This document shows, one piece after another, positions 1 through 64,000 of a stretch of DNA of 64,000 bases (position 1 is its first letter; each line of letters starts with the position of its first letter). A model generated the notes under the pieces. It saw only the letters and a program-made list of their open reading frames with translations. It made no database searches and was not told the DNA's origin. Both the position numbers and the translations under genes were made by a program. The stretch comes from Phycisphaerae bacterium (GTDB taxonomy: Bacteria; Planctomycetota; Phycisphaerae; UBA1845; PWPN01): the NCBI GenBank assembly GCA_035384605.1, contig DAOOIV010000006.1:9148-73147 (forward strand), in the 5' to 3' direction.

Positions 1-115
1 GGGTTTCACGGTTACTTCGCCGCTCCTGCCGGAATTGGCGGCGGAGGGCGACACTGCCGATGAAGCGCTCGGGAATGTTCGGGATGCGCTCGCCGCAGTT
101 ATCGAGATTTACCAT
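1..115 (-). CDS. 5' end of an unidentified CDS that runs off the window edge (MVNLDNCGERIPNIPERFIGSVALRRQ...)
   Basis: ATG at 115..113 on the minus strand, 23 nt downstream of the asnS stop. The frame is open to position 1. No clear SD and no family recognised. Confidence 0.3.
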   Translation of the reverse strand, partial: MVNLDNCGERIPNIPERFIGSVALRRQFRQERRSNRET

Positions 116-138
116 GATCTGGGCCGGCCATTGCCTGC

Positions 139-1641
139 CTACGGATAGACCTTGTCCATCATTCGCGGATAGGCGATGGTTTCGCGGATGTGTTTGAGGC
201 CGCAGATCCAGGCGACGGTTCGTTCGACGCCGAGGCCGAAGCCGCCGTGGGGGACGCTGCCGTAGCGGCGAAGGTCGAGGTACCACTCGTAGGGCCCGGT
301 GGCCAGCCCTTCCTCGGCCATGCGCTCCAGCAGCACGTTCAGGTCATCCTCGCGCTGTGAGCCGCCGATGATCTCGCCGTAGCCGTCGGGGGCCAGCAGG
401 TCGAAGTTGCGGACAACCCGCGGGTCTTCGTGATCTCGCTTCATATAAAACGCCTTGCAGCCGCGCGGATAGTGCGTGACGAACACCGGACGGTCATGCA
501 GCCGCGAGATGATCGTTTCGTCGCTGCCGCCGAGGTCCTTTCCCCACTCGAAGTTCGCCGCCAGTTCCATGTGTTTGGGTATGTTCGAGACCTGCTCTTC
601 CAGTTCGGCCAGTTCTTCCCGCTCCGCGATGACCTCGGCCGCGAGTTTCTCCTGCTCATGCTTCTTGACGCCCTGCCGATCGCGGGCTGCTTCCTTGGCC
701 GGGATCGACTCTTTGAGCTGGGTGATGCGGGCGCTCTTTTCGGCCAGGTCCTTCTCCAGGAGTTCGCGGGCCTTCGGGCCGCGAAGGATCTCGGCCGCCT
801 GACTGTAGGTGATGCGGTAAAACGGCTGCTTCACGTTTTCGAGCGCGGCAAGGTCTTGGCCGAGGAATTCCAAGTCCGCGCGGTGTTCCTTCAGCACTCG
901 TTGGACAATCGAGCAGACAAAATCCTCTGCGACATCCATGACATCCTCGAGGACAGCGTACGCGATCTCCGGCTCAACCATCCAGAACTCCGTCAGGTGC
1001 CGGCGCGTCTTGGACTTCTCCGCCCGAAAAGTAGGGCCGAAGCAGTAGACCTTGCCGTAGGCCAAGGCCGCCGCCTCGAGATAGAGTTGGCCGGTCTGGG
1101 CCAGGTACATCGGCTCGCCAAAGTAGTCCACCGAGAAGAGGGTCTGAGCTCCTTCGCCGGCCGAGGGGGCGAAAATCGGCGTGTCCACGAGCGTGAAGCC
1201 GTTGTCGTTAAAGAAGCGGCGGATGGCATCGATGACCGTGTGACGGATCTTCATAATGGCCGTCGGGCGTCGGGATCGCAGCCACAGGTGGCGATGCTTG
1301 AACAAAAACTCATGCCCGTGCGGTTTGGGGGTGATGGGGTAGTCGGTCGTGCTGTGCACCACCTCGATGCCGCTGACGTGCAGTTCGTGGCCGCCGGGAG
1401 CGCGCTGCTCGGCCTTGACTTGGCCGGTGACCTTGAGCGAAGATTCCTGCCCCAGCCGTGAGGCCGTTTCGAAGACCTCCGGCGGCACATCCTGCTTTCC
1501 GACCACGCACTGGCACAGGCCCGTACCGTCGCGGACGACAAGAAAAACCACCTTACTGCTGACCCGCGAGTTATAGAGCCAGCCGGCCAGCGTCACCGTC
1601 GAGTCAATGTGTTTGCCGAGATCCCGAATATGAACAGTCAT
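139..1641 (-). CDS. asnS: asparagine--tRNA ligase (class IIb) with an internal coiled-coil insertion
   Basis: 500-aa ORF. AsnRS-type motif 2 FRAEKSKTRRHLTEFWMVEPE, then GEIIGGSQRE, then motif 3 GFGLGVERT. N-terminal OB-fold region. SD-like AAGGAAA lies upstream of the ATG. Confidence 0.93.
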   Translation of the reverse strand: MTVHIRDLGKHIDSTVTLAGWLYNSRVSSKVVFLVVRDGTGLCQCVVGKQDVPPEVFETASRLGQESSLKVTGQVKAEQRAPGGHELHVSGIEVVHSTTDYPITPKPHGHEFLFKHRHLWLRSRRPTAIMKIRHTVIDAIRRFFNDNGFTLVDTPIFAPSAGEGAQTLFSVDYFGEPMYLAQTGQLYLEAAALAYGKVYCFGPTFRAEKSKTRRHLTEFWMVEPEIAYAVLEDVMDVAEDFVCSIVQRVLKEHRADLEFLGQDLAALENVKQPFYRITYSQAAEILRGPKARELLEKDLAEKSARITQLKESIPAKEAARDRQGVKKHEQEKLAAEVIAEREELAELEEQVSNIPKHMELAANFEWGKDLGGSDETIISRLHDRPVFVTHYPRGCKAFYMKRDHEDPRVVRNFDLLAPDGYGEIIGGSQREDDLNVLLERMAEEGLATGPYEWYLDLRRYGSVPHGGFGLGVERTVAWICGLKHIRETIAYPRMMDKVYP

Positions 1642-2067
1642 GTCTGTTTCCTTGTGCCTGTTCGCCGAAAGCCTTCCTCAGTCGCATGCCGGGGGATGAT
1701 ACGCGAGCGGCACCGTCAGCAAAAGGGGGCAAGGCAGATCCGGATTCAGATCTTGAGAGAGGCTGACTCCTGCGACGCCTGCTCCGTCGAATTGCGCAAG
1801 TTGAGGAGAAACCGCCGCGCCGGCACAATGTTGATCGTTCCGCGTTCGGCATCGATTTGCCCGTCTTCACTGCGAGTCCCAACGGTTCCGATCCCGCCCC
1901 CGATTCACCCATCGCCTCGCCCCATGCCATCGCCGTGTCCGGCTTACAGGCAGCCGGTGGTCATTGTTGCCCCATGTGACCGACGCGTTCAGGGAGTATT
2001 CGCAGATTATGTCAAGACCGGTTTTTCAAGATCGCCAGCGGGCAATTCTTCGGGTTAACGCGACGGC

Positions 2068-3453
2068 CTACAACGTCGGCAACGTGTCGTCCGGGGTGTT
2101 GGCAGGCATACTCTGTCCCAGGAAATGCAGAAACTGGGTGCGCGTCAGGATCGGGATCGACAGCGACCGAGCTTCCTTGAGCATGGTCTCGAAAGCCGAT
2201 AGGCGTTTGGCCGCTTGCTCATTGCGCTCGGTGACGGCCGCCTCGTCTTCCGAGCCGGGGATGACCGGGACAGGGCCGGTCGGAGGTGAACCCACAACCA
2301 GGAAATCCGTATCGGTATCGACCTTGTTCACGACCTTGCCGCCAAGGCGGTCGATCAGCCGACTCACTTCCTTGCCGGCTATGTCTTCGGGGCGACCGTC
2401 AAAGTTCAAATCGAAGTCCCCGATGACCGCGAAGGTGAACTGGCGCGACCGATCGAAAACAGGGTTGGCGATAATATCGTTTACCAAGATCGGCTCGCCG
2501 GGCGTGCGTGAGGTCACGCGACATTCTGCCGTCGTCTCGAATACGTTGACGACCTCGATGGTTGCCTTGCCCTTTCCGTCAGTGGGGATGCCGCGAACAG
2601 GGGAATAGACCGAGAAGGTCATGCCCAGCCTGACCCCATCACTGCGGCCGAGGTCAATGTAAACGATGTCCCCGGCCGGCACTGTGCGGACGATCACGCC
2701 GTCCTTGACCTGGAGGGCTGAGCCGCTGCTGGAGGGCTTGAATTGCGCTAACTGGGCCAGCAGCCCCTCCGTCCGGTTTTTCTCGGCATTCAAGGTCTTC
2801 TCGGCCTCATCCCGGGCTTTGCGGGCGGCATCAAGTTCACCGGCCATCTGGTCGCGTTCTTTGGTGCGGGCAGCCTGGAGTTCGGCAAGCTGTCGGTTGC
2901 ACTCCTCACGGGACTGTTCGCTCTCTTGCATCAACTTCTTGAACTTCTCGTCCAGTTCGGCAACTCGGGTCTCGAAGGCCTTGGCGGCATCGTCTCTGGT
3001 CTTGACGGCCTGCTCAAGATCGTTGTTGAGCTTCTTGTGCTGAGCCTGAAGTTCGTCGGCCCGGCCGGCGGTTTTTTGATACAGGCTGAAAAGATTGTTC
3101 AGCATCGTGGCCACCGGCTGGTCGGCGGTGATTTTCGCATCCTTGACCTGCGGGTCATTGGCCACGGTTGTCCGGATCTCGTCAATCGCCGACTTGATCT
3201 CGGCCAGCGACTCGGCAGGTTTTCCGATGACCTCCTGGGCGACGTCGCTCAAGGCTTGTCGGGCGTCAGCGGCGGCCCTTTGCTGATCGCGGGCCTGCCG
3301 TTGGGCTTCGCTGGCGGTTGCCTCGAGGTCCGACTTTTGCGTAAACATGATGATGGTGAAGGTAATGGCGGCCACCGCTGCGACGGCAAAACCGATCGCC
3401 GCTGCTTTCAAGCCGCTCGATCCGACCGATCCTTGGGGCCTGGCCACTGCCAT
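2068..3453 (-). CDS. membrane-anchored coiled-coil protein with a C-terminal BRCT-like domain (family unknown)
   Basis: 461-aa ORF. N-terminal TM helix (AAAIGFAVAAVAAITFTIIMF). About 200 aa of Q/A/E/K/R-rich coiled-coil-like sequence. The C-terminus resembles a LigA-type BRCT (GGKVVNKVDTDTDFLVVG ... IPILTRTQFLHFL). Confidence 0.7.
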   Translation of the reverse strand: MAVARPQGSVGSSGLKAAAIGFAVAAVAAITFTIIMFTQKSDLEATASEAQRQARDQQRAAADARQALSDVAQEVIGKPAESLAEIKSAIDEIRTTVANDPQVKDAKITADQPVATMLNNLFSLYQKTAGRADELQAQHKKLNNDLEQAVKTRDDAAKAFETRVAELDEKFKKLMQESEQSREECNRQLAELQAARTKERDQMAGELDAARKARDEAEKTLNAEKNRTEGLLAQLAQFKPSSSGSALQVKDGVIVRTVPAGDIVYIDLGRSDGVRLGMTFSVYSPVRGIPTDGKGKATIEVVNVFETTAECRVTSRTPGEPILVNDIIANPVFDRSRQFTFAVIGDFDLNFDGRPEDIAGKEVSRLIDRLGGKVVNKVDTDTDFLVVGSPPTGPVPVIPGSEDEAAVTERNEQAAKRLSAFETMLKEARSLSIPILTRTQFLHFLGQSMPANTPDDTLPTL

Positions 3454-3761
3454 GATTCACTGCTCCGTTTCGACCGTTAGGCCCGACGTCGGGTGTCCAT
3501 GCCGTCCGGTCGGGCTCGGACGGGCCGCGAGGTTCGCCCGCTTCGATTGTCGGCACCGTGGTCCGAGGGAAGTCGATCCAGCCGGCTTTCATCTCGGCGT
3601 ACGGACGATTTCGAGGAGGGAACCACCTTCGGTCTCAGTGCCGGCAGAACGGCAGCCGCCTCGACTGCCGCCCGGCCACCTGCTCAGGCGGGTAGCCAAT
3701 CCGTCATTCTCGTTTCCGGGCATGGGCCTGTCAATGTCTCGTGGTCGACCAGGTGCCGCCC

Positions 3762-4130
3762 GGGTGCGTGACAGTCTGGGCGGGCATGCCGACCAGTCCA
3801 GGTTGGGCGATCAAGGCCCTTCAGCGGGTTTTCCCGCCGAAGGCGGGCTGATAGGCCGGCCGTTGTGCGGCCGGTTGGCGGTCGCCCGCGGTTCTTCCTC
3901 CTTTCTATGGTCTCAGCCCGTTTCAACAGGATTACCTGACAAGGACAGGCCCGTTAAAACGGGCTTGATGGGGTAGCACAGAGAAGGAGGAGTTGGTCGA
4001 CCGTGAACCAGTCGTCAAACGGCCGGCCTGTTTGTCCTTCGGGAAAGACCGCTGAAGCGGTCTGCTTCGGCTTGCGGTTCACGACAACCGGGTCAGCCGC
4101 GAGGACTGCCGCCGCTTCTGTCACGGGTCC
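3762..4130 (-). mobile_element. MITE-like TIR element, copy A (369 bp, carries an internal extra segment)
   Basis: Termini are GGGTGCGTGACAG ... CTGTCACGGGTCC (inverted). It is flanked by perfect direct repeats GTGCCGCCC at 3753..3761 and 4131..4139. Both arms are about 90-94% identical to the copy at 37682..37864, in reverse orientation. Confidence 0.8.
3862..4020. repeat. 159-bp segment present in MITE copy A but absent from copy B, bounded by GGCCGGCC on both sides (possible nested insertion)
   Basis: Alignment of copy A against copy B shows one gap. GGCCGGCC occurs at 3854..3861 and at 4021..4028. The segment ends GTTGTGCGGCCGG / CCAGTCGTCAAAC are weakly inverted (8 of 13). Confidence 0.4.
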
Positions 4131-4146
4131 GTGCCGCCCACGGCAG

Positions 4147-4180
4147 GGGTCCGTGACAGTTCGGGCAGGAGCCGGCCGTC
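4147..4180. repeat. truncated remnant of the same MITE end
   Basis: GGGTCCGTGACAG followed by about 24 nt that are roughly 70% similar to the arm starting at 3762. It lies 7 bp beyond the copy A TSD. Confidence 0.4.
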
Positions 4181-4362
4181 TATTACAGATCCCGGAACAT
4201 GTCCGTGGGGGGGGCGGCCTCCGTAACCACCGGTGTCCCCACGCATGGGGCAGCAGGGAAGGAGAGTGGCGATGAGCCTGATGCCTCACATACAACTCCA
4301 GGTGTTGCCGGTGGCTTGTGTCTTGCAGCGACCGGCGAGCGAGATTGAGCTTCCATCTCTTT

Positions 4363-5961
4363 TCAGCACGTGCTTGCCTGCAATTCCTCTGCCTCAGCCT
4401 CCTCCTCGGTATGACGGTCGTAAGTCTCCTGAAATTGCTGCTCCAATGCCAGGAACGCTTGCACAACGCGGGGGTCGAACTGTGTGCCGGAGGCGGCGGC
4501 AATCTCCTTTTTCGCGTACTCATGCCCCTGCGCTGCCTTATACTCGCGCTTCATTCGGATGGCGTCGTAACTGTCGGCGACCGCAACAATCCTCGCGGAC
4601 AGCGGAATCTGCTCACCGGCCAAGCCCTCGGGATATCCCTTTCCGTCGTACCGTTCATGGTGGTAATGGGCGACGTCCATGGCGGTCTGAAGAAAACTGA
4701 CCTCGTGTCCGCCACTCATGACGGATCGCAGGGTCTGCGACCCGATGGTGGTATGTCGCTTGATGATTTCGAGTTCTTCAGCGGTCAGTTTGCCGGGCTT
4801 GAGCAGGATCCCGTCGGGTATGGCGACCTTGCCGATGTCATGCAGCGGCGCGGCTCGTCCCAGATCATCGATGAATTGTTCGTCGATCGTTCCAGAGATC
4901 CTGGGGTCGTCGGCCAAATGTCGCGCGAGGAGGAGAGAAAGGTCCCGTACGCGTTCAAGGTGTTTACCAGTCTCGCGGTGCCGGTATTCGCTAAGTCGTG
5001 CGAGCGACAGGATGATGGAATCGCGGGTCACATCGAGCTTCTGTCGGGTGAGAGTGCTGTTGAGGGCCAAGGCGGCGGTGCGGGCGAACTGCCGGAGGAT
5101 ATTGATTTCCTCGGCGGTGTACTCCTGTCCACCGGCTTTCTCGGTGATATTGAGCACCCCGATCACCCCGCTGCCGGCGCTGAGCGGCTCGCAGATCAGG
5201 GGCAAACTGGCAAAATAGCAGGACTCATAGGGGCTGCGGGCGATTTGAGGAGCCTCTTGGCGGCCAACAACGATCTCTTGACGGGTTTGGAACACTCGTC
5301 CGGCGATGGGACTGTCGACGGGCACGCTTTGGTTTCGCCAGATGTCCGGAGGGATGCCAACGGCGTAGCCGAACCGCAGATGCTCACCGGACTCGTCGGG
5401 GATAAGCAGCGAGACGCGCCGGCTGTCGAGTAATTGGGAGGCGGTCTCGACGATGTGCCGGCAGTTGGACTCGATCGAATCGGCGACCAGGGCCGACTCG
5501 CTGAATTCGTTGAGTCTGGCCAGGATGCAGGTCTGTTGGGACAGCGAGGCGTTGGCCCGTTCGAGGTCAAGCTGGGCCTCGCGGAGCCGGACCATGGACC
5601 GGACGCGAAGCCGGAACTCGCGGGCATGGATGGGCTTGAACAGGTATTCATCGGCCCCGGCAGCCAGTCCGGCAGTGAGATCCTCCTGGTCGGTCTTGGC
5701 GCTCACGATGATGATGGGGATCCGCGCGGTTCGAGGATCCGCGCGCAACCGCCGCGTTGCCTCCAGCCCATCCATCACCGGCATCATGATGTCCATGATG
5801 ATGACATGGGGAAGATGCTGCGTGGCTAATTCGACGGCTTCCTGGCCGTTTACGGCATGCACGGTCACGAGACCGTCCTTGACCAGCAGCCTTTCGAACA
5901 GGCGCCGGTTTGCGGGGCAGTCGTCAACCAGCAGTACTGTAGGAGCGTCGTTCCCTTCCAT
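4363..5961 (-). CDS. response regulator with GAF and HD-GYP domains (putative c-di-GMP phosphodiesterase)
   Basis: 532-aa ORF. REC domain (VLLVDDCPANR ... IIMDIMMPVMDG), a central GAF-like region, and a C-terminal HD-GYP signature (PLHDIGKVAIP, HHERYDGKGYP). Confidence 0.88.
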   Translation of the reverse strand: MEGNDAPTVLLVDDCPANRRLFERLLVKDGLVTVHAVNGQEAVELATQHLPHVIIMDIMMPVMDGLEATRRLRADPRTARIPIIIVSAKTDQEDLTAGLAAGADEYLFKPIHAREFRLRVRSMVRLREAQLDLERANASLSQQTCILARLNEFSESALVADSIESNCRHIVETASQLLDSRRVSLLIPDESGEHLRFGYAVGIPPDIWRNQSVPVDSPIAGRVFQTRQEIVVGRQEAPQIARSPYESCYFASLPLICEPLSAGSGVIGVLNITEKAGGQEYTAEEINILRQFARTAALALNSTLTRQKLDVTRDSIILSLARLSEYRHRETGKHLERVRDLSLLLARHLADDPRISGTIDEQFIDDLGRAAPLHDIGKVAIPDGILLKPGKLTAEELEIIKRHTTIGSQTLRSVMSGGHEVSFLQTAMDVAHYHHERYDGKGYPEGLAGEQIPLSARIVAVADSYDAIRMKREYKAAQGHEYAKKEIAAASGTQFDPRVVQAFLALEQQFQETYDRHTEEEAEAEELQASTC

Positions 5962-6386
5962 GTGCTCACGGTTCCTCTCCCGGCCGTCCGTTGGTCTGCT
6001 CGGGAGGATGTCTACTTGGCCGGCACAGCAGCCGGATTTGTCGCCCGGATTCGAGTCGACCGCACGGGTGACCGGCCGGCAAAAGTGCGTTTGTCGGCAG
6101 ACCTGTGCTTGCTCAAACCCGGGTTCGGCCGGGGGCGAACTCTCGGGAACTTACTCAGGGGTTGTCCCCGACCTTCAGTCTATGTATCGTTTCGATGAAG
6201 GGCCGGCGTAAATACCGAACTCTCATGTTGCTGCTGGAGTCTTGGACTGATGCTTGACGGCAGGCAGCTTACCCGGACGTGGCCGATAATGCTCCTGGCC
6301 AGCGTCGGCTGAGCTGACGGTTCTCGGAAACATGGTGTGTCTTCCCCAAAAAAGACCCTTCTGATCTTGGCCTCGGGAGAAACGAC

Positions 6387-6902
6387 GTGTCGAGTATGAT
6401 GGCCTCCATGGATTGGTTCGGAGATCTTTACAAGGCAGTGCCCTTGCCGCTCTGCGGACTGATCCTCGTGTCGTGCGCGGTTTTCTGCGGAACGCTGATC
6501 GGCCTGGAACGGGAACATCGCGCCAAGCCGGCCGGGGTTAAGACCGTCAGCCTCATCTGTATTGGCAGCACGATCTTCACCATTGCCTCCATCCTCATCG
6601 CAGGCGAGGGCGGAGCCGACCGGGGTCGCATCGCCGCGCAGGTGGTGACGGGGATAGGGTTTCTGGGTGCAGGGGCGATCATTCGCGATCACAAGACGAT
6701 TATCGGGCTGACGACGGGAGCCACGATCTGGGTGGCGTCGGCAATCGGTGTCCTGATCGGAGCGGGTTACGCGGCCGGTGGCATCGCGATGACCGTCGTG
6801 GTCCTGGGGGTCCTGATTGCGCTCCGCCGTAGCGAGGACTATTTCAGGCGCCGGGCCGGGCAATCGCCTTCCGCGTCATGTCGGGATGACGATGACGCCT
6901 GA
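6387..6902 (+). CDS. mgtC: MgtC/SapB family membrane protein
   Basis: 171-aa ORF with LIGLEREHRAKPAGVKT and QVVTGIGFLGAGAI motifs and 4-5 TM segments. GTG start lies 6 nt after GGGAGA. Confidence 0.85.
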   Translation: MSSMMASMDWFGDLYKAVPLPLCGLILVSCAVFCGTLIGLEREHRAKPAGVKTVSLICIGSTIFTIASILIAGEGGADRGRIAAQVVTGIGFLGAGAIIRDHKTIIGLTTGATIWVASAIGVLIGAGYAAGGIAMTVVVLGVLIALRRSEDYFRRRAGQSPSASCRDDDDA

Positions 6903-7126
6903 CGCAGAAGGTCGGGGAAACACGGTCTGTCGTCGCTCACGCCGCTCTGATCGGGAGGCGGCGCAGGTTCAGCCGGTGCAACCTGACGACGACGAACGTC
7001 CCATAGCTCGTTGGGAACACCGCTGCGACAATTCGTCATTCCTCAGCCGAAAGCCAGGGGTTCATTGAGTCGATGGTGAGGATGGATTCGTGGTTGTTTG
7101 TCGAGTGAACGAACTGGGTTGGGCTG

Positions 7127-8254
7127 ATGCTCGATCTGGACCTGGCCAGATTGTCACCGGAAGTCGCCAAGATCATTATGCTGCGCGGCGCGCGGACGCC
7201 GTCGTTGCAGTGGCAAGAGCACCAGAACACTGGGGCTAAAAAGACGCTTGACGCGATTGACGATGCCCGCCTCTTCGGTTCCGGGGTCGTGATCAACGAA
7301 GGCATGGCAGCCGCAACTCGAAGCCTGCTCTACCTCTGGAACGGCTGGATCGGCGAGTGCAAGATGTACGCCCAAGCCGTGCCGGAGAAAGAGCGGTTCC
7401 ACATCATAGCCTTCTGCGAACGAATGGAGGGAAACAGCAAATCCGCCAAAGAGTGTTTCCAGAGAATTGGTGAAAGTCCGGTATTCACAGAGTTGCGGAC
7501 GTATGCGCTCGAGGCGATCAGCCCGGGTGCCGCCCCGGAAGTGCACCGTTTCCGAAAAGTGCTGGAACAGAACGAGGCATGGGAGCCATACGCGTTCTGT
7601 GACTTATACATGCAGGTTTTGAGCGGCCAACTGGGCACCAGTTCAGCTTCGCTGGTCACGGGCATCCAGACACGCGAGTTTGCGCTTCTGTTCACTCACT
7701 GTTACCAGGCGGCAACAGGCACGGACCTCAAGAAACGGGCGACCGGGGGCCCGCAGACACAGGCACGATCGCCGAAGCTGTTGAAGAAGCGAAAACCGCC
7801 TACATCTCGAACAGGGGCCCAGCGGGCCGGAAGGCTGGACAGAGAACCCGAAAGCAAGTTGTTCGGAAAAACAACAGGCGCAGAAAAGACCGCCAGGCCG
7901 GCCGGCAGTCCGCCCGTCGTGATCCAGGTCAAGGTCATCTGTCCCTCATGCCGTGAGAAGCTTACCTTTCCGGTTGCCGCGCGGGGCAAAAACCACACGT
8001 GCCCCAAGTGTCACACCGAGTTCCTGATCCCTGAGAAGAAGGGCACAGGGACCGGAACATCGTCTTCGGTCGTTCCGGAGAACACAGAGGGGGCTGGAGT
8101 GAAGATTCTCTGCCCGCGATGCAAGAGTCTCATGGTTTTTCCGGATTCGGCGCGTGGTGAGCAAAGGAATTGTTCAGCTTGCGGCACACCCTTCATCGTT
8201 CCCATCAAGAAGACCGGCGCTGAACCTCAGGCTGAGCCTCTCCAAATCACCTAG
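7127..8254 (+). CDS. hypothetical protein with two C-terminal zinc-ribbon modules
   Basis: 375-aa ORF. Two CxxC-N17-CxxC units with the same layout (CPSCREKLTFPVAARGKNHTCPKCHTEFLIP and CPRCKSLMVFPDSARGEQRNCSACGTPFIVP) follow a basic linker. The ~200-aa N-terminal domain was not recognised. Confidence 0.65.
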   Translation: MLDLDLARLSPEVAKIIMLRGARTPSLQWQEHQNTGAKKTLDAIDDARLFGSGVVINEGMAAATRSLLYLWNGWIGECKMYAQAVPEKERFHIIAFCERMEGNSKSAKECFQRIGESPVFTELRTYALEAISPGAAPEVHRFRKVLEQNEAWEPYAFCDLYMQVLSGQLGTSSASLVTGIQTREFALLFTHCYQAATGTDLKKRATGGPQTQARSPKLLKKRKPPTSRTGAQRAGRLDREPESKLFGKTTGAEKTARPAGSPPVVIQVKVICPSCREKLTFPVAARGKNHTCPKCHTEFLIPEKKGTGTGTSSSVVPENTEGAGVKILCPRCKSLMVFPDSARGEQRNCSACGTPFIVPIKKTGAEPQAEPLQIT

Positions 8255-8659
8255 AGGGAGCCGGTTGGCGGTTTCTTGTCGGCAGCGGCCGATCATCAGG
8301 CGGCTCGATCCGTCCATTTCGACTTGCTCGTGCGGCCGGCGGCAGCGCCTGGAGCCGACGATCCGGGATCGTCGTCGCCGGCCAGACTCAGGATCTGAGA
8401 CTCCTGCCGCGACGTCCATATGCGAACTTGACGAGGACGGTCTGGGCTGCATCCGATGAGTGAAGAACGTAATCCTTATTCAACTTCCGACTCGGATCGT
8501 TCGATGAATCTCATCACGGCAAAATGGGGAGGGAGAACACATGCCAATCGATGCGAATGGCACGGGAGCATGGTTCCCCCTCGGATCGACCTGCCCAAAC
8601 TCGCTGACCGGGTCAGAGGACGTTCGGGCAAAAAAAAGATGGATTCGGAAAAAAAGGTG

Positions 8660-8688
8660 TTGACTCCGGACGCAAGGCGCATTAAAAA
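8660..8688 (+). promoter_or_regulatory. sigma70-like promoter candidate (TTGACT-17 nt-TAAAAA) upstream of the Lys-rich micro-ORF
   Basis: TTGACT at 8660..8665, a 17-nt spacer, then TAAAAA at 8683..8688. A8 and A7 tracts sit just upstream (UP-element-like), in a locally AT-richer stretch. Confidence 0.4.
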
Positions 8689-8747
8689 ATCCGTGAATCC
8701 CGTTCGCGTCACACGGGATAGTCAACTCCATGAAAGGAGAGTATGCC

Positions 8748-8813
8748 ATGGCTAAGAAGAAAGCCGCAAAGAAAGCCAAGAAGGCGAAGAAGGCCGCGCG
8801 GAAGAAGAAATAA
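8748..8813 (+). CDS. 21-aa polycationic Lys/Ala micro-protein (MAKKKAAKKAKKAKKAARKKK)
   Basis: ATG is preceded by AGGAG (8735..8739) at 8-nt spacing. TAA stop at 8811..8813. Promoter candidate lies 60 nt upstream and a 14-bp hairpin 16 nt downstream. The ORF is too short for the ORF track. Confidence 0.45.
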   Translation: MAKKKAAKKAKKAKKAARKKK

Positions 8814-8828
8814 GTTCGTAGTGGCCGA

Positions 8829-8879
8829 ATGAAACAGGGCGGATTGCCCCATTTGTATCGGGTAGTCCGCCCGTTTCAT
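8829..8879 (+). terminator. stem-loop downstream of the micro-ORF (no U-tract)
   Basis: ATGAAACAGGGCGGA (8829..8843) pairs with TCCGCCCGTTTCAT (8866..8879), giving 14 bp with one bulged A and a 22-nt loop. Confidence 0.35.
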
Positions 8880-9108
8880 GCGCTGACTGGACCGCTCGGT
8901 CGGTCGTTCTTCTGTCGCTATCGGCTACTGATTGCGCAGGCCAAACGTGTCATGATGTTCGTCGAGTTTGATGCGTCGATTATGTGCTTGCCTCATGTCA
9001 CAGCAAAGAAGGCGCGTTACGCCTGTGATGTTGTCTTCGCCAAGCAGTGCGCTGCTGACGAATAATCGTCAACAGCCTGCGGGATGCATGTGTTGGCAGC
9101 GAGCGGCG

Positions 9109-10368
9109 CTATGCAGCGGGCGCCTTCGTCGCGCTGTTCCGGCGTAACCGGTTCTTGGGAGGTGGAAGAGCAGGGATCTGGGCGATGTTGAGAACATAAG
9201 TAGTGACCGGTATGCCCAAGAGCATGCCCCAGACGCCGAACAGCTCGTGAGCCACGAGGAGAATGATCAATACAATGACCGGATTGAGGTGAAACCGTGC
9301 GGCATAGATTCGCGGGTTGAACACGTAGGCTTCCAGCAGATGCACACCGACGATCATGCCTAGGGCAATCAGCGCCAGGGTCAAACCGTGGCTGTTGAAA
9401 GCAATCAGAATGATTGGCACCGATGAGATAAAGACACCGAGTACCGGAATGAGGCCAAAGAGAAACACGATGGTGGTCAGCAGAAGAAGGGGTTGGATGT
9501 CCAGGATAGCCATTCCGACGCAGGTGATGGTGGCGTTGAGAAGGGCCACCACGATCTGACATTGGAACGCTCGACCAACGACGCGCGAGAAGTCGACTAC
9601 GCTGGCGGCAGCCTCGTGAAAGAATCGTCCGACCTGGCTTGTGCGCCACTTGCGAAGCTCGCCGGCGACGGCCTCATAGTCCAGCACGATCAGGAATGAC
9701 AAGAGTATGGCCAGAAGAAACTGAAGTGTGCCCGAGATCACGCCTCGTATGAAGCGATTGAAGAGGCCGAGAATGCTCGCTCGCAGGTCGTCGCTGCGAG
9801 TGGAGCCTTTTGATTCAGGTTCGGATGCGTTCCCCTTGGCATCCTGAACTTGCATGCCGGGCAGCAAGCCGATCGCCAACGTCTGGAGGGTCTTGGCCAG
9901 TTCCTGAATGTTCACGCGCTCCGGACCCGACGCCATACCGTCTCCGTCGTTGGCCGGTGCCGTCGTGGAGGTTTCAGTGCCGGCATGGACGAACTTGGCG
10001 AGCATGGGCTCCATGCCGTAGTACTCCGCCGATTTCTGCACCTCCTTGGCAAGCTCTTCGAGCAGTCCGGGGACTTTCCGGCCGAACTCCGCCGCCTCGT
10101 CGACCACTCTCGGGATCGCCGTCATCATCAGTAAAACCAGGAGGGTCAGTGCCCCGAGGTAGGGAAACACCACGGCCGCCCAATAGGGCATGCGTGTGTT
10201 GGCGGTCAGAAACCTGGCCACGTTGCGCATCACGAATGCGAAAATGAAGGTGATGAAAACGAGGGCGAAGAACTGGCGGAGGAGAAACAACCCGGCGAAG
10301 AAGACGATCCACATCAGAACGGGCCGGTTGACTCGGTAGAAACGCTGGAGGTCAATTTCCACGGCCAT
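9109..10368 (-). CDS. AI-2E family transporter (PerM/UPF0118)
   Basis: 419-aa polytopic membrane ORF. The C-terminal region ELFGVWGMLLGIPVTTYVLN is typical of the family. Confidence 0.8.
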   Translation of the reverse strand: MAVEIDLQRFYRVNRPVLMWIVFFAGLFLLRQFFALVFITFIFAFVMRNVARFLTANTRMPYWAAVVFPYLGALTLLVLLMMTAIPRVVDEAAEFGRKVPGLLEELAKEVQKSAEYYGMEPMLAKFVHAGTETSTTAPANDGDGMASGPERVNIQELAKTLQTLAIGLLPGMQVQDAKGNASEPESKGSTRSDDLRASILGLFNRFIRGVISGTLQFLLAILLSFLIVLDYEAVAGELRKWRTSQVGRFFHEAAASVVDFSRVVGRAFQCQIVVALLNATITCVGMAILDIQPLLLLTTIVFLFGLIPVLGVFISSVPIILIAFNSHGLTLALIALGMIVGVHLLEAYVFNPRIYAARFHLNPVIVLIILLVAHELFGVWGMLLGIPVTTYVLNIAQIPALPPPKNRLRRNSATKAPAA

Positions 10369-10432
10369 TTCTCCGAAAGCCCCGGACTCCCGAGCCGATC
10401 CCGATAGGGAATCGCCTTGTCGTCAGCAACGG

Positions 10433-10783
10433 TCACTTGCGCGGACGGTTCTTGTCGTCCACGAGGACCACCCTGGGCTTGAAGGTACGGGCCTCTTCCT
10501 CGGAGACGTCGCAATAGGTCAAGATCGTGACAATGTCTCCGGGCATTCCCAGGCGGGCCGCCGGGCCGTTCAAGAGCACCGTGCCCGACCCTTTAGGGGC
10601 AACGATCGCATAGGTGATCAACCGGGCACCGTTGTGCAGGTTCAACACGTGGACCTGTTCCCCTGGCAGGATGTCGGCCGCTTCGAGCAGGTCCTGGTCA
10701 ATGGTAATGCTGCCCTCGTAGTTAAGGTCGGTTCCCGTCAGGGTTGCCCGATGAATCTTGGATTTCAGCATGAAACGCCGCAT
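10433..10783 (-). CDS. panD: aspartate 1-decarboxylase
   Basis: [29 protein letters not shown] contains the Gly-Ser self-processing site. The length of 116 aa is typical. The longer 193-aa ORF is treated as a spurious N-terminal extension. Confidence 0.92.
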
Positions 10784-10922
10784 GTCGCGTTTTTTCCCTT
10801 CAGCCGTCGTCGGTCGCATCAACATACAGGTATGGCTGAACGGATTATGATACCTCGACGAGTCCGGGAGGGAAAGCCGGTCATCTTGACATCCCGGAGC
10901 GGATGCCGGATGCTCCCCCGCC

Positions 10923-11894
10923 ATGCAGACGGCTGATTCCCCGACCGGCATCGATCTGACCGTGCGCCTGGGCCGCCTGGTGCTGCGGAACCCGGTTTTG
11001 ACGGTCTCGGGCACCTGTGGTTACGGCGATGAGTATGCCCCTTTCATGGACATCAGCGTCCTTGGAGCCTTCACCACCAAAAGCGTGACGCTTAACCAGC
11101 GTCGTGGAAATGAGCCCCCCAGAATCGTGGAGACCGCCAGCGGGATGCTGAACGCCATCGGCCTGGCCAACGTGGGCCTTGAACGATTCATCAACGAAAA
11201 GCTTCCCGTCCTGAGCGACCTGGATGTGCCCGTTCTTGTGAACGTAGCCGGCCATAGCATTGAAGAGTACAGGACCGTCTGCGGGCGACTTGACCCCTAT
11301 GATGCGATAGCCGGTCTCGAATTGAACGTCAGTTGTCCCAACGTGTCCGACGGCCTGGTGTTCGGCACTGATGCCGACGCATTGAGCCGCTTGGTCGCGA
11401 GCGTCCGGAAAGTGGTCAAGCGGTCCCTGCTGATCGTCAAACTGTCACCCAACGTGACCGACATCACCAAGACGGCTCGGGCAGCGATCGATGCAGGAGC
11501 GGATTGCCTCTCGCTGATCAACACGTTCGTCGGCATGGCCATCGATGTCGAGAGACAGCGACCTATTCTGGCCAACCGCACGGGCGGTCTGAGCGGTCCG
11601 GCCATCAAGCCGCTGGCCCTGAATCTGGTCAGTCGCGTCTATCGCGAAGTGGCGGGCTCAGCGAACATCCCTCTGATCGGAATGGGTGGCATACGCACCT
11701 GGAGCGATGCCGTGGAGTTCATCCTGGCGGGTGCGACCGCCGTCGGCATCGGCACGGCCCTGTTCATCGACCCCACCACACCTGTGAAAGTCCTGGAAGG
11801 CGTGGAAGCCTATCTTCGCCGACACCGTCTCAAGTCGGTCAGCGAGCTGATCGGCCGTCTCAGGTTCGACAAAAATGAGCACCCCGCCGGCTGA
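10923..11894 (+). CDS. pyrD: dihydroorotate dehydrogenase, class 1 catalytic subunit
   Basis: 323-aa ORF with [41 protein letters not shown] and [13 protein letters not shown] motifs. Confidence 0.92.
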
Positions 11895-12003
11895 AGTGTG
11901 AACGGGAAATCGAGAATCGGAGACAAAGCAAGCAGAGGCGCGAGACTGCGGCGTCGTCACGGTATCGTCTTACGTCGTCAAGGACCGATGGCCCAAACCT
12001 TGT

Positions 12004-12702
12004 CTAATTCATCGATCCGAGCCGTGGCCAGCGGTCAAGATCCTTCTGACGGACGGTCATCACCTGCACCAGCGTGCGCAGTTCATGTGTAAGAATTCCG
12101 GCCCGTCGGATAGGATTCATCTCTTCCAGCAGTTGCTGTTTGAGCTCCACCATTTCGGCCGGCAGCAGAGCTGAGGCGACCCGGTCAACCAGCTCGCCCA
12201 GCGGCAGTTCGCTGTCAACGAGGTTTCTCACGCGTTGAATGACGTCGGTGGTCTCAATTTGCTCAAGGCCAAGGACAGCTCGCAGCGAGTTACGGGCGGC
12301 AAACTCGCCGTCGACCTCAATTCCCGAGCCCGTCGGTAGCATGGGGTCCAGCATGGCGATGCGGTACTCGCCGTCGCGATCTTCCTGGCGGACGCGAGCC
12401 CGGCAGAGCCCCAGCAGGTTGATGAAGTAGCGGCCGTCGGGGATCTGAACGTGATCGTTGATCCTGCCGACACAGACAACGGGGTAGATCTCGGCCCTGT
12501 TGGTGTGATAGACGGGTTCGTAACCCGGCCGCAACAGAGCCATGGCGATAATCCCTTGATCCTCAATGGCGTCCCTGACCATCGCCCGGTAGCGGTCTTC
12601 GAACACCTGCAACGGGAGGGTGCCGCCGGGCAGAAGCACGGCATTGGGCAAAGGGAAAAGCCCTACGGGCTCAGAAAAGGAAGGCAACTGACCTACGCTC
12701 AT
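12004..12702 (-). CDS. LON peptidase N-terminal (substrate-binding) domain protein
   Basis: LFPLPNAVLLPGGTLPLQVFEDRYRAMV is a typical LON N-domain start. The start is uncertain, since the ORF extends to 12750. Confidence 0.8.
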   Translation of the reverse strand: MSVGQLPSFSEPVGLFPLPNAVLLPGGTLPLQVFEDRYRAMVRDAIEDQGIIAMALLRPGYEPVYHTNRAEIYPVVCVGRINDHVQIPDGRYFINLLGLCRARVRQEDRDGEYRIAMLDPMLPTGSGIEVDGEFAARNSLRAVLGLEQIETTDVIQRVRNLVDSELPLGELVDRVASALLPAEMVELKQQLLEEMNPIRRAGILTHELRTLVQVMTVRQKDLDRWPRLGSMN

Positions 12703-12913
12703 ACACCGAATTATACCCATCTTGGCCTGTCGATCAGAAACGTGATTCAAGGCACCATCATCGGGAGAACAGCATCATCAGGTTCCGGCTCGGCGGGATG
12801 TCGCTTGGGTTTCTGGCGCACGATCTCTGGGGTGGACGCCAGCCGAATCTCGCCATGAACTGAGGCCTGGTCTCAACCCACAGCGAGAGAAAGTGCATCC
12901 GGGCCAGCATTGT

Positions 12914-13570
12914 TTATTTTGCCAAGCGCTTGCCAGAGCGAGGTTTAGCCTCAGGAATAAGGTGTTCACCTCCGGTGTTCCGGGTAAGCAGCTCGGCGAG
13001 TAGGCGAATCGTGCCCTGGACGAATTTGAGATTGGCGTGGCTGGGGATATTCAGCGGTCGCACCATCGCAAACCCCACTGCCGCGTGGATGATCTGCCAA
13101 GCCAGCCACTCGGCGGGCAGATCGGTTCGGATCTGGCCGGCTTTCTGGGCTTCGGACATCACCGCTGCGAGGGTCCGGACATACCGTTCGTAGTGATCGC
13201 GGATGGCCTGCTGGATGGCCGGTTCGGAGACCTCCGTCGAGGCATGAAACAGGAGCTGGTACACACTGGCCGTCCATGGGTCAGCCGTGGCTGGGTTCCG
13301 GTAGAGCAGACTTTGCAGCTTCTCCAGCGGGCTGCGGGCATTGCGGATGGCCTGGTTCCAGTTATTCATGACCTCGTCGCCGACTTTCTCGATCAGGGCA
13401 ATGAACAGCTCCTGCTTGTTGCGAAAGTGGCGATAGATGATCGGTTCGGAGACCCCGGCCTCGGCTGCGATCTTGGCGGTGGTGGTGCCGCGATACCCGT
13501 ACTTGGCGAAGCACCGGGCCGCCGTCTTGAGCAACTGCTCGCGCCGAGCCTCGGCTTTCATCCGAACCAT
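12914..13570 (-). CDS. TetR/AcrR family transcriptional regulator
   Basis: HTH region REQLLKTAARCFAKYGYRGTTTAKIAAEAGVSEPIIYRHFRNKQELF. The ATG at 13570 is preceded by GGAGGG. The ORF extends to 13612. Confidence 0.9.
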   Translation of the reverse strand: MVRMKAEARREQLLKTAARCFAKYGYRGTTTAKIAAEAGVSEPIIYRHFRNKQELFIALIEKVGDEVMNNWNQAIRNARSPLEKLQSLLYRNPATADPWTASVYQLLFHASTEVSEPAIQQAIRDHYERYVRTLAAVMSEAQKAGQIRTDLPAEWLAWQIIHAAVGFAMVRPLNIPSHANLKFVQGTIRLLAELLTRNTGGEHLIPEAKPRSGKRLAK

Positions 13571-13657
13571 TACCGGCCCTCCGGGCCCGAATGACCCATG
13601 ACGAGACGCCAATGCCGGAGATCCGTCGTGGGCGGACCAAAGAAGACCGGAACAAGG

Positions 13658-13730
13658 GATCAGTGATCAGTCATCAGTAGTCGGTAATCGGCCAAATGAG
13701 AGACTGAAAACTGACCACTGACGACTGACA
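13658..13730. repeat. degenerate heptanucleotide array (TCAGTNN units) arranged as an imperfect inverted pair
   Basis: gatcagtgatcagtcatcagtagtcgg ... ctgaaaactgaccactgacgactgac. Period is 7 nt, and the right half is the reverse complement of TCAGTNN units. It lies between the GH116 stop and the TetR start. Confidence 0.7.
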
Positions 13731-13751
13731 ACTTGCTCTTGTCATTCGCCC

Positions 13752-16346
13752 TCACGCTCTCGGCGTGTACTTGATCTCGTTGATCTCCGGCCCGACCTTG
13801 GGCTCATAAAACGCTTTGCCGTCCTTCACGCCGACGATACCGTAACCTGCCGCTGTCGCCAGGAAACACTGGAAGTCGCCCTTCACCCTGGGTTCCAGGT
13901 ACAGGATCTTGTCCACCGCGTCATAACGGGCGCCGCTAAGGCTCTGCAACAGGGCGTACGAAGACATGGCCCGGGCGTACCAGTGGCCGCACTCGTACTC
14001 GTTGAAGGGGTTGCGGACCCGGCCGTCATACCGGTCACGGCAGGTTCGAACGATATCCAGCGCCTCGTCCACCAACCCCATCAGTATCAAGTGCGACGCC
14101 ACCTGGTATTCGATACCCGTCCACACCTCATCGCTGTAGACGAACGGCAACGAGAGCTTGCCGCCCTTGGGCCATGTGCACAGCAGCAGACCGCCCTCCG
14201 AATTACACGCATAGCTGGGGCGCTGCGGGTTGGCGTGCTCGGAAAGGTCATGCTTCAGGTTGTACTTGTACACGCTGTTGAGGTGGCTGGTCACCTTGCC
14301 GGGGTCGAGCACCTGACCGACTCCGCAAACCATCGCCATCCACGAGCCCAGCACGCCGTCCGAGAGACAGCCTGTGCCGTACTGATACTTGGGCCCTTCC
14401 TTCTTGAACAGCTCGATGGCCTCAGGCGAATAATGGCTGTGCAGGCTTATGGCCTCGAGCGGATTCGAGGCCTTAAGCCCGGTCCACTGGATCTTCTGGA
14501 AGAAATACTCGCCGTTGAAGAGTTGCTCTTCGATAAACCTGGTTCCTTTGGCGGCCAGGTCTTCATAGACCGATACATTCTGATCCAGAGCCTTGCCCAT
14601 CTTGACCGCTGCGGTCAGCGCCCCGATGTAGAAGCTGCTGCACATGCCGTCGGGGCCCCAGAACTCGATGTCGTAGGTGTTGTGGTGCGGTTCTTCCAGC
14701 ACGCCCTTGCGACCGGGGTCCCACGTGTTGATGCAGTAATCGAGGCTCTGTTTGACCTTGGGCCACATGGTCCTGAGCCACTCAGTGTCGCCGCTGATCC
14801 GCCATTCACGGTACGTCTTCATGATCCCGCCGAGCTGGCCGTCGGCGGCGGCATGGAAACCGTGGTCCGGCGGGCGGATCGGCAGCGAAACACGAAACGC
14901 CTGGTGGCCGCGCTCATCCTGGGACACATGAAACTCCGTCTCTCGAAGCGTCCGCTCGAGTGACGGGAAGAGATGAGGAATTGCCTGGGCGTAGTTCCAG
15001 ACGTGCGTGCAAGAACCATGGCAGCAGCCATGATCGTCACAGCAGCCTTCCCAACACCATAGCTTTCCGTCGGTCTGCCGCAGCACCGTCGGCGACTTGA
15101 GGATTGTCAGGTTGGCAGCAACCGCCTCAATCACCTCCGGCGGGAACGAGGTTGCGTAAAGGCAATCGGCGAACCGCTCAGCACGCGAACGGAGATCGGT
15201 ATATCGGTCGCGCCAGTACGCAGCCACCGCATCAACGTTGGCGAAACGACCGGAGTACCACGGGCTGAAACGGTCCTTCTGGCTTTCGGGGAGATCCTTC
15301 GGGTCATACCCGACTCGCAAGGTTGTCTTGCCGACGTACCAGGCAACCTGAAGCACGACGGTCTTTGACTCGCCAGGGGCCAGCGAGAACGGAACAAACA
15401 GGCTGGCTCCGGGAGGGGGCCCGCCTTCGGTCACCGGGGGGCGGTCGTAGCAGGCGCCGTTCTGGACGTCGTTCCAGGCCATGGTCAGCGGGTCCCACCA
15501 ACCACCCCGGAACCAGGCGTGGTTGATCCTCACGTCCGGATCGGTGACGGATACCGAGAACTCGCCCTGCTCCCAGGGCTTGTCTTCGCTGCCCTTTTGC
15601 CAGAGGACGAATCCCTGATGGCCCTGTCGAACACCGTGGCCATCGTTGCCGATAGCCATGAAGTTGCGGGTGTTGAACGAGAACACCGCATCAATGGCCT
15701 GTTTGCTGGTGTTCGTAAACCTGTACTCCAATCCGGCGACGGGCAGCGACGAGTTGTCGGGGTCGCCCGGCTCAAAAGGGCTCCAGCCGGTGATTTCGAC
15801 GGCCAGTGGTACCCGGCTGTCTGACAAAGCCACGATGCCAAAGGGGAAACGTGCTTTGAAGGACGCTTCGCGGAAGCGAGGCAGACCGTACGTCTTTCCG
15901 GCTGCCCCGTTGCCGCTACCCGGGGCCCCGAAGACCTTCCAGGCCGGGACAGGACCTTCGAGCACGCGGGCGATATTCTTCTCGCCTTTCACGCATACAG
16001 CGGCAAAGGTGCAGGGCTCGTTGAACACCTCCGGCTGGTGGCGCAGCGAGAGGTGCGAAATCGCCCCGGTCCCTTCCAGGCAAAACATGCCGGCCCCGAT
16101 TCCACCAAGAGGGAAGGCCACCCGGTTGATGTACCGCCCGGCGTAAACGTCGTTGTAGCCTCGCTTATCGCTTGGAGCAGCCATATCTCCTGCCTCGATT
16201 CCGTGAGGGCCGATCTCGTGTGGGTGGTGAGAGCACCCGGCGGTCCCGGCGCCCGCCCCGGCACCGATCACTCCGGCCGTAGCAACGGACTTTTTCAAGA
16301 AATCCCGACGCGGCATGCATGTGTCGTTGATCTCATCGGAAGCCAT
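13752..16346 (-). CDS. glycoside hydrolase family 116 (GBA2-type beta-glucosidase), Tat-exported
   Basis: 864-aa ORF. Tat signal RRDFLKKSVATAGVIGAGAG. GH116 N-domain motif FPLGGIGAGMFCLEGTGAISHLSLRH, followed by a long (alpha/alpha)6-type catalytic region. AAGGAG SD. Confidence 0.85.
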   Translation of the reverse strand: MASDEINDTCMPRRDFLKKSVATAGVIGAGAGAGTAGCSHHPHEIGPHGIEAGDMAAPSDKRGYNDVYAGRYINRVAFPLGGIGAGMFCLEGTGAISHLSLRHQPEVFNEPCTFAAVCVKGEKNIARVLEGPVPAWKVFGAPGSGNGAAGKTYGLPRFREASFKARFPFGIVALSDSRVPLAVEITGWSPFEPGDPDNSSLPVAGLEYRFTNTSKQAIDAVFSFNTRNFMAIGNDGHGVRQGHQGFVLWQKGSEDKPWEQGEFSVSVTDPDVRINHAWFRGGWWDPLTMAWNDVQNGACYDRPPVTEGGPPPGASLFVPFSLAPGESKTVVLQVAWYVGKTTLRVGYDPKDLPESQKDRFSPWYSGRFANVDAVAAYWRDRYTDLRSRAERFADCLYATSFPPEVIEAVAANLTILKSPTVLRQTDGKLWCWEGCCDDHGCCHGSCTHVWNYAQAIPHLFPSLERTLRETEFHVSQDERGHQAFRVSLPIRPPDHGFHAAADGQLGGIMKTYREWRISGDTEWLRTMWPKVKQSLDYCINTWDPGRKGVLEEPHHNTYDIEFWGPDGMCSSFYIGALTAAVKMGKALDQNVSVYEDLAAKGTRFIEEQLFNGEYFFQKIQWTGLKASNPLEAISLHSHYSPEAIELFKKEGPKYQYGTGCLSDGVLGSWMAMVCGVGQVLDPGKVTSHLNSVYKYNLKHDLSEHANPQRPSYACNSEGGLLLCTWPKGGKLSLPFVYSDEVWTGIEYQVASHLILMGLVDEALDIVRTCRDRYDGRVRNPFNEYECGHWYARAMSSYALLQSLSGARYDAVDKILYLEPRVKGDFQCFLATAAGYGIVGVKDGKAFYEPKVGPEINEIKYTPRA

Positions 16347-16566
16347 GGTACGCTCCTTGGGGTTAGATTAAGCAGCCTAACTTTGTCCTGCCCGACCGGC
16401 GGAGGTTACCATCTTACCCGGGCAAAGGGATGGGGCAAGACGAGCGTAACCGGCCCGCAGGACGCCATCGCCGTCAGGCCGATATCGCGTGCCAGGATGG
16501 CCGTTTTCTGGTACGATCCGGGCGACCTGTGTCAGATGTTGACCCGACATTTCCTGGAGGTTCATC

Positions 16567-17826
16567 ATGAAGGGCAGAATTCTTGTGGTCACTTCCGCGA
16601 TTGCGCTTGGCCTGCTGGCCGGTTGCCGAACGGGGCCGCGCTTTGACGGACCGGTCCGGGCCGTCTGGGTCGTTCGCACCGATTATGGGAGCCCCGAGGA
16701 TGTCAAGCAGGTCATGGCCAACTGTGCCGACGCCGGGTTTAACAACGTCATCTTCCAGGTTCGCGGCAACGGCACGGTTTACTATCCGTCCAAGATCGAG
16801 CCGTGGTCGGAAGAGTACGACTACAAGTCGCCGGGTTTCGACCCGCTGGCGGTGGCGTGCCGGGAAGCTCATGGACGCAAACTCAAGATCCACGCCTGGG
16901 TCAATGTCATGCCCGCCTGGAAGGGCGAAGCCCCGCCGAAGTGCCCGGACCAGCTTTACAACAAGCATCCTGAGTGGTTCTGGTATGACCAGCACGGCCG
17001 GCGTCAGCCGCTGAACTCTTTTTACGTCAGTCTCAACCCTTGTCTGCCGGAGGTTCGGACGTACATCGTCGACGTGTTTCGCGAGCTTCTTGCCAATTAC
17101 CCGCTGGACGGGCTGCACATGGACTACATCCGCTTCCCCAACGAGCCGCCGGCCATTCCCGTGGGCTCGGACATCGATTACCCGCGCGACAAGCGGACGC
17201 TCGAGCTATATCGGGGGGAATCATGGTTGTGGCCGAACCCGGATGACAACAAGGCCAACTGGGACCGCTGGCGGACTCGTCAGGTCACCAAGCTGGTTGC
17301 CCAGATTCGTGACATGGTCCGCGAGACGCGGCCACAGGCAATACTGTCCGCTTCCGTCGGGACCAACCGCAGGCAGAGTCTGAGCCACTTTCGCGATGAG
17401 CTCTATTGGGCGCGTTGGGGGCTGATCGACGCCGCGTTTCCGATGAACTACAAGCCCGATGTCCAGAAGTTCGATCAGGGGCTGGAGATGTGGATGCCTT
17501 ATCGCCGTCAGATCGACGTGGTGCCCGGCTTGTGGTTTGACGGCAAGCTTCCGACGGAGCAAGGCATTTCAGTCGTCCGACAGCAGATCGCGTCCGCCGT
17601 GGACAAGACGGGCAATTTCTGTCTGTTCTCCTATACGTCGCTCTTTGACCCGCCTGCCGGTCGGCGCGATCAAAGGACGCGACCCACTGACTCCGCTCGA
17701 CCGCGCGCCCGAGGCACCGGTCAACGCGAACTCCGCCGACACCAGTTGGTGCCCTACATCCGTTCGCTCGGCAGCTCGACTGCAGACCGAGTGGCGATGA
17801 CCAATGCTGGGCCTGTCGCCAAATAA
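16567..17826 (+). CDS. glycoside-hydrolase-like GHL10 / DUF187 family lipoprotein
   Basis: Lipobox LGLLAGC. AVWVVRTDYGSPEDVKQVMANCADAGFNNVIFQVRGNGTVYYPS and KIHAWVNVMP are typical of DUF187. GGAGG SD. The C-terminal ~60 aa are R/T/P-rich and atypical. Confidence 0.78.
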   Translation: MKGRILVVTSAIALGLLAGCRTGPRFDGPVRAVWVVRTDYGSPEDVKQVMANCADAGFNNVIFQVRGNGTVYYPSKIEPWSEEYDYKSPGFDPLAVACREAHGRKLKIHAWVNVMPAWKGEAPPKCPDQLYNKHPEWFWYDQHGRRQPLNSFYVSLNPCLPEVRTYIVDVFRELLANYPLDGLHMDYIRFPNEPPAIPVGSDIDYPRDKRTLELYRGESWLWPNPDDNKANWDRWRTRQVTKLVAQIRDMVRETRPQAILSASVGTNRRQSLSHFRDELYWARWGLIDAAFPMNYKPDVQKFDQGLEMWMPYRRQIDVVPGLWFDGKLPTEQGISVVRQQIASAVDKTGNFCLFSYTSLFDPPAGRRDQRTRPTDSARPRARGTGQRELRRHQLVPYIRSLGSSTADRVAMTNAGPVAK

Positions 17827-17913
17827 GGGCCAACCTGGATCCTGCCAGCTCACCAATACATCACCTCGCGGCCTCGTGATTGCAGGAGGGGCTGTAGCAG
17901 CGGAGGCCTTCTC

Positions 17914-19100
17914 TCACCCGTTTCCCGAGGGGGTTGACGCCGGTTTCGTTTCCGGATCGGTCGTTGTTTGCAGGTCGGCCCAGTGGATCACGCGGGGTTC
18001 GTAGGCATCGCCGGACGGGCTGCTCATGGCCATTCGCCCCATGATGCCCATCAGGGCGGCGTTGCGAGCCGTTTCCAGACTCGCCCGCGGGGCGCGGCCG
18101 CCGCCGTCGCGGATGACGGCGAAGAAATCCCTGAGCATCTCGCTTGTGCCTTTCATTGAATCGTCACCGCTTGCCTCTCCGATCCGTTTCTCGGTGCTGT
18201 CAGCGTCATAGAACATCCCGCGAATCAGGTCCAGGCAACCGTTCTCGCAGAAGATCTGCAACTGCTCGTCGGTGAACCGCTTGGGAAGGCAGAAGAGGTG
18301 TGTGTAGGCGAACAGTCTGCCGTCGGGAAACCGGAAGGAAGCCGTAGCATGCGTGGGGCTGAAGGCTTTGGGGCCGGCCTTCGGACGCGCCTGATGATAG
18401 CCCATGGCGGTGCAGGTGATCGGCGGTTTCTCGTTCATGGCCCAACACATCACGTCGAAGTGATGGCAGGCCTGATCGAGGAACATGCCGCCCGTCCTGT
18501 CGATCGGATGAGTCAGTAGGGCCCACGGCCAATGCCAATGGCCCTGCATGAAGGTGATCTTCCCGAACTCACCCTTCAGCAGACGCGGCAGGGCCGCGGT
18601 GAACCCGGGGTGGTACCGCCGCTGTGCCCCGATCTGGAATACCACCTTCGCCTTGCGGGCTACGCGGCTGAGCGCATCGATCTTCTCGACGGTCGTCTCA
18701 AGCGGGGCCTCCTGGAGACAGTGGATGCCCGCCTGCATGACCGGGATTGAAACCTCGGCATGCGTCGCCGGGGGGTTGCCACGATCACCGCATCGAGGCG
18801 CTCGTGCTCGATCATGGTGCGCATGTCGGTATAGCCTTTCGGCCGGTCTAGGGCCGCCAATTGAAGGCCCTTGGCGACGCGGTCAGCAAGCAGGTCGCAG
18901 ACCGCCACGGTGCAAGCCTCTCGCACGAACTGGGTCGTCACCTCCGTCAGAAGCTGCTCGCCCCGATTGCCGATCCCGATCCAGCCCAGGCGGATTCTCT
19001 CATTGGCAGGGTATCCCCGGGCCACCGTGGGCACGGCCGCAACGGACGCCCCGATGGCGACCTGTTTGATAAAGCCCCGGCGTGTCAGTTCTGTGTGCAT
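17914..19100 (-). pseudogene. Gfo/Idh/MocA family oxidoreductase (Tat signal), split by a 1-nt frameshift in a C6/G6 run
   Basis: The N-terminal part (frame of ORF 18660..19181) has MHTELTRRGFIKQVAIGASVAA and IRLGWIGIGNRGE and ends at ...DAVIVATP. The C-terminal part (ORF 17914..18738) continues ...HAEVSIPVMQAGIHCLQEAPL in the -1 frame. The frames meet at the G6 run 18770..18775. Confidence 0.8.
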
Positions 19101-19282
19101 GTTCGGTCTCCCCGTCTTGCCTCCCGTGGTTTCCATCATCCTGACCCATCCGCCGCCGACAGTCAAACAGCAATGGGCCACCGGTCATTATCCCCAAGCG
19201 GGTATTGCTTCGATGTCTTTGATTGTGTACAAGTACGGGCGACTTACCGCGCGGAGTCTTGCGACCATTCGGAGACGCGTTC

Positions 19283-20461
19283 ATGCCTTGGCTGGCGATC
19301 TCACTTACGCTGACCGGTCTGTATGCCCAAGAGCCGACAAGAGGAATCGAGACCTTCGACGGCCCAATCGTTTTTTCTCAGGAGCAGATCATCCTGGCCA
19401 GGACGTGGGAGCTGACCGGCGATCTGGGTGTCAAGGCGGTCACTCCGGCGGGCGAAACGCTCGTTGTCCCGGCGAAGGACGCCCTGCTCTTGGAGACCGG
19501 CGCGGCCACACTGCCCGGCTTTCGACCTCGTGTCGTGCTCCGTAACGGCGAATCGATCATCGCAGAGCCCCAGGCCGGCGGCAACGATCGGCGCTGGTCA
19601 TTCACAAGCCCGCTCTGGAAGTCCCTCCAACTGGATGGTTCCCGGATTGCCCGCTACCAGGCTGCACCGGTCTCGCTCGCCGGCGATCATCCGGCACCGC
19701 CCTTCGTGCTGCTGCGCAACGGTGATGTGGTAGCCGCCGGTGTCGACCGGATCAGCGACGGACAAGTGACCGTCAACACCGAGTTCGGTCAGACTCACAT
19801 ACCACTCGAAACGGTCTCGGCCATCATTTTGGCCGCCGACTCGGCGACGACTGATGGCCGCGAGGCGAACCAGTTCCTGGTGGAACTGGCGGACGGAGAA
19901 CGATTGTACTGCGACAGGATCGGCGAGTCGGACCAAGACGTCGTTCTTGAACGCAGCGGTTCACGGTGCCGCGTCGGCCGGGAGGCCATCCTGCGGGTCG
20001 TTTGGCCTGGCACCGCATTGACGCCCCTCACGCAGTTGCCGTTGCGGGGAGACGGACGAGCTTACTTCGGTGCGCCGGCATTGCCTCGAAAGGATCGCAA
20101 CGCCCTTGGGGGTCCCCTGCGGATCGGTGATCGCTGGTTTGAGCGCGGTCTAGGAATGCGCCCGCGTTCGCGGTGCATGTTTCAGTTGAGCGGCAGGTGG
20201 ATGTACCTCACGGGGCACGTTGGGCTTGATCCTTGGTTGGGCCGGCGCGGCGATTGCCAGGTGGCCGTGTGTCTCAGCGGCAAAGAGGCATGCAAGGAGA
20301 TGCTCCAAGGCGGGCAGAAGGGGCGCCGGCTGCTGCTGCCCCTTGCGGAAGCAAAGGACATCGAGCTGCAGGTCGATTTCGGGCCGGGCGGCGATCTCGG
20401 CGACTACGTCAACTGGTGCGATCTCATGTTGATCGGGCCGCGGGGAGAGAACAGCAAATGA
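19283..20461 (+). CDS. secreted protein with a C-terminal NPCBM-like (NEW2) carbohydrate-binding module
   Basis: Signal peptide MPWLAISLTLTGLYAQEP after GGAGA. The C-terminus has WFERGLGMRPRS...LQVDFGPGGDLGDYVNWCDLMLIG, which resembles NPCBM. Confidence 0.65.
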   Translation: MPWLAISLTLTGLYAQEPTRGIETFDGPIVFSQEQIILARTWELTGDLGVKAVTPAGETLVVPAKDALLLETGAATLPGFRPRVVLRNGESIIAEPQAGGNDRRWSFTSPLWKSLQLDGSRIARYQAAPVSLAGDHPAPPFVLLRNGDVVAAGVDRISDGQVTVNTEFGQTHIPLETVSAIILAADSATTDGREANQFLVELADGERLYCDRIGESDQDVVLERSGSRCRVGREAILRVVWPGTALTPLTQLPLRGDGRAYFGAPALPRKDRNALGGPLRIGDRWFERGLGMRPRSRCMFQLSGRWMYLTGHVGLDPWLGRRGDCQVAVCLSGKEACKEMLQGGQKGRRLLLPLAEAKDIELQVDFGPGGDLGDYVNWCDLMLIGPRGENSK

Positions 20462-20513
20462 GAACGTGGGGGCAGGTCGGCAAGTGTGGGCGCGGCGACC
20501 ACCGAGGTCTCTG

Positions 20514-23500
20514 ATGAGGGATTATGTATCTCGAGTCTCAGTTGGTGAGTTCGGCATTGCAAGTCTCAAATCTCGAATCCCGGATCTCGGATTCCGGATC
20601 GCGGACGGCCGATTCGCGTGCCGATGGGCAGTATCGCTGACTGCCCTCCTGCTGCTGACCGCTGCGACGCAAACCCTCGCTCAACAACCGGCAACTGCCC
20701 GGGCATCCGTCGCCGCGGATCCGGCACAAGACGCCGCGTTCGTCTCGATGCTTGAGAAGGCAAACCGACACCATGAAGCGAAGGCCTTCCATCTCGAAGC
20801 CGAATCGATCGAGAAAGCCATAGCTTTGCTACCGCCGGGTCACCTCAAGCGAGCGGAACTGGCCAATCGGCTGGCGGCGGTGTATCGAGGCAGCTTGTGG
20901 CGCTTCGAGCGAGCCCTGTTCTGGGTGAAAACAATCGCTGACGAATTGGGACCGCAGCCTGAGGGAATCAATCCGCTGTTCGAGCTTGCTGATACGCTGT
21001 TCAATCACGGCAAGCCGGATGAGGCCCTTGCCATCTATCGCGGCATCCTGAAGCGGATCATGGCCCCGGATCCGCCGTGGGACCGAAACGACCACCGCTG
21101 CTCCAGGGGCTGGCGAGGCGAGGAACTCTGCAAGTTCCCGATGGGTTGCGATCCGCTCTTTCCGTCGGATCTGTCCGCAGCCGGCAAGCTCGGCAGACTG
21201 CCACAACTTGTTGAGAACCGTGACTGGAGAAGCATCCGCTCGACCCTCGACCAGAACCTCCCGCTGCAATCGTTGATCCAGCAATCGGATGGGGGAACTA
21301 CGTGGATTTCCCTGCGGCGATGGGTCGGCGAGTCGCTATCAAGCCTTTCTGCGGAGACGGCTCAGGCCCTGGTCGCCGCCTATGAACCGGTCTTGAGGGA
21401 ACTGGCCGACAATCATGACTGGCGGGCCCTCGTGGCGTTTCGTCTTTCGCATCCCATTCCTCAGCTTGAGCGTCGTGTCGATGTCATGATTGGCGACAAC
21501 CTTTTGGATCTCGGTCTTCCGGCGTTGGCTTCGCTTTACTACGGGCGGGCCGTTCGACAGGCAGGAGCCTTTGATCCCGATCTGCTGGCCCGCGAAATCT
21601 TCTGCCGCGTTCAGTCTGGCGAGTCTGTTTCACCTGAGTCTGTCCCTGACGTGGTTGTCGAAGCGGGCGGCGCCAAGGAGTCGCTGCGCCGGCATCTCGC
21701 CTCCTGGCAGTCGTCATCGCCGGGAACGTCCGTAGCGGAACCGGCACAACTGGATCTGGCCGCCTCGGTCGTTACCCGATTGCCCGTGCTGCGCGCGACA
21801 CTGCCGTTGCGCAGATGGCAGTCTCATTGGGAGGCCAGAGCTGTGGTCGAAAGCGACGTTCCGCCGTTTGCGGAAGAATTCGTGCCCCTGATACCGCTCG
21901 GGGATTCAAAGTGCCTGGTGCTCAACATGGGTGACGCCGTCCAGGCCTTGGACCTGCGCAACAATCGGACGCTCTGGACTTTTCTGCCTCCCGAACACAA
22001 TGCCATGACCTTCCCCAGTCAGAAGTACGAGCCTCAGAAGACGTTCATCGAATGCGCGCGAGCCAGAAGGCCGGTTGTGACCGGCAACCGGGTTTACTGT
22101 TACCTCGCCTGGGGCCACCATGACACCTACAGGCACGCCGGCGCGGTTTTTGCGCTCGATCGATCCGACGGCCGAATGCTCTGGAGCAGTCTGTATCTGC
22201 CGGAACTGGCGGACATCATGATGGCGGGAGATCCGGCCGTGAGCCGAGGGGTGGTCGTGGCCCTTGCATGGCGACCTCGCGAAGCCCTGCCGCTGTTCTT
22301 TGTCGTCGGTCTGTCGGCCGAGACCGGAGAACTCCTCTGGCTCAACCACCTTTACAGCGGCGGCTCGCTGATTGCTTATGAGAACCAGTTTTTCATCGAT
22401 CACCCTTTGGCCAACGCGGCCCCGGTCATCGCCGACGGAGTGGCTTATCTGTGTACGGGAGCAGGAGTCGTCGCCGCCGTGGACATCATGGATGGAACAA
22501 CTCGCTGGGCCATGTCGTATCCACGCCTCAAGACGATGAACTCAGCCAAGTGGGCCTCCCACATGACCACCAGCCGCCCCGCCGGCATTGTCGCCGTTTT
22601 TGAGAATACGGTTCTCTTCGCCCCGGTCGATTCTCATGTGCTTCTGGCAGTGGATCGTTCAACAGGTCAGACGCGCTACTGTCGCGAGATGCTCGATCTC
22701 AAGGCCATCGCTGCGGCCGATGACGAGCGGGCGTATCTGGTTAGCGGTACCACCATTAGCGCGATCAGGCCCGCGGATGGCCGGCCCGTATGGGAGCAAC
22801 CTCTGCCCGTCTCTGGCATGGTGGGGCTGCCGACCCTCGGACCGAGAGGTTTGATGTGCCCGTCTTGGGAGGCGCTCTACGTGCTCGACGCCGCCACCGG
22901 GGCGGTCCGCGCGCAGAAGAACTGGAATCGCGAGGATGCATGTGGCTACCTGTGCGATCTGGGCGACCGTCTCGCAGGCGGGAGCCAAACCGGCCTGAAT
23001 GTCTTGATGGAGCAAAAGCTCGATGAAATCGCCCCATCCTGGTTGAGCCCCGAGACTGACGCCAAGCCGGTGGAAATCGAGGTCCCGTCTCGAGCGGACA
23101 AGTGGGTTCGGTGGGGCCTGCCCGCCGTGGATCGTGGCGATTTCGTGCTCAGTGACGACGACCCGGACCACCTTCTGATCCGCTCTGAACTGCTGCAAAT
23201 GCGCAACATGGAGCCCGTGCCGACTCTCCGGTGGCAAAGGCAATCGCCACTGCCGTGGGGATATGAGGCCACGTTCAATCGGCATTGGGTGGCGGTGTGG
23301 ACCCTCGACGATGTATTCATACTGGATGCGGAGACGGGCCGCACCATCTGGGAGGACCACCCGAACAAGCGGATGAATCGCCCGATCGCCGGCGTACGGA
23401 CTGTCGAGCATCAGGTGCAGGTGCATCTCGGCTGGCACGGTGGCAGGGCGTTATCCCAGACAGCTCCGACGTTCATTTTGTTCGACGGGCAGGAAACGAG

Positions 23501-24740
23501 AGAGGTTCCGATCAATGACCCGTCGATGCTTGCGGCCACGACTGGGCAACGAGATGGAGATGAACAGGATATTACCTATGCTTTCGAGGCACGACGCATC
23601 CGGGCCTTCGACAAGGATCGCCGCCAGTTATGGCAAACCCTGACCCTGCTTGATGAGCCTCGCCTGATCAAGCGGATGGGCCCGTATGTCGTCGCCGTCA
23701 CTCAAGATCGAACGTTCCGTCAGAATCACCTTCGGGACGTAAGCCATCTTCGCGTTTTCGACGCCGCGAGCGGCGAGTCCCTCAAGAGCATCGCGTTCCC
23801 CAAGCGATGGTTCCATCTCGTGGGACAGGGCAACGGGCGGCTACTGCTCTGGGATTGTGCCTTCTTGTATTGCATTTCGACGCCACAAGCCGTTCCTGCT
23901 GACCGGCGGATGATCACCATCCGCCAGGACCGGCCCGATCCCGATGCGGTCGCCGCATTGCGTATGGCACGTGATCTGGAGGATCCTCCGGCTTTCGAGA
24001 TTCCAACCTTGACGTCGGCCCCGCGTGTCGATGCCGAGTTTTCCGAATGGTCCGGCGTTGAGCCCCACCGATTGAGCGGTGTGATGGATTGGACGCCTGA
24101 TTTTGTCCATCGTTGCAGGACGAAGGCACGCTCGTATGCCGGCGGCGAAGGTTACGCGGCCGATGTTCGCATGGGACTCTTCGGCGAAGATCTCTATGTG
24201 GCTGTGCAAGTCAGTGATGATATTCACTGCACCTCACCGGTTCCGGGACTCTGGCGGTCCGACAGTGTAAGCTTGATCTTCGGCGAGCCGAAAGGCGAGG
24301 AAATCGATCCGTTATTGCTTACTGTCTCACTGGTCAACGGTGTGCCGAGGTTTGAGTTGGGCACGGCGGTCGGCGTCTTTGCCGTATCTGATCCGACGGT
24401 CCAGGATCTCGTGTCGAATCATGGGCCTCGGCGCTTCCTGCTGCCGGCCCTGAGCGTTGGGGTGATCTCGCTGCCAAAGCCGACCCAGTCGTTGGAGATT
24501 GCGGCCCGCCGCGACGAGGCAACGCGACAAACCTGGTACGAATTCCGTGTTCCCAGGCTCCTGCTGCGATACGGCCCTGATTTCTACTGGGACCTGCTTG
24601 TCAACGAGAACGACGGTGCCGGACGTGCTGGTGCCTTGCAGATGGCCTCGGCAACCTGGGGCACCGAGGAAACCCAGATCGGCAGCCTGCGGGGCAAGGG
24701 TGAACAACCCCGCCGCCGAGCCGCCACACCTTTGCCATAA
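20514..24740 (+). CDS. giant secreted protein: TPR-like N-region, PQQ/BamB-like beta-propeller repeats and a CBM9/DOMON-like C-terminus
   Basis: ORF 20466..24740. Hydrophobic signal WAVSLTALLLLTAATQTLAQQ. Repeated D/TG-x-x-x-W motifs (DGRMLWSS, TGELLWLN, DGTTRWAM, DGRPVWEQ, TGRTIWED). The C-terminus has EWSGVEPHRL ... LYVAVQVSDD. The start is uncertain; the nearest canonical in-frame start is ATG 20514. Confidence 0.75.
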   Translation: MRDYVSRVSVGEFGIASLKSRIPDLGFRIADGRFACRWAVSLTALLLLTAATQTLAQQPATARASVAADPAQDAAFVSMLEKANRHHEAKAFHLEAESIEKAIALLPPGHLKRAELANRLAAVYRGSLWRFERALFWVKTIADELGPQPEGINPLFELADTLFNHGKPDEALAIYRGILKRIMAPDPPWDRNDHRCSRGWRGEELCKFPMGCDPLFPSDLSAAGKLGRLPQLVENRDWRSIRSTLDQNLPLQSLIQQSDGGTTWISLRRWVGESLSSLSAETAQALVAAYEPVLRELADNHDWRALVAFRLSHPIPQLERRVDVMIGDNLLDLGLPALASLYYGRAVRQAGAFDPDLLAREIFCRVQSGESVSPESVPDVVVEAGGAKESLRRHLASWQSSSPGTSVAEPAQLDLAASVVTRLPVLRATLPLRRWQSHWEARAVVESDVPPFAEEFVPLIPLGDSKCLVLNMGDAVQALDLRNNRTLWTFLPPEHNAMTFPSQKYEPQKTFIECARARRPVVTGNRVYCYLAWGHHDTYRHAGAVFALDRSDGRMLWSSLYLPELADIMMAGDPAVSRGVVVALAWRPREALPLFFVVGLSAETGELLWLNHLYSGGSLIAYENQFFIDHPLANAAPVIADGVAYLCTGAGVVAAVDIMDGTTRWAMSYPRLKTMNSAKWASHMTTSRPAGIVAVFENTVLFAPVDSHVLLAVDRSTGQTRYCREMLDLKAIAAADDERAYLVSGTTISAIRPADGRPVWEQPLPVSGMVGLPTLGPRGLMCPSWEALYVLDAATGAVRAQKNWNREDACGYLCDLGDRLAGGSQTGLNVLMEQKLDEIAPSWLSPETDAKPVEIEVPSRADKWVRWGLPAVDRGDFVLSDDDPDHLLIRSELLQMRNMEPVPTLRWQRQSPLPWGYEATFNRHWVAVWTLDDVFILDAETGRTIWEDHPNKRMNRPIAGVRTVEHQVQVHLGWHGGRALSQTAPTFILFDGQETREVPINDPSMLAATTGQRDGDEQDITYAFEARRIRAFDKDRRQLWQTLTLLDEPRLIKRMGPYVVAVTQDRTFRQNHLRDVSHLRVFDAASGESLKSIAFPKRWFHLVGQGNGRLLLWDCAFLYCISTPQAVPADRRMITIRQDRPDPDAVAALRMARDLEDPPAFEIPTLTSAPRVDAEFSEWSGVEPHRLSGVMDWTPDFVHRCRTKARSYAGGEGYAADVRMGLFGEDLYVAVQVSDDIHCTSPVPGLWRSDSVSLIFGEPKGEEIDPLLLTVSLVNGVPRFELGTAVGVFAVSDPTVQDLVSNHGPRRFLLPALSVGVISLPKPTQSLEIAARRDEATRQTWYEFRVPRLLLRYGPDFYWDLLVNENDGAGRAGALQMASATWGTEETQIGSLRGKGEQPRRRAATPLP
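20564..20612. repeat. seven degenerate heptanucleotide units (TCTCGGA-like)
   Basis: tctcaaa tctcgaa tcccgga tctcgga ttccgga tcgcgga cggccga. Period is 7 nt. The array sits between ATG 20514 and the signal-peptide core of the giant ORF. Confidence 0.65.
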
Positions 24741-24893
24741 TCCGCTTCTGCCGGCGAGGAGTGAGCGGCGGGATACCGATCGAGCGGAACCCACCGGCGG
24801 GAGCGCTGGCAAATGTGATAGAAGACCCAATCGAGATGGAAATCCTCGCCATCGACCTTGAAATGCACCTGGCGGCTCACGAAGACAAAGCCG

Positions 24894-26672
24894 TCAGTAT
24901 CCGTCGGGCCGGCCTCCTTTGCGTGGGTCGCTGGCCCCGATGAGGCCGTCATCGCTGACGAGGACAGCCTGAACAACGGCACCGCGTTTTTGATCGGAAA
25001 TCTGGTGGCCTCGCCGCTTGAGACCGATCACGACCGGGTGATCGGCGGGGTAATCGTTTCGGTAGAGCAGGTCGGGCTGCCATTGATGGTGATACCTTGG
25101 CTCGGCAACCGCTTCGCCGGGACCGAGATCATACTCAAGAACGTTGAGCAAGACCTGGAGGACGGATGAAATGATCCTCGGGCCGCCGGAACCGCCGACG
25201 GCAAGAAAAGGTCGATCGTCCTTCAGGACGATGGTCGGCGACATGCATGAAAGCGGCCGCTTGTGCGGGCCGACAAGGTTCGCATCTGACTGTCGCAGGC
25301 CGTAGACGTTGACCTGGCCGGGCTCAGTCGTGAAATCATCCATTTCGTTGTTCAAGACAATCCCGAGGTCCTCGACGTAGAGCAACGAACCAAAGCCGGT
25401 GTTGATCGTCTCCGTGGCCGACACGATGTTGCCCCAGCGATCCACCACGCAGAAATGCGAAGTCCCGCTGTCCTCAGGCAAAGCGGATGTCGGTTCCGTC
25501 TGGCCGTAGGCAGCGGAGTCGGCGACCGACTGCTCATTGATGCGAGCGGCAAGGCTCCGGGCGTGGGGTTTGCCGGTCAACACGGCGACAGGGACATTCG
25601 CATGGTCCGCGTCGCCCAGAAACCGGGCGCGGTCGGCAAACGCATGTTTCATTGCCTCCACCGTCAGATGTGCCGCCAAGCCGGGATCCTTGCGGTGAAT
25701 TGCTCTCAAGTCCCAGCGTTCGAGAATACTGAGAGCCTCAGCGATGCAGATGCCGCCGGACGAGGGCGGCGGCATGAGGAAGAGATCAAAATGTTCGCGG
25801 TATTGCACACGGATCGGTTTCCGCCAGACCGGTTTGTAGGCGGTCAGATCGCCGGCGGTCATGACACCGCGATCTTGCCGGACGGCTTGAACCAATTGGG
25901 CGGCCATGTCGCCGGTGTAAAAAGACGCGAGGCCTTGAGCCGAGAGCGCCTGGAGCGTGCGTGCCAGTTGCGGTTGTATAAGGATGGTTCCGATTTCAGG
26001 CACGCGGCCATCAAACAACAGAGCTCGACGCAGTGCCGCCGTTCGCTGCGGCAGGCCTGGGTGGTCGTCGATCTGTTGCAGGGTACTCCTGACCGCGCCG
26101 CGAAAATCGGCGTCGATCGCGAAGCCGTCCGCCGCAAGTGACCGGGCCGGCTCGACAAGGTCCTTCAATGGGCGGGTACCGAAACGTTCCAGCAGTGCGC
26201 GATGGCCGGCCGGCAGGCCCGGTACGCCGACCGCGAGACCTCCAAATCGGCTCAGAGGAGGGGCGTCGGGCCATCGCTCGCGGCTCTTGGTGAAAAGGTC
26301 GGGCGTCGCGGCGGCCGGGGCACACTCGCGAGCATCGAGAACAAACACTTCACCGGTCGCGGCGAGACGCACCATGAAGAAGCCGCCTCCGCCGAGGCCC
26401 GTGCTGTAAGGCCGCGTGACCGCAAGGGCCAGCGAGGTGGCAACCGCTGCGTCGACCGCGTTGCCGCCGGAACGCAGGATCTCGCCCCCGGCACGGGAGG
26501 CGTGGATGCTGTCGCTGGCGACCATGGCCTGACGGCCGGATTTTACCCAGGGCCGGGCGTGATACGTCGGCGGCGCCGCCCCACAGCCGATCGGGACGAG
26601 AGCAAGGACGCTGACCAGTCCAAAGACGCAGGTCCTCCACGAGGCGCGTCTTGGTTCGCGCCGGCCGGCCAT
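24894..26672 (-). CDS. ggt: gamma-glutamyltransferase
   Basis: GTSHFCVVDRWGNIVSATETIN carries the Thr nucleophile context. Also GGGGFFMV and GGSGGPRIIS. The signal is lipobox-like (LVPIGCG). The ORF extends to 26783 and the start was chosen at MAGRREPRR. Confidence 0.9.
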   Translation of the reverse strand: MAGRREPRRASWRTCVFGLVSVLALVPIGCGAAPPTYHARPWVKSGRQAMVASDSIHASRAGGEILRSGGNAVDAAVATSLALAVTRPYSTGLGGGGFFMVRLAATGEVFVLDARECAPAAATPDLFTKSRERWPDAPPLSRFGGLAVGVPGLPAGHRALLERFGTRPLKDLVEPARSLAADGFAIDADFRGAVRSTLQQIDDHPGLPQRTAALRRALLFDGRVPEIGTILIQPQLARTLQALSAQGLASFYTGDMAAQLVQAVRQDRGVMTAGDLTAYKPVWRKPIRVQYREHFDLFLMPPPSSGGICIAEALSILERWDLRAIHRKDPGLAAHLTVEAMKHAFADRARFLGDADHANVPVAVLTGKPHARSLAARINEQSVADSAAYGQTEPTSALPEDSGTSHFCVVDRWGNIVSATETINTGFGSLLYVEDLGIVLNNEMDDFTTEPGQVNVYGLRQSDANLVGPHKRPLSCMSPTIVLKDDRPFLAVGGSGGPRIISSVLQVLLNVLEYDLGPGEAVAEPRYHHQWQPDLLYRNDYPADHPVVIGLKRRGHQISDQKRGAVVQAVLVSDDGLIGASDPRKGGRPDGY

Positions 26673-26989
26673 CAGATCGGCCGGCGGGTCGGTCTCAGCC
26701 GTCCCGCCTCGGGCGGCTGCCTCACAGGTTTTGAGACGCGCAGGGGGTTTGTTTCTCATACTCAGCGACTCGGCCGGGCGCACCTGCAGGGCATCAACCC
26801 ACAGCCTTCTCCTTGGCAGCCTCGTGCGCCCTGAAGCCCACCAGACTTCAGGGTCGAAGGCCGCAGCACACCGGGTCGGCGAGACTATGGTAACAGAATC
26901 CGAACGAAGAAACCCGCAACCCGGTTCTATCCTTCATTCTCACAACCGCCCTCTGGCGAGCTTGCCCCGGGCCGACCTCAAATGCGATC

Positions 26990-29224
26990 CTACAGGCTGC
27001 AGTCGCTCGGCGGGTTTGCCGGGTCAACTGCGATACCGGGCCCCGTCGCGCACTTCTCGAATTCGCCGAAGTCCACCATGTCCACGGTGCCATTGCGATC
27101 GCGATCGAAACACCGGCACGGCTCGCGTCCCTCAGGAAGGGAGACTTCGGTCATGCACGCCTGAAACCGGGCGAAGTCCGCTTGGTCCACGTCCTTGTCC
27201 TGGTCCGCGTCAGCCCAGACAGCGCGGGCCCCGCACGAATACACGTCCAGCGCTTGAGAGGCGTTCAAGGCCTTGTCGAAAATCATCACCTCATCGAGCA
27301 GCCCGGCGAATTCGTCCGCCGGCGCGTTCGAGGTGAAGGAACCGATGGTCATTTCGGTGACCGCCGTGGGGTTCTGCATGATGCCCAGACCGGTCGCTTC
27401 CTTATCCAGGACTCCGTTGAGGTACCATCTGACGGTGCCATTGCCCTCGTCCGTATAGACCACGATCCAGTGCTGGAGGGTGTCCAACTGCGAAGCTGTA
27501 GTAGTCGTGACGTTCTTCCTTGCTCCTCCGGTGTCGTAGAACCTGAACGTCAGGGGCGAGTTGGTGGTCATTTTCGCCCCCCAGAATCCTCGCTGAATAA
27601 GCCAGGATTCCTTGACCACAGTGGGCTTAATGAAAAACGCCAGGGTCAGTGCCGTATTGACCGCACCTGCCTCGGGCGGGACGGTGATCGAATCCCCGAT
27701 CTGGTCCAGGGGATTAGGCAGGAACAACCCTCGAGTCCCGTTCAGCGGATTGTCGGCGAAGCCGATCGTGCCCACTGGAATGCCGTGGTACTCGTGACCA
27801 GAGGAGTCAACCGTCTGGTCGTCGAGCCGGTAGTAGGCCCGAAGCCCCGGCACAGAGATGATTGATGACGGGCTGACGACGTCGAGCCAGACTCTGGCGT
27901 TTTCCTGATCCGAAGGACTGCATGCGGCGGTGACAAAACAGAGGTCGCAAGAATAGGTTCCCAGAGCAAGGCCCGACGGGTCGATCGTCGCGGTCACCGT
28001 GTCGGAATCACCGTTGTTGAGCGGGCCGACCGTGCTCTTATCGATCGTCAGCCACGCGCACGGGGTCACTTTCTCGATGTCGTACGAGACGTTGTCCTTC
28101 CCGGGGTTTGAGACGGTGAAGACCACGGTGTCCACCGGATCATTTGAACCCAGGACGTAGGCGCGCGCCGCTGCGTGCGGAGTCGCGTCGACCCTGCAAC
28201 CGATGATCGTCAGGTCGATCTGCCGGATTATCTCGTAGGGTTCGGGACTGCGGTCGTCGGTAAACTTGATATAGGCCGTGTGGAGACCGTCCGACAGCGG
28301 CGTCCCGCCCGGGTTGACGTCGATCGTCGCGGTGACCACCTCCTGGCCGTGGGCCGCGACAGTCAATTGCGATGCGCTCAACGACAGCCAGTCGTAGTCG
28401 AATAGAGCCCCGTTCGCATCGACCTCGGCGATATCGGCCGTATGTGAACCAAGCCCGTCGCCATTGGCCACCGTATAGGCGATAGGTCCCGGGGACGTGC
28501 CTTCTTGCAGGGCGGTGAGGTTCTGATTGAGACCCGGCGTGACTGAGATCGGCCAAGCAACACCACGGGCGTAAAGCTCGGCGATTTCACCCGCGTCGAG
28601 CACGCGGTTCCATATGGCCAGCTCATCCAGCTTGCCGTCATAGTAGCCCGCGGGGTCTCCTGGCTCCTGCCCGACCGTCATCACACCGCTCGAGCTGTGG
28701 CTCAGCGGAGCCAGGCCGCTGGACACAGTGCTGATCAGTACCCCGTTCTTGTAAGTCTTGGCTACCGCTCCGTCAAAGGTGCAGGCCCAGTGTTGCCAGA
28801 CGCCGGCGGTCCAGACGCCGTTGGCTGTGTTCAGGGTTTTCTTGCCGGCGGTTGTCTGCAGAACCAGCCCGAACGCCCCGTTGTCCTGGAGCTTGAGGCC
28901 CCACCCGCCGACCGCCATGTTGCTCACCACCCACCTCTTGAGCTGCTGGTCACTGTTGATCCAGCAGGCCACCGTGACGGTTGTGCCCACAGAGCCGGGG
29001 GCCCCGGGGAACTCCACACGGTTGTCCGTGCCATTGAAGTCGAATGCCTGGCCCACCACCCCCGCCGCATAGGCCGGCGAACCAATAATCGTCCCGTTGT
29101 AGCCGTTCTCGGTAGCATCATCGACGTTGTTCTCGAACGGATACCACGCATCGACGTCCGCTGATGCACTTGTGGCAAAGGTGATGCTCACCACGGCCGT
29201 TAGTAATGTGAAAAGCTTAGGCAT
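26990..29224 (-). CDS. secreted tandem LamG (concanavalin-A-like) domain protein with a C-terminal dockerin/EF-hand-like module
   Basis: Signal MPKLFTLLTAVVSITFATSASA after AGGAAGGAG. Two LamG-type blocks (DGKLDELAIWNRVL, LLDEVMIFDKAL). The C-terminus has DADQDKDVDQADFARFQ and DRDRNGTVDMVDFGEF. Confidence 0.8.
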   Translation of the reverse strand: MPKLFTLLTAVVSITFATSASADVDAWYPFENNVDDATENGYNGTIIGSPAYAAGVVGQAFDFNGTDNRVEFPGAPGSVGTTVTVACWINSDQQLKRWVVSNMAVGGWGLKLQDNGAFGLVLQTTAGKKTLNTANGVWTAGVWQHWACTFDGAVAKTYKNGVLISTVSSGLAPLSHSSSGVMTVGQEPGDPAGYYDGKLDELAIWNRVLDAGEIAELYARGVAWPISVTPGLNQNLTALQEGTSPGPIAYTVANGDGLGSHTADIAEVDANGALFDYDWLSLSASQLTVAAHGQEVVTATIDVNPGGTPLSDGLHTAYIKFTDDRSPEPYEIIRQIDLTIIGCRVDATPHAAARAYVLGSNDPVDTVVFTVSNPGKDNVSYDIEKVTPCAWLTIDKSTVGPLNNGDSDTVTATIDPSGLALGTYSCDLCFVTAACSPSDQENARVWLDVVSPSSIISVPGLRAYYRLDDQTVDSSGHEYHGIPVGTIGFADNPLNGTRGLFLPNPLDQIGDSITVPPEAGAVNTALTLAFFIKPTVVKESWLIQRGFWGAKMTTNSPLTFRFYDTGGARKNVTTTTASQLDTLQHWIVVYTDEGNGTVRWYLNGVLDKEATGLGIMQNPTAVTEMTIGSFTSNAPADEFAGLLDEVMIFDKALNASQALDVYSCGARAVWADADQDKDVDQADFARFQACMTEVSLPEGREPCRCFDRDRNGTVDMVDFGEFEKCATGPGIAVDPANPPSDCSL

Positions 29225-29795
29225 GACAACCTCCTTCCTGAACCAGATGCTTTGGACAGACGAGCAGTAATTCCGCCTCGATAAATCACACCCCGCCGAT
29301 GAATGCCGCCGCTGGGCCATGCGGCCTGCAATCAAAGCGGCTTTCGGCCCGTGTGGGTTTCAGGCTTGTCTTATCCGGCTACCCGTTTTCCCTGATCTCC
29401 GATTCGGACGGGTCCTGGGTCATCCGGCGAACCGCGAGACCCTTTGTGCGCACGCACGGTTTCGCCTCGGCCCCGGCAACTCTGTGTGCTCCGGTACTCG
29501 TCGCTCCCCAAACCGGGGGTCGATCTCGAACGATCAATAAGAATTGACTGTCGCCGCCGACAGCAAAAACGATTCTACGACTCCGATTCCCGAAGCGTCA
29601 AGACAATTCCTGTCGACTTCGGTGTTCCTGAGGGTTCATCCGTCGCCCCGCAACGGGCGGTGCCGGCGTTGTGCTGAGGTCAAGCCGTCGGCGGGACACG
29701 GACGTCCTGGAGTACATCAGCAAAAGATCCATTCAAACTGATATGCGGGTCCGGTCGAGGAGCCCGGTTGGGGAGGGACGCCGGCTGAACGGTGC

Positions 29796-30419
29796 TCATC
29801 CCTTGTTGGCGGGTTCTCTCACCGTCAAGACCATGCGTACGAGTTCGGCCACGCTGCCGGCTTCCATCTTCTCCATGACGCGAGCGCGGTGGGTCTCAAC
29901 GGTCTTAGCGCTGAGCTGCAGTTGGGCGGCGATTCCCTTGTTGGACATCCCGGATACGACAAGGTCCATTACCTCGCGCTCGCGCGGGGTGAGCAAAGCA
30001 ACCTTCGCAGCGATGGCGGCGCGAACGGCCTCGTCCCGACGAGTCCGGGCATCCTTGGCCAGCGCCTGGTGGACGCGGTCCAGCAGGCTCTGATCGTTGA
30101 ACGGCTTGCTCATAAAATCGACGGCCCCGGCGTGCATGGCCCGTACGGCAGAGGGTACATCGCCGTGGGCGGTGATGATGATCACCGGAAGTGTGTAGCC
30201 GCGCTTCGCCAGTTGCTCCTGGAGTTCCAGACCGCTCATTCCCGGCATTCGAATATCCAACACCAGGCAGCCGGGCTGATCGGGCGTGTAGGCAGCGAGG
30301 AATTCGTCCGCAGAGGAGAACGTCCGGACCCGCAGGCCCACCGACTCGATCAGAAAACGAAGCGAATCAAGGACGGCGGCGTCATCGTCCACCACAAAGA
30401 CAATGGAATCAGACGGCAT
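29796..30419 (-). CDS. FixJ/NarL-type response regulator (REC plus LuxR HTH)
   Basis: IVFVVDDDAAVLDSL ... LVLDIRMPGMSGLEL ... LTPREREVMDLVVSGMSNKGIAAQLQLSAKTVETHRARVMEKM. The ATG at 30419 is preceded by GGAGAG and overlaps the kinase stop by 11 nt. Confidence 0.92.
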   Translation of the reverse strand: MPSDSIVFVVDDDAAVLDSLRFLIESVGLRVRTFSSADEFLAAYTPDQPGCLVLDIRMPGMSGLELQEQLAKRGYTLPVIIITAHGDVPSAVRAMHAGAVDFMSKPFNDQSLLDRVHQALAKDARTRRDEAVRAAIAAKVALLTPREREVMDLVVSGMSNKGIAAQLQLSAKTVETHRARVMEKMEAGSVAELVRMVLTVREPANKG

Positions 30420-31860
30420 AACCGTTCTCTCCATGACAGGTCTGGAGCGCGAAGCGGAAGGTCACGCCCCGGTCCTCATTCCGCGTCACCCACAGCCGGC
30501 CCCGATGAGCTTCGATGATCGAGCGGCTGATCGACAGACCGATGCCCATGCCCTCGGGCTTTGTCGTATAGAAGGCGTCAAACACCTTCTTTACGGCGTC
30601 GGCCGGCAAGCCGGGCCCGGAATCCTGAATGGCAACCTCCACCTCGCCGGGCCCGCCGGCACTGGTGCTGACAAACACTTCCCCGCAATTCAGGCGGGTG
30701 TTGCTCATCGCCTCCAGCGCGTTGCGAACGATATTGAGCACAACCTGCTCGATCTGAATCGCATCCGCCAACACCGGCGGCAGATCCTTGGCCGGCACGA
30801 ATCGGATGGCGATGCCTCGCACTTTAGCCTCCGGCCTCGCCAGGTCAACCGCCGTCTCGGCGATTCTGTTGATGTCGGCAGGAACCCGTCGAGGCTCGCG
30901 TGCGGCCACAAAGTCCCTCAGGCTGCGGAGGATCTGCCCGGCCCGCTCCGCCTGGTTCCCAGCTTCGGCCAGGGCCTGCATCAGCTCGCTCTCATTCCAG
31001 GTTCCCGAGCCCAGTCGTCGTTGGCATCCGCGGACGTAATTGGCGACCGCAGCCAAGGGCTGGTTGAGCTCATGGGCCAGACTGGAGGCCATCTCTCCCA
31101 TGGTGCTGAGACGCGAGACGCGAGCCAGTTCCTCCCGGTGCTGGTTCAGTTGTTCCTGAACCTGATGCCGCTCCGCGATCTTGCCAAGTCGCTCCGCAAT
31201 GGCGGTCAGAAGTCGACGCTCTTCTGGAACAAAAGGAGCACCATTCTCAGGCCACCGCTGCTCCAAATAGCCTACTTGAACCTCGCCGCAGGAACGCCCG
31301 AAAACCAGAATGGGTTCGCTCATCAACCATGAGGTGACCTTAAAATTGCTCGTCCGATACTCGCGACCATCCATGAGCACGCGGGCATAGGCAACATCCG
31401 ACAATCGCCATGCTTTCGGGATCAATTCCACCGTCTCGCGGATGATGTCCTCGAGTGAGGCGCCAAACCGGTTAACCACGTCGGCCATACCAAACAGGCA
31501 GTTCAGCTCGCGGATGCGGTGATCCAGATCCTCGGCCTGGCGGCGGAGAGCTTCGCGTGATTCGTAAACCGACCTGAGCAATGGTCCGGCCCACGCGATG
31601 CCTGCCACCATCAGAATGGATATAGCCAGTCCGACCCACTCGTTGGTTAGCTCGGCAGGATCAGCATTCTCGCCGTGCGACAGGTGGTAGCCAAGCAGGT
31701 GCGAGTAACTCATGATGCGTCGGGCGGCCATCAGCAGGGCGACGATGGAGATGATCAGCCAAACGGGAGATCTCCCGGTAATGCGCCAAACGCGAACCGC
31801 CAATGCGACGGCAACTAGCTGCAGGATTGTTGCCACTGAGGCGACGGTCCCGACAAGCAT
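30409..31860 (-). CDS. membrane sensor histidine kinase (3 TM, GAF-like sensor, HisKA, HATPase_c)
   Basis: H-box SSLAHELNQPLAA, N-box VVLNIVRNALEAM, and G-boxes DSGPGL and GMGIGLSISRSIIEAHRG. The ORF is open up to a TTG at 32025, but the first 55 aa are not protein-like, so the ATG at 31860 (MLVGTVASV..., directly TM1) is preferred. Confidence 0.88.
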   Translation of the reverse strand: MLVGTVASVATILQLVAVALAVRVWRITGRSPVWLIISIVALLMAARRIMSYSHLLGYHLSHGENADPAELTNEWVGLAISILMVAGIAWAGPLLRSVYESREALRRQAEDLDHRIRELNCLFGMADVVNRFGASLEDIIRETVELIPKAWRLSDVAYARVLMDGREYRTSNFKVTSWLMSEPILVFGRSCGEVQVGYLEQRWPENGAPFVPEERRLLTAIAERLGKIAERHQVQEQLNQHREELARVSRLSTMGEMASSLAHELNQPLAAVANYVRGCQRRLGSGTWNESELMQALAEAGNQAERAGQILRSLRDFVAAREPRRVPADINRIAETAVDLARPEAKVRGIAIRFVPAKDLPPVLADAIQIEQVVLNIVRNALEAMSNTRLNCGEVFVSTSAGGPGEVEVAIQDSGPGLPADAVKKVFDAFYTTKPEGMGIGLSISRSIIEAHRGRLWVTRNEDRGVTFRFALQTCHGENGYAV

Positions 31861-32031
31861 ACGCGAGGCTCCACCAGTCTCAGAGGATGCCGAAGAGACC
31901 CGCAAGATCGGCACGAATGCCCCGGACTGGGACAGTCCTGTGGCTGCGGCTCCCGAAAGGGCAAACCCATGCCGGTTTCTCACCTCGGGTATGGTAACCG
32001 GTTGCCAAGCGAGCCGCGAGTTCAATGAGAC

Positions 32032-32289
32032 TCAATGGGCAGGCCCATGCCCCGGGTTTCGGATCACCCCTGCCCCATCGGCTGCCTCACCGCAAAACAA
32101 GCTCGTAAACCGCCTCCAGTACGCCAGCGGATCGTGATAAACCGCTCGCTCAGCGTTCCGGTCTCCCGGAATGTCCGATAAGCCCAGCTCCCCTCCAGCA
32201 AGGTATGTGGCTCCAGTACGGTCCGAAGCACTGAAGTCGCGAATTTCCGGGGCTTTTTTGGGGGACGTGAATCTTCGCCAAAACGGCAT
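32032..32289 (-). CDS. candidate small protein (85 aa) with a duplicated (F/Y)WRRFTS motif
   Basis: ORF 32032..32313 ends 7 nt before the kinase ORF. WRRFTS occurs twice, encoded by different codons (tgg cga aga ttc acg tcc versus tgg agg cgg ttt acg agc), which argues for protein-level constraint. SD is weak and no family was recognised. Confidence 0.35.
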   Translation of the reverse strand: MPFWRRFTSPKKAPEIRDFSASDRTGATYLAGGELGLSDIPGDRNAERAVYHDPLAYWRRFTSLFCGEAADGAGVIRNPGHGPAH

Positions 32290-32714
32290 CGGACGGGTTT
32301 CCGTCTCGCGCAAGGGTACCTGTGAACGGCGCTGTTGCTGAGTTCGTGACAGCCTGGGCGGATGGCGCGGCTGCCTTATGGTTTCGCCGCTCGCTTGCGG
32401 TCGAGGTTCTCAAAGAGGCCCCTGAGCCGTCACGGACCCCTGTGTTGGCCTGCCCAAACCAAGCGACAGCCGCCATCGTATGATGTAAGATACGTGGGCT
32501 TCGCGCTCGTCGTCCCGACGGCGAAGAAGCCGAGCTGGAACGGACCATCGAGACCTCCAAGGCTGCGGGGAATCGCTTCCAGCAGGTCAGCGACCCAAGC
32601 CGGCGGGGCCGACCTTGTCGAGTGGCACCAAGCTGGCCGGCGGCTGATCAGACCTTCGGGCCGGCGAGAGTAGTCGGCCGTGATGACCAATAGCCAGGGA
32701 GACAAACCGCGGAT

Positions 32715-34703
32715 ATGGCACACGATCACCTCAAAGACTCGATCGAAGCACAAACCGGACGATCCACGATTCTGCTCATCGTAACTCTGATGGGCGGGTT
32801 GCTGGTCATCAATTCCTTCGTTGCGGAATGGATATTCCCCGACAAGCAGTACAGCGCGATTTTCGCCCTGATTGGGGCGATCTGTCTGGGGGCGCCGCTG
32901 GCGTTCCACTCGCTTAAACACATCGGGCACGGCAACCTGCCGATGGAACTGCTGGTCACCCTGGCCATCGGCGCTGCATTGAGCATTGAGAAGTACCAGG
33001 AGGCGGGGGTCATCGCTTTCTTCATGGTCATCGCGACGCTCATCGAGACCCGCACCGCTTTGGGTGCCCGAGCTTCGATCGAATCACTCATCCGGCTGAC
33101 GCCGACCAAGGCTCATCGGATTCTGCCGGACGGAACCGAGGAGGAGGTCGAGGCCAGACTGCTGAAGGCCGGCGATCTGATCCGGGTGCGGCCCGGGGAT
33201 AACATTGCCGCAGATGGCGTCGTGGTGGCGGGTGAATCGACCATCAACCAGGCGACGATCACGGGTGAGTCGATGCCTGTGGACAAGACCGTCAACGACG
33301 AGGTCTTCAACGGCACCCTGAACTTGACCGGCTCGCTCGACATCCGCGTGACGCGGGCGGGTTCGGAGACGACACTGGGCCGGGTGCAGAAGCTGATCAT
33401 GAATGCCGAGCAGACACGCATCCCGCTCATGCGGATCATTGACCAGTACGCCAACTGGTACACACCGACGATTATCATGCTGGCTTTCCTGGTGTGGTTC
33501 TTTATCCGTGGACCGGAAGGCATGTCGCGGGCCATCGCCATGCTGGTTGTGGCGTGTCCTTGTGCTCTGGTTCTGGCTACCCCCACGGCAATGGTGGCGG
33601 CTCTCTCCTGCGCTGCTCGGCTGGGGATCCTGGTCAAGGACGTTTCAACGCTGGAAGGGGCCCGCAACCTGACCGCGATCATGTTTGACAAGACCGGCAC
33701 GCTGACGACCGGCGAACTGACGGTCACGCAGATGAAACCAGCACCGGGCGTGGACGGGGCGACGCTGCTTAAGCTGGCAGCCTCGGCAGACTCGTTATCC
33801 AAGCACCCGAACGCCAAGGCAGTGATGGCCGTCGCCCAGAAGGCCCGGTTGTCGCTGGTCCGGCCGGAGCAATTCGAGGAGGTGACCGGCAAGGGCGTGG
33901 CCGCAAGAATCAACGGCGACGAGATCCTCGTGGGGCGCAACACCTTCCTGGCCGATCGCGGCGTCGACCTGGGCCTGCTGAACGACCCCAATTTCAAGGA
34001 GCCGGAAGGCATCAGCGTTTTGTACGTCAGCCGCAACGGGCGACTGATCGGCTGGATCGGCCTTGAGGACCGGACCCGCGAGGAAGCCAAGGAGGCGATC
34101 GCCGAATTACGGGATCTGGGCGTGCGAGCCATTACCATGGTCACCGGCGACAAGTGGTCGGTGGCCCGACGAGTAGCCGGGGAAATGGGGTGCACCGACG
34201 TTTATGCCGAGGTGTTGCCTTCTCACAAGCTCGAGCTGGTCGACCAGATGAAGCGCAAGGGACACCGCGTGGCAGTCATCGGTGACGGAGTCAACGACGC
34301 TCCGGCACTGGCGGCCGGCGACCTGAGTGTGGCCATGGGAGCGGCGGGCAGCGACGTGGCCATCAACTCCGCCAGTATCGCTTTGATGAACAACGATCTT
34401 CGCCGGTTGCCTTTCCTGGTTCGCCTGTCACGAGCGGCCACCAGAGTCATCTGGCAAAACATGCTGCTCGGTATAACCTACATCGTGGTTTTGGAAACCC
34501 TCGGGGCCCTCGGCAAGATCTCGCCGATGTTGGCGGCGTTTTTGCATGTGGTGGCCAGCGCGATCGTGATTTTCAACTCCGCGCGTCTGGTTCGGTTTGG
34601 CGAACATCTGCAGACGACCGAACCCCCCTCGGCCGAGCGACCGCCGGTCAAGGCATACGGCGGTGCGCGTTCGGCACCCTCGGCAGCCCCCATGCCGGCA
34701 TGA
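32715..34703 (+). CDS. heavy-metal translocating P1B-type ATPase (CPC type), without an N-terminal HMA domain
   Basis: 662-aa ORF with TGES, CPCALVLATP, DKTGTLT and GDGVNDAPALA motifs. The N-terminus is short and His-containing (MAHDHLKD), with no GMxCxxC. Confidence 0.92.
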   Translation: MAHDHLKDSIEAQTGRSTILLIVTLMGGLLVINSFVAEWIFPDKQYSAIFALIGAICLGAPLAFHSLKHIGHGNLPMELLVTLAIGAALSIEKYQEAGVIAFFMVIATLIETRTALGARASIESLIRLTPTKAHRILPDGTEEEVEARLLKAGDLIRVRPGDNIAADGVVVAGESTINQATITGESMPVDKTVNDEVFNGTLNLTGSLDIRVTRAGSETTLGRVQKLIMNAEQTRIPLMRIIDQYANWYTPTIIMLAFLVWFFIRGPEGMSRAIAMLVVACPCALVLATPTAMVAALSCAARLGILVKDVSTLEGARNLTAIMFDKTGTLTTGELTVTQMKPAPGVDGATLLKLAASADSLSKHPNAKAVMAVAQKARLSLVRPEQFEEVTGKGVAARINGDEILVGRNTFLADRGVDLGLLNDPNFKEPEGISVLYVSRNGRLIGWIGLEDRTREEAKEAIAELRDLGVRAITMVTGDKWSVARRVAGEMGCTDVYAEVLPSHKLELVDQMKRKGHRVAVIGDGVNDAPALAAGDLSVAMGAAGSDVAINSASIALMNNDLRRLPFLVRLSRAATRVIWQNMLLGITYIVVLETLGALGKISPMLAAFLHVVASAIVIFNSARLVRFGEHLQTTEPPSAERPPVKAYGGARSAPSAAPMPA

Positions 34704-34940
34704 TCGATGGTTTATCGGCCTGTGCCCGTTGCGTCATTGTTGTGTGAAGCCCGGCCAAGCCGTCCGATATGGGTTCGCTCGCGCTCATCAGCCCGAGGAG
34801 TCTTTCCCGCGTTCTCATTGGTGTAGAGCAGCCCCCAGTGAACCGATAGCAACTTCGGAGGCGGGCTTGCCGCGCGCCCGCCATCGAGTCGGGAACCTGG
34901 TCGTCAAAGCGGGCATTATAGGAACCGCCGAGCCAAGTAC

Positions 34941-35732
34941 ATGGATCTAGCGACCTTAATAGGATTGGTTGCCGCGATCGGCATGGTGGTCTGGAGCCTG
35001 TGGGTCGGAACCAGCGGCCAAATCAGTGTTTACTGGGATACTCCGTCGGCCATTCTGGTCCTTGGCGGAACCGTGTTTGTTCTCCTGACGACCCAGACGG
35101 TAGAGCGCTTCCTGCGACTTCACAAGGTGTACATGCGGGGATTCTTCGGGAAGGCCATGACCATCCCGGAAACCATCGAAAAGCTTGTGACGCTCGGGGA
35201 GCAGGCCCGCCGCGAGGGGGTATTGTCACTCGAAAACGCCCTCAACGAGATCGAAGACGAGTTTCTCAAGAACGGGATCAGGCTGGTGATCGACGGCACG
35301 GCCGCCGGCGAGATCGAACAGATTCTCACTTCCGAGATGGAAGCCATGGACCAGCGGCACAATCAGGGCAAGAGCATCATTGATATGGCCGCCAAGTATG
35401 CTCCGGCCTTCGGCATGATCGGGACACTGATGGGGCTGGTTGCCATGCTGCGAAACATGGACGATCCCAAGGCGATCGGGCCAGGCATGGCGGTCGCGAT
35501 TCTGACCACGTTTTACGGGGCGATCATTGCCAATGTGCTCTGCCTACCGCTTTCCGACAAGCTGTCCTATCGAAATGAGGAGGAGATGCTGTTGAGAACG
35601 GTAATGATGAAAGGCATCTTGTCGTTGCAGGCCGGCGACAACCCGCGAATCACCCAGGCCAAGCTGGCGGTCTATCTTCCCGTGGACAAGCGGGCGTTGA
35701 TCAACGGCGTCGAGGGTAAGAAACGGCAGTAG
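34941..35732 (+). CDS. motA: flagellar-type stator protein MotA/PomA
   Basis: 263-aa ORF with 4 TM segments. YAPAFGMIGTLMGLVAML and ILTTFYGAIIANVLCLPL match the MotA/TolQ/ExbB channel core. Confidence 0.85.
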   Translation: MDLATLIGLVAAIGMVVWSLWVGTSGQISVYWDTPSAILVLGGTVFVLLTTQTVERFLRLHKVYMRGFFGKAMTIPETIEKLVTLGEQARREGVLSLENALNEIEDEFLKNGIRLVIDGTAAGEIEQILTSEMEAMDQRHNQGKSIIDMAAKYAPAFGMIGTLMGLVAMLRNMDDPKAIGPGMAVAILTTFYGAIIANVLCLPLSDKLSYRNEEEMLLRTVMMKGILSLQAGDNPRITQAKLAVYLPVDKRALINGVEGKKRQ

Positions 35733-35761
35733 CGGGGTCAACCGCTCAGCAGGAACGCGCC

Positions 35762-36586
35762 ATGGCTCTCTCGAAGAAACCTGCGGCCGAAGGCGCTCCG
35801 GCGTGGGTACTTACCTACGGCGACATGATGTCGCTGTTGCTGTGTTTCTTCGTTCTGCTGGCAGCCTTCGCCGACTACTCTCCGGGGGGCGGCACGCCGA
35901 CGCCCGAGTTGAAAAAAGCACTTGAATCCATCCGTGCCGCCTTCGGAGCGGGGGGCACGATCGGCCCGAACGATGAGATCGACTACCAGGCGTTGATCAA
36001 GAAGCTGGAGGCCATATCGTCGAAGGAAACGGGTGGTTACCGGGGTGACACGCGAGAGGAAGGCATCTACGGCAAGCATTTCCGGCTCCGGAAGATTCGC
36101 GACGGCATGGAGATCACCATGGGCGGTCCGGTGGTGTTCGAGCCGTTCTCGGACAAGCTGACCCCGGAGGGCAAGCAAGCCCTGGAACAGATCGCCGAAA
36201 CGGTCCGGGGCCACCGCAACAAGATGGAGATCCGAGGCCACGCGGCGGAGGAGCCTCGGCCGGCGGACTGGACCGATGATGACGCTCTGCAGCTCTCATT
36301 TCGAAGGGCCAAGGCAGTGGCTGATGAGCTTGTCCTGCGCGGCGTGGACCGGCGGGCACTGGTCTGCTCGGCCGTGGGAGCCAACGAGCCGTTGGCAACA
36401 GGCGTCTACGACGTGAACAGGCGGGCCCAGGCGCGCCGCGTTGAAATCATCGTTCGTGAATCGCTGATCGACGATTACGTCAAACCGTCGAGCGAACAAG
36501 ACGCTCGCGCCAAGATACTGGCCACGCCGCCCACCAGCACACCCTCGACGACTCCCAGCGCTCCGGCCAGTCAAGACTCGCCCTGA
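35762..36586 (+). CDS. motB: stator protein MotB (OmpA-like peptidoglycan-binding C-terminus)
   Basis: WVLTYGDMMSLLLCFFVLL contains the conserved Asp in the TM segment. The C-terminus is OmpA-like (IRGHAAEEP ... SFRRAKAVADELV ... NRRAQARRVEIIV). Confidence 0.85.
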   Translation: MALSKKPAAEGAPAWVLTYGDMMSLLLCFFVLLAAFADYSPGGGTPTPELKKALESIRAAFGAGGTIGPNDEIDYQALIKKLEAISSKETGGYRGDTREEGIYGKHFRLRKIRDGMEITMGGPVVFEPFSDKLTPEGKQALEQIAETVRGHRNKMEIRGHAAEEPRPADWTDDDALQLSFRRAKAVADELVLRGVDRRALVCSAVGANEPLATGVYDVNRRAQARRVEIIVRESLIDDYVKPSSEQDARAKILATPPTSTPSTTPSAPASQDSP

Positions 36587-36589
36587 CGC

Positions 36590-37420
36590 CTAATCGTGCG
36601 TCGGGGCCCCGGCCGGTTCGGCCATCGGCTCCTCTCGCACTTCGTAGCCCGGCAGGCTGGGAAGATTGACCTCGCTGGCGGCCATGCCTTTGTTCAGTCG
36701 GACGTTGGAGAACGAGGCAACGATCTCCTGCTTGTCCTCCTTAGCCACCGTCGCAACCCGAACCGGTACGTCCAGCGTCCGGTCGATGTGGAAGTGGACT
36801 TTGCCGTAGCGGCGATCCAGTTCCGTTCCCGGCAACGGTGTGCATTCCAGGTGATCCGAGTTCGGCGGGTCTGTCGGGCCGGGAGCAACAAGCTTGATGG
36901 TGAAGTGACGAATGATGTCACCTTTCTTCTGGCCGAAGGGCATCGGGAAAGGCCCCTTGCCAATTCGGAAGAGATCTTCGGCCTTCTCGCCCGGTCCCAC
37001 GACTTCTCGCTTGATCACCTGTTTCGACCGCTCACGGACCTCGATGTACCACCGACCGTCAAAGACATGCCACTCCTTCTCTTTCTCGACCACCCCTTCG
37101 ACGATGCACTCATCGAAACGAATGAAGAATCGCGGGCTGGGCTTGTCTTCGATGAAACGAAGAACACCCTTGTACTTCTGCTCGTAATCGATTAAAGGGT
37201 CTTTCTTGATATACACCAGATCGGCCTGCACATCGCGCACATCCTTGTTCTCCAGCCGGTCGAGGATCTTCTCGACCGCCGGATCCAACGGCGCGGGTTG
37301 AGAGGCGGGCTCAGTTGCCGGGCGGCTCGCCGAAGGCCCCTCCTCGCGGCTTGCCTGCCCGCCGGAGGCACCGCAGATCAAACAAACCGCCGAGAAGCAC
37401 GCGATGAATCGTACACCCAT
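36590..37420 (-). CDS. LolA-like / outer-membrane lipoprotein-sorting fold protein
   Basis: Signal MGVRFIACFSAVCLICGASGG. The mature part (DLVYIKKDPLIDYEQKYKGVLRF ... WHVFDGRWYIEV) resembles LolA-like beta-barrel half-shell families. This is a fold-level guess only. Confidence 0.55.
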   Translation of the reverse strand: MGVRFIACFSAVCLICGASGGQASREEGPSASRPATEPASQPAPLDPAVEKILDRLENKDVRDVQADLVYIKKDPLIDYEQKYKGVLRFIEDKPSPRFFIRFDECIVEGVVEKEKEWHVFDGRWYIEVRERSKQVIKREVVGPGEKAEDLFRIGKGPFPMPFGQKKGDIIRHFTIKLVAPGPTDPPNSDHLECTPLPGTELDRRYGKVHFHIDRTLDVPVRVATVAKEDKQEIVASFSNVRLNKGMAASEVNLPSLPGYEVREEPMAEPAGAPTHD

Positions 37421-37681
37421 CGTCACAATCCTTTCAGAACCAAGATCTCGTGGCGACACACGCGCACCGGCCGCGCGCTCATCCCCCAGAATTGTAAATA
37501 CCGAGTGGCGGGGTAACAAGATCCGGGTGCACCCCGTTTTCGGTGGCGTTACGAAGGTAGGGTATGGTCAGAATCCGCGCAGCGCATGAGACCTGCCGAC
37601 GATTCTGTCTTACCCGCCGCAACCATCGACCGATGTCGCCACCGTTTCAGAAACATGCCCATAAGACTCGGATCACCGAAT

Positions 37682-37864
37682 GAGTCCGTGACAGAAGCGG
37701 CGGCACTCCTCGCGGCTGACCCGGTTGTCGTGAACGCAAGCCAGACCGCTTCAGCGGTCTTTCCCGAAGGGCAAAGAGGCCGCCTTTGGCGGGCAAACCC
37801 GCTGAAGGGCCTTGATCGCCCAACCTGGACCGGTCGGCATGCCCGCCGAGACTGTCACGCACCC
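37682..37864 (+). mobile_element. MITE-like TIR element, copy B (183 bp)
   Basis: Termini are GAGTCCGTGACAG ... CTGTCACGCACCC (11 of 13 inverted). It is flanked by perfect direct repeats TCACCGAAT at 37673..37681 and 37865..37873. The interior is hairpin-rich (for example AGACCGC-TTCA-GCGGTCT). Confidence 0.85.
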
Positions 37865-37987
37865 TCACCGAATCGCCCGCGGACCCTGTCGGCAAGGTCA
37901 GACAGTCTGAGCTTCCGCGCCCGTTGTTCACGAGGTACCATCTATCGGCAGCACACCACTGGGGCTTGCCGGCCAGTGCGCAATTGA

Positions 37988-38080
37988 CCTAAGCGGACCG
38001 CCTTTTTGCACGCCGCAGCTCAAGCGCACTGCGATCCAGAAGCATTCGAGCAGGCCGCACGGTTGTCGGGCCGTAAGGTT
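37988..38080 (+). repeat. ~94-bp intergenic repeat family, copy 1
   Basis: cctaagcggaccgcctttttgcacgccgcagctcaagcgcactgcgatccagaagcat...gccgcac-N8-ggccgtaaggtt aligns with the copies at 48638..48731 (reverse) and 54937..55030. Confidence 0.8.
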
Positions 38081-38119
38081 CTGTTAGAGGCGACACCGGC
38101 ATCAGTCGAAAGGAAGCCA

Positions 38120-38911
38120 ATGGAGTCGCGCAGTCTTCAACCACTACACGGTCGGACGGTCGCGGTCACCCGCATGCGTGATCAAGCGGACACTCTCGGC
38201 AGGTTCCTGCGGTCGGCCGGCGCGGAGGTGATCGAGGCCCCGACCATCGAACTCGGTCCGGTCGAGGACTACCGCAAGGTGGATGACGCCCTGCGACATC
38301 TCGATCGCTACCAGTGGCTGGTGCTCACCAGCGCCAACGGCGTCGACGCGATGTGTGACCGGATCAGGGCCATCGGGCTCGACACCCGCTGCCTGGCTCG
38401 GGTGAAGATCGCCGCGATCGGCTCTGCCACGGCCCGGCGGCTGACCGAACAAGGTGCGCGGCCAGACCTCGTGCCCCCCGAAGCGGTCGGTGAATCAATG
38501 GCCCAGGCACTGGTCGAACAGGGAGTGCGGGGCAGCCGCATCTTGCTGCTTGTGGCCGACATCGCCCGGACGCAACTGCCCGACGCGCTGCAAGCCGCCG
38601 GTGCCCAGTGCGACAGTCTGGCCATCTACCGGACCAAACGGCCTGCGGCCCTGCCTGCGGTCTTCGTTGAGCGACTCGATCGCGGCCAGATTGACTGGAT
38701 CACGCTGACCAGCCCGTCGTCGTTCGTCAACCTGTTGTGGTTGCTTGGGCCGCAGCACTGTGAGCGGTTGCACACCGTGGGCCTTGCCAGCATCGGTCCG
38801 GTCACCACACGGGCCATCCGCGAGGCCGGGTATTCGGTGGCCGCCGAGGCCGACCCACATGATATTCCCGGCTTGGTCTCGGCCATTATCGACGCCTCAA
38901 CGCGAGACTGA
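38120..38911 (+). CDS. hemD: uroporphyrinogen-III synthase
   Basis: LHGRTVAVTRMRDQADTLGRFLRSAGAEVIEAPTIEL, WLVLTSANGVDAM and WITLTSPSS show the two-lobe HemD pattern. The ATG at 38120 follows GAAAGGAAG. The upstream part of the ORF translates the repeat. Confidence 0.85.
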   Translation: MESRSLQPLHGRTVAVTRMRDQADTLGRFLRSAGAEVIEAPTIELGPVEDYRKVDDALRHLDRYQWLVLTSANGVDAMCDRIRAIGLDTRCLARVKIAAIGSATARRLTEQGARPDLVPPEAVGESMAQALVEQGVRGSRILLLVADIARTQLPDALQAAGAQCDSLAIYRTKRPAALPAVFVERLDRGQIDWITLTSPSSFVNLLWLLGPQHCERLHTVGLASIGPVTTRAIREAGYSVAAEADPHDIPGLVSAIIDASTRD

Positions 38912-39070
38912 AACCCGTTTGAGTTCGTCCCAGCCTGTCGGGACCCCTCCCACCCGTCTTTGAGCTTTGATCTTTTCCTGCTGCAGGCCCTCGCCCATGG
39001 CTCAACGCCTCGGTTAGAATGTGGCGGTCGCTCGTCAACCCGAGTGCCATCTGTACGTTGAGGAGAACGT

Positions 39071-39751
39071 ATGAGTCTGCAATACCGGGTCATCAGTATT
39101 GGGACGCTGAGCCGAAACCGTTTCTGGGGCGAGACCGAGCCCAAGCGATTTCCACACGCCACCACAACGCTGATCCGGGCGGACAATGAAACGATCCTCG
39201 TGGACCCTAGCCTTCCGGCGGAAGTGCTGGCACAGCGGCTGGAGGAGCGATCAGGTCTCAAGCCTGAGCAGATCCAGGCGGTTTTCCTGACCACATTCCG
39301 CCCCATACATCGACGCTCCCTGTCGCTCTTCTCCGGAGCCACGTGGCTCATGTACCGGCCCGAGATCGAGGCAGTACAGGCACACCTGAACGAAATGCGC
39401 GAACGAGCCCAGGAGGGACCCGAGGACCCGGAACTCTGCAAGCTGCTGGATGAGGAGGAATCTCTTGTGGCTCGTATCGAGGCGGCCCCGGAACACCTGA
39501 CAGCCCAGACTCATCTTTTTCCCGCGGTCGGTGCAACGCCGGGATCAGCAGCTTTGCTGCTTGCCTTGCCGACGCAAACCGCCGTCATCACCGGAGATGC
39601 GATCGTCACTCAGGAACACTTCGCGGCCGGGCAGGTATACGAGCATGTGGCCATGATAGAAGCTGCCCGCAAGTCGTTCGAAGACATTCTAGAAGTGGCC
39701 GACGAGGTGGTTCCCGGTCACGACAATGTCTTTCGCATCGGTGGCCTTTAG
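39071..39751 (+). CDS. MBL-fold protein with a degenerate metal-binding motif
   Basis: ILVDPSLP ... AVFLTTFRPIHRRSL stands where HxHxDH is expected. The C-terminus has VVPGHDNVF. AGGAGA SD. Confidence 0.5.
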   Translation: MSLQYRVISIGTLSRNRFWGETEPKRFPHATTTLIRADNETILVDPSLPAEVLAQRLEERSGLKPEQIQAVFLTTFRPIHRRSLSLFSGATWLMYRPEIEAVQAHLNEMRERAQEGPEDPELCKLLDEEESLVARIEAAPEHLTAQTHLFPAVGATPGSAALLLALPTQTAVITGDAIVTQEHFAAGQVYEHVAMIEAARKSFEDILEVADEVVPGHDNVFRIGGL

Positions 39752-39891
39752 TCCCCCCAGAGGCGTTTGTCAAGCACAGGGGCCATCTGGCAGGAAAGGC
39801 GTCGGCAGGTCACGAAGCCGCACGGTATAGCTGTCCTTGACACCCACGGAAGGGCTGGGTAGTCTCGACTGCGATGATCGGAGCGTGAGAG

Positions 39892-40299
39892 ATGGAAGTC
39901 CGCATGGACCTCGCCAGGATCGTGATCAGCGATACGAGCGAGCAGCAAATCATTGTCCTGCAGGAACACGAGGGCTCTCGCCAATTCCCGATCGTCATCG
40001 GGCTGGCGGAAGCTTTGGCCATCGATCGCCGGGTCAAGAACATCAGCACGCCACGGCCGCTGACGCACGACCTGTTGGCCAACGTGATTCGCGAACTGAA
40101 TGGGGAACTGGAAAAGATCGTCATCCATGATCTCCGGGACCACATTTTTTTCGCGAAGCTTGTGATCCGAAGCAACGGCAAGCTGATCGAGGTCGATTCC
40201 CGGCCGTCAGACGCGATTGCCCTTGGCGTGGCGAGCGATGCGGCCATCTACGTGACAGAAAACGTCCTCCGTCAGGTGTGTGAGTCTCCCGAAGCCTGA
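39892..40299 (+). CDS. bifunctional nuclease family protein (DUF151/BFN)
   Basis: IIVLQEHEGSRQFPIVIGLAEALAI ... PRPLTHDLLANVI ... VDSRPSDAIALGV are characteristic BFN blocks. Confidence 0.85.
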   Translation: MEVRMDLARIVISDTSEQQIIVLQEHEGSRQFPIVIGLAEALAIDRRVKNISTPRPLTHDLLANVIRELNGELEKIVIHDLRDHIFFAKLVIRSNGKLIEVDSRPSDAIALGVASDAAIYVTENVLRQVCESPEA

Positions 40300-40335
40300 G
40301 GAGGAGAAGGCCCTGCGAACGCTGAAGAGGTAGCA

Positions 40336-41754
40336 GTGAGCATTACGGGAACCGAGAACGGCTTGTCGACCCGGACAGATCAGTTTCTCCAACTGTGCGA
40401 ACAGCGCTGGCCGGCTCATCAGCCGCGACCCGCCGTTGTGACGCGCGCTCCTGGCCGGCTGGATTGCATGGGCGGTATGGCCGATTTCAGCGGTGCGCTG
40501 GCCCTGCAGACGACCATCGAACAGGGGGTTTACGCAGCCGCCGGTCGCCGCGACGACCAGCGAATTCGGGTTGAGTCGGTGGGCTGGAATCAAGACGGAC
40601 AGCCTTCCGTCTTCGAGTGGTCTTTGTCCTGGTTTTATCAGTCCGACGGCCAATTCGTCACCGCAGAGACACTCTCGTCGAAGTTCGATGCCTGTCCATG
40701 GGCCCGTCACGTTGCGGGCGTCTGTCTGGCTTTACTGGAATCAGGCGATCTTCCGCATCTGGCCGGCGGGGTCAATTTCCTGATCCAATCCGATATTCCG
40801 CCTAAGGCGGGCTTGGCTTCGTCGGCGGCTCTGCAAGTGGCGTGCGCCAAGGCTTTGGCTGCTCTGTTCGACCTGGAACTGACGGCACAGCAGTTGGTGC
40901 GGGCCTGCCAACTGGCGAACACCGAGGTAGTCAAGAATGAGTCCGGCCTGGTGGATCATGTGACCTGCCTCTTGGGCGAGCCTGATTCCCTGCTGGAGAT
41001 TCGCTGCCAGCCTCAGGAGGTCATCGGATCGCTGGCGATGCCCAAGTGCGCGGCCTTTGCGGGTGTGTATTCGGGTTTGAGGCTTCCCTTTTACCAGGAA
41101 CGCTATGCCGACAACCGGGCTGCCTCCCTGATGGGCAGGTACATCATCGAGCAGATCCTGCGGACCTCGGGGGATCCGGGTGAGCTTAACAGCGCCTACC
41201 TGGCGAGTATTCCGCCCAACGAATACGTTCGACGATTCCGCAACTATTTGCCGCCCAAGCTTCGTGGTCGTGATTTCCTGGACCACTTCGGACAGCCCCC
41301 GGAGTTGGACATCATTATCCGGCCCGGGCAGGTATACAAGGTCCGCTCCCGAACGGAGCACCACATCTACGAGAACGACCGTGCGCACCGTTTCATGGAA
41401 CGGCTGGCCCGCGTCTACCGCACCGGCGACCTGGACACCCTAATAGAGGCCGGCGAACTGATGTATGCCTCCCACTGGAGTTACGGCCAGCGATGCGGGA
41501 TGGGAAGCATTGAAACAGACGTCCTGGTCAATTGCATCCGCGAGCGCGGTCCGGCCTGTGGCCTTTACGGAGCCAAGGTCACCGGCGGCGGCTGCGGTGG
41601 AACAGTGGCCGTCCTGATGGCCGACACATCGGCGGCCCTGCAGGCACTTTCCGATGCATGTGCCGCATACGCGGCGAAGACGGGCAGGCAGCCCATGTTG
41701 CTGAGCGGCAGTTCGCCGGGGGCAATGGCGTTCGGCCACCGGAACATCGGTTGA
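40336..41754 (+). CDS. GHMP-family sugar kinase (galactokinase-like)
   Basis: APGRLDCMGGMADFSGALALQ, PPKAGLASSAALQVA (GHMP motif II) and GAKVTGGGCGGTVAVL. GTG start follows GAAGAGG. Confidence 0.8.
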   Translation: MSITGTENGLSTRTDQFLQLCEQRWPAHQPRPAVVTRAPGRLDCMGGMADFSGALALQTTIEQGVYAAAGRRDDQRIRVESVGWNQDGQPSVFEWSLSWFYQSDGQFVTAETLSSKFDACPWARHVAGVCLALLESGDLPHLAGGVNFLIQSDIPPKAGLASSAALQVACAKALAALFDLELTAQQLVRACQLANTEVVKNESGLVDHVTCLLGEPDSLLEIRCQPQEVIGSLAMPKCAAFAGVYSGLRLPFYQERYADNRAASLMGRYIIEQILRTSGDPGELNSAYLASIPPNEYVRRFRNYLPPKLRGRDFLDHFGQPPELDIIIRPGQVYKVRSRTEHHIYENDRAHRFMERLARVYRTGDLDTLIEAGELMYASHWSYGQRCGMGSIETDVLVNCIRERGPACGLYGAKVTGGGCGGTVAVLMADTSAALQALSDACAAYAAKTGRQPMLLSGSSPGAMAFGHRNIG

Positions 41755-41969
41755 CCGGCCTTGCGAAGACCGGCGATTTCCAGTGACTACAGAACTTGAC
41801 GGCCGGAAGTCTGTGCGTCTTGGTTCCTTCCGTCGCACCCGACGTGCATTTTGCGCCCATTTTTCCGGCCCCGCCCAGCCGCTTCGATTGCGGCCTTCAA
41901 TCCCCATCGGACGCCCCTCGTCCTCCGAGCGGATGCTCTGGCCCCAAGTCCCCAGCCCTGCTGCTTTGG

Positions 41970-42030
41970 TCATGGATCGGGATCACAGTGCGCTTTGGCT
42001 GCCGCCTGTAAGAAGTGGTTCGCCTTCGAT
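41970..42030 (-). repeat. possible degenerate fourth copy of the ~94-bp repeat family
   Basis: ggatcgggatcacagtgcgctttggctgccgcctgtaagaagtggttcgcctt is about 65-70% similar by eye to tggatcgcagtgcgcttgggttgcggcccaccaaaaggcggaccgcctt (48680..48728). Confidence 0.3.
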
Positions 42031-42113
42031 CACCGGCGCTTGCCGCCCTGAAGCGATCTGACGTCCTTGCCCGGCGCCGATGCCCCCGGTTTCCTGTGAC
42101 ATTTCGTCCGGTC

Positions 42114-42500
42114 TTATCCTGGTGCAGACGAGGTGGCCGGCTCGCGACGATCGATCTCCACCTTGAGGGCCACGAGATTCCGCTCGCCCTCTCTCTTTTC
42201 CACGCGGCCGAGCACCTTTACCCGATCGCCGATTCGCACGTCATCAAGGCTGGCGGTCACGCCGTCGATGAAGATCTCCGCCTCGGGAGAAAGCCGTCCG
42301 TGAATCTCAACCGGCTTGCGGTGTTTCTCGCTGAAGTAGGACATCGAGACCTCACCGCTGGTCTTCTCGATCCTGGTGACCTTCCCGGAAATCTGGTCGT
42401 ATTCGGGTAATTCCGAATCCTCTCCGCATCCGCCAGCCAGGAGAGCACCGAAGAGCAACCAGAAGGCAAAGATGACGACAATTGAGGATCTCGTGGTCAT
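42114..42500 (-). CDS. small lipoprotein, function unknown
   Basis: Signal plus lipobox MTTRSSIVVIFAFWLLFGALLAGGCG. The 128-aa mature part looks beta-rich. Confidence 0.65.
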   Translation of the reverse strand: MTTRSSIVVIFAFWLLFGALLAGGCGEDSELPEYDQISGKVTRIEKTSGEVSMSYFSEKHRKPVEIHGRLSPEAEIFIDGVTASLDDVRIGDRVKVLGRVEKREGERNLVALKVEIDRREPATSSAPG

Positions 42501-42730
42501 AGGGGCACCTTCTCAGTATCGTCAGGCAAGCTTCAATCGATGGGCCGTCTGAAGCCGGCCGGTGTTGCCGATGTTCGTATACCTCATCTGGCCTTGCCTT
42601 GGCAAGTTCTGACCCTCTCTTCTGGCGATCCTTCATGGACCGGATCCTGATCGGCCATCGGCTCGCCCGCTTGTGGCATCCCTGCCGCCTAACGCCTATA
42701 ACGTACTCGATTGGGCTGGAGGAAACGAGC

Positions 42731-43573
42731 ATGGCGGATGGGCCTTCTCAGGTGGAAGAGATGTTCGGGGTCGGCAAGGCCCTTGTGGGGATGGTTCACG
42801 TGGGCGCATTGCCCGGCACGCCGCTGTTCTCGCGGCCGATGCCGGCGATCATCGAGCAGGCCGTCAGCGAGGCTCGACTGCTGGCCGACGCGGGCTTTGA
42901 CGGCATCATGATTGAAAACATGCATGACCGGCCGTACCTGCGCCAGAGGGTCGGGCCGGAGATCGTCGCGGCCATGACCGCCGTTCTCGACGCCCTGCGC
43001 GCGGCGGTCAGCAAACCGTTGGGTCTTCAGATTCTGGCCGGGGCTAACCGCGAAGCTCTGGCGGTCGCGGCCGCCGCCGGGGCTTCTTTCATTCGCGTTG
43101 AAAACTTCGTTTTCGCCCACGTTGCCGACGAGGGCCTCATGTCCGAGGCTGATGCAGGCCCATTGCTTCGCTACCGGCGAGAGATTGGTGCCGAGCACAT
43201 TCGCATCTTCGCCGATGTGAAGAAAAAGCACTCCGGCCATGCAATCACCGCCGACGTGAACATCGCGCAGGCGGCCCGGGCGGCGGCCTTCTTCGGGGCG
43301 GACGCCATCGTGGTCACCGGCCCGATGACGGGCGAGGCCGCGACAGTCGGGGACGTCCGGGAAGTGGCTGCTGCCGTGGAAATCCCCGTGGCCATCGGCT
43401 CAGGCATCACCCCCGACAACCTGCCGGTCTTCTGGGACCTGGCGGATGTGTTTATCGTGGGCTCTTTCATCAAGCAGGACGGGCGATGGTATCACCCGCC
43501 CGATCCTGACCGGGTCAACGCCCTCATTCGGGCCGTCAACCAGCTCCGGCGAGTCCAAAGGTCCGGACTCTGA
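42731..43573 (+). CDS. BtpA/SgcQ family (TIM-barrel) protein
   Basis: GMVHVGALPGTPLF ... ADAGFDGIMIENMHDRPY ... ADVKKKHS ... IGSGIT are typical BtpA blocks. The ATG at 42731 follows GGAGGAAA. Confidence 0.82.
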   Translation: MADGPSQVEEMFGVGKALVGMVHVGALPGTPLFSRPMPAIIEQAVSEARLLADAGFDGIMIENMHDRPYLRQRVGPEIVAAMTAVLDALRAAVSKPLGLQILAGANREALAVAAAAGASFIRVENFVFAHVADEGLMSEADAGPLLRYRREIGAEHIRIFADVKKKHSGHAITADVNIAQAARAAAFFGADAIVVTGPMTGEAATVGDVREVAAAVEIPVAIGSGITPDNLPVFWDLADVFIVGSFIKQDGRWYHPPDPDRVNALIRAVNQLRRVQRSGL

Positions 43574-43678
43574 AGAATCGGCTGGCCATAGGGGAAGTGG
43601 AGGACTAGAATACGGGCACAAAACATGGGAGGCGTGGGCCTGCCCAGTATGAGGTGAATTCACCGCGGAGAGACGCTC

Positions 43679-43900
43679 ATGACAAGATTGCTGAGGTTGA
43701 TTATGTCGGTTGGCATAGTGGTCGCCCTGGCCGGTTGTGCGGCTACCGATGGCGGCAGCACGCAGAGGCAGGCGAGCGAGCAACCCGGCGTGGCAAAGGT
43801 CTCGTCAGAGACCGGCGGCGAGAAGGCGGGCTGTCCGAAGACCAAGTGCTGCGGTGAGAAAGCCGCCGGCTGTTGCCACAAGCCCTGCGAGAAGAAGTAG
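43679..43900 (+). CDS. small lipoprotein with a Cys-rich C-terminus (metal-binding candidate)
   Basis: Lipobox VVALAGC. The C-terminal 22 aa, CPKTKCCGEKAAGCCHKPCEKK, contain 6 Cys and 1 His. Confidence 0.6.
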   Translation: MTRLLRLIMSVGIVVALAGCAATDGGSTQRQASEQPGVAKVSSETGGEKAGCPKTKCCGEKAAGCCHKPCEKK

Positions 43901-44003
43901 GCTTCTACAGGTCAGCACTGCATTCGAGCGACGCTCACGCGAGCTGCTTCGGCGGCTCCTGATACTTGCGCTGGCAACCTACCGTAATCAGCAGCATCGG
44001 TTG

Positions 44004-44039
44004 AAAAAGGGGCGGGCACTCGGCCATGCAGGCCCGCCC
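44004..44039 (-). terminator. rho-independent terminator for pckG
   Basis: Perfect 8-bp GC stem GGGCGGGC (44010..44017) / GCCCGCCC (44032..44039) with a 14-nt loop. On the minus strand it is followed by a U5 tract (A5 at 44004..44008), 26 nt after the pckG stop. Confidence 0.65.
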
Positions 44040-44064
44040 ACTCTTATGCGCATGCCGTCCTCGA

Positions 44065-45840
44065 TCAGGTCATCAGCCGTCGTTTGAGGCTTGCCAGTTC
44101 ATCCCGCAAGGCATGCGGCAGTCGGTCGTTGAAAAGCTTGTAGAACTCCTCGATGTCCTGTGTTTCCTTGAGCCACGCCTCGCGATCGACGGTCAGCAGC
44201 TCCTGCAAGACCTCTTGTGTCAAGTTCAGGCCGCCCAAGTCGAGCGAATCGGGCGTGGGCACGTAACCGATAGGCGTGGCGGTTGCTTCCGCCTCGCCCC
44301 GACACCTGGCTAGGACCCACTCGAGTACGCGGAGATTCTCGCCATAACCGGGCCAGAGGTACTGGCCGTCCACGTCCTGTCGGAACCAGTTGACGTGGAA
44401 GATCTTGGGCGGCTTGGTCATCTGCTGGCCCATCTGCAGCCAGTGCATGAAGTACTCGGCCATGTTGTAGCCACAGAAAGGCAGCATGGCCATGGGGTCG
44501 CGGCGCACCTCGCCTTGTTTGCCGTACTGGGCAGCCGTCCGCTCCGAAGCCATGGTCGACCCGATGAAGACGCCGTGCTGCCAACTGTAGGATTGGTAGA
44601 CCAGCGGCGCCAGTCGGGCCCGCCGCCCTCCGAAAATGATGGCGGAAATCGGTACGCCGTGGTGGTGCTCCGTTCGGAAGCTGTGCGATGGACACTGCGA
44701 CAGCGGCGCGGTAAAGCGAGCGTTAGGATGCGCCCCGAGAACGGGCTTGCCGTTCGCGTCCCGCATATCGGGTGTCCACGGATCACCCTTCCAGTCGATT
44801 CCCTTGGCGGGGGGCTCGCCATCGCCGTCCTCCCACCAGACCGTCTTGTTGTCGGTCAGCAGAACGTTGGTGAAGATCGTGTTGCGCCGGACCGTAGCCA
44901 TGGCGTTGGGGTTGGTTTTCGTATTCGTCCCCGGCGCCACGCCGAACATACCTGTTTCGGGATTGACGCCCCAGAGCGCACCGTCGGTGTCTATTCGCAT
45001 CCAGGCAATGTCGTCACCCACGGTCCAGATCCGGTAACCCTTGCGGGTCATGCTTTCAGGGGGAACAAGCATTGCCAAGTTGGTCTTGCCGCAGGCACTC
45101 GGAAAAGCGGCGGCGACGTACTCGATCCGTCCGGACGGATCTTCGATGCCCAGAATCAGCATGTGCTCGGCCAGCCAGCCTTCCTTGCGGGCGGCACAGC
45201 TTGCCAAACGAAGGGCCATGCACTTCTTGCTGAGCAGCACGTTGCCCCCGTAGCCCGAGCCGACGCTCCAGATGGTATTGTCCTGCGGGAAGTGCAGAAT
45301 CAGACGGCGTTTGTCATCGAGGTCCGCCTTGCCGTGCAAGCATCTGGTAAACTCGCCGTCGGCGCCCAACTTGTCCAAGACGGCCTGCCCGCAGCGGACC
45401 ATGATCAGCATATTGAGTACGACGTAGATGCTGTCGGTGAGTTCGACACCGTACTTGGAGAAGACCGACCCGACCGGTCCGAGCGAGAAGGGAATGACAT
45501 ACATGGTCCGTCCCTTCATCGAGCCCTTGAAGATCTCGGCGGCTCGGCGATATCCCTCTTCTGGAGGCATCCAATTGTTGGTGGGCCCGGCCTCCTCCTT
45601 CCTGGGCGTGCAGATGTACGTGAGGTGTTCCGTTCGGGCGACATCATTCTTGGCCGTGCGGTGATAATAGCATCCGGGGTACTTCTTCTGGTTAAGCTTG
45701 ATCAGCTCGCCGCTGGCTACGGCCTCGGCCGCAAGCTGCTCGCGCTGTGCGTCGCTGCCGTCGATCCAGACGATCTTGTCCGGCCGGCACATGGCTGCCA
45801 TTTCCTGCACCCAAGCGTTGAGTTTTGCGTGATTGGTCAT
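44065..45840 (-). CDS. pckG: phosphoenolpyruvate carboxykinase (GTP)
   Basis: 591-aa ORF with the GTP-PEPCK signature FPSACGKTNLAML, plus YWWEDG-like and WMRIDTDG regions. Confidence 0.95.
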   Translation of the reverse strand: MTNHAKLNAWVQEMAAMCRPDKIVWIDGSDAQREQLAAEAVASGELIKLNQKKYPGCYYHRTAKNDVARTEHLTYICTPRKEEAGPTNNWMPPEEGYRRAAEIFKGSMKGRTMYVIPFSLGPVGSVFSKYGVELTDSIYVVLNMLIMVRCGQAVLDKLGADGEFTRCLHGKADLDDKRRLILHFPQDNTIWSVGSGYGGNVLLSKKCMALRLASCAARKEGWLAEHMLILGIEDPSGRIEYVAAAFPSACGKTNLAMLVPPESMTRKGYRIWTVGDDIAWMRIDTDGALWGVNPETGMFGVAPGTNTKTNPNAMATVRRNTIFTNVLLTDNKTVWWEDGDGEPPAKGIDWKGDPWTPDMRDANGKPVLGAHPNARFTAPLSQCPSHSFRTEHHHGVPISAIIFGGRRARLAPLVYQSYSWQHGVFIGSTMASERTAAQYGKQGEVRRDPMAMLPFCGYNMAEYFMHWLQMGQQMTKPPKIFHVNWFRQDVDGQYLWPGYGENLRVLEWVLARCRGEAEATATPIGYVPTPDSLDLGGLNLTQEVLQELLTVDREAWLKETQDIEEFYKLFNDRLPHALRDELASLKRRLMT

Positions 45841-46363
45841 GTCGCCTCACCTCTTTCGGTATTCCCGACGGGTCCTTCTCCTTCACGTTGTCCGGGGACC
45901 ATTCGTGTTCTGGTGACGGCACGTTGGTCCCTGCGGACGCGCCGTCACGACGCCCCGGCCCGGGGTGACAGGCGCACAAGTACCCCTGGCCGAAATCGAC
46001 CCTTTTGTCGCCTGATGAACCCTGTTAGGATCCCGGAATCACGCCAAACCGGTGGTACACGCGGCTGGCAGACCGATGGGAGGCCGGTCCCGATCTCTCG
46101 TCGGACCGGCTCACTAGTGCCTCAGGGCGGTCCGAAAGTCCACAGGCAGAATCTCATGCTATCCGCCCGGCGGGAGCGCCGCAAGTCGGCTTCGACGGTG
46201 CCCTCGTCGGTCAAGGCAGGTCTGCCAGAGCTGTGCGGGCCGTATCACGCCTGGATCCACAGGGGCGCCGGCTGGCCCGGACAACCGAGCGTCGGGTAAA
46301 ATCCCGTCTTGAGCACGTGAAGGCCGCAAAGACAACCCATGGGGCTCCGGAGGGCACCTGGCC

Positions 46364-46999
46364 ATGTACAGCCGGTCCGAAAACGCCGCAACAATCGTTC
46401 GGGGAAACGCAAGGGGGTCTCTGTTAGAGGCAGCCTTGCTGCTGGCTATCGGATTCTACTTGCGATGGAGCGGCCTCGAGGGGATCAGTCGCTCACAACT
46501 GTACAACTGGTCTGTCGACGTGGTGGTCTGGACATTCCTGATAGGGGGCTTCCTGATCCTGGGGGTTATGCTTCTCTGCTGGACGGGCCGGCCGTGGGCA
46601 TTGATCGTGGATGGACTAGTCAGTCTCCTGATTGGGGCCGCGCTGGTGGGTTGCGGCATCGTCTGGCTGATCCACTCGGACATCCAGGGTATCCTCATCT
46701 TGCTCTCTGGCCTCCTTGTCCTCAGTGCCGCCAAGGGGAGCTGGGCCAACTACCGCCTGGCCCTGCAGGCAGTGACAACGGTCCCTTCCGGAGAACCTTC
46801 CTTGGTGAGGCCGGTGGAAGAGGCGGTGCCTGCTGTACCAGACCCTCAAGCCAAGGCCGAAACCATGGAGCGATTGCTGTCGACCAAGCAGGCTCGACCG
46901 GCCGTTCCTGCCAAGGTGGATATCGCTCGCAAGGACGAGCCGGTCCCCGACGGATTCCTTGCCCAGCTTGGCAGGGAGCAGGACCCCAAGGGCGAATAA
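46364..46999 (+). CDS. 4-TM membrane protein with an acidic/proline-rich C-terminal tail, function unknown
   Basis: 211-aa ORF. Four hydrophobic helices within residues ~20-125 are followed by a soluble tail. Confidence 0.55.
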   Translation: MYSRSENAATIVRGNARGSLLEAALLLAIGFYLRWSGLEGISRSQLYNWSVDVVVWTFLIGGFLILGVMLLCWTGRPWALIVDGLVSLLIGAALVGCGIVWLIHSDIQGILILLSGLLVLSAAKGSWANYRLALQAVTTVPSGEPSLVRPVEEAVPAVPDPQAKAETMERLLSTKQARPAVPAKVDIARKDEPVPDGFLAQLGREQDPKGE

Positions 47000-47198
47000 G
47001 CATGGCTTCGCGTGATTTGACGCCCGATTCATGCTAACATTTTCCCCCGTTTCGCCCCGGAGCGCGTGTGAAAAGGGTAAACAACGCGGCAGGTCTCGGT
47101 CGTTGCGGCGACCTCGACTCTGTCGTCCAACATGGCTCCGTTGCCCTTTGCACCGGCTCCTGATTTACTGGGATGAACTAAGCTGGGTGTGTGAGATC

Positions 47199-48392
47199 AT
47201 GCACAACGACACCATCACCGCTCCGGCGGGTTTCAAGGCCGGTGCGGCCGCCTGCGGGATCAAACAGGTCAACAAGCTCGACATCGCGGTACTGGTCGCC
47301 GATGACATCTGCCCGGCAGCCGCCATGTTTACCTCGAACCGCTTCTGCGGGGCCCCTGTCATTGTCGGCCGGGAACACACCCGCCGGGGCCGTCTGCGGG
47401 CTCTCGTGGTTAACAGCGGCTGCTCGAACGTGGCCACGGGCAAACGCGGCATCGCAGATGCCCGAGCCATGTGTCGGCGGCTCGCCGAAAGCATCGGTGC
47501 CAAACCGATTGAGGTCTTGCCGTCGAGCACGGGGGTGATAGGCCGATTTCTTCCCATGGACAAGATCCTTCCGGGGATCGATGCCGCCCTTGAGACCTTG
47601 TCGGCATCGGCCGAGGCCGGTGAGCGGTTTGCCCAGGCGATCATGACCACGGATACCCGGATGAAGCAGGCCTGCGAGCGGGTGCGCATCGGGCGGACCC
47701 TGATCACCGTTGCCGGTTGCTGCAAGGGCAGCGGAATGATCGCCCCGAATATGGCGACCATGCTGGCTTTCCTGACGACTGATGCCGGGGTGCCGCCGGC
47801 AGTGCTCAAGAGACTGCTGAAAGAGGCGGTTGCACCAACCTTCAACCGGGTCACTGTGGATGAGTGCCAGTCCACCAGCGACACGGTGGCCATCATGGCC
47901 AGCGGGGCGGCCGGCGATCTCAACACCCGACAAACGGCCTCATTTTCCAAGGCCCTGAGAGCCGTCTGCGAGTCGCTCGCCCACCAGATCGTCCGCGATG
48001 GAGAAGGAGCCACCAAGGTGCTGGAGGTGATCGTCCGGGGCGCAAAGTCTCCCGCAGATGCCCATGCGGTGGCACGGGCGGTGGCCGTCAGCCCGTTGGT
48101 CAAGACGGCGGTCCATGGCGGAGATCCCAATTGGGGTCGGATCGTCCAAGCCATCGGGGCGACCTCTGTGACCTTTCGCCCGGAAAAGGTAACCGTGAGA
48201 CTTGGCAAGGACCTGCTCTTTGCCAAAGGCGCTCCTGCTCCCCGCCTTGATCTTGTCAAGCTGGCCGAGGCGATGAGGCAACCTCACGTGAGCTTGATGA
48301 TCGACCTTGGAGCGGGGAAGGCAGCCGACCGGGTGCTGACCTGTGATTTGTCGCGGGAATACATCGCGATCAATGCCGATTACACCACGTAG
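47199..48392 (+). CDS. argJ: bifunctional glutamate N-acetyltransferase / amino-acid acetyltransferase
   Basis: ITAPAGFKAGAAACGIK. Autoprocessing site APNMATMLAFLTTDA. C-terminus ends INADYTT. The upstream part of ORF 47031 is treated as a spurious extension. Confidence 0.93.
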   Translation: MHNDTITAPAGFKAGAAACGIKQVNKLDIAVLVADDICPAAAMFTSNRFCGAPVIVGREHTRRGRLRALVVNSGCSNVATGKRGIADARAMCRRLAESIGAKPIEVLPSSTGVIGRFLPMDKILPGIDAALETLSASAEAGERFAQAIMTTDTRMKQACERVRIGRTLITVAGCCKGSGMIAPNMATMLAFLTTDAGVPPAVLKRLLKEAVAPTFNRVTVDECQSTSDTVAIMASGAAGDLNTRQTASFSKALRAVCESLAHQIVRDGEGATKVLEVIVRGAKSPADAHAVARAVAVSPLVKTAVHGGDPNWGRIVQAIGATSVTFRPEKVTVRLGKDLLFAKGAPAPRLDLVKLAEAMRQPHVSLMIDLGAGKAADRVLTCDLSREYIAINADYTT

Positions 48393-48637
48393 GATTCGGG
48401 CTGCCGCAGGGGTCATCCCTCGCCATCGAGCATCACCGCATGTCGGGCGCTCTTGAGCAGCCAAACGATCTTTTCCGCGAGTCTCGAAGCGGCAGGAACA
48501 ACCGGCAGCTAAGCAGACGCCTTCAAAACCGGCGGAAAATCGACGGTTTTCCAGCGAATGCCCGATACAGTCCGGCATATTCAGGGGCCGTTTTGCCGGG
48601 TACAGGGACGGCGTCCAACGCCCCGGAAGGACCTTGG

Positions 48638-48731
48638 AACCTCACGGCCAGACGTCTGTGCGGCTTGCGCACATGTCTCTGGATCGCAGTGCGCTTGGGT
48701 TGCGGCCCACCAAAAGGCGGACCGCCTTAGG
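48638..48731 (-). repeat. ~94-bp intergenic repeat family, copy 2 (reverse orientation)
   Basis: The reverse complement reads cctaaggcggtccgccttttggtgggccgcaacccaagcgcactgcgatccagagacatgtgcgcaagccgcac-agacgtct-ggccgtgaggtt. It contains the perfect palindrome AAGGCGG-T-CCGCCTT. Confidence 0.8.
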
Positions 48732-48913
48732 ATTGCCACGGAACGACCATGTCCTCCTGTGAAAACCCTTGATAAAACTTGCTTGCGTGTCATCGGCCAC
48801 AAAAAAATCCAATATTTTCAAGGGTTTTCGCTGGACGAACCGACAAAAGGTCAGTAATATTCGTCACAAATCGGGCCGGTGGGCGGCCCGGGTCTTTTGC
48901 AAGGAGGTTTGTA

Positions 48914-49225
48914 ATGGCCAAACTTACGAAATCGGCCACCGCCAAGACGCTTGCAGAAAAGGTTGGGATTACCCGCAAGCAGGCAATGCTGTTCATGGAA
49001 GAATTGGCGACACTGGCCTACAAGGAGGCCAAGAACAGCTTCACGCTGCCGGGTCTTGGCAAGCTCGTGCTGGTCAATCGGAAAGCCCGTATGGGCCGCA
49101 ATCCGGCGACCGGCGAAGCGATCAAGATCCCGGCCAAGAAGGTCGTGAAGTTCCGTGTTGCCAAGGCATGCAAGGATGCGATCCTTGGGACCGCCGGCAA
49201 GAAGCCTCCCAAGAAGAAGAAGTAA
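48914..49225 (+). CDS. hup: HU/IHF-family DNA-binding protein with a Lys-rich C-terminal tail
   Basis: MAKLTKSATAKTLAEKVGITRKQA ... LPGLGKLVLVNRKARMGRNPATGEAIKIPAKKVVKFRVAK is the HU arm pattern. The tail is GKKPPKKKK. AAGGAGG SD lies 6 nt upstream. Confidence 0.9.
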   Translation: MAKLTKSATAKTLAEKVGITRKQAMLFMEELATLAYKEAKNSFTLPGLGKLVLVNRKARMGRNPATGEAIKIPAKKVVKFRVAKACKDAILGTAGKKPPKKKK

Positions 49226-49622
49226 GCCCACAGGGTTCGGCCGTCGCAATGCCACGATTCGCGACGGATGACAGCCGAAACGAACCATTGCGTTGAGAGG
49301 CTCCTTGGGAGCAGCCGGCGCCGATCGCCGCGAAACTCCGGACTGGAATACGCGAGTCCAGGGTCTTGCGGCGATTCGTTTTATGGGGAAGTGATGCCGG
49401 CTTCGTCTTCCGACGTGATCGGCGCGAAGGCGAGTAGCGCCGGCGGGGAGTCAATCGTCTGACCGCGCACTTCCGGCGGTCGCAGTTGCCGCATTTCGCC
49501 ACATTGTTGTGTTGACTTCGGGCGAAACAATAATGTCGGTATCGCGGTGGCGACGGAGTAAACGATCCGACCGTTGGTCGAAGCGGAACAGGAAACTGCT
49601 TCTGCTCAATCAGTCTTGGCGA

Positions 49623-49952
49623 TTACCAAGGTGCGGGTTGCGCCGTTGCCCGTCGGCACATGGAAACCAGTTCCGCGACTTCCGCAGCGACGTCGCTGAC
49701 GCACGTGGCTGCTCTTGCCGACTGTTCGAGAGCCGCCGCCATGGCACCGATCGTTTCAAAGCCAAATCCGCCGCTTGCCCCTTTCAACTGGTGTGCCAAT
49801 CGCACCAGTTCGGCGGGGTTGTTCGAAGCCACGGCTTGCTCGATCGCCTGAACACGATGTTGCAGGTTGCCGACAAACTCCTCGATCAGTTCCACCATGT
49901 CGGGATCGTCCTTCAAAGAGCTATAGATCGGTGAAGTATCCGTGTTGGCCAT
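49623..49952 (-). CDS. stand-alone Hpt (histidine phosphotransfer) domain protein
   Basis: LVRLAHQLKGASGGFGFETIG contains the phospho-accepting His in the HxxKG context. The start was chosen at MANTDTSPIY. Confidence 0.8.
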   Translation of the reverse strand: MANTDTSPIYSSLKDDPDMVELIEEFVGNLQHRVQAIEQAVASNNPAELVRLAHQLKGASGGFGFETIGAMAAALEQSARAATCVSDVAAEVAELVSMCRRATAQPAPW

Positions 49953-50174
49953 CGGGTTTGTCCCCGCGGTTTTCGAGCCCTGCAATTGTGCGTTTTGAGC
50001 CTGATACGGGCACAGGACGCATTGTTTATATCGGTTCACAAGAGGTGCCGGGTGACTACACGAATCACAGTGGCGTCTGACGGCCGGTTATCGGCCCACG
50101 CGAATTATGCGGACACATGGCAAAGCCGGGGCCACCCAAGGTGGAGAATCTGCTGTACGAGAGCGGCGAGGGCT

Positions 50175-51029
50175 TTACTTGCCCGCGTAGTCAATGATCC
50201 GGGCAATCTCGGTCCGCAGATTTCTTCGGTGGACGATCCGATCCACGAACCCGTGTTCGAGCATGAACTCCGCGGACTGGAATCCTTTGGGCAGCTTAGC
50301 TTTGATGGTGTTCTCGATCACCCGCGGACCCGCAAAACCGATCATGGCACCGGGCTCAGCCAAGTGAATATCGCCCAGTGATGCAAAGCTTGCGGCCACC
50401 CCTGCGGTGGTCGGGTCAGTCATGACCACGATGTATAATCCCCCGGCGTCGTCCATTCGAGCGACGGCCGAGGCGGTCTTGGCCATCTGGACCAACGAAA
50501 CCATACCCTCCTGCATCCGGGCACCTCCGGAGGCGGTTACGATGACAAACGGGATGTTCTCGTCCGTGGCCCGTTCGAGGGAAGCCGTGACCTTCTCGCC
50601 GACGACCGCGCCCATGGAAGCCATGATGAAGAACGGATCCATGACGGCCAGGATCACCGGTCGGCCGCGAATAAAGGCCTTACCCGTCACGACGGCCTCG
50701 ATCTCGCCGGATTTTTCCTGTGCCTGCTTAAGTCGATCCTTGTACTTCCCGCGATCGGAGAACTTCAGCGGGTCGGTGCTGACCAAGTCTCCCAGGAACT
50801 CCTCGAAGGTGTCCGGGTCGACAAGCTGCCTGATCCTCGTCCTGGCCGGAATGCGATGGTGGTATCCGCACTCCGGACAGACGTGAAGGTTTTCCTCCAA
50901 CGCCTTCTGGTAGACGGTCGCCTGACAAGACGGACACTGCGTCCACAGTCCTGCCGGGACGTCCACACGATTCAAAACCGGCGGCGAAGTGGCCGCCGGG
51001 GTGGTGCTGGGTACGTCTGGGTCTGCCAA
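50175..51029 (-). CDS. accD: acetyl-CoA carboxylase carboxyltransferase subunit beta
   Basis: Zn ribbon CPSCQATVYQKALEENLHVCPECGYHHRI, then SGGARMQEG and the carboxyltransferase core. The ORF is open to 51113. The in-frame TTG at 51029 lies 5 nt after GGGAGA and gives a typical N-terminal length. The start is uncertain. Confidence 0.88.
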   Translation of the reverse strand: MADPDVPSTTPAATSPPVLNRVDVPAGLWTQCPSCQATVYQKALEENLHVCPECGYHHRIPARTRIRQLVDPDTFEEFLGDLVSTDPLKFSDRGKYKDRLKQAQEKSGEIEAVVTGKAFIRGRPVILAVMDPFFIMASMGAVVGEKVTASLERATDENIPFVIVTASGGARMQEGMVSLVQMAKTASAVARMDDAGGLYIVVMTDPTTAGVAASFASLGDIHLAEPGAMIGFAGPRVIENTIKAKLPKGFQSAEFMLEHGFVDRIVHRRNLRTEIARIIDYAGK

Positions 51030-51318
51030 ATGAAATCTCCCGCATGCCGACCGGATGCCACGAGACCGCTCCCGACGCCCGGTGGGGGCTCCATTATTAC
51101 GGCTTCCGGGCACGGTTGTCCACCCCGGGGATCCGCCGGGGCAGGCCGGGTCCGTAATGGTTCGGCCGGATGTCGCGGTCGCCCGTTACAGGACGCGGCG
51201 AGTAAGTCACAGGCCCTTGACCGACCACCGCAACTCGGTCAACGGACGATTGTTTACCTGCCTAAAAGTAGCGAGGCTGCTTCGCTGGGGGACGGCGATC
51301 GGCAAGCTGTGTCAGAGC

Positions 51319-53070
51319 CTACTGATCGGCGTCGTCCTGCAGTTCCTGGCTGTTTGTCTTAGCGGGGGGAGTGCCCTCAATCACCACGGTCCTGGCCAAG
51401 AGATCGCCGATTCGCTGCCGGTAAGGCGTAAAGAACACAATCGCCAGGAAGAAGATCATGGCAGGTTCGAGCTCCAATGGCCGGGTCAGGTTGCGGGCCA
51501 ATACCTGCAAACGACTGGGCCGGTCGAGCGACTCGGTCACAACGGAGAAACCCATCAGCCGCTTGCCCGGCGTTGCCGACCAGAATAGCTCGAAAACAAG
51601 GCAGTACGCTGCATAAATCAGCCGAAACGCCAACCCGGCCCAGAACAGCGCGTGGGGTACGGGAATATCGTTCGGGAATCGTCCGAGGAGCCCGATCGTG
51701 GAGAGGTCGTCCCAAAAATCCGCGATTGGCGTCCGCCAGAGCCAACCGACGAGGATCATGGCCGGAAGCATGTCGATGAGGGCCGCCACCACGCGCTTGC
51801 CCAGGTTTGCCACGACCACTTCGGCCGGCAACATCGCCGGGGCTATGGTATGCTCGTGGCGTCTGCGGAAAATCACGAGGACCACCGCCATCAACACCCC
51901 AATGATGATGACATCCGCCAGGTTACGATACGAAGAGGGAGGTTTGGGTTCCCCCTGCCTTGTGGGGACATCCACAAACGGTTTGGCCGGCTTGCCATCC
52001 TTTAACGACCATAAGCCTGCCTCCGCCTTGTTGCCTGCCGGCCGGACCACCGCGAGATAGTCTCCAAAAGCCGCCACCGCAGCCCCCGCGTCCATCTCGA
52101 GCGGCTTCCCATCGTCCAGGACCGGCGAAGAGACGGCGAGCCATTCTCCCCGCATACCCGTGTTGGGCGGTGACATCCGCCACACCCAGCATCGCAGCCC
52201 CCCGGCGTTAATCCGCTCACGTATGATCGCGGCAAACAACAGGTCGTTGCCGCTGGACATCGCGAAAGCAGCCGTCGGGGCCTCAGGCAGTCTCAGTGTT
52301 TCGTTCGCCCGCCACTGGTCGTCGATCCTCCACGACGAGAGAATCTCATCAGACTTGGCGTCCACCTGCCACAGAAGAATCTGACGGTTCTCGTGGGCGC
52401 ACAACCACACGCGGGCCGCCGTCGTGAATTCCGGAGCGGCGTCGAAGCCGGGACGCCAACCCAAACCGTCGTATCGAACCAGGGAGTAACCGCCCAGTGA
52501 TTGAGTCGTGCGTTTTGGTTCTTCAATCACCGGTAAGGAGGAAGCTGGTGAAGACCGTCCGAGCTCTCGGGTCGCCGGCTTGGAGGCCTGACGCCGTTGC
52601 TGTTCCAACCACTCAGCCTCAACGCGGCCGGCCGTGTGCGAGGTGACCAAGGCCCATAGCAAAGGCGGCCGACCGGTGGGTGTTCCGGCAATCGCCGCCG
52701 GGACCGCGGATTCCGGCAGGCGCAGCTCGCGACGATCGCCCGACTTCGAATAGGAGTAATGAACGCCGTCGGCAAAGAAGACGTGAATCGTATCCTGGAC
52801 CGTGGCGACGCGGGCGATCCGGCCGAGCTGAGGAGAGACCGGTGCCGCGCGAGGCGGATCGTCCGGCTTATCCAGATAGGAGAACCATTGTAGCAGCGTC
52901 TGTCCGCCAGGTTCGCGGATGCCGGTGACCAGCCAAAGGACGTGCTCGCCCCCCGATGCGTGCAGTTGAACAATTGCCCGCTCGGCCCGGGCCGCAGCCG
53001 TTGGCGCTCCCACGGCCGCCAGTGCCGTCAACCAGCAAATGATCTTCGGAAACCTCGGCGAGTCGGTCAT
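51319..53070 (-). CDS. secreted/periplasmic domain protein with a C-terminal RDD-family membrane domain
   Basis: Signal MTDSPRFPKIICWLTALAAVGAPTAAARA. About 420 aa of unrecognised periplasmic region, then TM segments with the RDD-type pattern (RVVAALIDMLP ... GKRLMGFSVV ... RQRIGDLLARTVVI). Its ATG overlaps the upstream stop as ATGA (53067..53070). Confidence 0.7.
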   Translation of the reverse strand: MTDSPRFPKIICWLTALAAVGAPTAAARAERAIVQLHASGGEHVLWLVTGIREPGGQTLLQWFSYLDKPDDPPRAAPVSPQLGRIARVATVQDTIHVFFADGVHYSYSKSGDRRELRLPESAVPAAIAGTPTGRPPLLWALVTSHTAGRVEAEWLEQQRRQASKPATRELGRSSPASSLPVIEEPKRTTQSLGGYSLVRYDGLGWRPGFDAAPEFTTAARVWLCAHENRQILLWQVDAKSDEILSSWRIDDQWRANETLRLPEAPTAAFAMSSGNDLLFAAIIRERINAGGLRCWVWRMSPPNTGMRGEWLAVSSPVLDDGKPLEMDAGAAVAAFGDYLAVVRPAGNKAEAGLWSLKDGKPAKPFVDVPTRQGEPKPPSSYRNLADVIIIGVLMAVVLVIFRRRHEHTIAPAMLPAEVVVANLGKRVVAALIDMLPAMILVGWLWRTPIADFWDDLSTIGLLGRFPNDIPVPHALFWAGLAFRLIYAAYCLVFELFWSATPGKRLMGFSVVTESLDRPSRLQVLARNLTRPLELEPAMIFFLAIVFFTPYRQRIGDLLARTVVIEGTPPAKTNSQELQDDADQ

Positions 53071-54173
53071 CGTGTTTCCACCGCATCTGGCTGCGTCGCG
53101 GGCTCGCACGGCCGGCTCGTTTGCGGGAACCGGGAAGTGGCGGTGTCGGCCGCGGGGGCCGTCTTGGGAGCCGGCCGGCTCACCGGTTGCCGCTGGGCTT
53201 TCCATCCATCCACGCGGCGCACGTAGCTGAGGCCCGCACCGCCCTTCTGCATCGGCGAAACAAACAACTGGTCGGCCGCCGGTTGGTCAAAACGTTTCAA
53301 CGAGGGAAATCGCAGAGTCATGTGATTGTCGTTTCCCGCTTCCATCGAATTCATCTCGATCTTGTGGGGGGCGCGCACCTCACTCCCTTCGACCAACCGA
53401 TAGTCGGACAGCAACACTTGCATCACCGGCCGGCCGTCAGGATGAAAATAGAGAATTCTCTGCACCAGGTAGGGTTCGCGCCGGCCAATCTCCATCACTT
53501 TGCTGATATACCCCTGTCCCTGTTCGTCGTAATCCAGGAAAACAAGCTGGTAACCGTTCTCACACACCCAGAGTACCGGGCCCTGCGAGCCGGTAGTATC
53601 AGTGGGCAAATCGCCGACGCCCAGAACGTCAAGCAACACGTCCGGCCGCACGGGCAGGTCAATCTCAGCGTCATTCGTCAGCCATTGGTGCTCGCCCCAA
53701 TAGTAGCGATTCTCCTTGGCCCGCTCCCAGACCCAGAACTCACGGCTGTTGGAGCCGGCCTCGATCATGCCGCCCAGCGTGTGCTCCATCCGTAAATAAA
53801 GGTTGCGCGGCTTTCGATAAAGCAAGACTACTTTCATGTCGAAGGAAGTGCTTGGGGTGGTGTCGTCAGAGCTGCGCCGCCACCGCCCGACAGCCGACCC
53901 GTTCACTCCCCGTAACAAGAAATCCATCCGCCCGCTGTTCCAGTTCACTCGCTCAATCACCGCTTGCAGCGGCAACGGCTCTTCGGGCGGGCCGAGCCCG
54001 GGCTCGACACGTGGGCATCCGGCGATCCCGCAGGCCAAGACAAGCATCCCCGCAAGTTGGGCAAACGATCCAGGCTTGGCCACTCCCGGCAGCCGGCCCG
54101 CACCGGGCCTGAATGAGCGATCAGGTTGACTGGGCATCAGTCTCGACTGCTCCGTAAGATCGGTTTTCTTCAT
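53067..54173 (-). CDS. lipoprotein, LolB/LolA-like fold candidate
   Basis: Lipobox LVLACGIAGC. The mature beta-rich part (FDMKVVLLYRKPRNLYLRMEH ... EFWVWE ... YQLVFLDYDEQG) resembles LolB/DUF4292-type lipoproteins, but this is a weak call. The start is uncertain (54137, 54173 or 54227), and every option overlaps the upstream gene. Confidence 0.55.
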   Translation of the reverse strand: MKKTDLTEQSRLMPSQPDRSFRPGAGRLPGVAKPGSFAQLAGMLVLACGIAGCPRVEPGLGPPEEPLPLQAVIERVNWNSGRMDFLLRGVNGSAVGRWRRSSDDTTPSTSFDMKVVLLYRKPRNLYLRMEHTLGGMIEAGSNSREFWVWERAKENRYYWGEHQWLTNDAEIDLPVRPDVLLDVLGVGDLPTDTTGSQGPVLWVCENGYQLVFLDYDEQGQGYISKVMEIGRREPYLVQRILYFHPDGRPVMQVLLSDYRLVEGSEVRAPHKIEMNSMEAGNDNHMTLRFPSLKRFDQPAADQLFVSPMQKGGAGLSYVRRVDGWKAQRQPVSRPAPKTAPAADTATSRFPQTSRPCEPATQPDAVETR

Positions 54174-54717
54174 CGCCGGCCGGGGATGGTTCGGTATCCG
54201 GCTGTTCGACCACCTGCAGGGCATCAACCTCGCCGCTGAGAATGGCCGTGAGCTGGGCGCTGAGCCGCTCGATCTGTTCCTTTTCCAGCCGGGGGTTGAG
54301 CACCCGGTGCACGGTCTGGTCGCTGCTCATCCGCAGGTGCCAGTACTCACGGCCTTCTTCGGTCGTACTCCGGTCCATCTTCAGCAGCCGTTTGCGCATC
54401 AGCAGAAGGGCGAGGACGAAGCGCAATTGTTGCTTCGACTCCGATTGGGCGTCTTCCAGTTGTGTGAACAGTTGCGACAAGATGGCCATATCCACCGCGT
54501 AGGTGCCCGGCTTCTTCTCGCGAACCGGCACCCGGCCTCGCCAATAACAGAACGTGCCTTCCGGTGGGCCCTGCCAGACATCGACGGCATAATCGCGGCG
54601 TTCAAACCCGCTCGCCGTCTCGAGCAACACCGCGTAATAGGCCTCACCCTCGGCCAGCACCCGATCCGACGCCGCGCACCTGCCCGTCGTCCGTGATACT
54701 TCCCAATCCTCGACCAT
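54121..54717 (-). CDS. hypothetical protein (198 aa), first gene of a three-gene operon
   Basis: MVEDWEVSRTTGRCAASDRVLAEGEAYYAVLLE ... QQLRFVLALLLMRKRLLKMD. A beta-rich N-half is followed by a helical C-half and an acidic tail. No family recognised. Confidence 0.6.
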   Translation of the reverse strand: MVEDWEVSRTTGRCAASDRVLAEGEAYYAVLLETASGFERRDYAVDVWQGPPEGTFCYWRGRVPVREKKPGTYAVDMAILSQLFTQLEDAQSESKQQLRFVLALLLMRKRLLKMDRSTTEEGREYWHLRMSSDQTVHRVLNPRLEKEQIERLSAQLTAILSGEVDALQVVEQPDTEPSPAGDEENRSYGAVETDAQST

Positions 54718-54936
54718 CGATCCTGCTCGTGCCTACCTGTGACCGTGATACCACCCGGCCGCCAGAGACAAAGGTACACGATCCGCGGCAAGGCGTAAAT
54801 GCGGGAGGGTCCGCGCCCACAAGCCGGAATCCGGGACCAGCGAACGGAAATCATCGAACCGGCAACTTGGCCCGGGGCGGTACCATGGGGCTCAGGGGTT
54901 GGGATACCTCGCCGCCGCAGTGCCTCTCTGGACAAA

Positions 54937-55030
54937 CATAAGGCAGACCGCCTTTTTGCGGGCCGCAACCCAAGTGCTCTGCGATCGAGAAACATGCGCG
55001 CAAGCCGCACCCCTCTCTGGCCGTAAGGTT
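54937..55030 (+). repeat. ~94-bp intergenic repeat family, copy 3
   Basis: cataaggcagaccgcctttttgcgggccgcaacccaagtgctctgcgatcgagaaacatgcgcgcaagccgcac-ccctctct-ggccgtaaggtt. Confidence 0.8.
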
Positions 55031-55300
55031 GTAAAGCAGATCACCAGCCATGCCGGTCACGGCTGGGCGGCAACCTGAATCTGATGCTTGAGGATGCTCG
55101 GATGGCGAATGGCCGTGGCGACAGAGGGCCGCCAGGTTCTCAGGCTGCCACCGTGGGCATACCTTCGTCAGAAGCTTCAATCCTTGCGCCGCATGAGGAG
55201 CCGATGCCTCCGGCACCGGGGTCGTTGTACCGAGTTCCTCATCCACCAACGAACCCTCGATCAGGCAATCCATCGCCATCACCTTGGCGCTGCCCGGGCT

Positions 55301-57481
55301 TCATCTCGGGTCTTCGGTCAACTCCGATACCATTTGCTCGTAAGCCTTTCTGACGAGGCTGGCTTCCAGGCCGTTCGCGGCACTGGCATGCGAGGATGAC
55401 CATTTCATGCTGGTGGTATCGGCTTCAAGGGCCTTCGCCAGACGCTTCATTTCAGGCAGCAGGGTCTTGGCCTTGTCTCGACGGCCGGCCTGAACAAGCC
55501 GGCGGGCCCGGACAAGCGCGTCGAAGAAGTGCAACGTGTCAGCAGCGTAACGGATGGGGCCGGCATCCTCCATGATTCGCGACCGCACGCGCTCCGGCCA
55601 CTGCTGCGACTGCACTTCCTCCATCAGCTTCACACATTTGTCGATGGATGCGACCATCTCGACCAGATCGGGCCCGTCGTCGGCGTCAAAACGCGCGGCC
55701 TCATGCTTGAGGTGACGTGTCGGGAAGAGCTCCTTGTTATCACGGTTGAGCCGGTCGACCAGATGGTATTTCAGCGGCGTGGCGTTACACAAAGCGGTGT
55801 CGAGTATGCCGTACAGTTCTCGCAGCTTTCCGGCAGCCGGACCATACCGGTGGGCGAAGTAGTCATCGAGCAGGGCCTTGCTGTCGAGCTTCGGATCCCA
55901 CAGCATGCGGGCGAACTGCCAGTTGGTCAGAGTCCTGGTGCCCCAATCCCTGGTCGTGCAGTGCATGTAGTGCATGTGCCGGGCGCCTTGCTCGAAGTAA
56001 TAAGGGATGTCCACAGACATGGTCCGCTCGAAGACGATTGGCAGGCACTTGTATCGGCTCACATTATAGTATTCGCCGATGAAGATCTGCCCGCGGTAAT
56101 GGCGGTCCGGATTGACGAACCAGTTGATGAAGTGGTTCATGTAGCTGCGGTTGAACTCGGTGCAGGCCGGATCGTCGAAGCGGTGGACATAGCAGCGCCG
56201 GATGGGGAAGAACGTCGCGATGCAGTTCTCGTAGTCGAAGTCGTCCGGCAGCGGCCGGGTCGGTGGTTCGATGACGTCGGAGTATGCAAGGAAGTAGATG
56301 CGGATGTTGCGGTGCAGGCGGTTTTCCTGGGTCGCCCGTTCTGTCTCCTGTCGCAGCCGGTGCACCAGCAGTAGATTGCGATCCGTCGGGGTGCCGAGGG
56401 TCTTGCATGAGTCGCATTGGCACCATTTGCCGGCGTCGAGCGTCCAGAAGTTGATGCTGTCGGCGTCCTTCCACTCGCCGTCTATCAAGTCTTTCACGAG
56501 GTTCTTGAAAAACTCGTCGCATGCGTGGTGATTGGAGGTGCAGAAGTTGTCGCCGAAATCGTCCCGGATGCGAAAGCTCCGCTTGCCGCCGATGAAGCCG
56601 TACCATTCGGGGTGGGCCTCGCTGTAGCTGAGCTTGCCGTCTTCATCCGCATCGCCCTTGAAATCGGGGCTGACCGGATATGGGTCGGCCGGACGGTCAT
56701 CGTCACCCGCAAAGCCGCTGTGGTTGTAGGGATACGCAGCGTCCGGGCTGATAAACCGGTGCGTGAGCAGATGCCCGCCGCAGTTCATCTGAATGCCGCG
56801 TTTCTTGAGGGCGGCCTTGTCGGGCACTTGGACGCACCAGTAGTTCATCCGGTTACGGGCCATCCAGTCAAAGAACTCCGGATCACCGCGATCTTCCCAG
56901 GCGTGAAACCCGCGCGAGACAAAAGCCGGTTTCTCTTTGATGTTCAAGGACCGGTCCAGACTGCGTAGCCGACGATCGGGGATCTCCTCGCCGATCTTGC
57001 CGGGTGACAGCCACCGGACACCCAGGTGATCGAGGAAGCGGTAGACGCCGTAGAGTGTGCCGATTCGTCGCTCACCGCCGATGTGCGTCGACCGCTCTGC
57101 GCTCCGGATGATGTAGCCTTCCGGTCCGAGGTCGCCGAAGTCTGCAGGCGGCAGCTTCACCGCCTTGTTTGTTTGCGGGTTGCCGAGCAGGATGATCTCG
57201 CCCTTTGCAGGCAAGTGATCGTCATCGACGATCCGGTAGTCTTCTTGCCCTTCCGGCCCGGCCATCATTCGCAGGTATCGTTGCAGTTCGAGGGCCGCGA
57301 AATTCTCCGTGCAGATGACGTCGTCGGCATCGTCTCCATCGTCCCACTTGACGTTGGCTTCGTCGTTGCCGGCTTGTTCGGCGGACTTGTATTCTCCGCG
57401 GTTGACCACGATGAAGGTAGTGGCGGGCGCGGCCGGGGCGGCAAAGCCGAGAAGGGCAAGTGTCACGGGCAGAGACCGCAT
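55301..57481 (-). CDS. DUF4838 domain protein (GH20/GH67-N-like glycan-active enzyme candidate)
   Basis: Signal MRSLPVTLALLGFAAPAAPA after AGGAG. NFCTSNHHA and WCQCDSCKTLG Cys-cluster blocks are typical of DUF4838. Confidence 0.72.
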   Translation of the reverse strand: MRSLPVTLALLGFAAPAAPATTFIVVNRGEYKSAEQAGNDEANVKWDDGDDADDVICTENFAALELQRYLRMMAGPEGQEDYRIVDDDHLPAKGEIILLGNPQTNKAVKLPPADFGDLGPEGYIIRSAERSTHIGGERRIGTLYGVYRFLDHLGVRWLSPGKIGEEIPDRRLRSLDRSLNIKEKPAFVSRGFHAWEDRGDPEFFDWMARNRMNYWCVQVPDKAALKKRGIQMNCGGHLLTHRFISPDAAYPYNHSGFAGDDDRPADPYPVSPDFKGDADEDGKLSYSEAHPEWYGFIGGKRSFRIRDDFGDNFCTSNHHACDEFFKNLVKDLIDGEWKDADSINFWTLDAGKWCQCDSCKTLGTPTDRNLLLVHRLRQETERATQENRLHRNIRIYFLAYSDVIEPPTRPLPDDFDYENCIATFFPIRRCYVHRFDDPACTEFNRSYMNHFINWFVNPDRHYRGQIFIGEYYNVSRYKCLPIVFERTMSVDIPYYFEQGARHMHYMHCTTRDWGTRTLTNWQFARMLWDPKLDSKALLDDYFAHRYGPAAGKLRELYGILDTALCNATPLKYHLVDRLNRDNKELFPTRHLKHEAARFDADDGPDLVEMVASIDKCVKLMEEVQSQQWPERVRSRIMEDAGPIRYAADTLHFFDALVRARRLVQAGRRDKAKTLLPEMKRLAKALEADTTSMKWSSSHASAANGLEASLVRKAYEQMVSELTEDPR

Positions 57482-57523
57482 GCGTGATGCTCCTGTGCTG
57501 CGAGACCACGGGTGAGAAATCCA

Positions 57524-57644
57524 GAATGACGAAATCCGGATGACGAATGAAGCCCGAATGATGAACGTCGAACACCGGCCTTGGGCAATTCGACATTCGG
57601 GTTTCGTCATTCCTTCGTCATTCGGATTTCGACATTCGTCATTC
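57524..57644. repeat. long imperfect palindrome built from GAATGAC/GTCATTC-type heptanucleotide units
   Basis: The left arm has 7 units (gaatgac gaaatcc ggatgac gaatgaa gcccgaa tgatgaa cgtcgaa). A 16-nt spacer follows. The right arm has 8 inverted units (ttcgaca ttcgggt ttcgtca ttccttc gtcattc ggatttc gacattc gtcattc). Confidence 0.8.
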
Positions 57645-57667
57645 CTTGGCTGTTCAATTCGTCGCGA

Positions 57668-59644
57668 CTACTGCGCGAGGACGGGGATCTCCGTCACCCG
57701 CAGGCGCGTATTGCCGTAGGGGATGAGTTCAACGTCAGCCAAAGGCTGGTCCGACGTCACCGGACTGACGGGCGGATCGTCGGCCGAGTTGTCCACCATG
57801 CCCCACTGGGGGATCAGCCGCCCCTTGGCCTTGAGGACCACAGGCGGGTTGCGCTGATCAAACGGCAACTTGCTGATCGAGCGTTTTTCGACGGCGATCG
57901 ACTTTTCCGGATTCTCGCGATCGACCAGCAGGCCGTAGTTCCAGGGGGTCGTCGGCTCGATCGACCAGTCGATTGCCGGCAGCGTCTCGTGATGCCGCTT
58001 AATCTCCTTATACTGCTCGCCGATCTTGAGCGAGAAGTACAGCGGCCCCCGGAGGATCGAAACCGCGTTGTTGTAGCGAGTCTCGGTTCTCAGGTTCATC
58101 GGCAAGGTCACTTCAAGCATGTCGCCCTGTTTCCAGAGTCGATCGACAACGGCAAATGACCCCGGCCGCGTGTCGACGGTCTGTTCTGGAGTCTTGATCC
58201 GGGCGCCGGCAGCCCATGCCGGGATCCGCAGGTGTAGCGGGAACTTCGCGGGTTGCGGCGAATCCATGCGGATGCGGACCAAGCCGTCGAACGGGTAGTC
58301 CGTCAGCTCGACGAGCGTCACCTCGACCCCCTCGCCGACCTTCGCTTTCACGATGCTGGGGCCGTAGGCGATGACCGCAAGACCCTGGTCGTGCGTTGCC
58401 ATCCACAGGTGAGCCACGAATTTTGGCCAGCCCTGGTGCATGTTCGCGGTACAGCAACCGAAGTTCGGTTCCAGCCCGTAGACGTTCGATGCGTCGCCGT
58501 TCGTACTCCAGCGGCGTTTGGCCACGCTGACCAGCACCTGGTTGGCCTGCTGGTCGTACTGATGGGCCCAGTAATCCGGTGTGCACGTGCCGGGATTGGC
58601 ACTGTAGGCCAGCATTTCCAGGCGGTCGGCATAGTACACATCTCCCAGTTGGGCCGCGAGATTTTCCAGGGAGAACATGAACTCGACCACGGCGCATAGC
58701 TCGGTGCCTTGTGTCGGGCGTCGGCCGGAAAGATGTTCATCGCCGGCAAAGCGCCCGGTCACCTGCCCGTGGTATTTGTCGAGGCTGGCCAAGCCGGTTT
58801 TGACGGCTTCTACCAGTCTCGGGTCGTGAGCCTGAATGTACCGCATACCGGGGTGCTTGACGGCCATCGCAATGTTCACCACGTGGGTGGGGTGGCCGTA
58901 CTTGACACCCATGGCCATGACGTCATCGGTGTACGGGAAGTTGAGAAAGTAGTCGGTCCACTTGAAGCTGTTGTTGTAGATCGAGTCGGCCACTTCCAGG
59001 ATGGTCTTGTCGCCGGTGCGGTTGTAGAGCCAATAGGCCGTGATGATGTTTTCCATCGCCCGGACGCCACGCCACTCCTTGTCGGGCCAGTCTGGGGGGG
59101 CCGCCTTCAGGTAGTTGAAGTAGTTCTGCAGCAAGGGGATGACGCGCGGGTCGCCGGTGGCCTCCTGGTATTGGATCAACACCTTCATCGCCACCGCCAG
59201 GGGCCAGCGATCGGTGTTCTTCTCAGGGCCGAACCATCCGTCCGGTCTGGCCGAGGCGATGATCGGCTCGATCCACGACTTGACCTTGGCGATCAAACGC
59301 TGGTCGTTGAGCAGATACGCCAGGGGAACCAAACCGTCGAGGTAGTAAGGCCCTCGCTCCCAGGCTTCTGCATCCTTGTCCTTGCTGCCTCTCCAGGCGT
59401 TGTTGGCCAGGCTGGGCCAGAACTCATCGAGGCGGCCGGTCAATCCGTTGGCCTGGACAGTCAGTTGATCTTTGAGCCAACCTTCGGGCCTGACGGTTCC
59501 CAAGGGTAGGGGCACAAACTTGCTTTGAAGCAGCGGTTCACGGTTGACCGGATAGTGCTTGTTGGCCGGCTCGGCCGCCAGCCCGCTGGTCACCAGTAAT
59601 ACGATTACACACAGTCCAATCACCAACGATTGCATCATGGTCAT
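57668..59644 (-). CDS. DUF1680 / glycoside hydrolase family 127-like (beta-L-arabinofuranosidase-like)
   Basis: Signal MTMMQSLVIGLCVIVLLVTSGLAAE. YYLDGLVPLAYLL, GDEHLSGRRPTQGTELCAVVE and FGCCTANMHQGWPKF show the Cys-rich catalytic/Zn-site pattern of GH127/146. The exact ATG among three adjacent ones is uncertain. Confidence 0.78.
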   Translation of the reverse strand: MTMMQSLVIGLCVIVLLVTSGLAAEPANKHYPVNREPLLQSKFVPLPLGTVRPEGWLKDQLTVQANGLTGRLDEFWPSLANNAWRGSKDKDAEAWERGPYYLDGLVPLAYLLNDQRLIAKVKSWIEPIIASARPDGWFGPEKNTDRWPLAVAMKVLIQYQEATGDPRVIPLLQNYFNYLKAAPPDWPDKEWRGVRAMENIITAYWLYNRTGDKTILEVADSIYNNSFKWTDYFLNFPYTDDVMAMGVKYGHPTHVVNIAMAVKHPGMRYIQAHDPRLVEAVKTGLASLDKYHGQVTGRFAGDEHLSGRRPTQGTELCAVVEFMFSLENLAAQLGDVYYADRLEMLAYSANPGTCTPDYWAHQYDQQANQVLVSVAKRRWSTNGDASNVYGLEPNFGCCTANMHQGWPKFVAHLWMATHDQGLAVIAYGPSIVKAKVGEGVEVTLVELTDYPFDGLVRIRMDSPQPAKFPLHLRIPAWAAGARIKTPEQTVDTRPGSFAVVDRLWKQGDMLEVTLPMNLRTETRYNNAVSILRGPLYFSLKIGEQYKEIKRHHETLPAIDWSIEPTTPWNYGLLVDRENPEKSIAVEKRSISKLPFDQRNPPVVLKAKGRLIPQWGMVDNSADDPPVSPVTSDQPLADVELIPYGNTRLRVTEIPVLAQ

Positions 59645-59852
59645 TACTCCGTCACAGCGGGGGCAAGGAACACGCAAACGAAGATGACTATATACTGCCA
59701 ACTGCGTCCCATTGCCATGTGTCATACGAGAGGCGCGTGGACGGGCAGTCCATCAGACAGGCGAAGCCGCCGCTCATAAATGGTTTCGCGGTAATGGTTA
59801 ACGGGCCGAGCGGATCATGAGGGAGTGCTGACGGGGGCGTCGGCGCCGCTTG

Positions 59853-61184
59853 CTACACCTCCAGCTTCCATGGTGCCCGATACGGATACCGGAGCAGGTC
59901 GTCCAGATCGGTTCGGCCGACCGGTCGCTCGTTCTTGGCGTCCCAGATGATCGTGGACCTGCTCCGCAGGGCCAGGTTGCCCAAGTGGGCGGCGGTGCTG
60001 ATCGCGTGGCCGAGTTCGAAATCCTCGACCGGGCGCTGCCGCGATCGCATGCAATCCAGGAAGTTGCGAACGTGCTGCGGACGGCCGGCCTCCGCGAATT
60101 TGCTCTCGTGCTTCTCGGCGGGGAGAGGTTCTTCCTCGGATGGCACCCGCTTGTCCTTCACCGCAGGCGCGACTTCCCAGCCGTAAGCCCCGACAGTCAG
60201 CGTTCCCTCGGTGCCGTAGAATGCGATGCCGTGCTCCTTGCCGTCGACGCCGCAGCCTGCGGTCATCTGGTGCTCCCATATCAGGGCAAAGCCGGGGTAT
60301 TCGTACACGGCGAACTGCGTGTCGGGCGTATCGGAGATGTCGTCGTAGATGTACTTGCCTCCGGACGAGGAGACGCGCTCGGGCATCCCGACCTTCATGC
60401 CCCAGAGGGCGATGTTGATCAGATGCACGCCCCAGTCGGTCATCAGGCCGCCGGCGTAATCCCAGAACCAGCGGAAGCTGAAATGGAATCTTGCCGGGTT
60501 GAACGGCCGTTTGGGCGCCGGCCCGAGCCACATGTCATAATCGACACCGTCCGGGGCCTTGTCTTGGTCGGCCGGCTTCCCGACGCTGTGGACCCAGTTC
60601 AGATAGGCCCAGCAGCGGACCATGCGTATCTTACCCAGCTTGCCGGAATGAACGTACGCAATCGCCTCGGTGAAGTCCGGGTTGCTGCGCCACTGGGTGC
60701 CCATCTGCACCACGCGGTTGTACTTGCGGGCGGCATTCAGCATCGCCCGGCCCTCGCCGACGCTGGTGGCCAAGGGCTTCTCACAGTAGACGTCCTTGCC
60801 GGCCTGGCAAGCCATGATCGTCGGAATGGCGTGCCAGTGGTCGGGCGTGGCCACGACGACGGCGTCAACGTCCTTGCGGTCGATGACCGTGCGGAAGTCC
60901 TTCACCGTCTCGGGGGCCTTGCCGCGGGCTTTCTCGATCTCCTTGACGCCCTCGGCTAGCATCTTGTCGTCCACGTCGCAGATGATCGGGCACTCGACGT
61001 CGCCATATTTGAGAAAAGTCAGAATGTCGCCCCGGCCCATCCCGCCGCTGCCGATCAGGCCGACGCGGATCTTCTCGTTGGCCCCCAGCACGGACCGGGG
61101 GGCGGCCAATGATGACCAGACGGCCGAGCTGGCGGCCGCGGCCATGGAACTGTTGATAAAGTGACGACGAGTGATGCGGGACAT
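59853..61184 (-). CDS. Gfo/Idh/MocA family oxidoreductase with a Tat signal (GH109-like architecture)
   Basis: MSRITRRHFINSSMAAAASSAVW Tat signal. Rossmann motif IRVGLIGSGGMGRGD. ATPDHWHA ... AGKDVYCEKP. AGGAGA SD. Confidence 0.88.
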   Translation of the reverse strand: MSRITRRHFINSSMAAAASSAVWSSLAAPRSVLGANEKIRVGLIGSGGMGRGDILTFLKYGDVECPIICDVDDKMLAEGVKEIEKARGKAPETVKDFRTVIDRKDVDAVVVATPDHWHAIPTIMACQAGKDVYCEKPLATSVGEGRAMLNAARKYNRVVQMGTQWRSNPDFTEAIAYVHSGKLGKIRMVRCWAYLNWVHSVGKPADQDKAPDGVDYDMWLGPAPKRPFNPARFHFSFRWFWDYAGGLMTDWGVHLINIALWGMKVGMPERVSSSGGKYIYDDISDTPDTQFAVYEYPGFALIWEHQMTAGCGVDGKEHGIAFYGTEGTLTVGAYGWEVAPAVKDKRVPSEEEPLPAEKHESKFAEAGRPQHVRNFLDCMRSRQRPVEDFELGHAISTAAHLGNLALRSRSTIIWDAKNERPVGRTDLDDLLRYPYRAPWKLEV

Positions 61185-61206
61185 GGAAGATCTCCTAAAA
61201 GAAGCT

Positions 61207-61234
61207 GTCAGCCGTCAGCTTTCAGCGGTCAGCT
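61207..61234. repeat. four GTCAGCN heptanucleotide units
   Basis: gtcagcc gtcagct ttcagcg gtcagct, located 23 nt upstream of the Gfo/Idh/MocA start codon. Confidence 0.6.
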
Positions 61235-61468
61235 TGAGAACCAAGATTGCGATATCTGCCCGAATACCGTACTCGGCCGCCTGGACGACCGCAACAGCAG
61301 AACCTCAAGCCTCGGCGGGCGTAGCGCATCCGGCTCGCAGATGATCTCGCGTCCTTCTTCGGCTGATGGTTGAACAAGTTGGCTCGGGGCTCTTCTGCAG
61401 CGTCGAGGCATTCAGTGATTCAAGTCGAGTAGCGCGCATCGCCTTGTCGCGAAAGCCCTGTCTGTGGT

Positions 61469-62341
61469 ATGAATGCATCCATGAGAGGCAAACAAATCAT
61501 CAGCGTCCTCATTCCAGTTGTCTCACTCTGGCCCTGGATTGCCCTGGCCGAGTTTCCCGGCGAGCGGCCTTACCCGGGAATCACATACGTGCAGGAAACC
61601 CGTCAGGATCCGCCCATGCGCCTGTTTATTGCTCAGGTGGATTTGGCCGACCCGAAAGTGCGTGTCGATGTTGCCCCGGGCGGGCCTGACCCGGACGGGC
61701 CCGGCGAGTGGGAGACGACGCTGATGGTTCCAAGCAAGGTTGCGTCCCGCGAGCGATTCGACCTGGCGGTCAACGGCGATTTCTTCAGCATTCCCAAGCC
61801 CGCCAGCTCCGCAGCTCAGCCGTCATATCGCCCCGAGGTCTGGGCCAACGCGATCGGGCCGGCGGTGACGGACGGAAAGGCTTGGTCCGTTGCCGAGAAG
61901 AAGACGCCCTGCCTGATCGTTCGTAAGAACGGACGTGTTTCGATCGAGATGATCGACCGGCCACCGTCTGACGCGGCCGAGGTTGTCGCAGGCAACGTGA
62001 TGCTGGTTGAGAACGGCAAGCCGGTGCGGCACGAGAGCAAAGCCAGACATCCCCGAACGGTTGTCGGTCTGGACAAGAAAAAAAACCGGTTAACCATCCT
62101 GGTGGTCGATGGTCGCCGGCCGGGCGCGTCGATCGGCATGAGCTACGAGGAACTCGCCAAGGAAATGATCCGCCTTGGCTGCCACACGGCGGTTAATCTC
62201 GACGGCGGCGGCAGTTCGGTCATGGTCATGCGCGATCCGGAAACCAACGAGTATAAGATCCTCAATAAACCCAGTGACGGGCGGGAAAGGCCGGTCGCCA
62301 ACGTGCTGGGGATTACCGTCGGGAATGGGGAGAAGAAGTAG
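61469..62341 (+). CDS. phosphodiester glycosidase family protein (DUF2233)
   Basis: AVNGDFF, PRTVVGLDKKKNRLTILVVDGRRPGASIGMSYEELAKEMIRLGCHTAVNLDGGGSS, plus a signal peptide. Confidence 0.82.
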   Translation: MNASMRGKQIISVLIPVVSLWPWIALAEFPGERPYPGITYVQETRQDPPMRLFIAQVDLADPKVRVDVAPGGPDPDGPGEWETTLMVPSKVASRERFDLAVNGDFFSIPKPASSAAQPSYRPEVWANAIGPAVTDGKAWSVAEKKTPCLIVRKNGRVSIEMIDRPPSDAAEVVAGNVMLVENGKPVRHESKARHPRTVVGLDKKKNRLTILVVDGRRPGASIGMSYEELAKEMIRLGCHTAVNLDGGGSSVMVMRDPETNEYKILNKPSDGRERPVANVLGITVGNGEKK

Positions 62342-62418
62342 TCAGTTATCAGTTCTCAGTGATCAGTCGAGCGACTTGCGTCTTGCCTTGCCGACAGCTA
62401 CATGCTGATGGCTGACCG
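62342..62418. repeat. TCAGTNN heptanucleotide units (x4) with two inverted units, between convergent genes
   Basis: tcagtta tcagttc tcagtga tcagtcg (62342..62369) and ctgatgg ctgaccg (62405..62418). Only a weak hairpin is possible (4+5 bp). Confidence 0.6.
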
Positions 62419-62424
62419 CTCTCC

Positions 62425-63552
62425 TCAGTGCCCCGGCAACAACTCGATCAGTTGGTCGATTTCCTCGAGCGTGTTGTAAGCATGTGGGCTGGCGCGCAGA
62501 CGGCCTTCACGGCAGGAAATGATGACGCGGTGTTGCTCCTGCAGACGCTTTCGGATCTCTCCATGGTCGTGGTGGTCTGAGACGAATGCGACGATGCTGC
62601 TGGCCTCACCGGGGAGTCTGGATGAAACCACCCGGTAGCCCTTGCCCCTCACGCCTTCGACCAGCCGATCGGTCAGCGCGAGCGCCCATTGGGCCACGAC
62701 ATCGATCCCTGCTTCGAGCCACATCTCAATCGACGCGCCCAGGCCGCAGATGCCCGCGAGATTGTAACTGCCGGTGTCGAACTTGCGGGCCGATCGCAGG
62801 AACTCAAAACGGTAGTTGCCGAAGTCTAGCGCGTCCTCCATGCACAACCAACCGGCAAAAACCGGCGTCAGCCTGTCAAGCAGTTCGCGCCGGCAGTAGA
62901 AGATGCCGCAACCCTCGGGCCCGCACAACCACTTGTGCCCGTCGGCCGAGAGGAAATCGATTTGCATCGCTCGAACATCGATCGGCAAGACTCCCAGGGC
63001 CTGGATCGCGTCCACGCAGAGAAGAACGTCTCGCTCACGGCAAACCTGCCCCAGGCGTGGCAGATCCATGCGAAATCCGCTGGCGTATTGGACGGCTGAG
63101 ACGCTCACCACGCGCGTCCGCTCATCGATGGCCGCGATGACGTCCTCCGCCGGCACGCGTCCGTCGACCTCCTTCACCATTCGCAGATCGACGCCCTGCC
63201 TGCCGAGCCCCATCCATGGGTAAACGTTGGCCGGAAACTCCACCGCCGTGATCACGACGTTGTCTCCGGCCCGCCAGGGCAACCCGCCGGCCACCCAGCC
63301 GATGCCTTCGGTGGTGTTTTTCGTGAAGGTGACCTCATCGGGATCGGCACCGATCAAGGCGGCGGCGAGGGAGCGGGTTTGCTCGGCATTCATATAGAAA
63401 TCCGCGCCGATCGTGGCCTGCCCGCAAGTATGTTCGATGTAGCGGCACATGGCCTGGGACGCCGGACTGCTGAGCGGGGCCACCGCCGCGGCGTTCAGAA
63501 AGTTGTACCTTCGCGTTATCGGAAACAGTTCTCGGAGTTGGCGCACATTCAT
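62425..63552 (-). CDS. class V aminotransferase (cysteine desulfurase / selenocysteine lyase-like)
   Basis: FLSADGHKWLCGPEGCGIFY carries the PLP-Lys context. The overall layout is class V. The start was chosen at MNVRQLRELFP. The ORF extends to 63600. Confidence 0.85.
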   Translation of the reverse strand: MNVRQLRELFPITRRYNFLNAAAVAPLSSPASQAMCRYIEHTCGQATIGADFYMNAEQTRSLAAALIGADPDEVTFTKNTTEGIGWVAGGLPWRAGDNVVITAVEFPANVYPWMGLGRQGVDLRMVKEVDGRVPAEDVIAAIDERTRVVSVSAVQYASGFRMDLPRLGQVCRERDVLLCVDAIQALGVLPIDVRAMQIDFLSADGHKWLCGPEGCGIFYCRRELLDRLTPVFAGWLCMEDALDFGNYRFEFLRSARKFDTGSYNLAGICGLGASIEMWLEAGIDVVAQWALALTDRLVEGVRGKGYRVVSSRLPGEASSIVAFVSDHHDHGEIRKRLQEQHRVIISCREGRLRASPHAYNTLEEIDQLIELLPGH

Positions 63553-63862
63553 TCGTTGGCAATCTCCCGTGCTTCCACCGTTATCGGCACGTCCGATCAT
63601 CTCTTGACGGCCAAGACCGATAGGTAAAGGTTCCCTGAAAACAAGGAAAGCAACATCATATCAGACGTCCTGTTTCTCCGCTCGCGCCAATTTGCCTGAA
63701 TTGCCTGTCTTCTTTGCCCGGTGGGGCAACTGAATCGTAAGTTTTCCCTGCGAGCAAGTTGCTCACGGGGAAAGCGAGCCACCTCCGCACCGCGGCGGGT
63801 CTGGCCGCGGAACCAAAGAGTGCTTTGACGACAGCTTTCGCACGTTGCAAGGGGGGACAACC

Positions 63863-64000
63863 GTGTCGCGCTCTGCCTCATTCATTCGGATCGCCATACT
63901 CTCATCCGTCGTGCCGGCATGCCTGGTCGGATGCCTGCCACTTGATTTCAGCGGCTGGGGAGATCAAGTTCTGTCATTCCCCGCACCACAACCGCTTTCC
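63863..64000 (+). CDS. 5' end of a lipoprotein gene that runs off the window
   Basis: GTG at 63863 follows AAGGGGGGA. The frame is open to the window end and translates as VSRSASFIRIAILSSVVPACLVGCLPLDFSG (signal plus lipobox LVGC). Confidence 0.45.
   Translation, partial: MSRSASFIRIAILSSVVPACLVGCLPLDFSGWGDQVLSFPAPQPLS

Follow-up and report, generated by a model that had tools for sequence, protein, structure and literature searches.

Results

Short inverted-repeat elements with target-site duplications

Upstream of a gene encoding HemD (Pfam HEM4), the 64,000-nucleotide stretch of Phycisphaerae DNA analyzed in this work (hereafter, the window) carries a 183-bp segment at positions 37682–37864 (plus strand; L end at 37682, R end at 37864) that starts with GAGTCCGTGACAG and ends with CTGTCACGCACCC, 11 of 13 positions being inverted. 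The inverted match continues on both arms as CGTGACAG-N3-CGGCGG, and the interior contains the hairpin AGACCGC-TTCA-GCGGTCT. The L-end terminal inverted repeat (37682–37705, plus strand) reads GAGTCCGTGACAGAAGCGGCGGCA, the family consensus being GGGCCCGTGACAGAAGCGGCGGCA, and the R-end repeat (37841–37864) reads GGGTGCGTGACAGTCTCGGCGGGC on the minus strand. The segment is bracketed by a perfect pair of the 9-mer TCACCGAAT, read directly at 37673–37681 and 37865–37873, and these are the left and right target-site duplications of a short-form element, copy A, as delineated from the sequence, an alignment, and metagenome contigs. A 369-bp long form, copy B, lies at 3762–4130 on the minus strand, in the orientation opposite to copy A, and is flanked by a different 9-mer, GTGCCGCCC, on the left (3753–3761) and on the right (4131–4139). 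The chance of a perfect 9/9 flanking repeat is about 4e-6 per site (4^-9). The terminal inverted repeats of the two copies are 22–24 bp long (GGGYNCGTGACAG-N3-SGGCGG), and their alignment revealed that copy B corresponds to copy A with an additional palindromic interior of about 180 bp. On rereading, every feature that the initial annotation had assigned to the 183-bp segment was confirmed (its positions, the 11/13 ends, the CGGCGG extension, the hairpin, and the perfect duplication), as was the second copy with a duplication of its own.

A 22-nt terminus pattern (at most three mismatches) matched the window seven times versus 0.16 expected, and the matches correspond to both ends of A, of B, and of a 100-bp element C (32340–32439, plus strand), together with a solo terminus, D. 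Element C has the same termini (GAGTTCGTGACAG ... CGTCACGGACCC), an unrelated interior, and a decayed duplication; a diverged counterpart is present in one relative (L048) and absent in another (L049). Adjoining C at 32440–32480, upstream of a P-type ATPase gene, is a block, CCCAAACCA(A/G/C)GCGACAGCCGCC(A/G)TCGTATGATGTAAGAT, that is conserved in these three lineages (window, L048, and L049), while everything upstream of it differs; judged from this conservation, the block is probably the promoter of the ATPase gene. Terminus D (GGGTCCGTGACAGTTCGGGCAGG, 4147–4170, plus strand) is located 16 nt past the end of copy B, and no partner end was identified for it. A D-like terminus is also present (505–556) beside a diverged B-like copy in the 556-bp contig L050, where terminus-like sequences are found within 6–8 nt on both sides of the copy and there is no duplication. 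The elements seem to occur in end-to-end clusters. A further element of 183 bp, with degenerate versions of the termini (GCGCCCGTGATAG ... GTGTCACGGACCC), a different interior, and no recognizable duplication, occupies positions 12396–12578 of L023, 116 bp from an A-type copy. A repeat of about 92 nt (CCTAAGGCGGACCGCCTTTTTGCGGGCCGC...GGCCGTAAGGTT), unrelated to these elements and with no Rfam match, has three copies in the window with 80–83% identity (37993–38081 and 54933–55030 on the plus strand, 48637–48735 on the minus strand); since L034, L035, and L039 lack the copy immediately upstream of hemD, that copy is also an insertion.

A dispersed family with two size classes

Matches to the window were found among contigs of several metagenome assemblies (JGI, ENA/NCBI, and Logan). 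JGI/ENA metagenome contigs were scanned with a single 23-mer taken from the R end, which yielded 14 stretches representing at least 12 distinct loci. Several of the contigs bearing the element share both their samples and their coverage with the window's own contig, and the hemD-locus copy A was found to be identical in three other metagenome contigs (assemblies from JGI and ENA/NCBI). The terminal inverted repeats are conserved in all copies, which differ by 5–16% from one another and reside in unrelated flanks. Among nine full copies, the flanking duplication is perfect (9/9) in four, 8/9 in two, about 7/9 in two, and missing from one (L028), so that the further copies with 9-bp duplications of their own that the initial annotation proposed to look for do exist. 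The perfect 9-mers are TCACCGAAT, GTGCCGCCC, CTGAACGGA, and CTTGTGCAG (copies oriented first). Two size classes were distinguished, a long one of 355–369 bp (six loci), to which copy B belongs, and a less common short one of 183–190 bp (three loci). All three short copies, though located at different loci with different flanks and duplications, share one identical internal deletion junction, which indicates that the deletion occurred once and that the short form transposed afterwards. Furthermore, the inner 180 bp of the long form was never found alone. We therefore prefer to regard the short form as an internal-deletion derivative of the long form that itself transposed, and for the same reason disfavor the reverse possibility, that the long form is a short form with a nested element.

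No reading frame is conserved among the copies, whose sizes are 100–369 bp, and a comparison of one frame of copy B with 5.8 billion proteins retrieved only two small called ORFs, both from other copies. A, B, C, and E (an element described below), translated in six frames and concatenated into one query, gave no match, though this query was probably swamped by low-complexity candidates. An internal 19-mer matched genome contigs of GTDB species representatives nine times, each time singly, in unrelated sequence and without extending, so that the host is not one of these representatives; BLASTN of copy B against PLSDB gave short chance matches only; and three terminus patterns searched in IMG/VR produced 0–7 matches, none of which extended past the pattern. 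No Rfam family matched anywhere in the window at gathering score, and at E ≤ 1 the only match around either copy reached 16.6 bits, the gathering score of that family being 178 bits.

Empty site and independent insertions upstream of hemD

The hemD locus of relatives was fetched via HemD homologues; those at 85% identity derive from metagenome-assembled genomes named Planctomycetes or Phycisphaerae. Contig L039, whose HemD is 89% identical, carries no copy A and has a single TCACCGAAa (TCACCGAAA) in its place, reading ...GGCAACAAGATCACAATCACCGAAACGCCCATGGACCC.... This clean empty site (...ACAAGATCACAATCACCGAAACGCCC...) is of the kind that the initial annotation had suggested seeking in relatives upstream of hemD. 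Logan contig L014 (1–766), considered as a rearranged or empty hemD site, turned out to be a chimera instead, in which the upstream flank of a truncated 59-bp copy (L020, 4733–4791) is joined through that copy to the hemD flank of copy A.

Three further relatives (L034, L035, and L037; HemD 85% identical) carry an element E, with the shared termini (GGGGCCGTGACAG ... CTGTCACGCACC) around an interior of unrelated sequence. It sits 12 nt upstream of the site of copy A, at ACAAGATCA, with an 8/9 duplication in L037. On exactly this 9-mer, which is empty in L039, the window carries segment F (37525–37660), a lineage-specific insert of 136 bp with GGG-N13-CGGTGGCG at both ends, flanks ACAAGATCC / ATAAGACTC (6/9), and no GTGACAG core; it is probably a decayed member of the same superfamily. 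The possibility that F is a diverged ortholog of E was rejected, as the two show no similarity above shuffles. Hence, one 9-bp target has been hit independently in two lineages, by E and by F, and, with A only 12 nt away, a single stretch of 21 nt, still empty in L039, has received A, E, and F in different lineages. The size of E varies from 467 bp in L037 (2547–3013) to 275 bp in L034 (3593–3867), and the extra ~190 bp in L037 include an 85-nt stretch weakly similar to the B-type interior (nhmmer E = 4e-5), a resemblance that suggests nesting or exchange between element types. In the L037 contig, E and hemD are separated by about 800 additional bp (3060–3830) that the window, L034, and L039 lack; two small ORFs called there, of 46 and 115 amino acids, have no Pfam match.

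Placement relative to genes and promoter-like motifs

Of ten insertion sites for which both neighbors are known, eight lie between divergent genes, compared with a background of 22% in the window (P ~2e-4), and the remaining two lie upstream of one gene. Alignment of the outward flanks, anchored on the element ends, brought out a sigma-70-like motif that points away from the element and whose −35 hexamer starts 26–28 nt out, that is, after the 9-bp duplication plus 17–19 nt. With strict criteria, TTGnnn-16/17-TAnnnT was present at this distance in six flanks, and with relaxed ones in eight. The −35 start is 27 nt from the R end of copy B (TTGACA-17-GAGAAT; 3706–3734, minus strand, toward a gene for 461 amino acids), of the copies in L032 (TTGACA with a poor −10) and L028 (TTGGAC-17-TATGCT), and of E in L037 (TGGATC-17-TAGGCT). 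At L ends, it is 27 nt away in L028 (TTGTTG-17-TAGACT), L022 (TTGCCC-17-TATACT), and L030 (TGGGCG-16-TACAAT) and 28 nt away in L024 (TTGGAA-17-TACCCT). All six strict flanks fall within one 3-nt window, which random rotation of the flanks reached in 2 of 2000 trials (P = 0.001); these statistics comprise 25 flanks, from 11 complete elements and three ends of truncated or cut copies, and are based on consensus matching in a phylum with uncharacterized promoters. The motifs face gene 5′ ends wherever the neighbor is known (the R-end motif of L028 faces the contig end), and the ~18-nt spacers between element end and motif have no other sequence in common. Both element ends face motifs and both orientations occur. 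The long-form copy in L028 (178–545) has no duplication, yet a promoter-like motif is found 27 nt from each of its ends; such flanks would be expected if two copies inserted at different promoters had undergone homologous recombination.

Copy A differs in its spacing. The only promoter-like site detected by a promoter scan within 37300–38250 is TTGTTA-17-TACAAT at 37491–37519 (minus strand), which points toward a gene for 276 amino acids and is conserved in L034, L037, and L039. Prior to the arrival of F, copy A had its L end 17 nt upstream of the −35 of this motif. In the L039-like ancestral arrangement, copy A would stand 17 nt from TTGTTG-17-TACAAT and, on the hemD side, 15 nt from TGGACC-17-TAGTCT. 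Both distances fall within the published window of 14–18 nt (see below), as may that of element C, at 16 nt. With 26–28 nt for most copies and 15–17 nt for A, the spacing seems to fall into two registers that differ by about one helical turn. Three loci fit neither register, namely L023 (33 nt), L029 (19–21 nt), and L033 (no motif). Taken from these alignments, the promoter-register placement is likely to be real.

Search for a transposase

In agreement with the initial annotation, no transposase domain was detected in the window, where Pfam was applied to the central 20 kb and to all other ORFs of at least 150 amino acids. When the ISCasp3 transposase was compared by TBLASTN with 460 kb of related contigs, no coding sequence of ISKra4 type was found, and in no locus collected are two paired termini separated by more than 700 bp. 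The initial annotation had thought it worth seeking a longer element that has these termini and carries a transposase; none was found in the window, the 460 kb of related contigs, PLSDB, or IMG/VR. Since neither the copies nor their surroundings encode a transposase, this enzyme must act in trans.

The 9-bp target duplication implies that the target cuts are staggered by 9 nt. Together with ends of the form GGG...CCC, it led us to compare the family with the prokaryotic Mutator-like elements surveyed by Guerillot et al. 2014 (PMC3942029), where 18–39-bp inverted repeats and 8–9-bp direct repeats are described. According to that survey, TnGBS/ISLre2 and the ISKra4 group choose sites 14–18 nt upstream from the −35 box of sigma-A promoters, either orientation being used by ISKra4-group members with near-symmetric repeats. 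Planctomycetes are among the bacteria for which it records the wider p-MULT 4 family that includes this group. The R end of the present elements is GGGTGCGTGACAG and the L end GGGCCCGTGACAG. The ISKra4-group ends given in Table S1 of the survey are GGGTGCGGCTC (ISCasp3), GGGTGCGACTC (ISCasp2), GGGTGCATTTAA (ISAcce1), GGGTGCAGTCG (ISBeg3), and GGGCGTAGCC (ISAcas3), so that ISCasp2 and ISCasp3 start with GGGTGCG, ISAcce1 and ISBeg3 with GGGTGCA, and ISAcas3 with GGGCGTA; wherever a repeat length is recorded for the group in that table, it is 9 bp (PMC3942029). The first 7 nt of our R end, GGGTGCG, are thus common to ISCasp2 and ISCasp3, the shared motif being only 6–7 nt long. We confirmed the 9-bp repeat of ISCasp3 directly in NC_019752.1, which reads ATATGATTT, then GGGTGCGG...GCACCC, then ATATGATTT again. 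Among the table entries of Guerillot et al. that were compared (PMC3942029), no insertion sequence ends in ..CACG(G/C)ACCC, and no clear inverted repeats could be delineated for high-GC ISKra4-family copies on Streptomyces plasmids. On these terminal similarities, the chances that the parent element is ISKra4-like may be put at about even.

Discussion

The elements described here are non-autonomous DNA transposons (MITEs) of an uncultured Phycisphaerae (Planctomycetota) bacterium from anaerobic-digester-type metagenomes, and we are highly confident that they are mobilized in trans. The MITE reading of the initial annotation has been strengthened by further copies, an empty site, the lack of an Rfam match, and the lack of a transposase in the window. 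The folding of copies A and B, far better than that of shuffled sequences (z = −4.7 and z = −9.0, respectively), and their location in regulatory regions could also be expected of a non-mobile, conserved structured RNA or a REP/BIME-like regulatory repeat, in which case the flanking 9-mers would belong to the motif or match by coincidence. However, inverted repeats and a palindromic interior give strong folding anyway, the 9-bp repeat is different at each locus, a close relative, L039, differs by the precise presence or absence of the element, and no Rfam family matches, which makes either of these, including the conserved RNA that the initial annotation had named as a potential refutation, very improbable. 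Still less credence can be given to an assembly artefact or to segmental duplication by recombination not involving transposition. Four contigs (L013, L019, L026, and L031) do break inside the element and L014 is chimeric through it, but breaks at repeats are what a real multicopy element is expected to cause; moreover, the hemD-locus copy is identical in three further assemblies (JGI, ENA/NCBI), and the copies are 5–16% divergent and stand in unrelated flanks.

As to the mechanism, each copy consists only of two terminal inverted repeats of about 24 bp around a hairpin-rich, non-coding interior, and the transposase, encoded elsewhere and acting in trans, would be a Mutator-superfamily DDE enzyme of the ISKra4 group. 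Like that of ISKra4-group insertion sequences, this enzyme would steer integration to a set distance upstream of sigma-70-type promoters, so that, whichever way the element is oriented, its end and the start of the −35 hexamer come to lie about 27 or about 16 nt apart. Steered in this way, copies would accumulate in 5′ intergenic regions, especially between divergent genes, and insertions would leave genes and core promoters unbroken. The 183-bp form would have arisen from the ~360-bp form through one internal deletion, with transposition continuing thereafter. The evidence gives good support to integration being steered to a fixed distance from promoter-like DNA and moderate support to the ISKra4-like nature of the enzyme. 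Taken as one explanation, the combination of a trans-mobilized MITE, an ISKra4-group Mutator-like transposase, and promoter-upstream steering is the one toward which we lean, if only slightly.

A genuine MITE that inserts essentially at random could also be mobilized by a transposase from a different family (IS256, IS1, the IS903 group of IS5, or the IS10 and IS50 groups of IS4), the promoter pattern then being a matter of survivorship, with insertions in genes or terminators purged. The terminal sequences of IS1, IS903, IS10, and IS50 are different from those seen here. The ends of IS1113 (GGGTCTGTCAAG / GAGTCTGTAAAT), a member of the IS256 family (p-MULT 1), follow G(G/A)GTCTGT.., resembling GGGTCYGTGACAG about as closely as ISKra4 members do, and IS256 elements make 8–9-bp repeats (PMC3942029). 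In addition, no parent element was found in our searches, the sample contains few insertion sites, the dominant register of 26–28 nt differs from the published 14–18 nt, and selection against genic insertions could account for part of the intergenic bias. On the other hand, neither survivorship nor such selection predicts a fixed register only 3 nt wide (P = 0.001), and survivorship does not predict the repeated use of one 9-mer in different lineages or the excess of insertions between divergent genes, a location that, if anything, carries more risk. The repeats are 8 bp long in many IS256 members but 9 bp in every copy that could be scored here, and IS256 insertion is reported in the same survey as random relative to promoters (PMC3942029), whereas the placement here is non-random. 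For these reasons, we consider a transposase of another family combined with random insertion to be an appreciable, though the less probable, alternative to promoter-directed integration by an ISKra4-like enzyme.

Like bacterial MITEs in general, the elements are small (100–370 bp), have terminal inverted repeats, a duplication of fixed length, hairpin potential, and no coding capacity, occur in many dispersed copies that are polymorphic for insertion between relatives, and include size variants produced by internal deletion. They depart from such MITEs in that unrelated interiors (A/B, C, E, F, and the second element of L023) share one pair of termini, in their non-random placement relative to promoters, and in that no cognate insertion sequence was found in our searches. 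The small, non-autonomous, Tn3-derived TIMEs likewise have ends starting with a G run, but their repeats are about 38 bp and their duplications 5 bp long, as compared with 9 bp here. With ISCasp2, ISCasp3, and other ISKra4-group members as presented in the tables and text of Guerillot et al. (PMC3942029), the family shares GGGTGCG/GGGTGCA starts, 9-bp direct repeats, inverted repeats (about 18–31 bp in that group), and, probably, insertion upstream of sigma-A-type promoters in both orientations. These insertion sequences are 1.4–2 kb in size and encode transposases of 440–550 amino acids, whereas the window elements encode nothing. Past the first 7 nt, the repeats differ (here they contain a GTGACAG core and a CGGCGG box), and the main register is 26–28 nt instead of the 14–18 nt stated there, which only A and possibly C would fit (PMC3942029). 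TnGBS and ISLre2 (p-MULT 3) similarly generate 8–9-bp repeats and integrate 15–17 nt upstream of the −35 box, leaving genes and promoters intact. Unlike the present small elements, however, they are large ICEs or 1.5–2-kb insertion sequences of Firmicutes, they insert in one orientation relative to the promoter, and their termini, as far as the ISLde1 ends listed in the survey represent them, do not start with GGG.

The MITE class is well known and this family is itself ordinary in kind; the interesting part is the pattern of its placement. What is new here are the other small elements sharing the termini, the bias toward divergent genes, the promoter-like motifs in a common register, the ancestral spacing of copy A at 15 and 17 nt from two such motifs, and the reused 9-bp target. 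Taken as a plain MITE, the family has an importance limited mostly to annotation, where it explains contig breaks, a chimeric contig, and spurious small ORFs in digester metagenomes as well as lineage-specific changes in promoter regions, e.g., upstream of hemD. To our knowledge, TnGBS, ISLre2, and some ISKra4 insertion sequences are the only elements known to target sites upstream of promoters. We suggest, tentatively and with somewhat less than even confidence, that this is the first MITE superfamily to have inherited promoter-directed integration from an ISKra4-type transposase, with two helically phased registers (about 16 and 27 nt), repeated independent hits of promoter-proximal 9-mers, and a pile-up between divergent genes. 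If this is true, an abundant short derivative with a second register 10–11 nt further out would provide many natural insertion sites and a minimal substrate with which to ask whether the transposase reads the sigma factor or RNA polymerase on one face of the helix. The elements would then be a natural, sequence-minimal reporter of a transposase reading promoter-bound RNA polymerase or promoter DNA geometry, and they would mark promoters in a phylum in which these are poorly defined.
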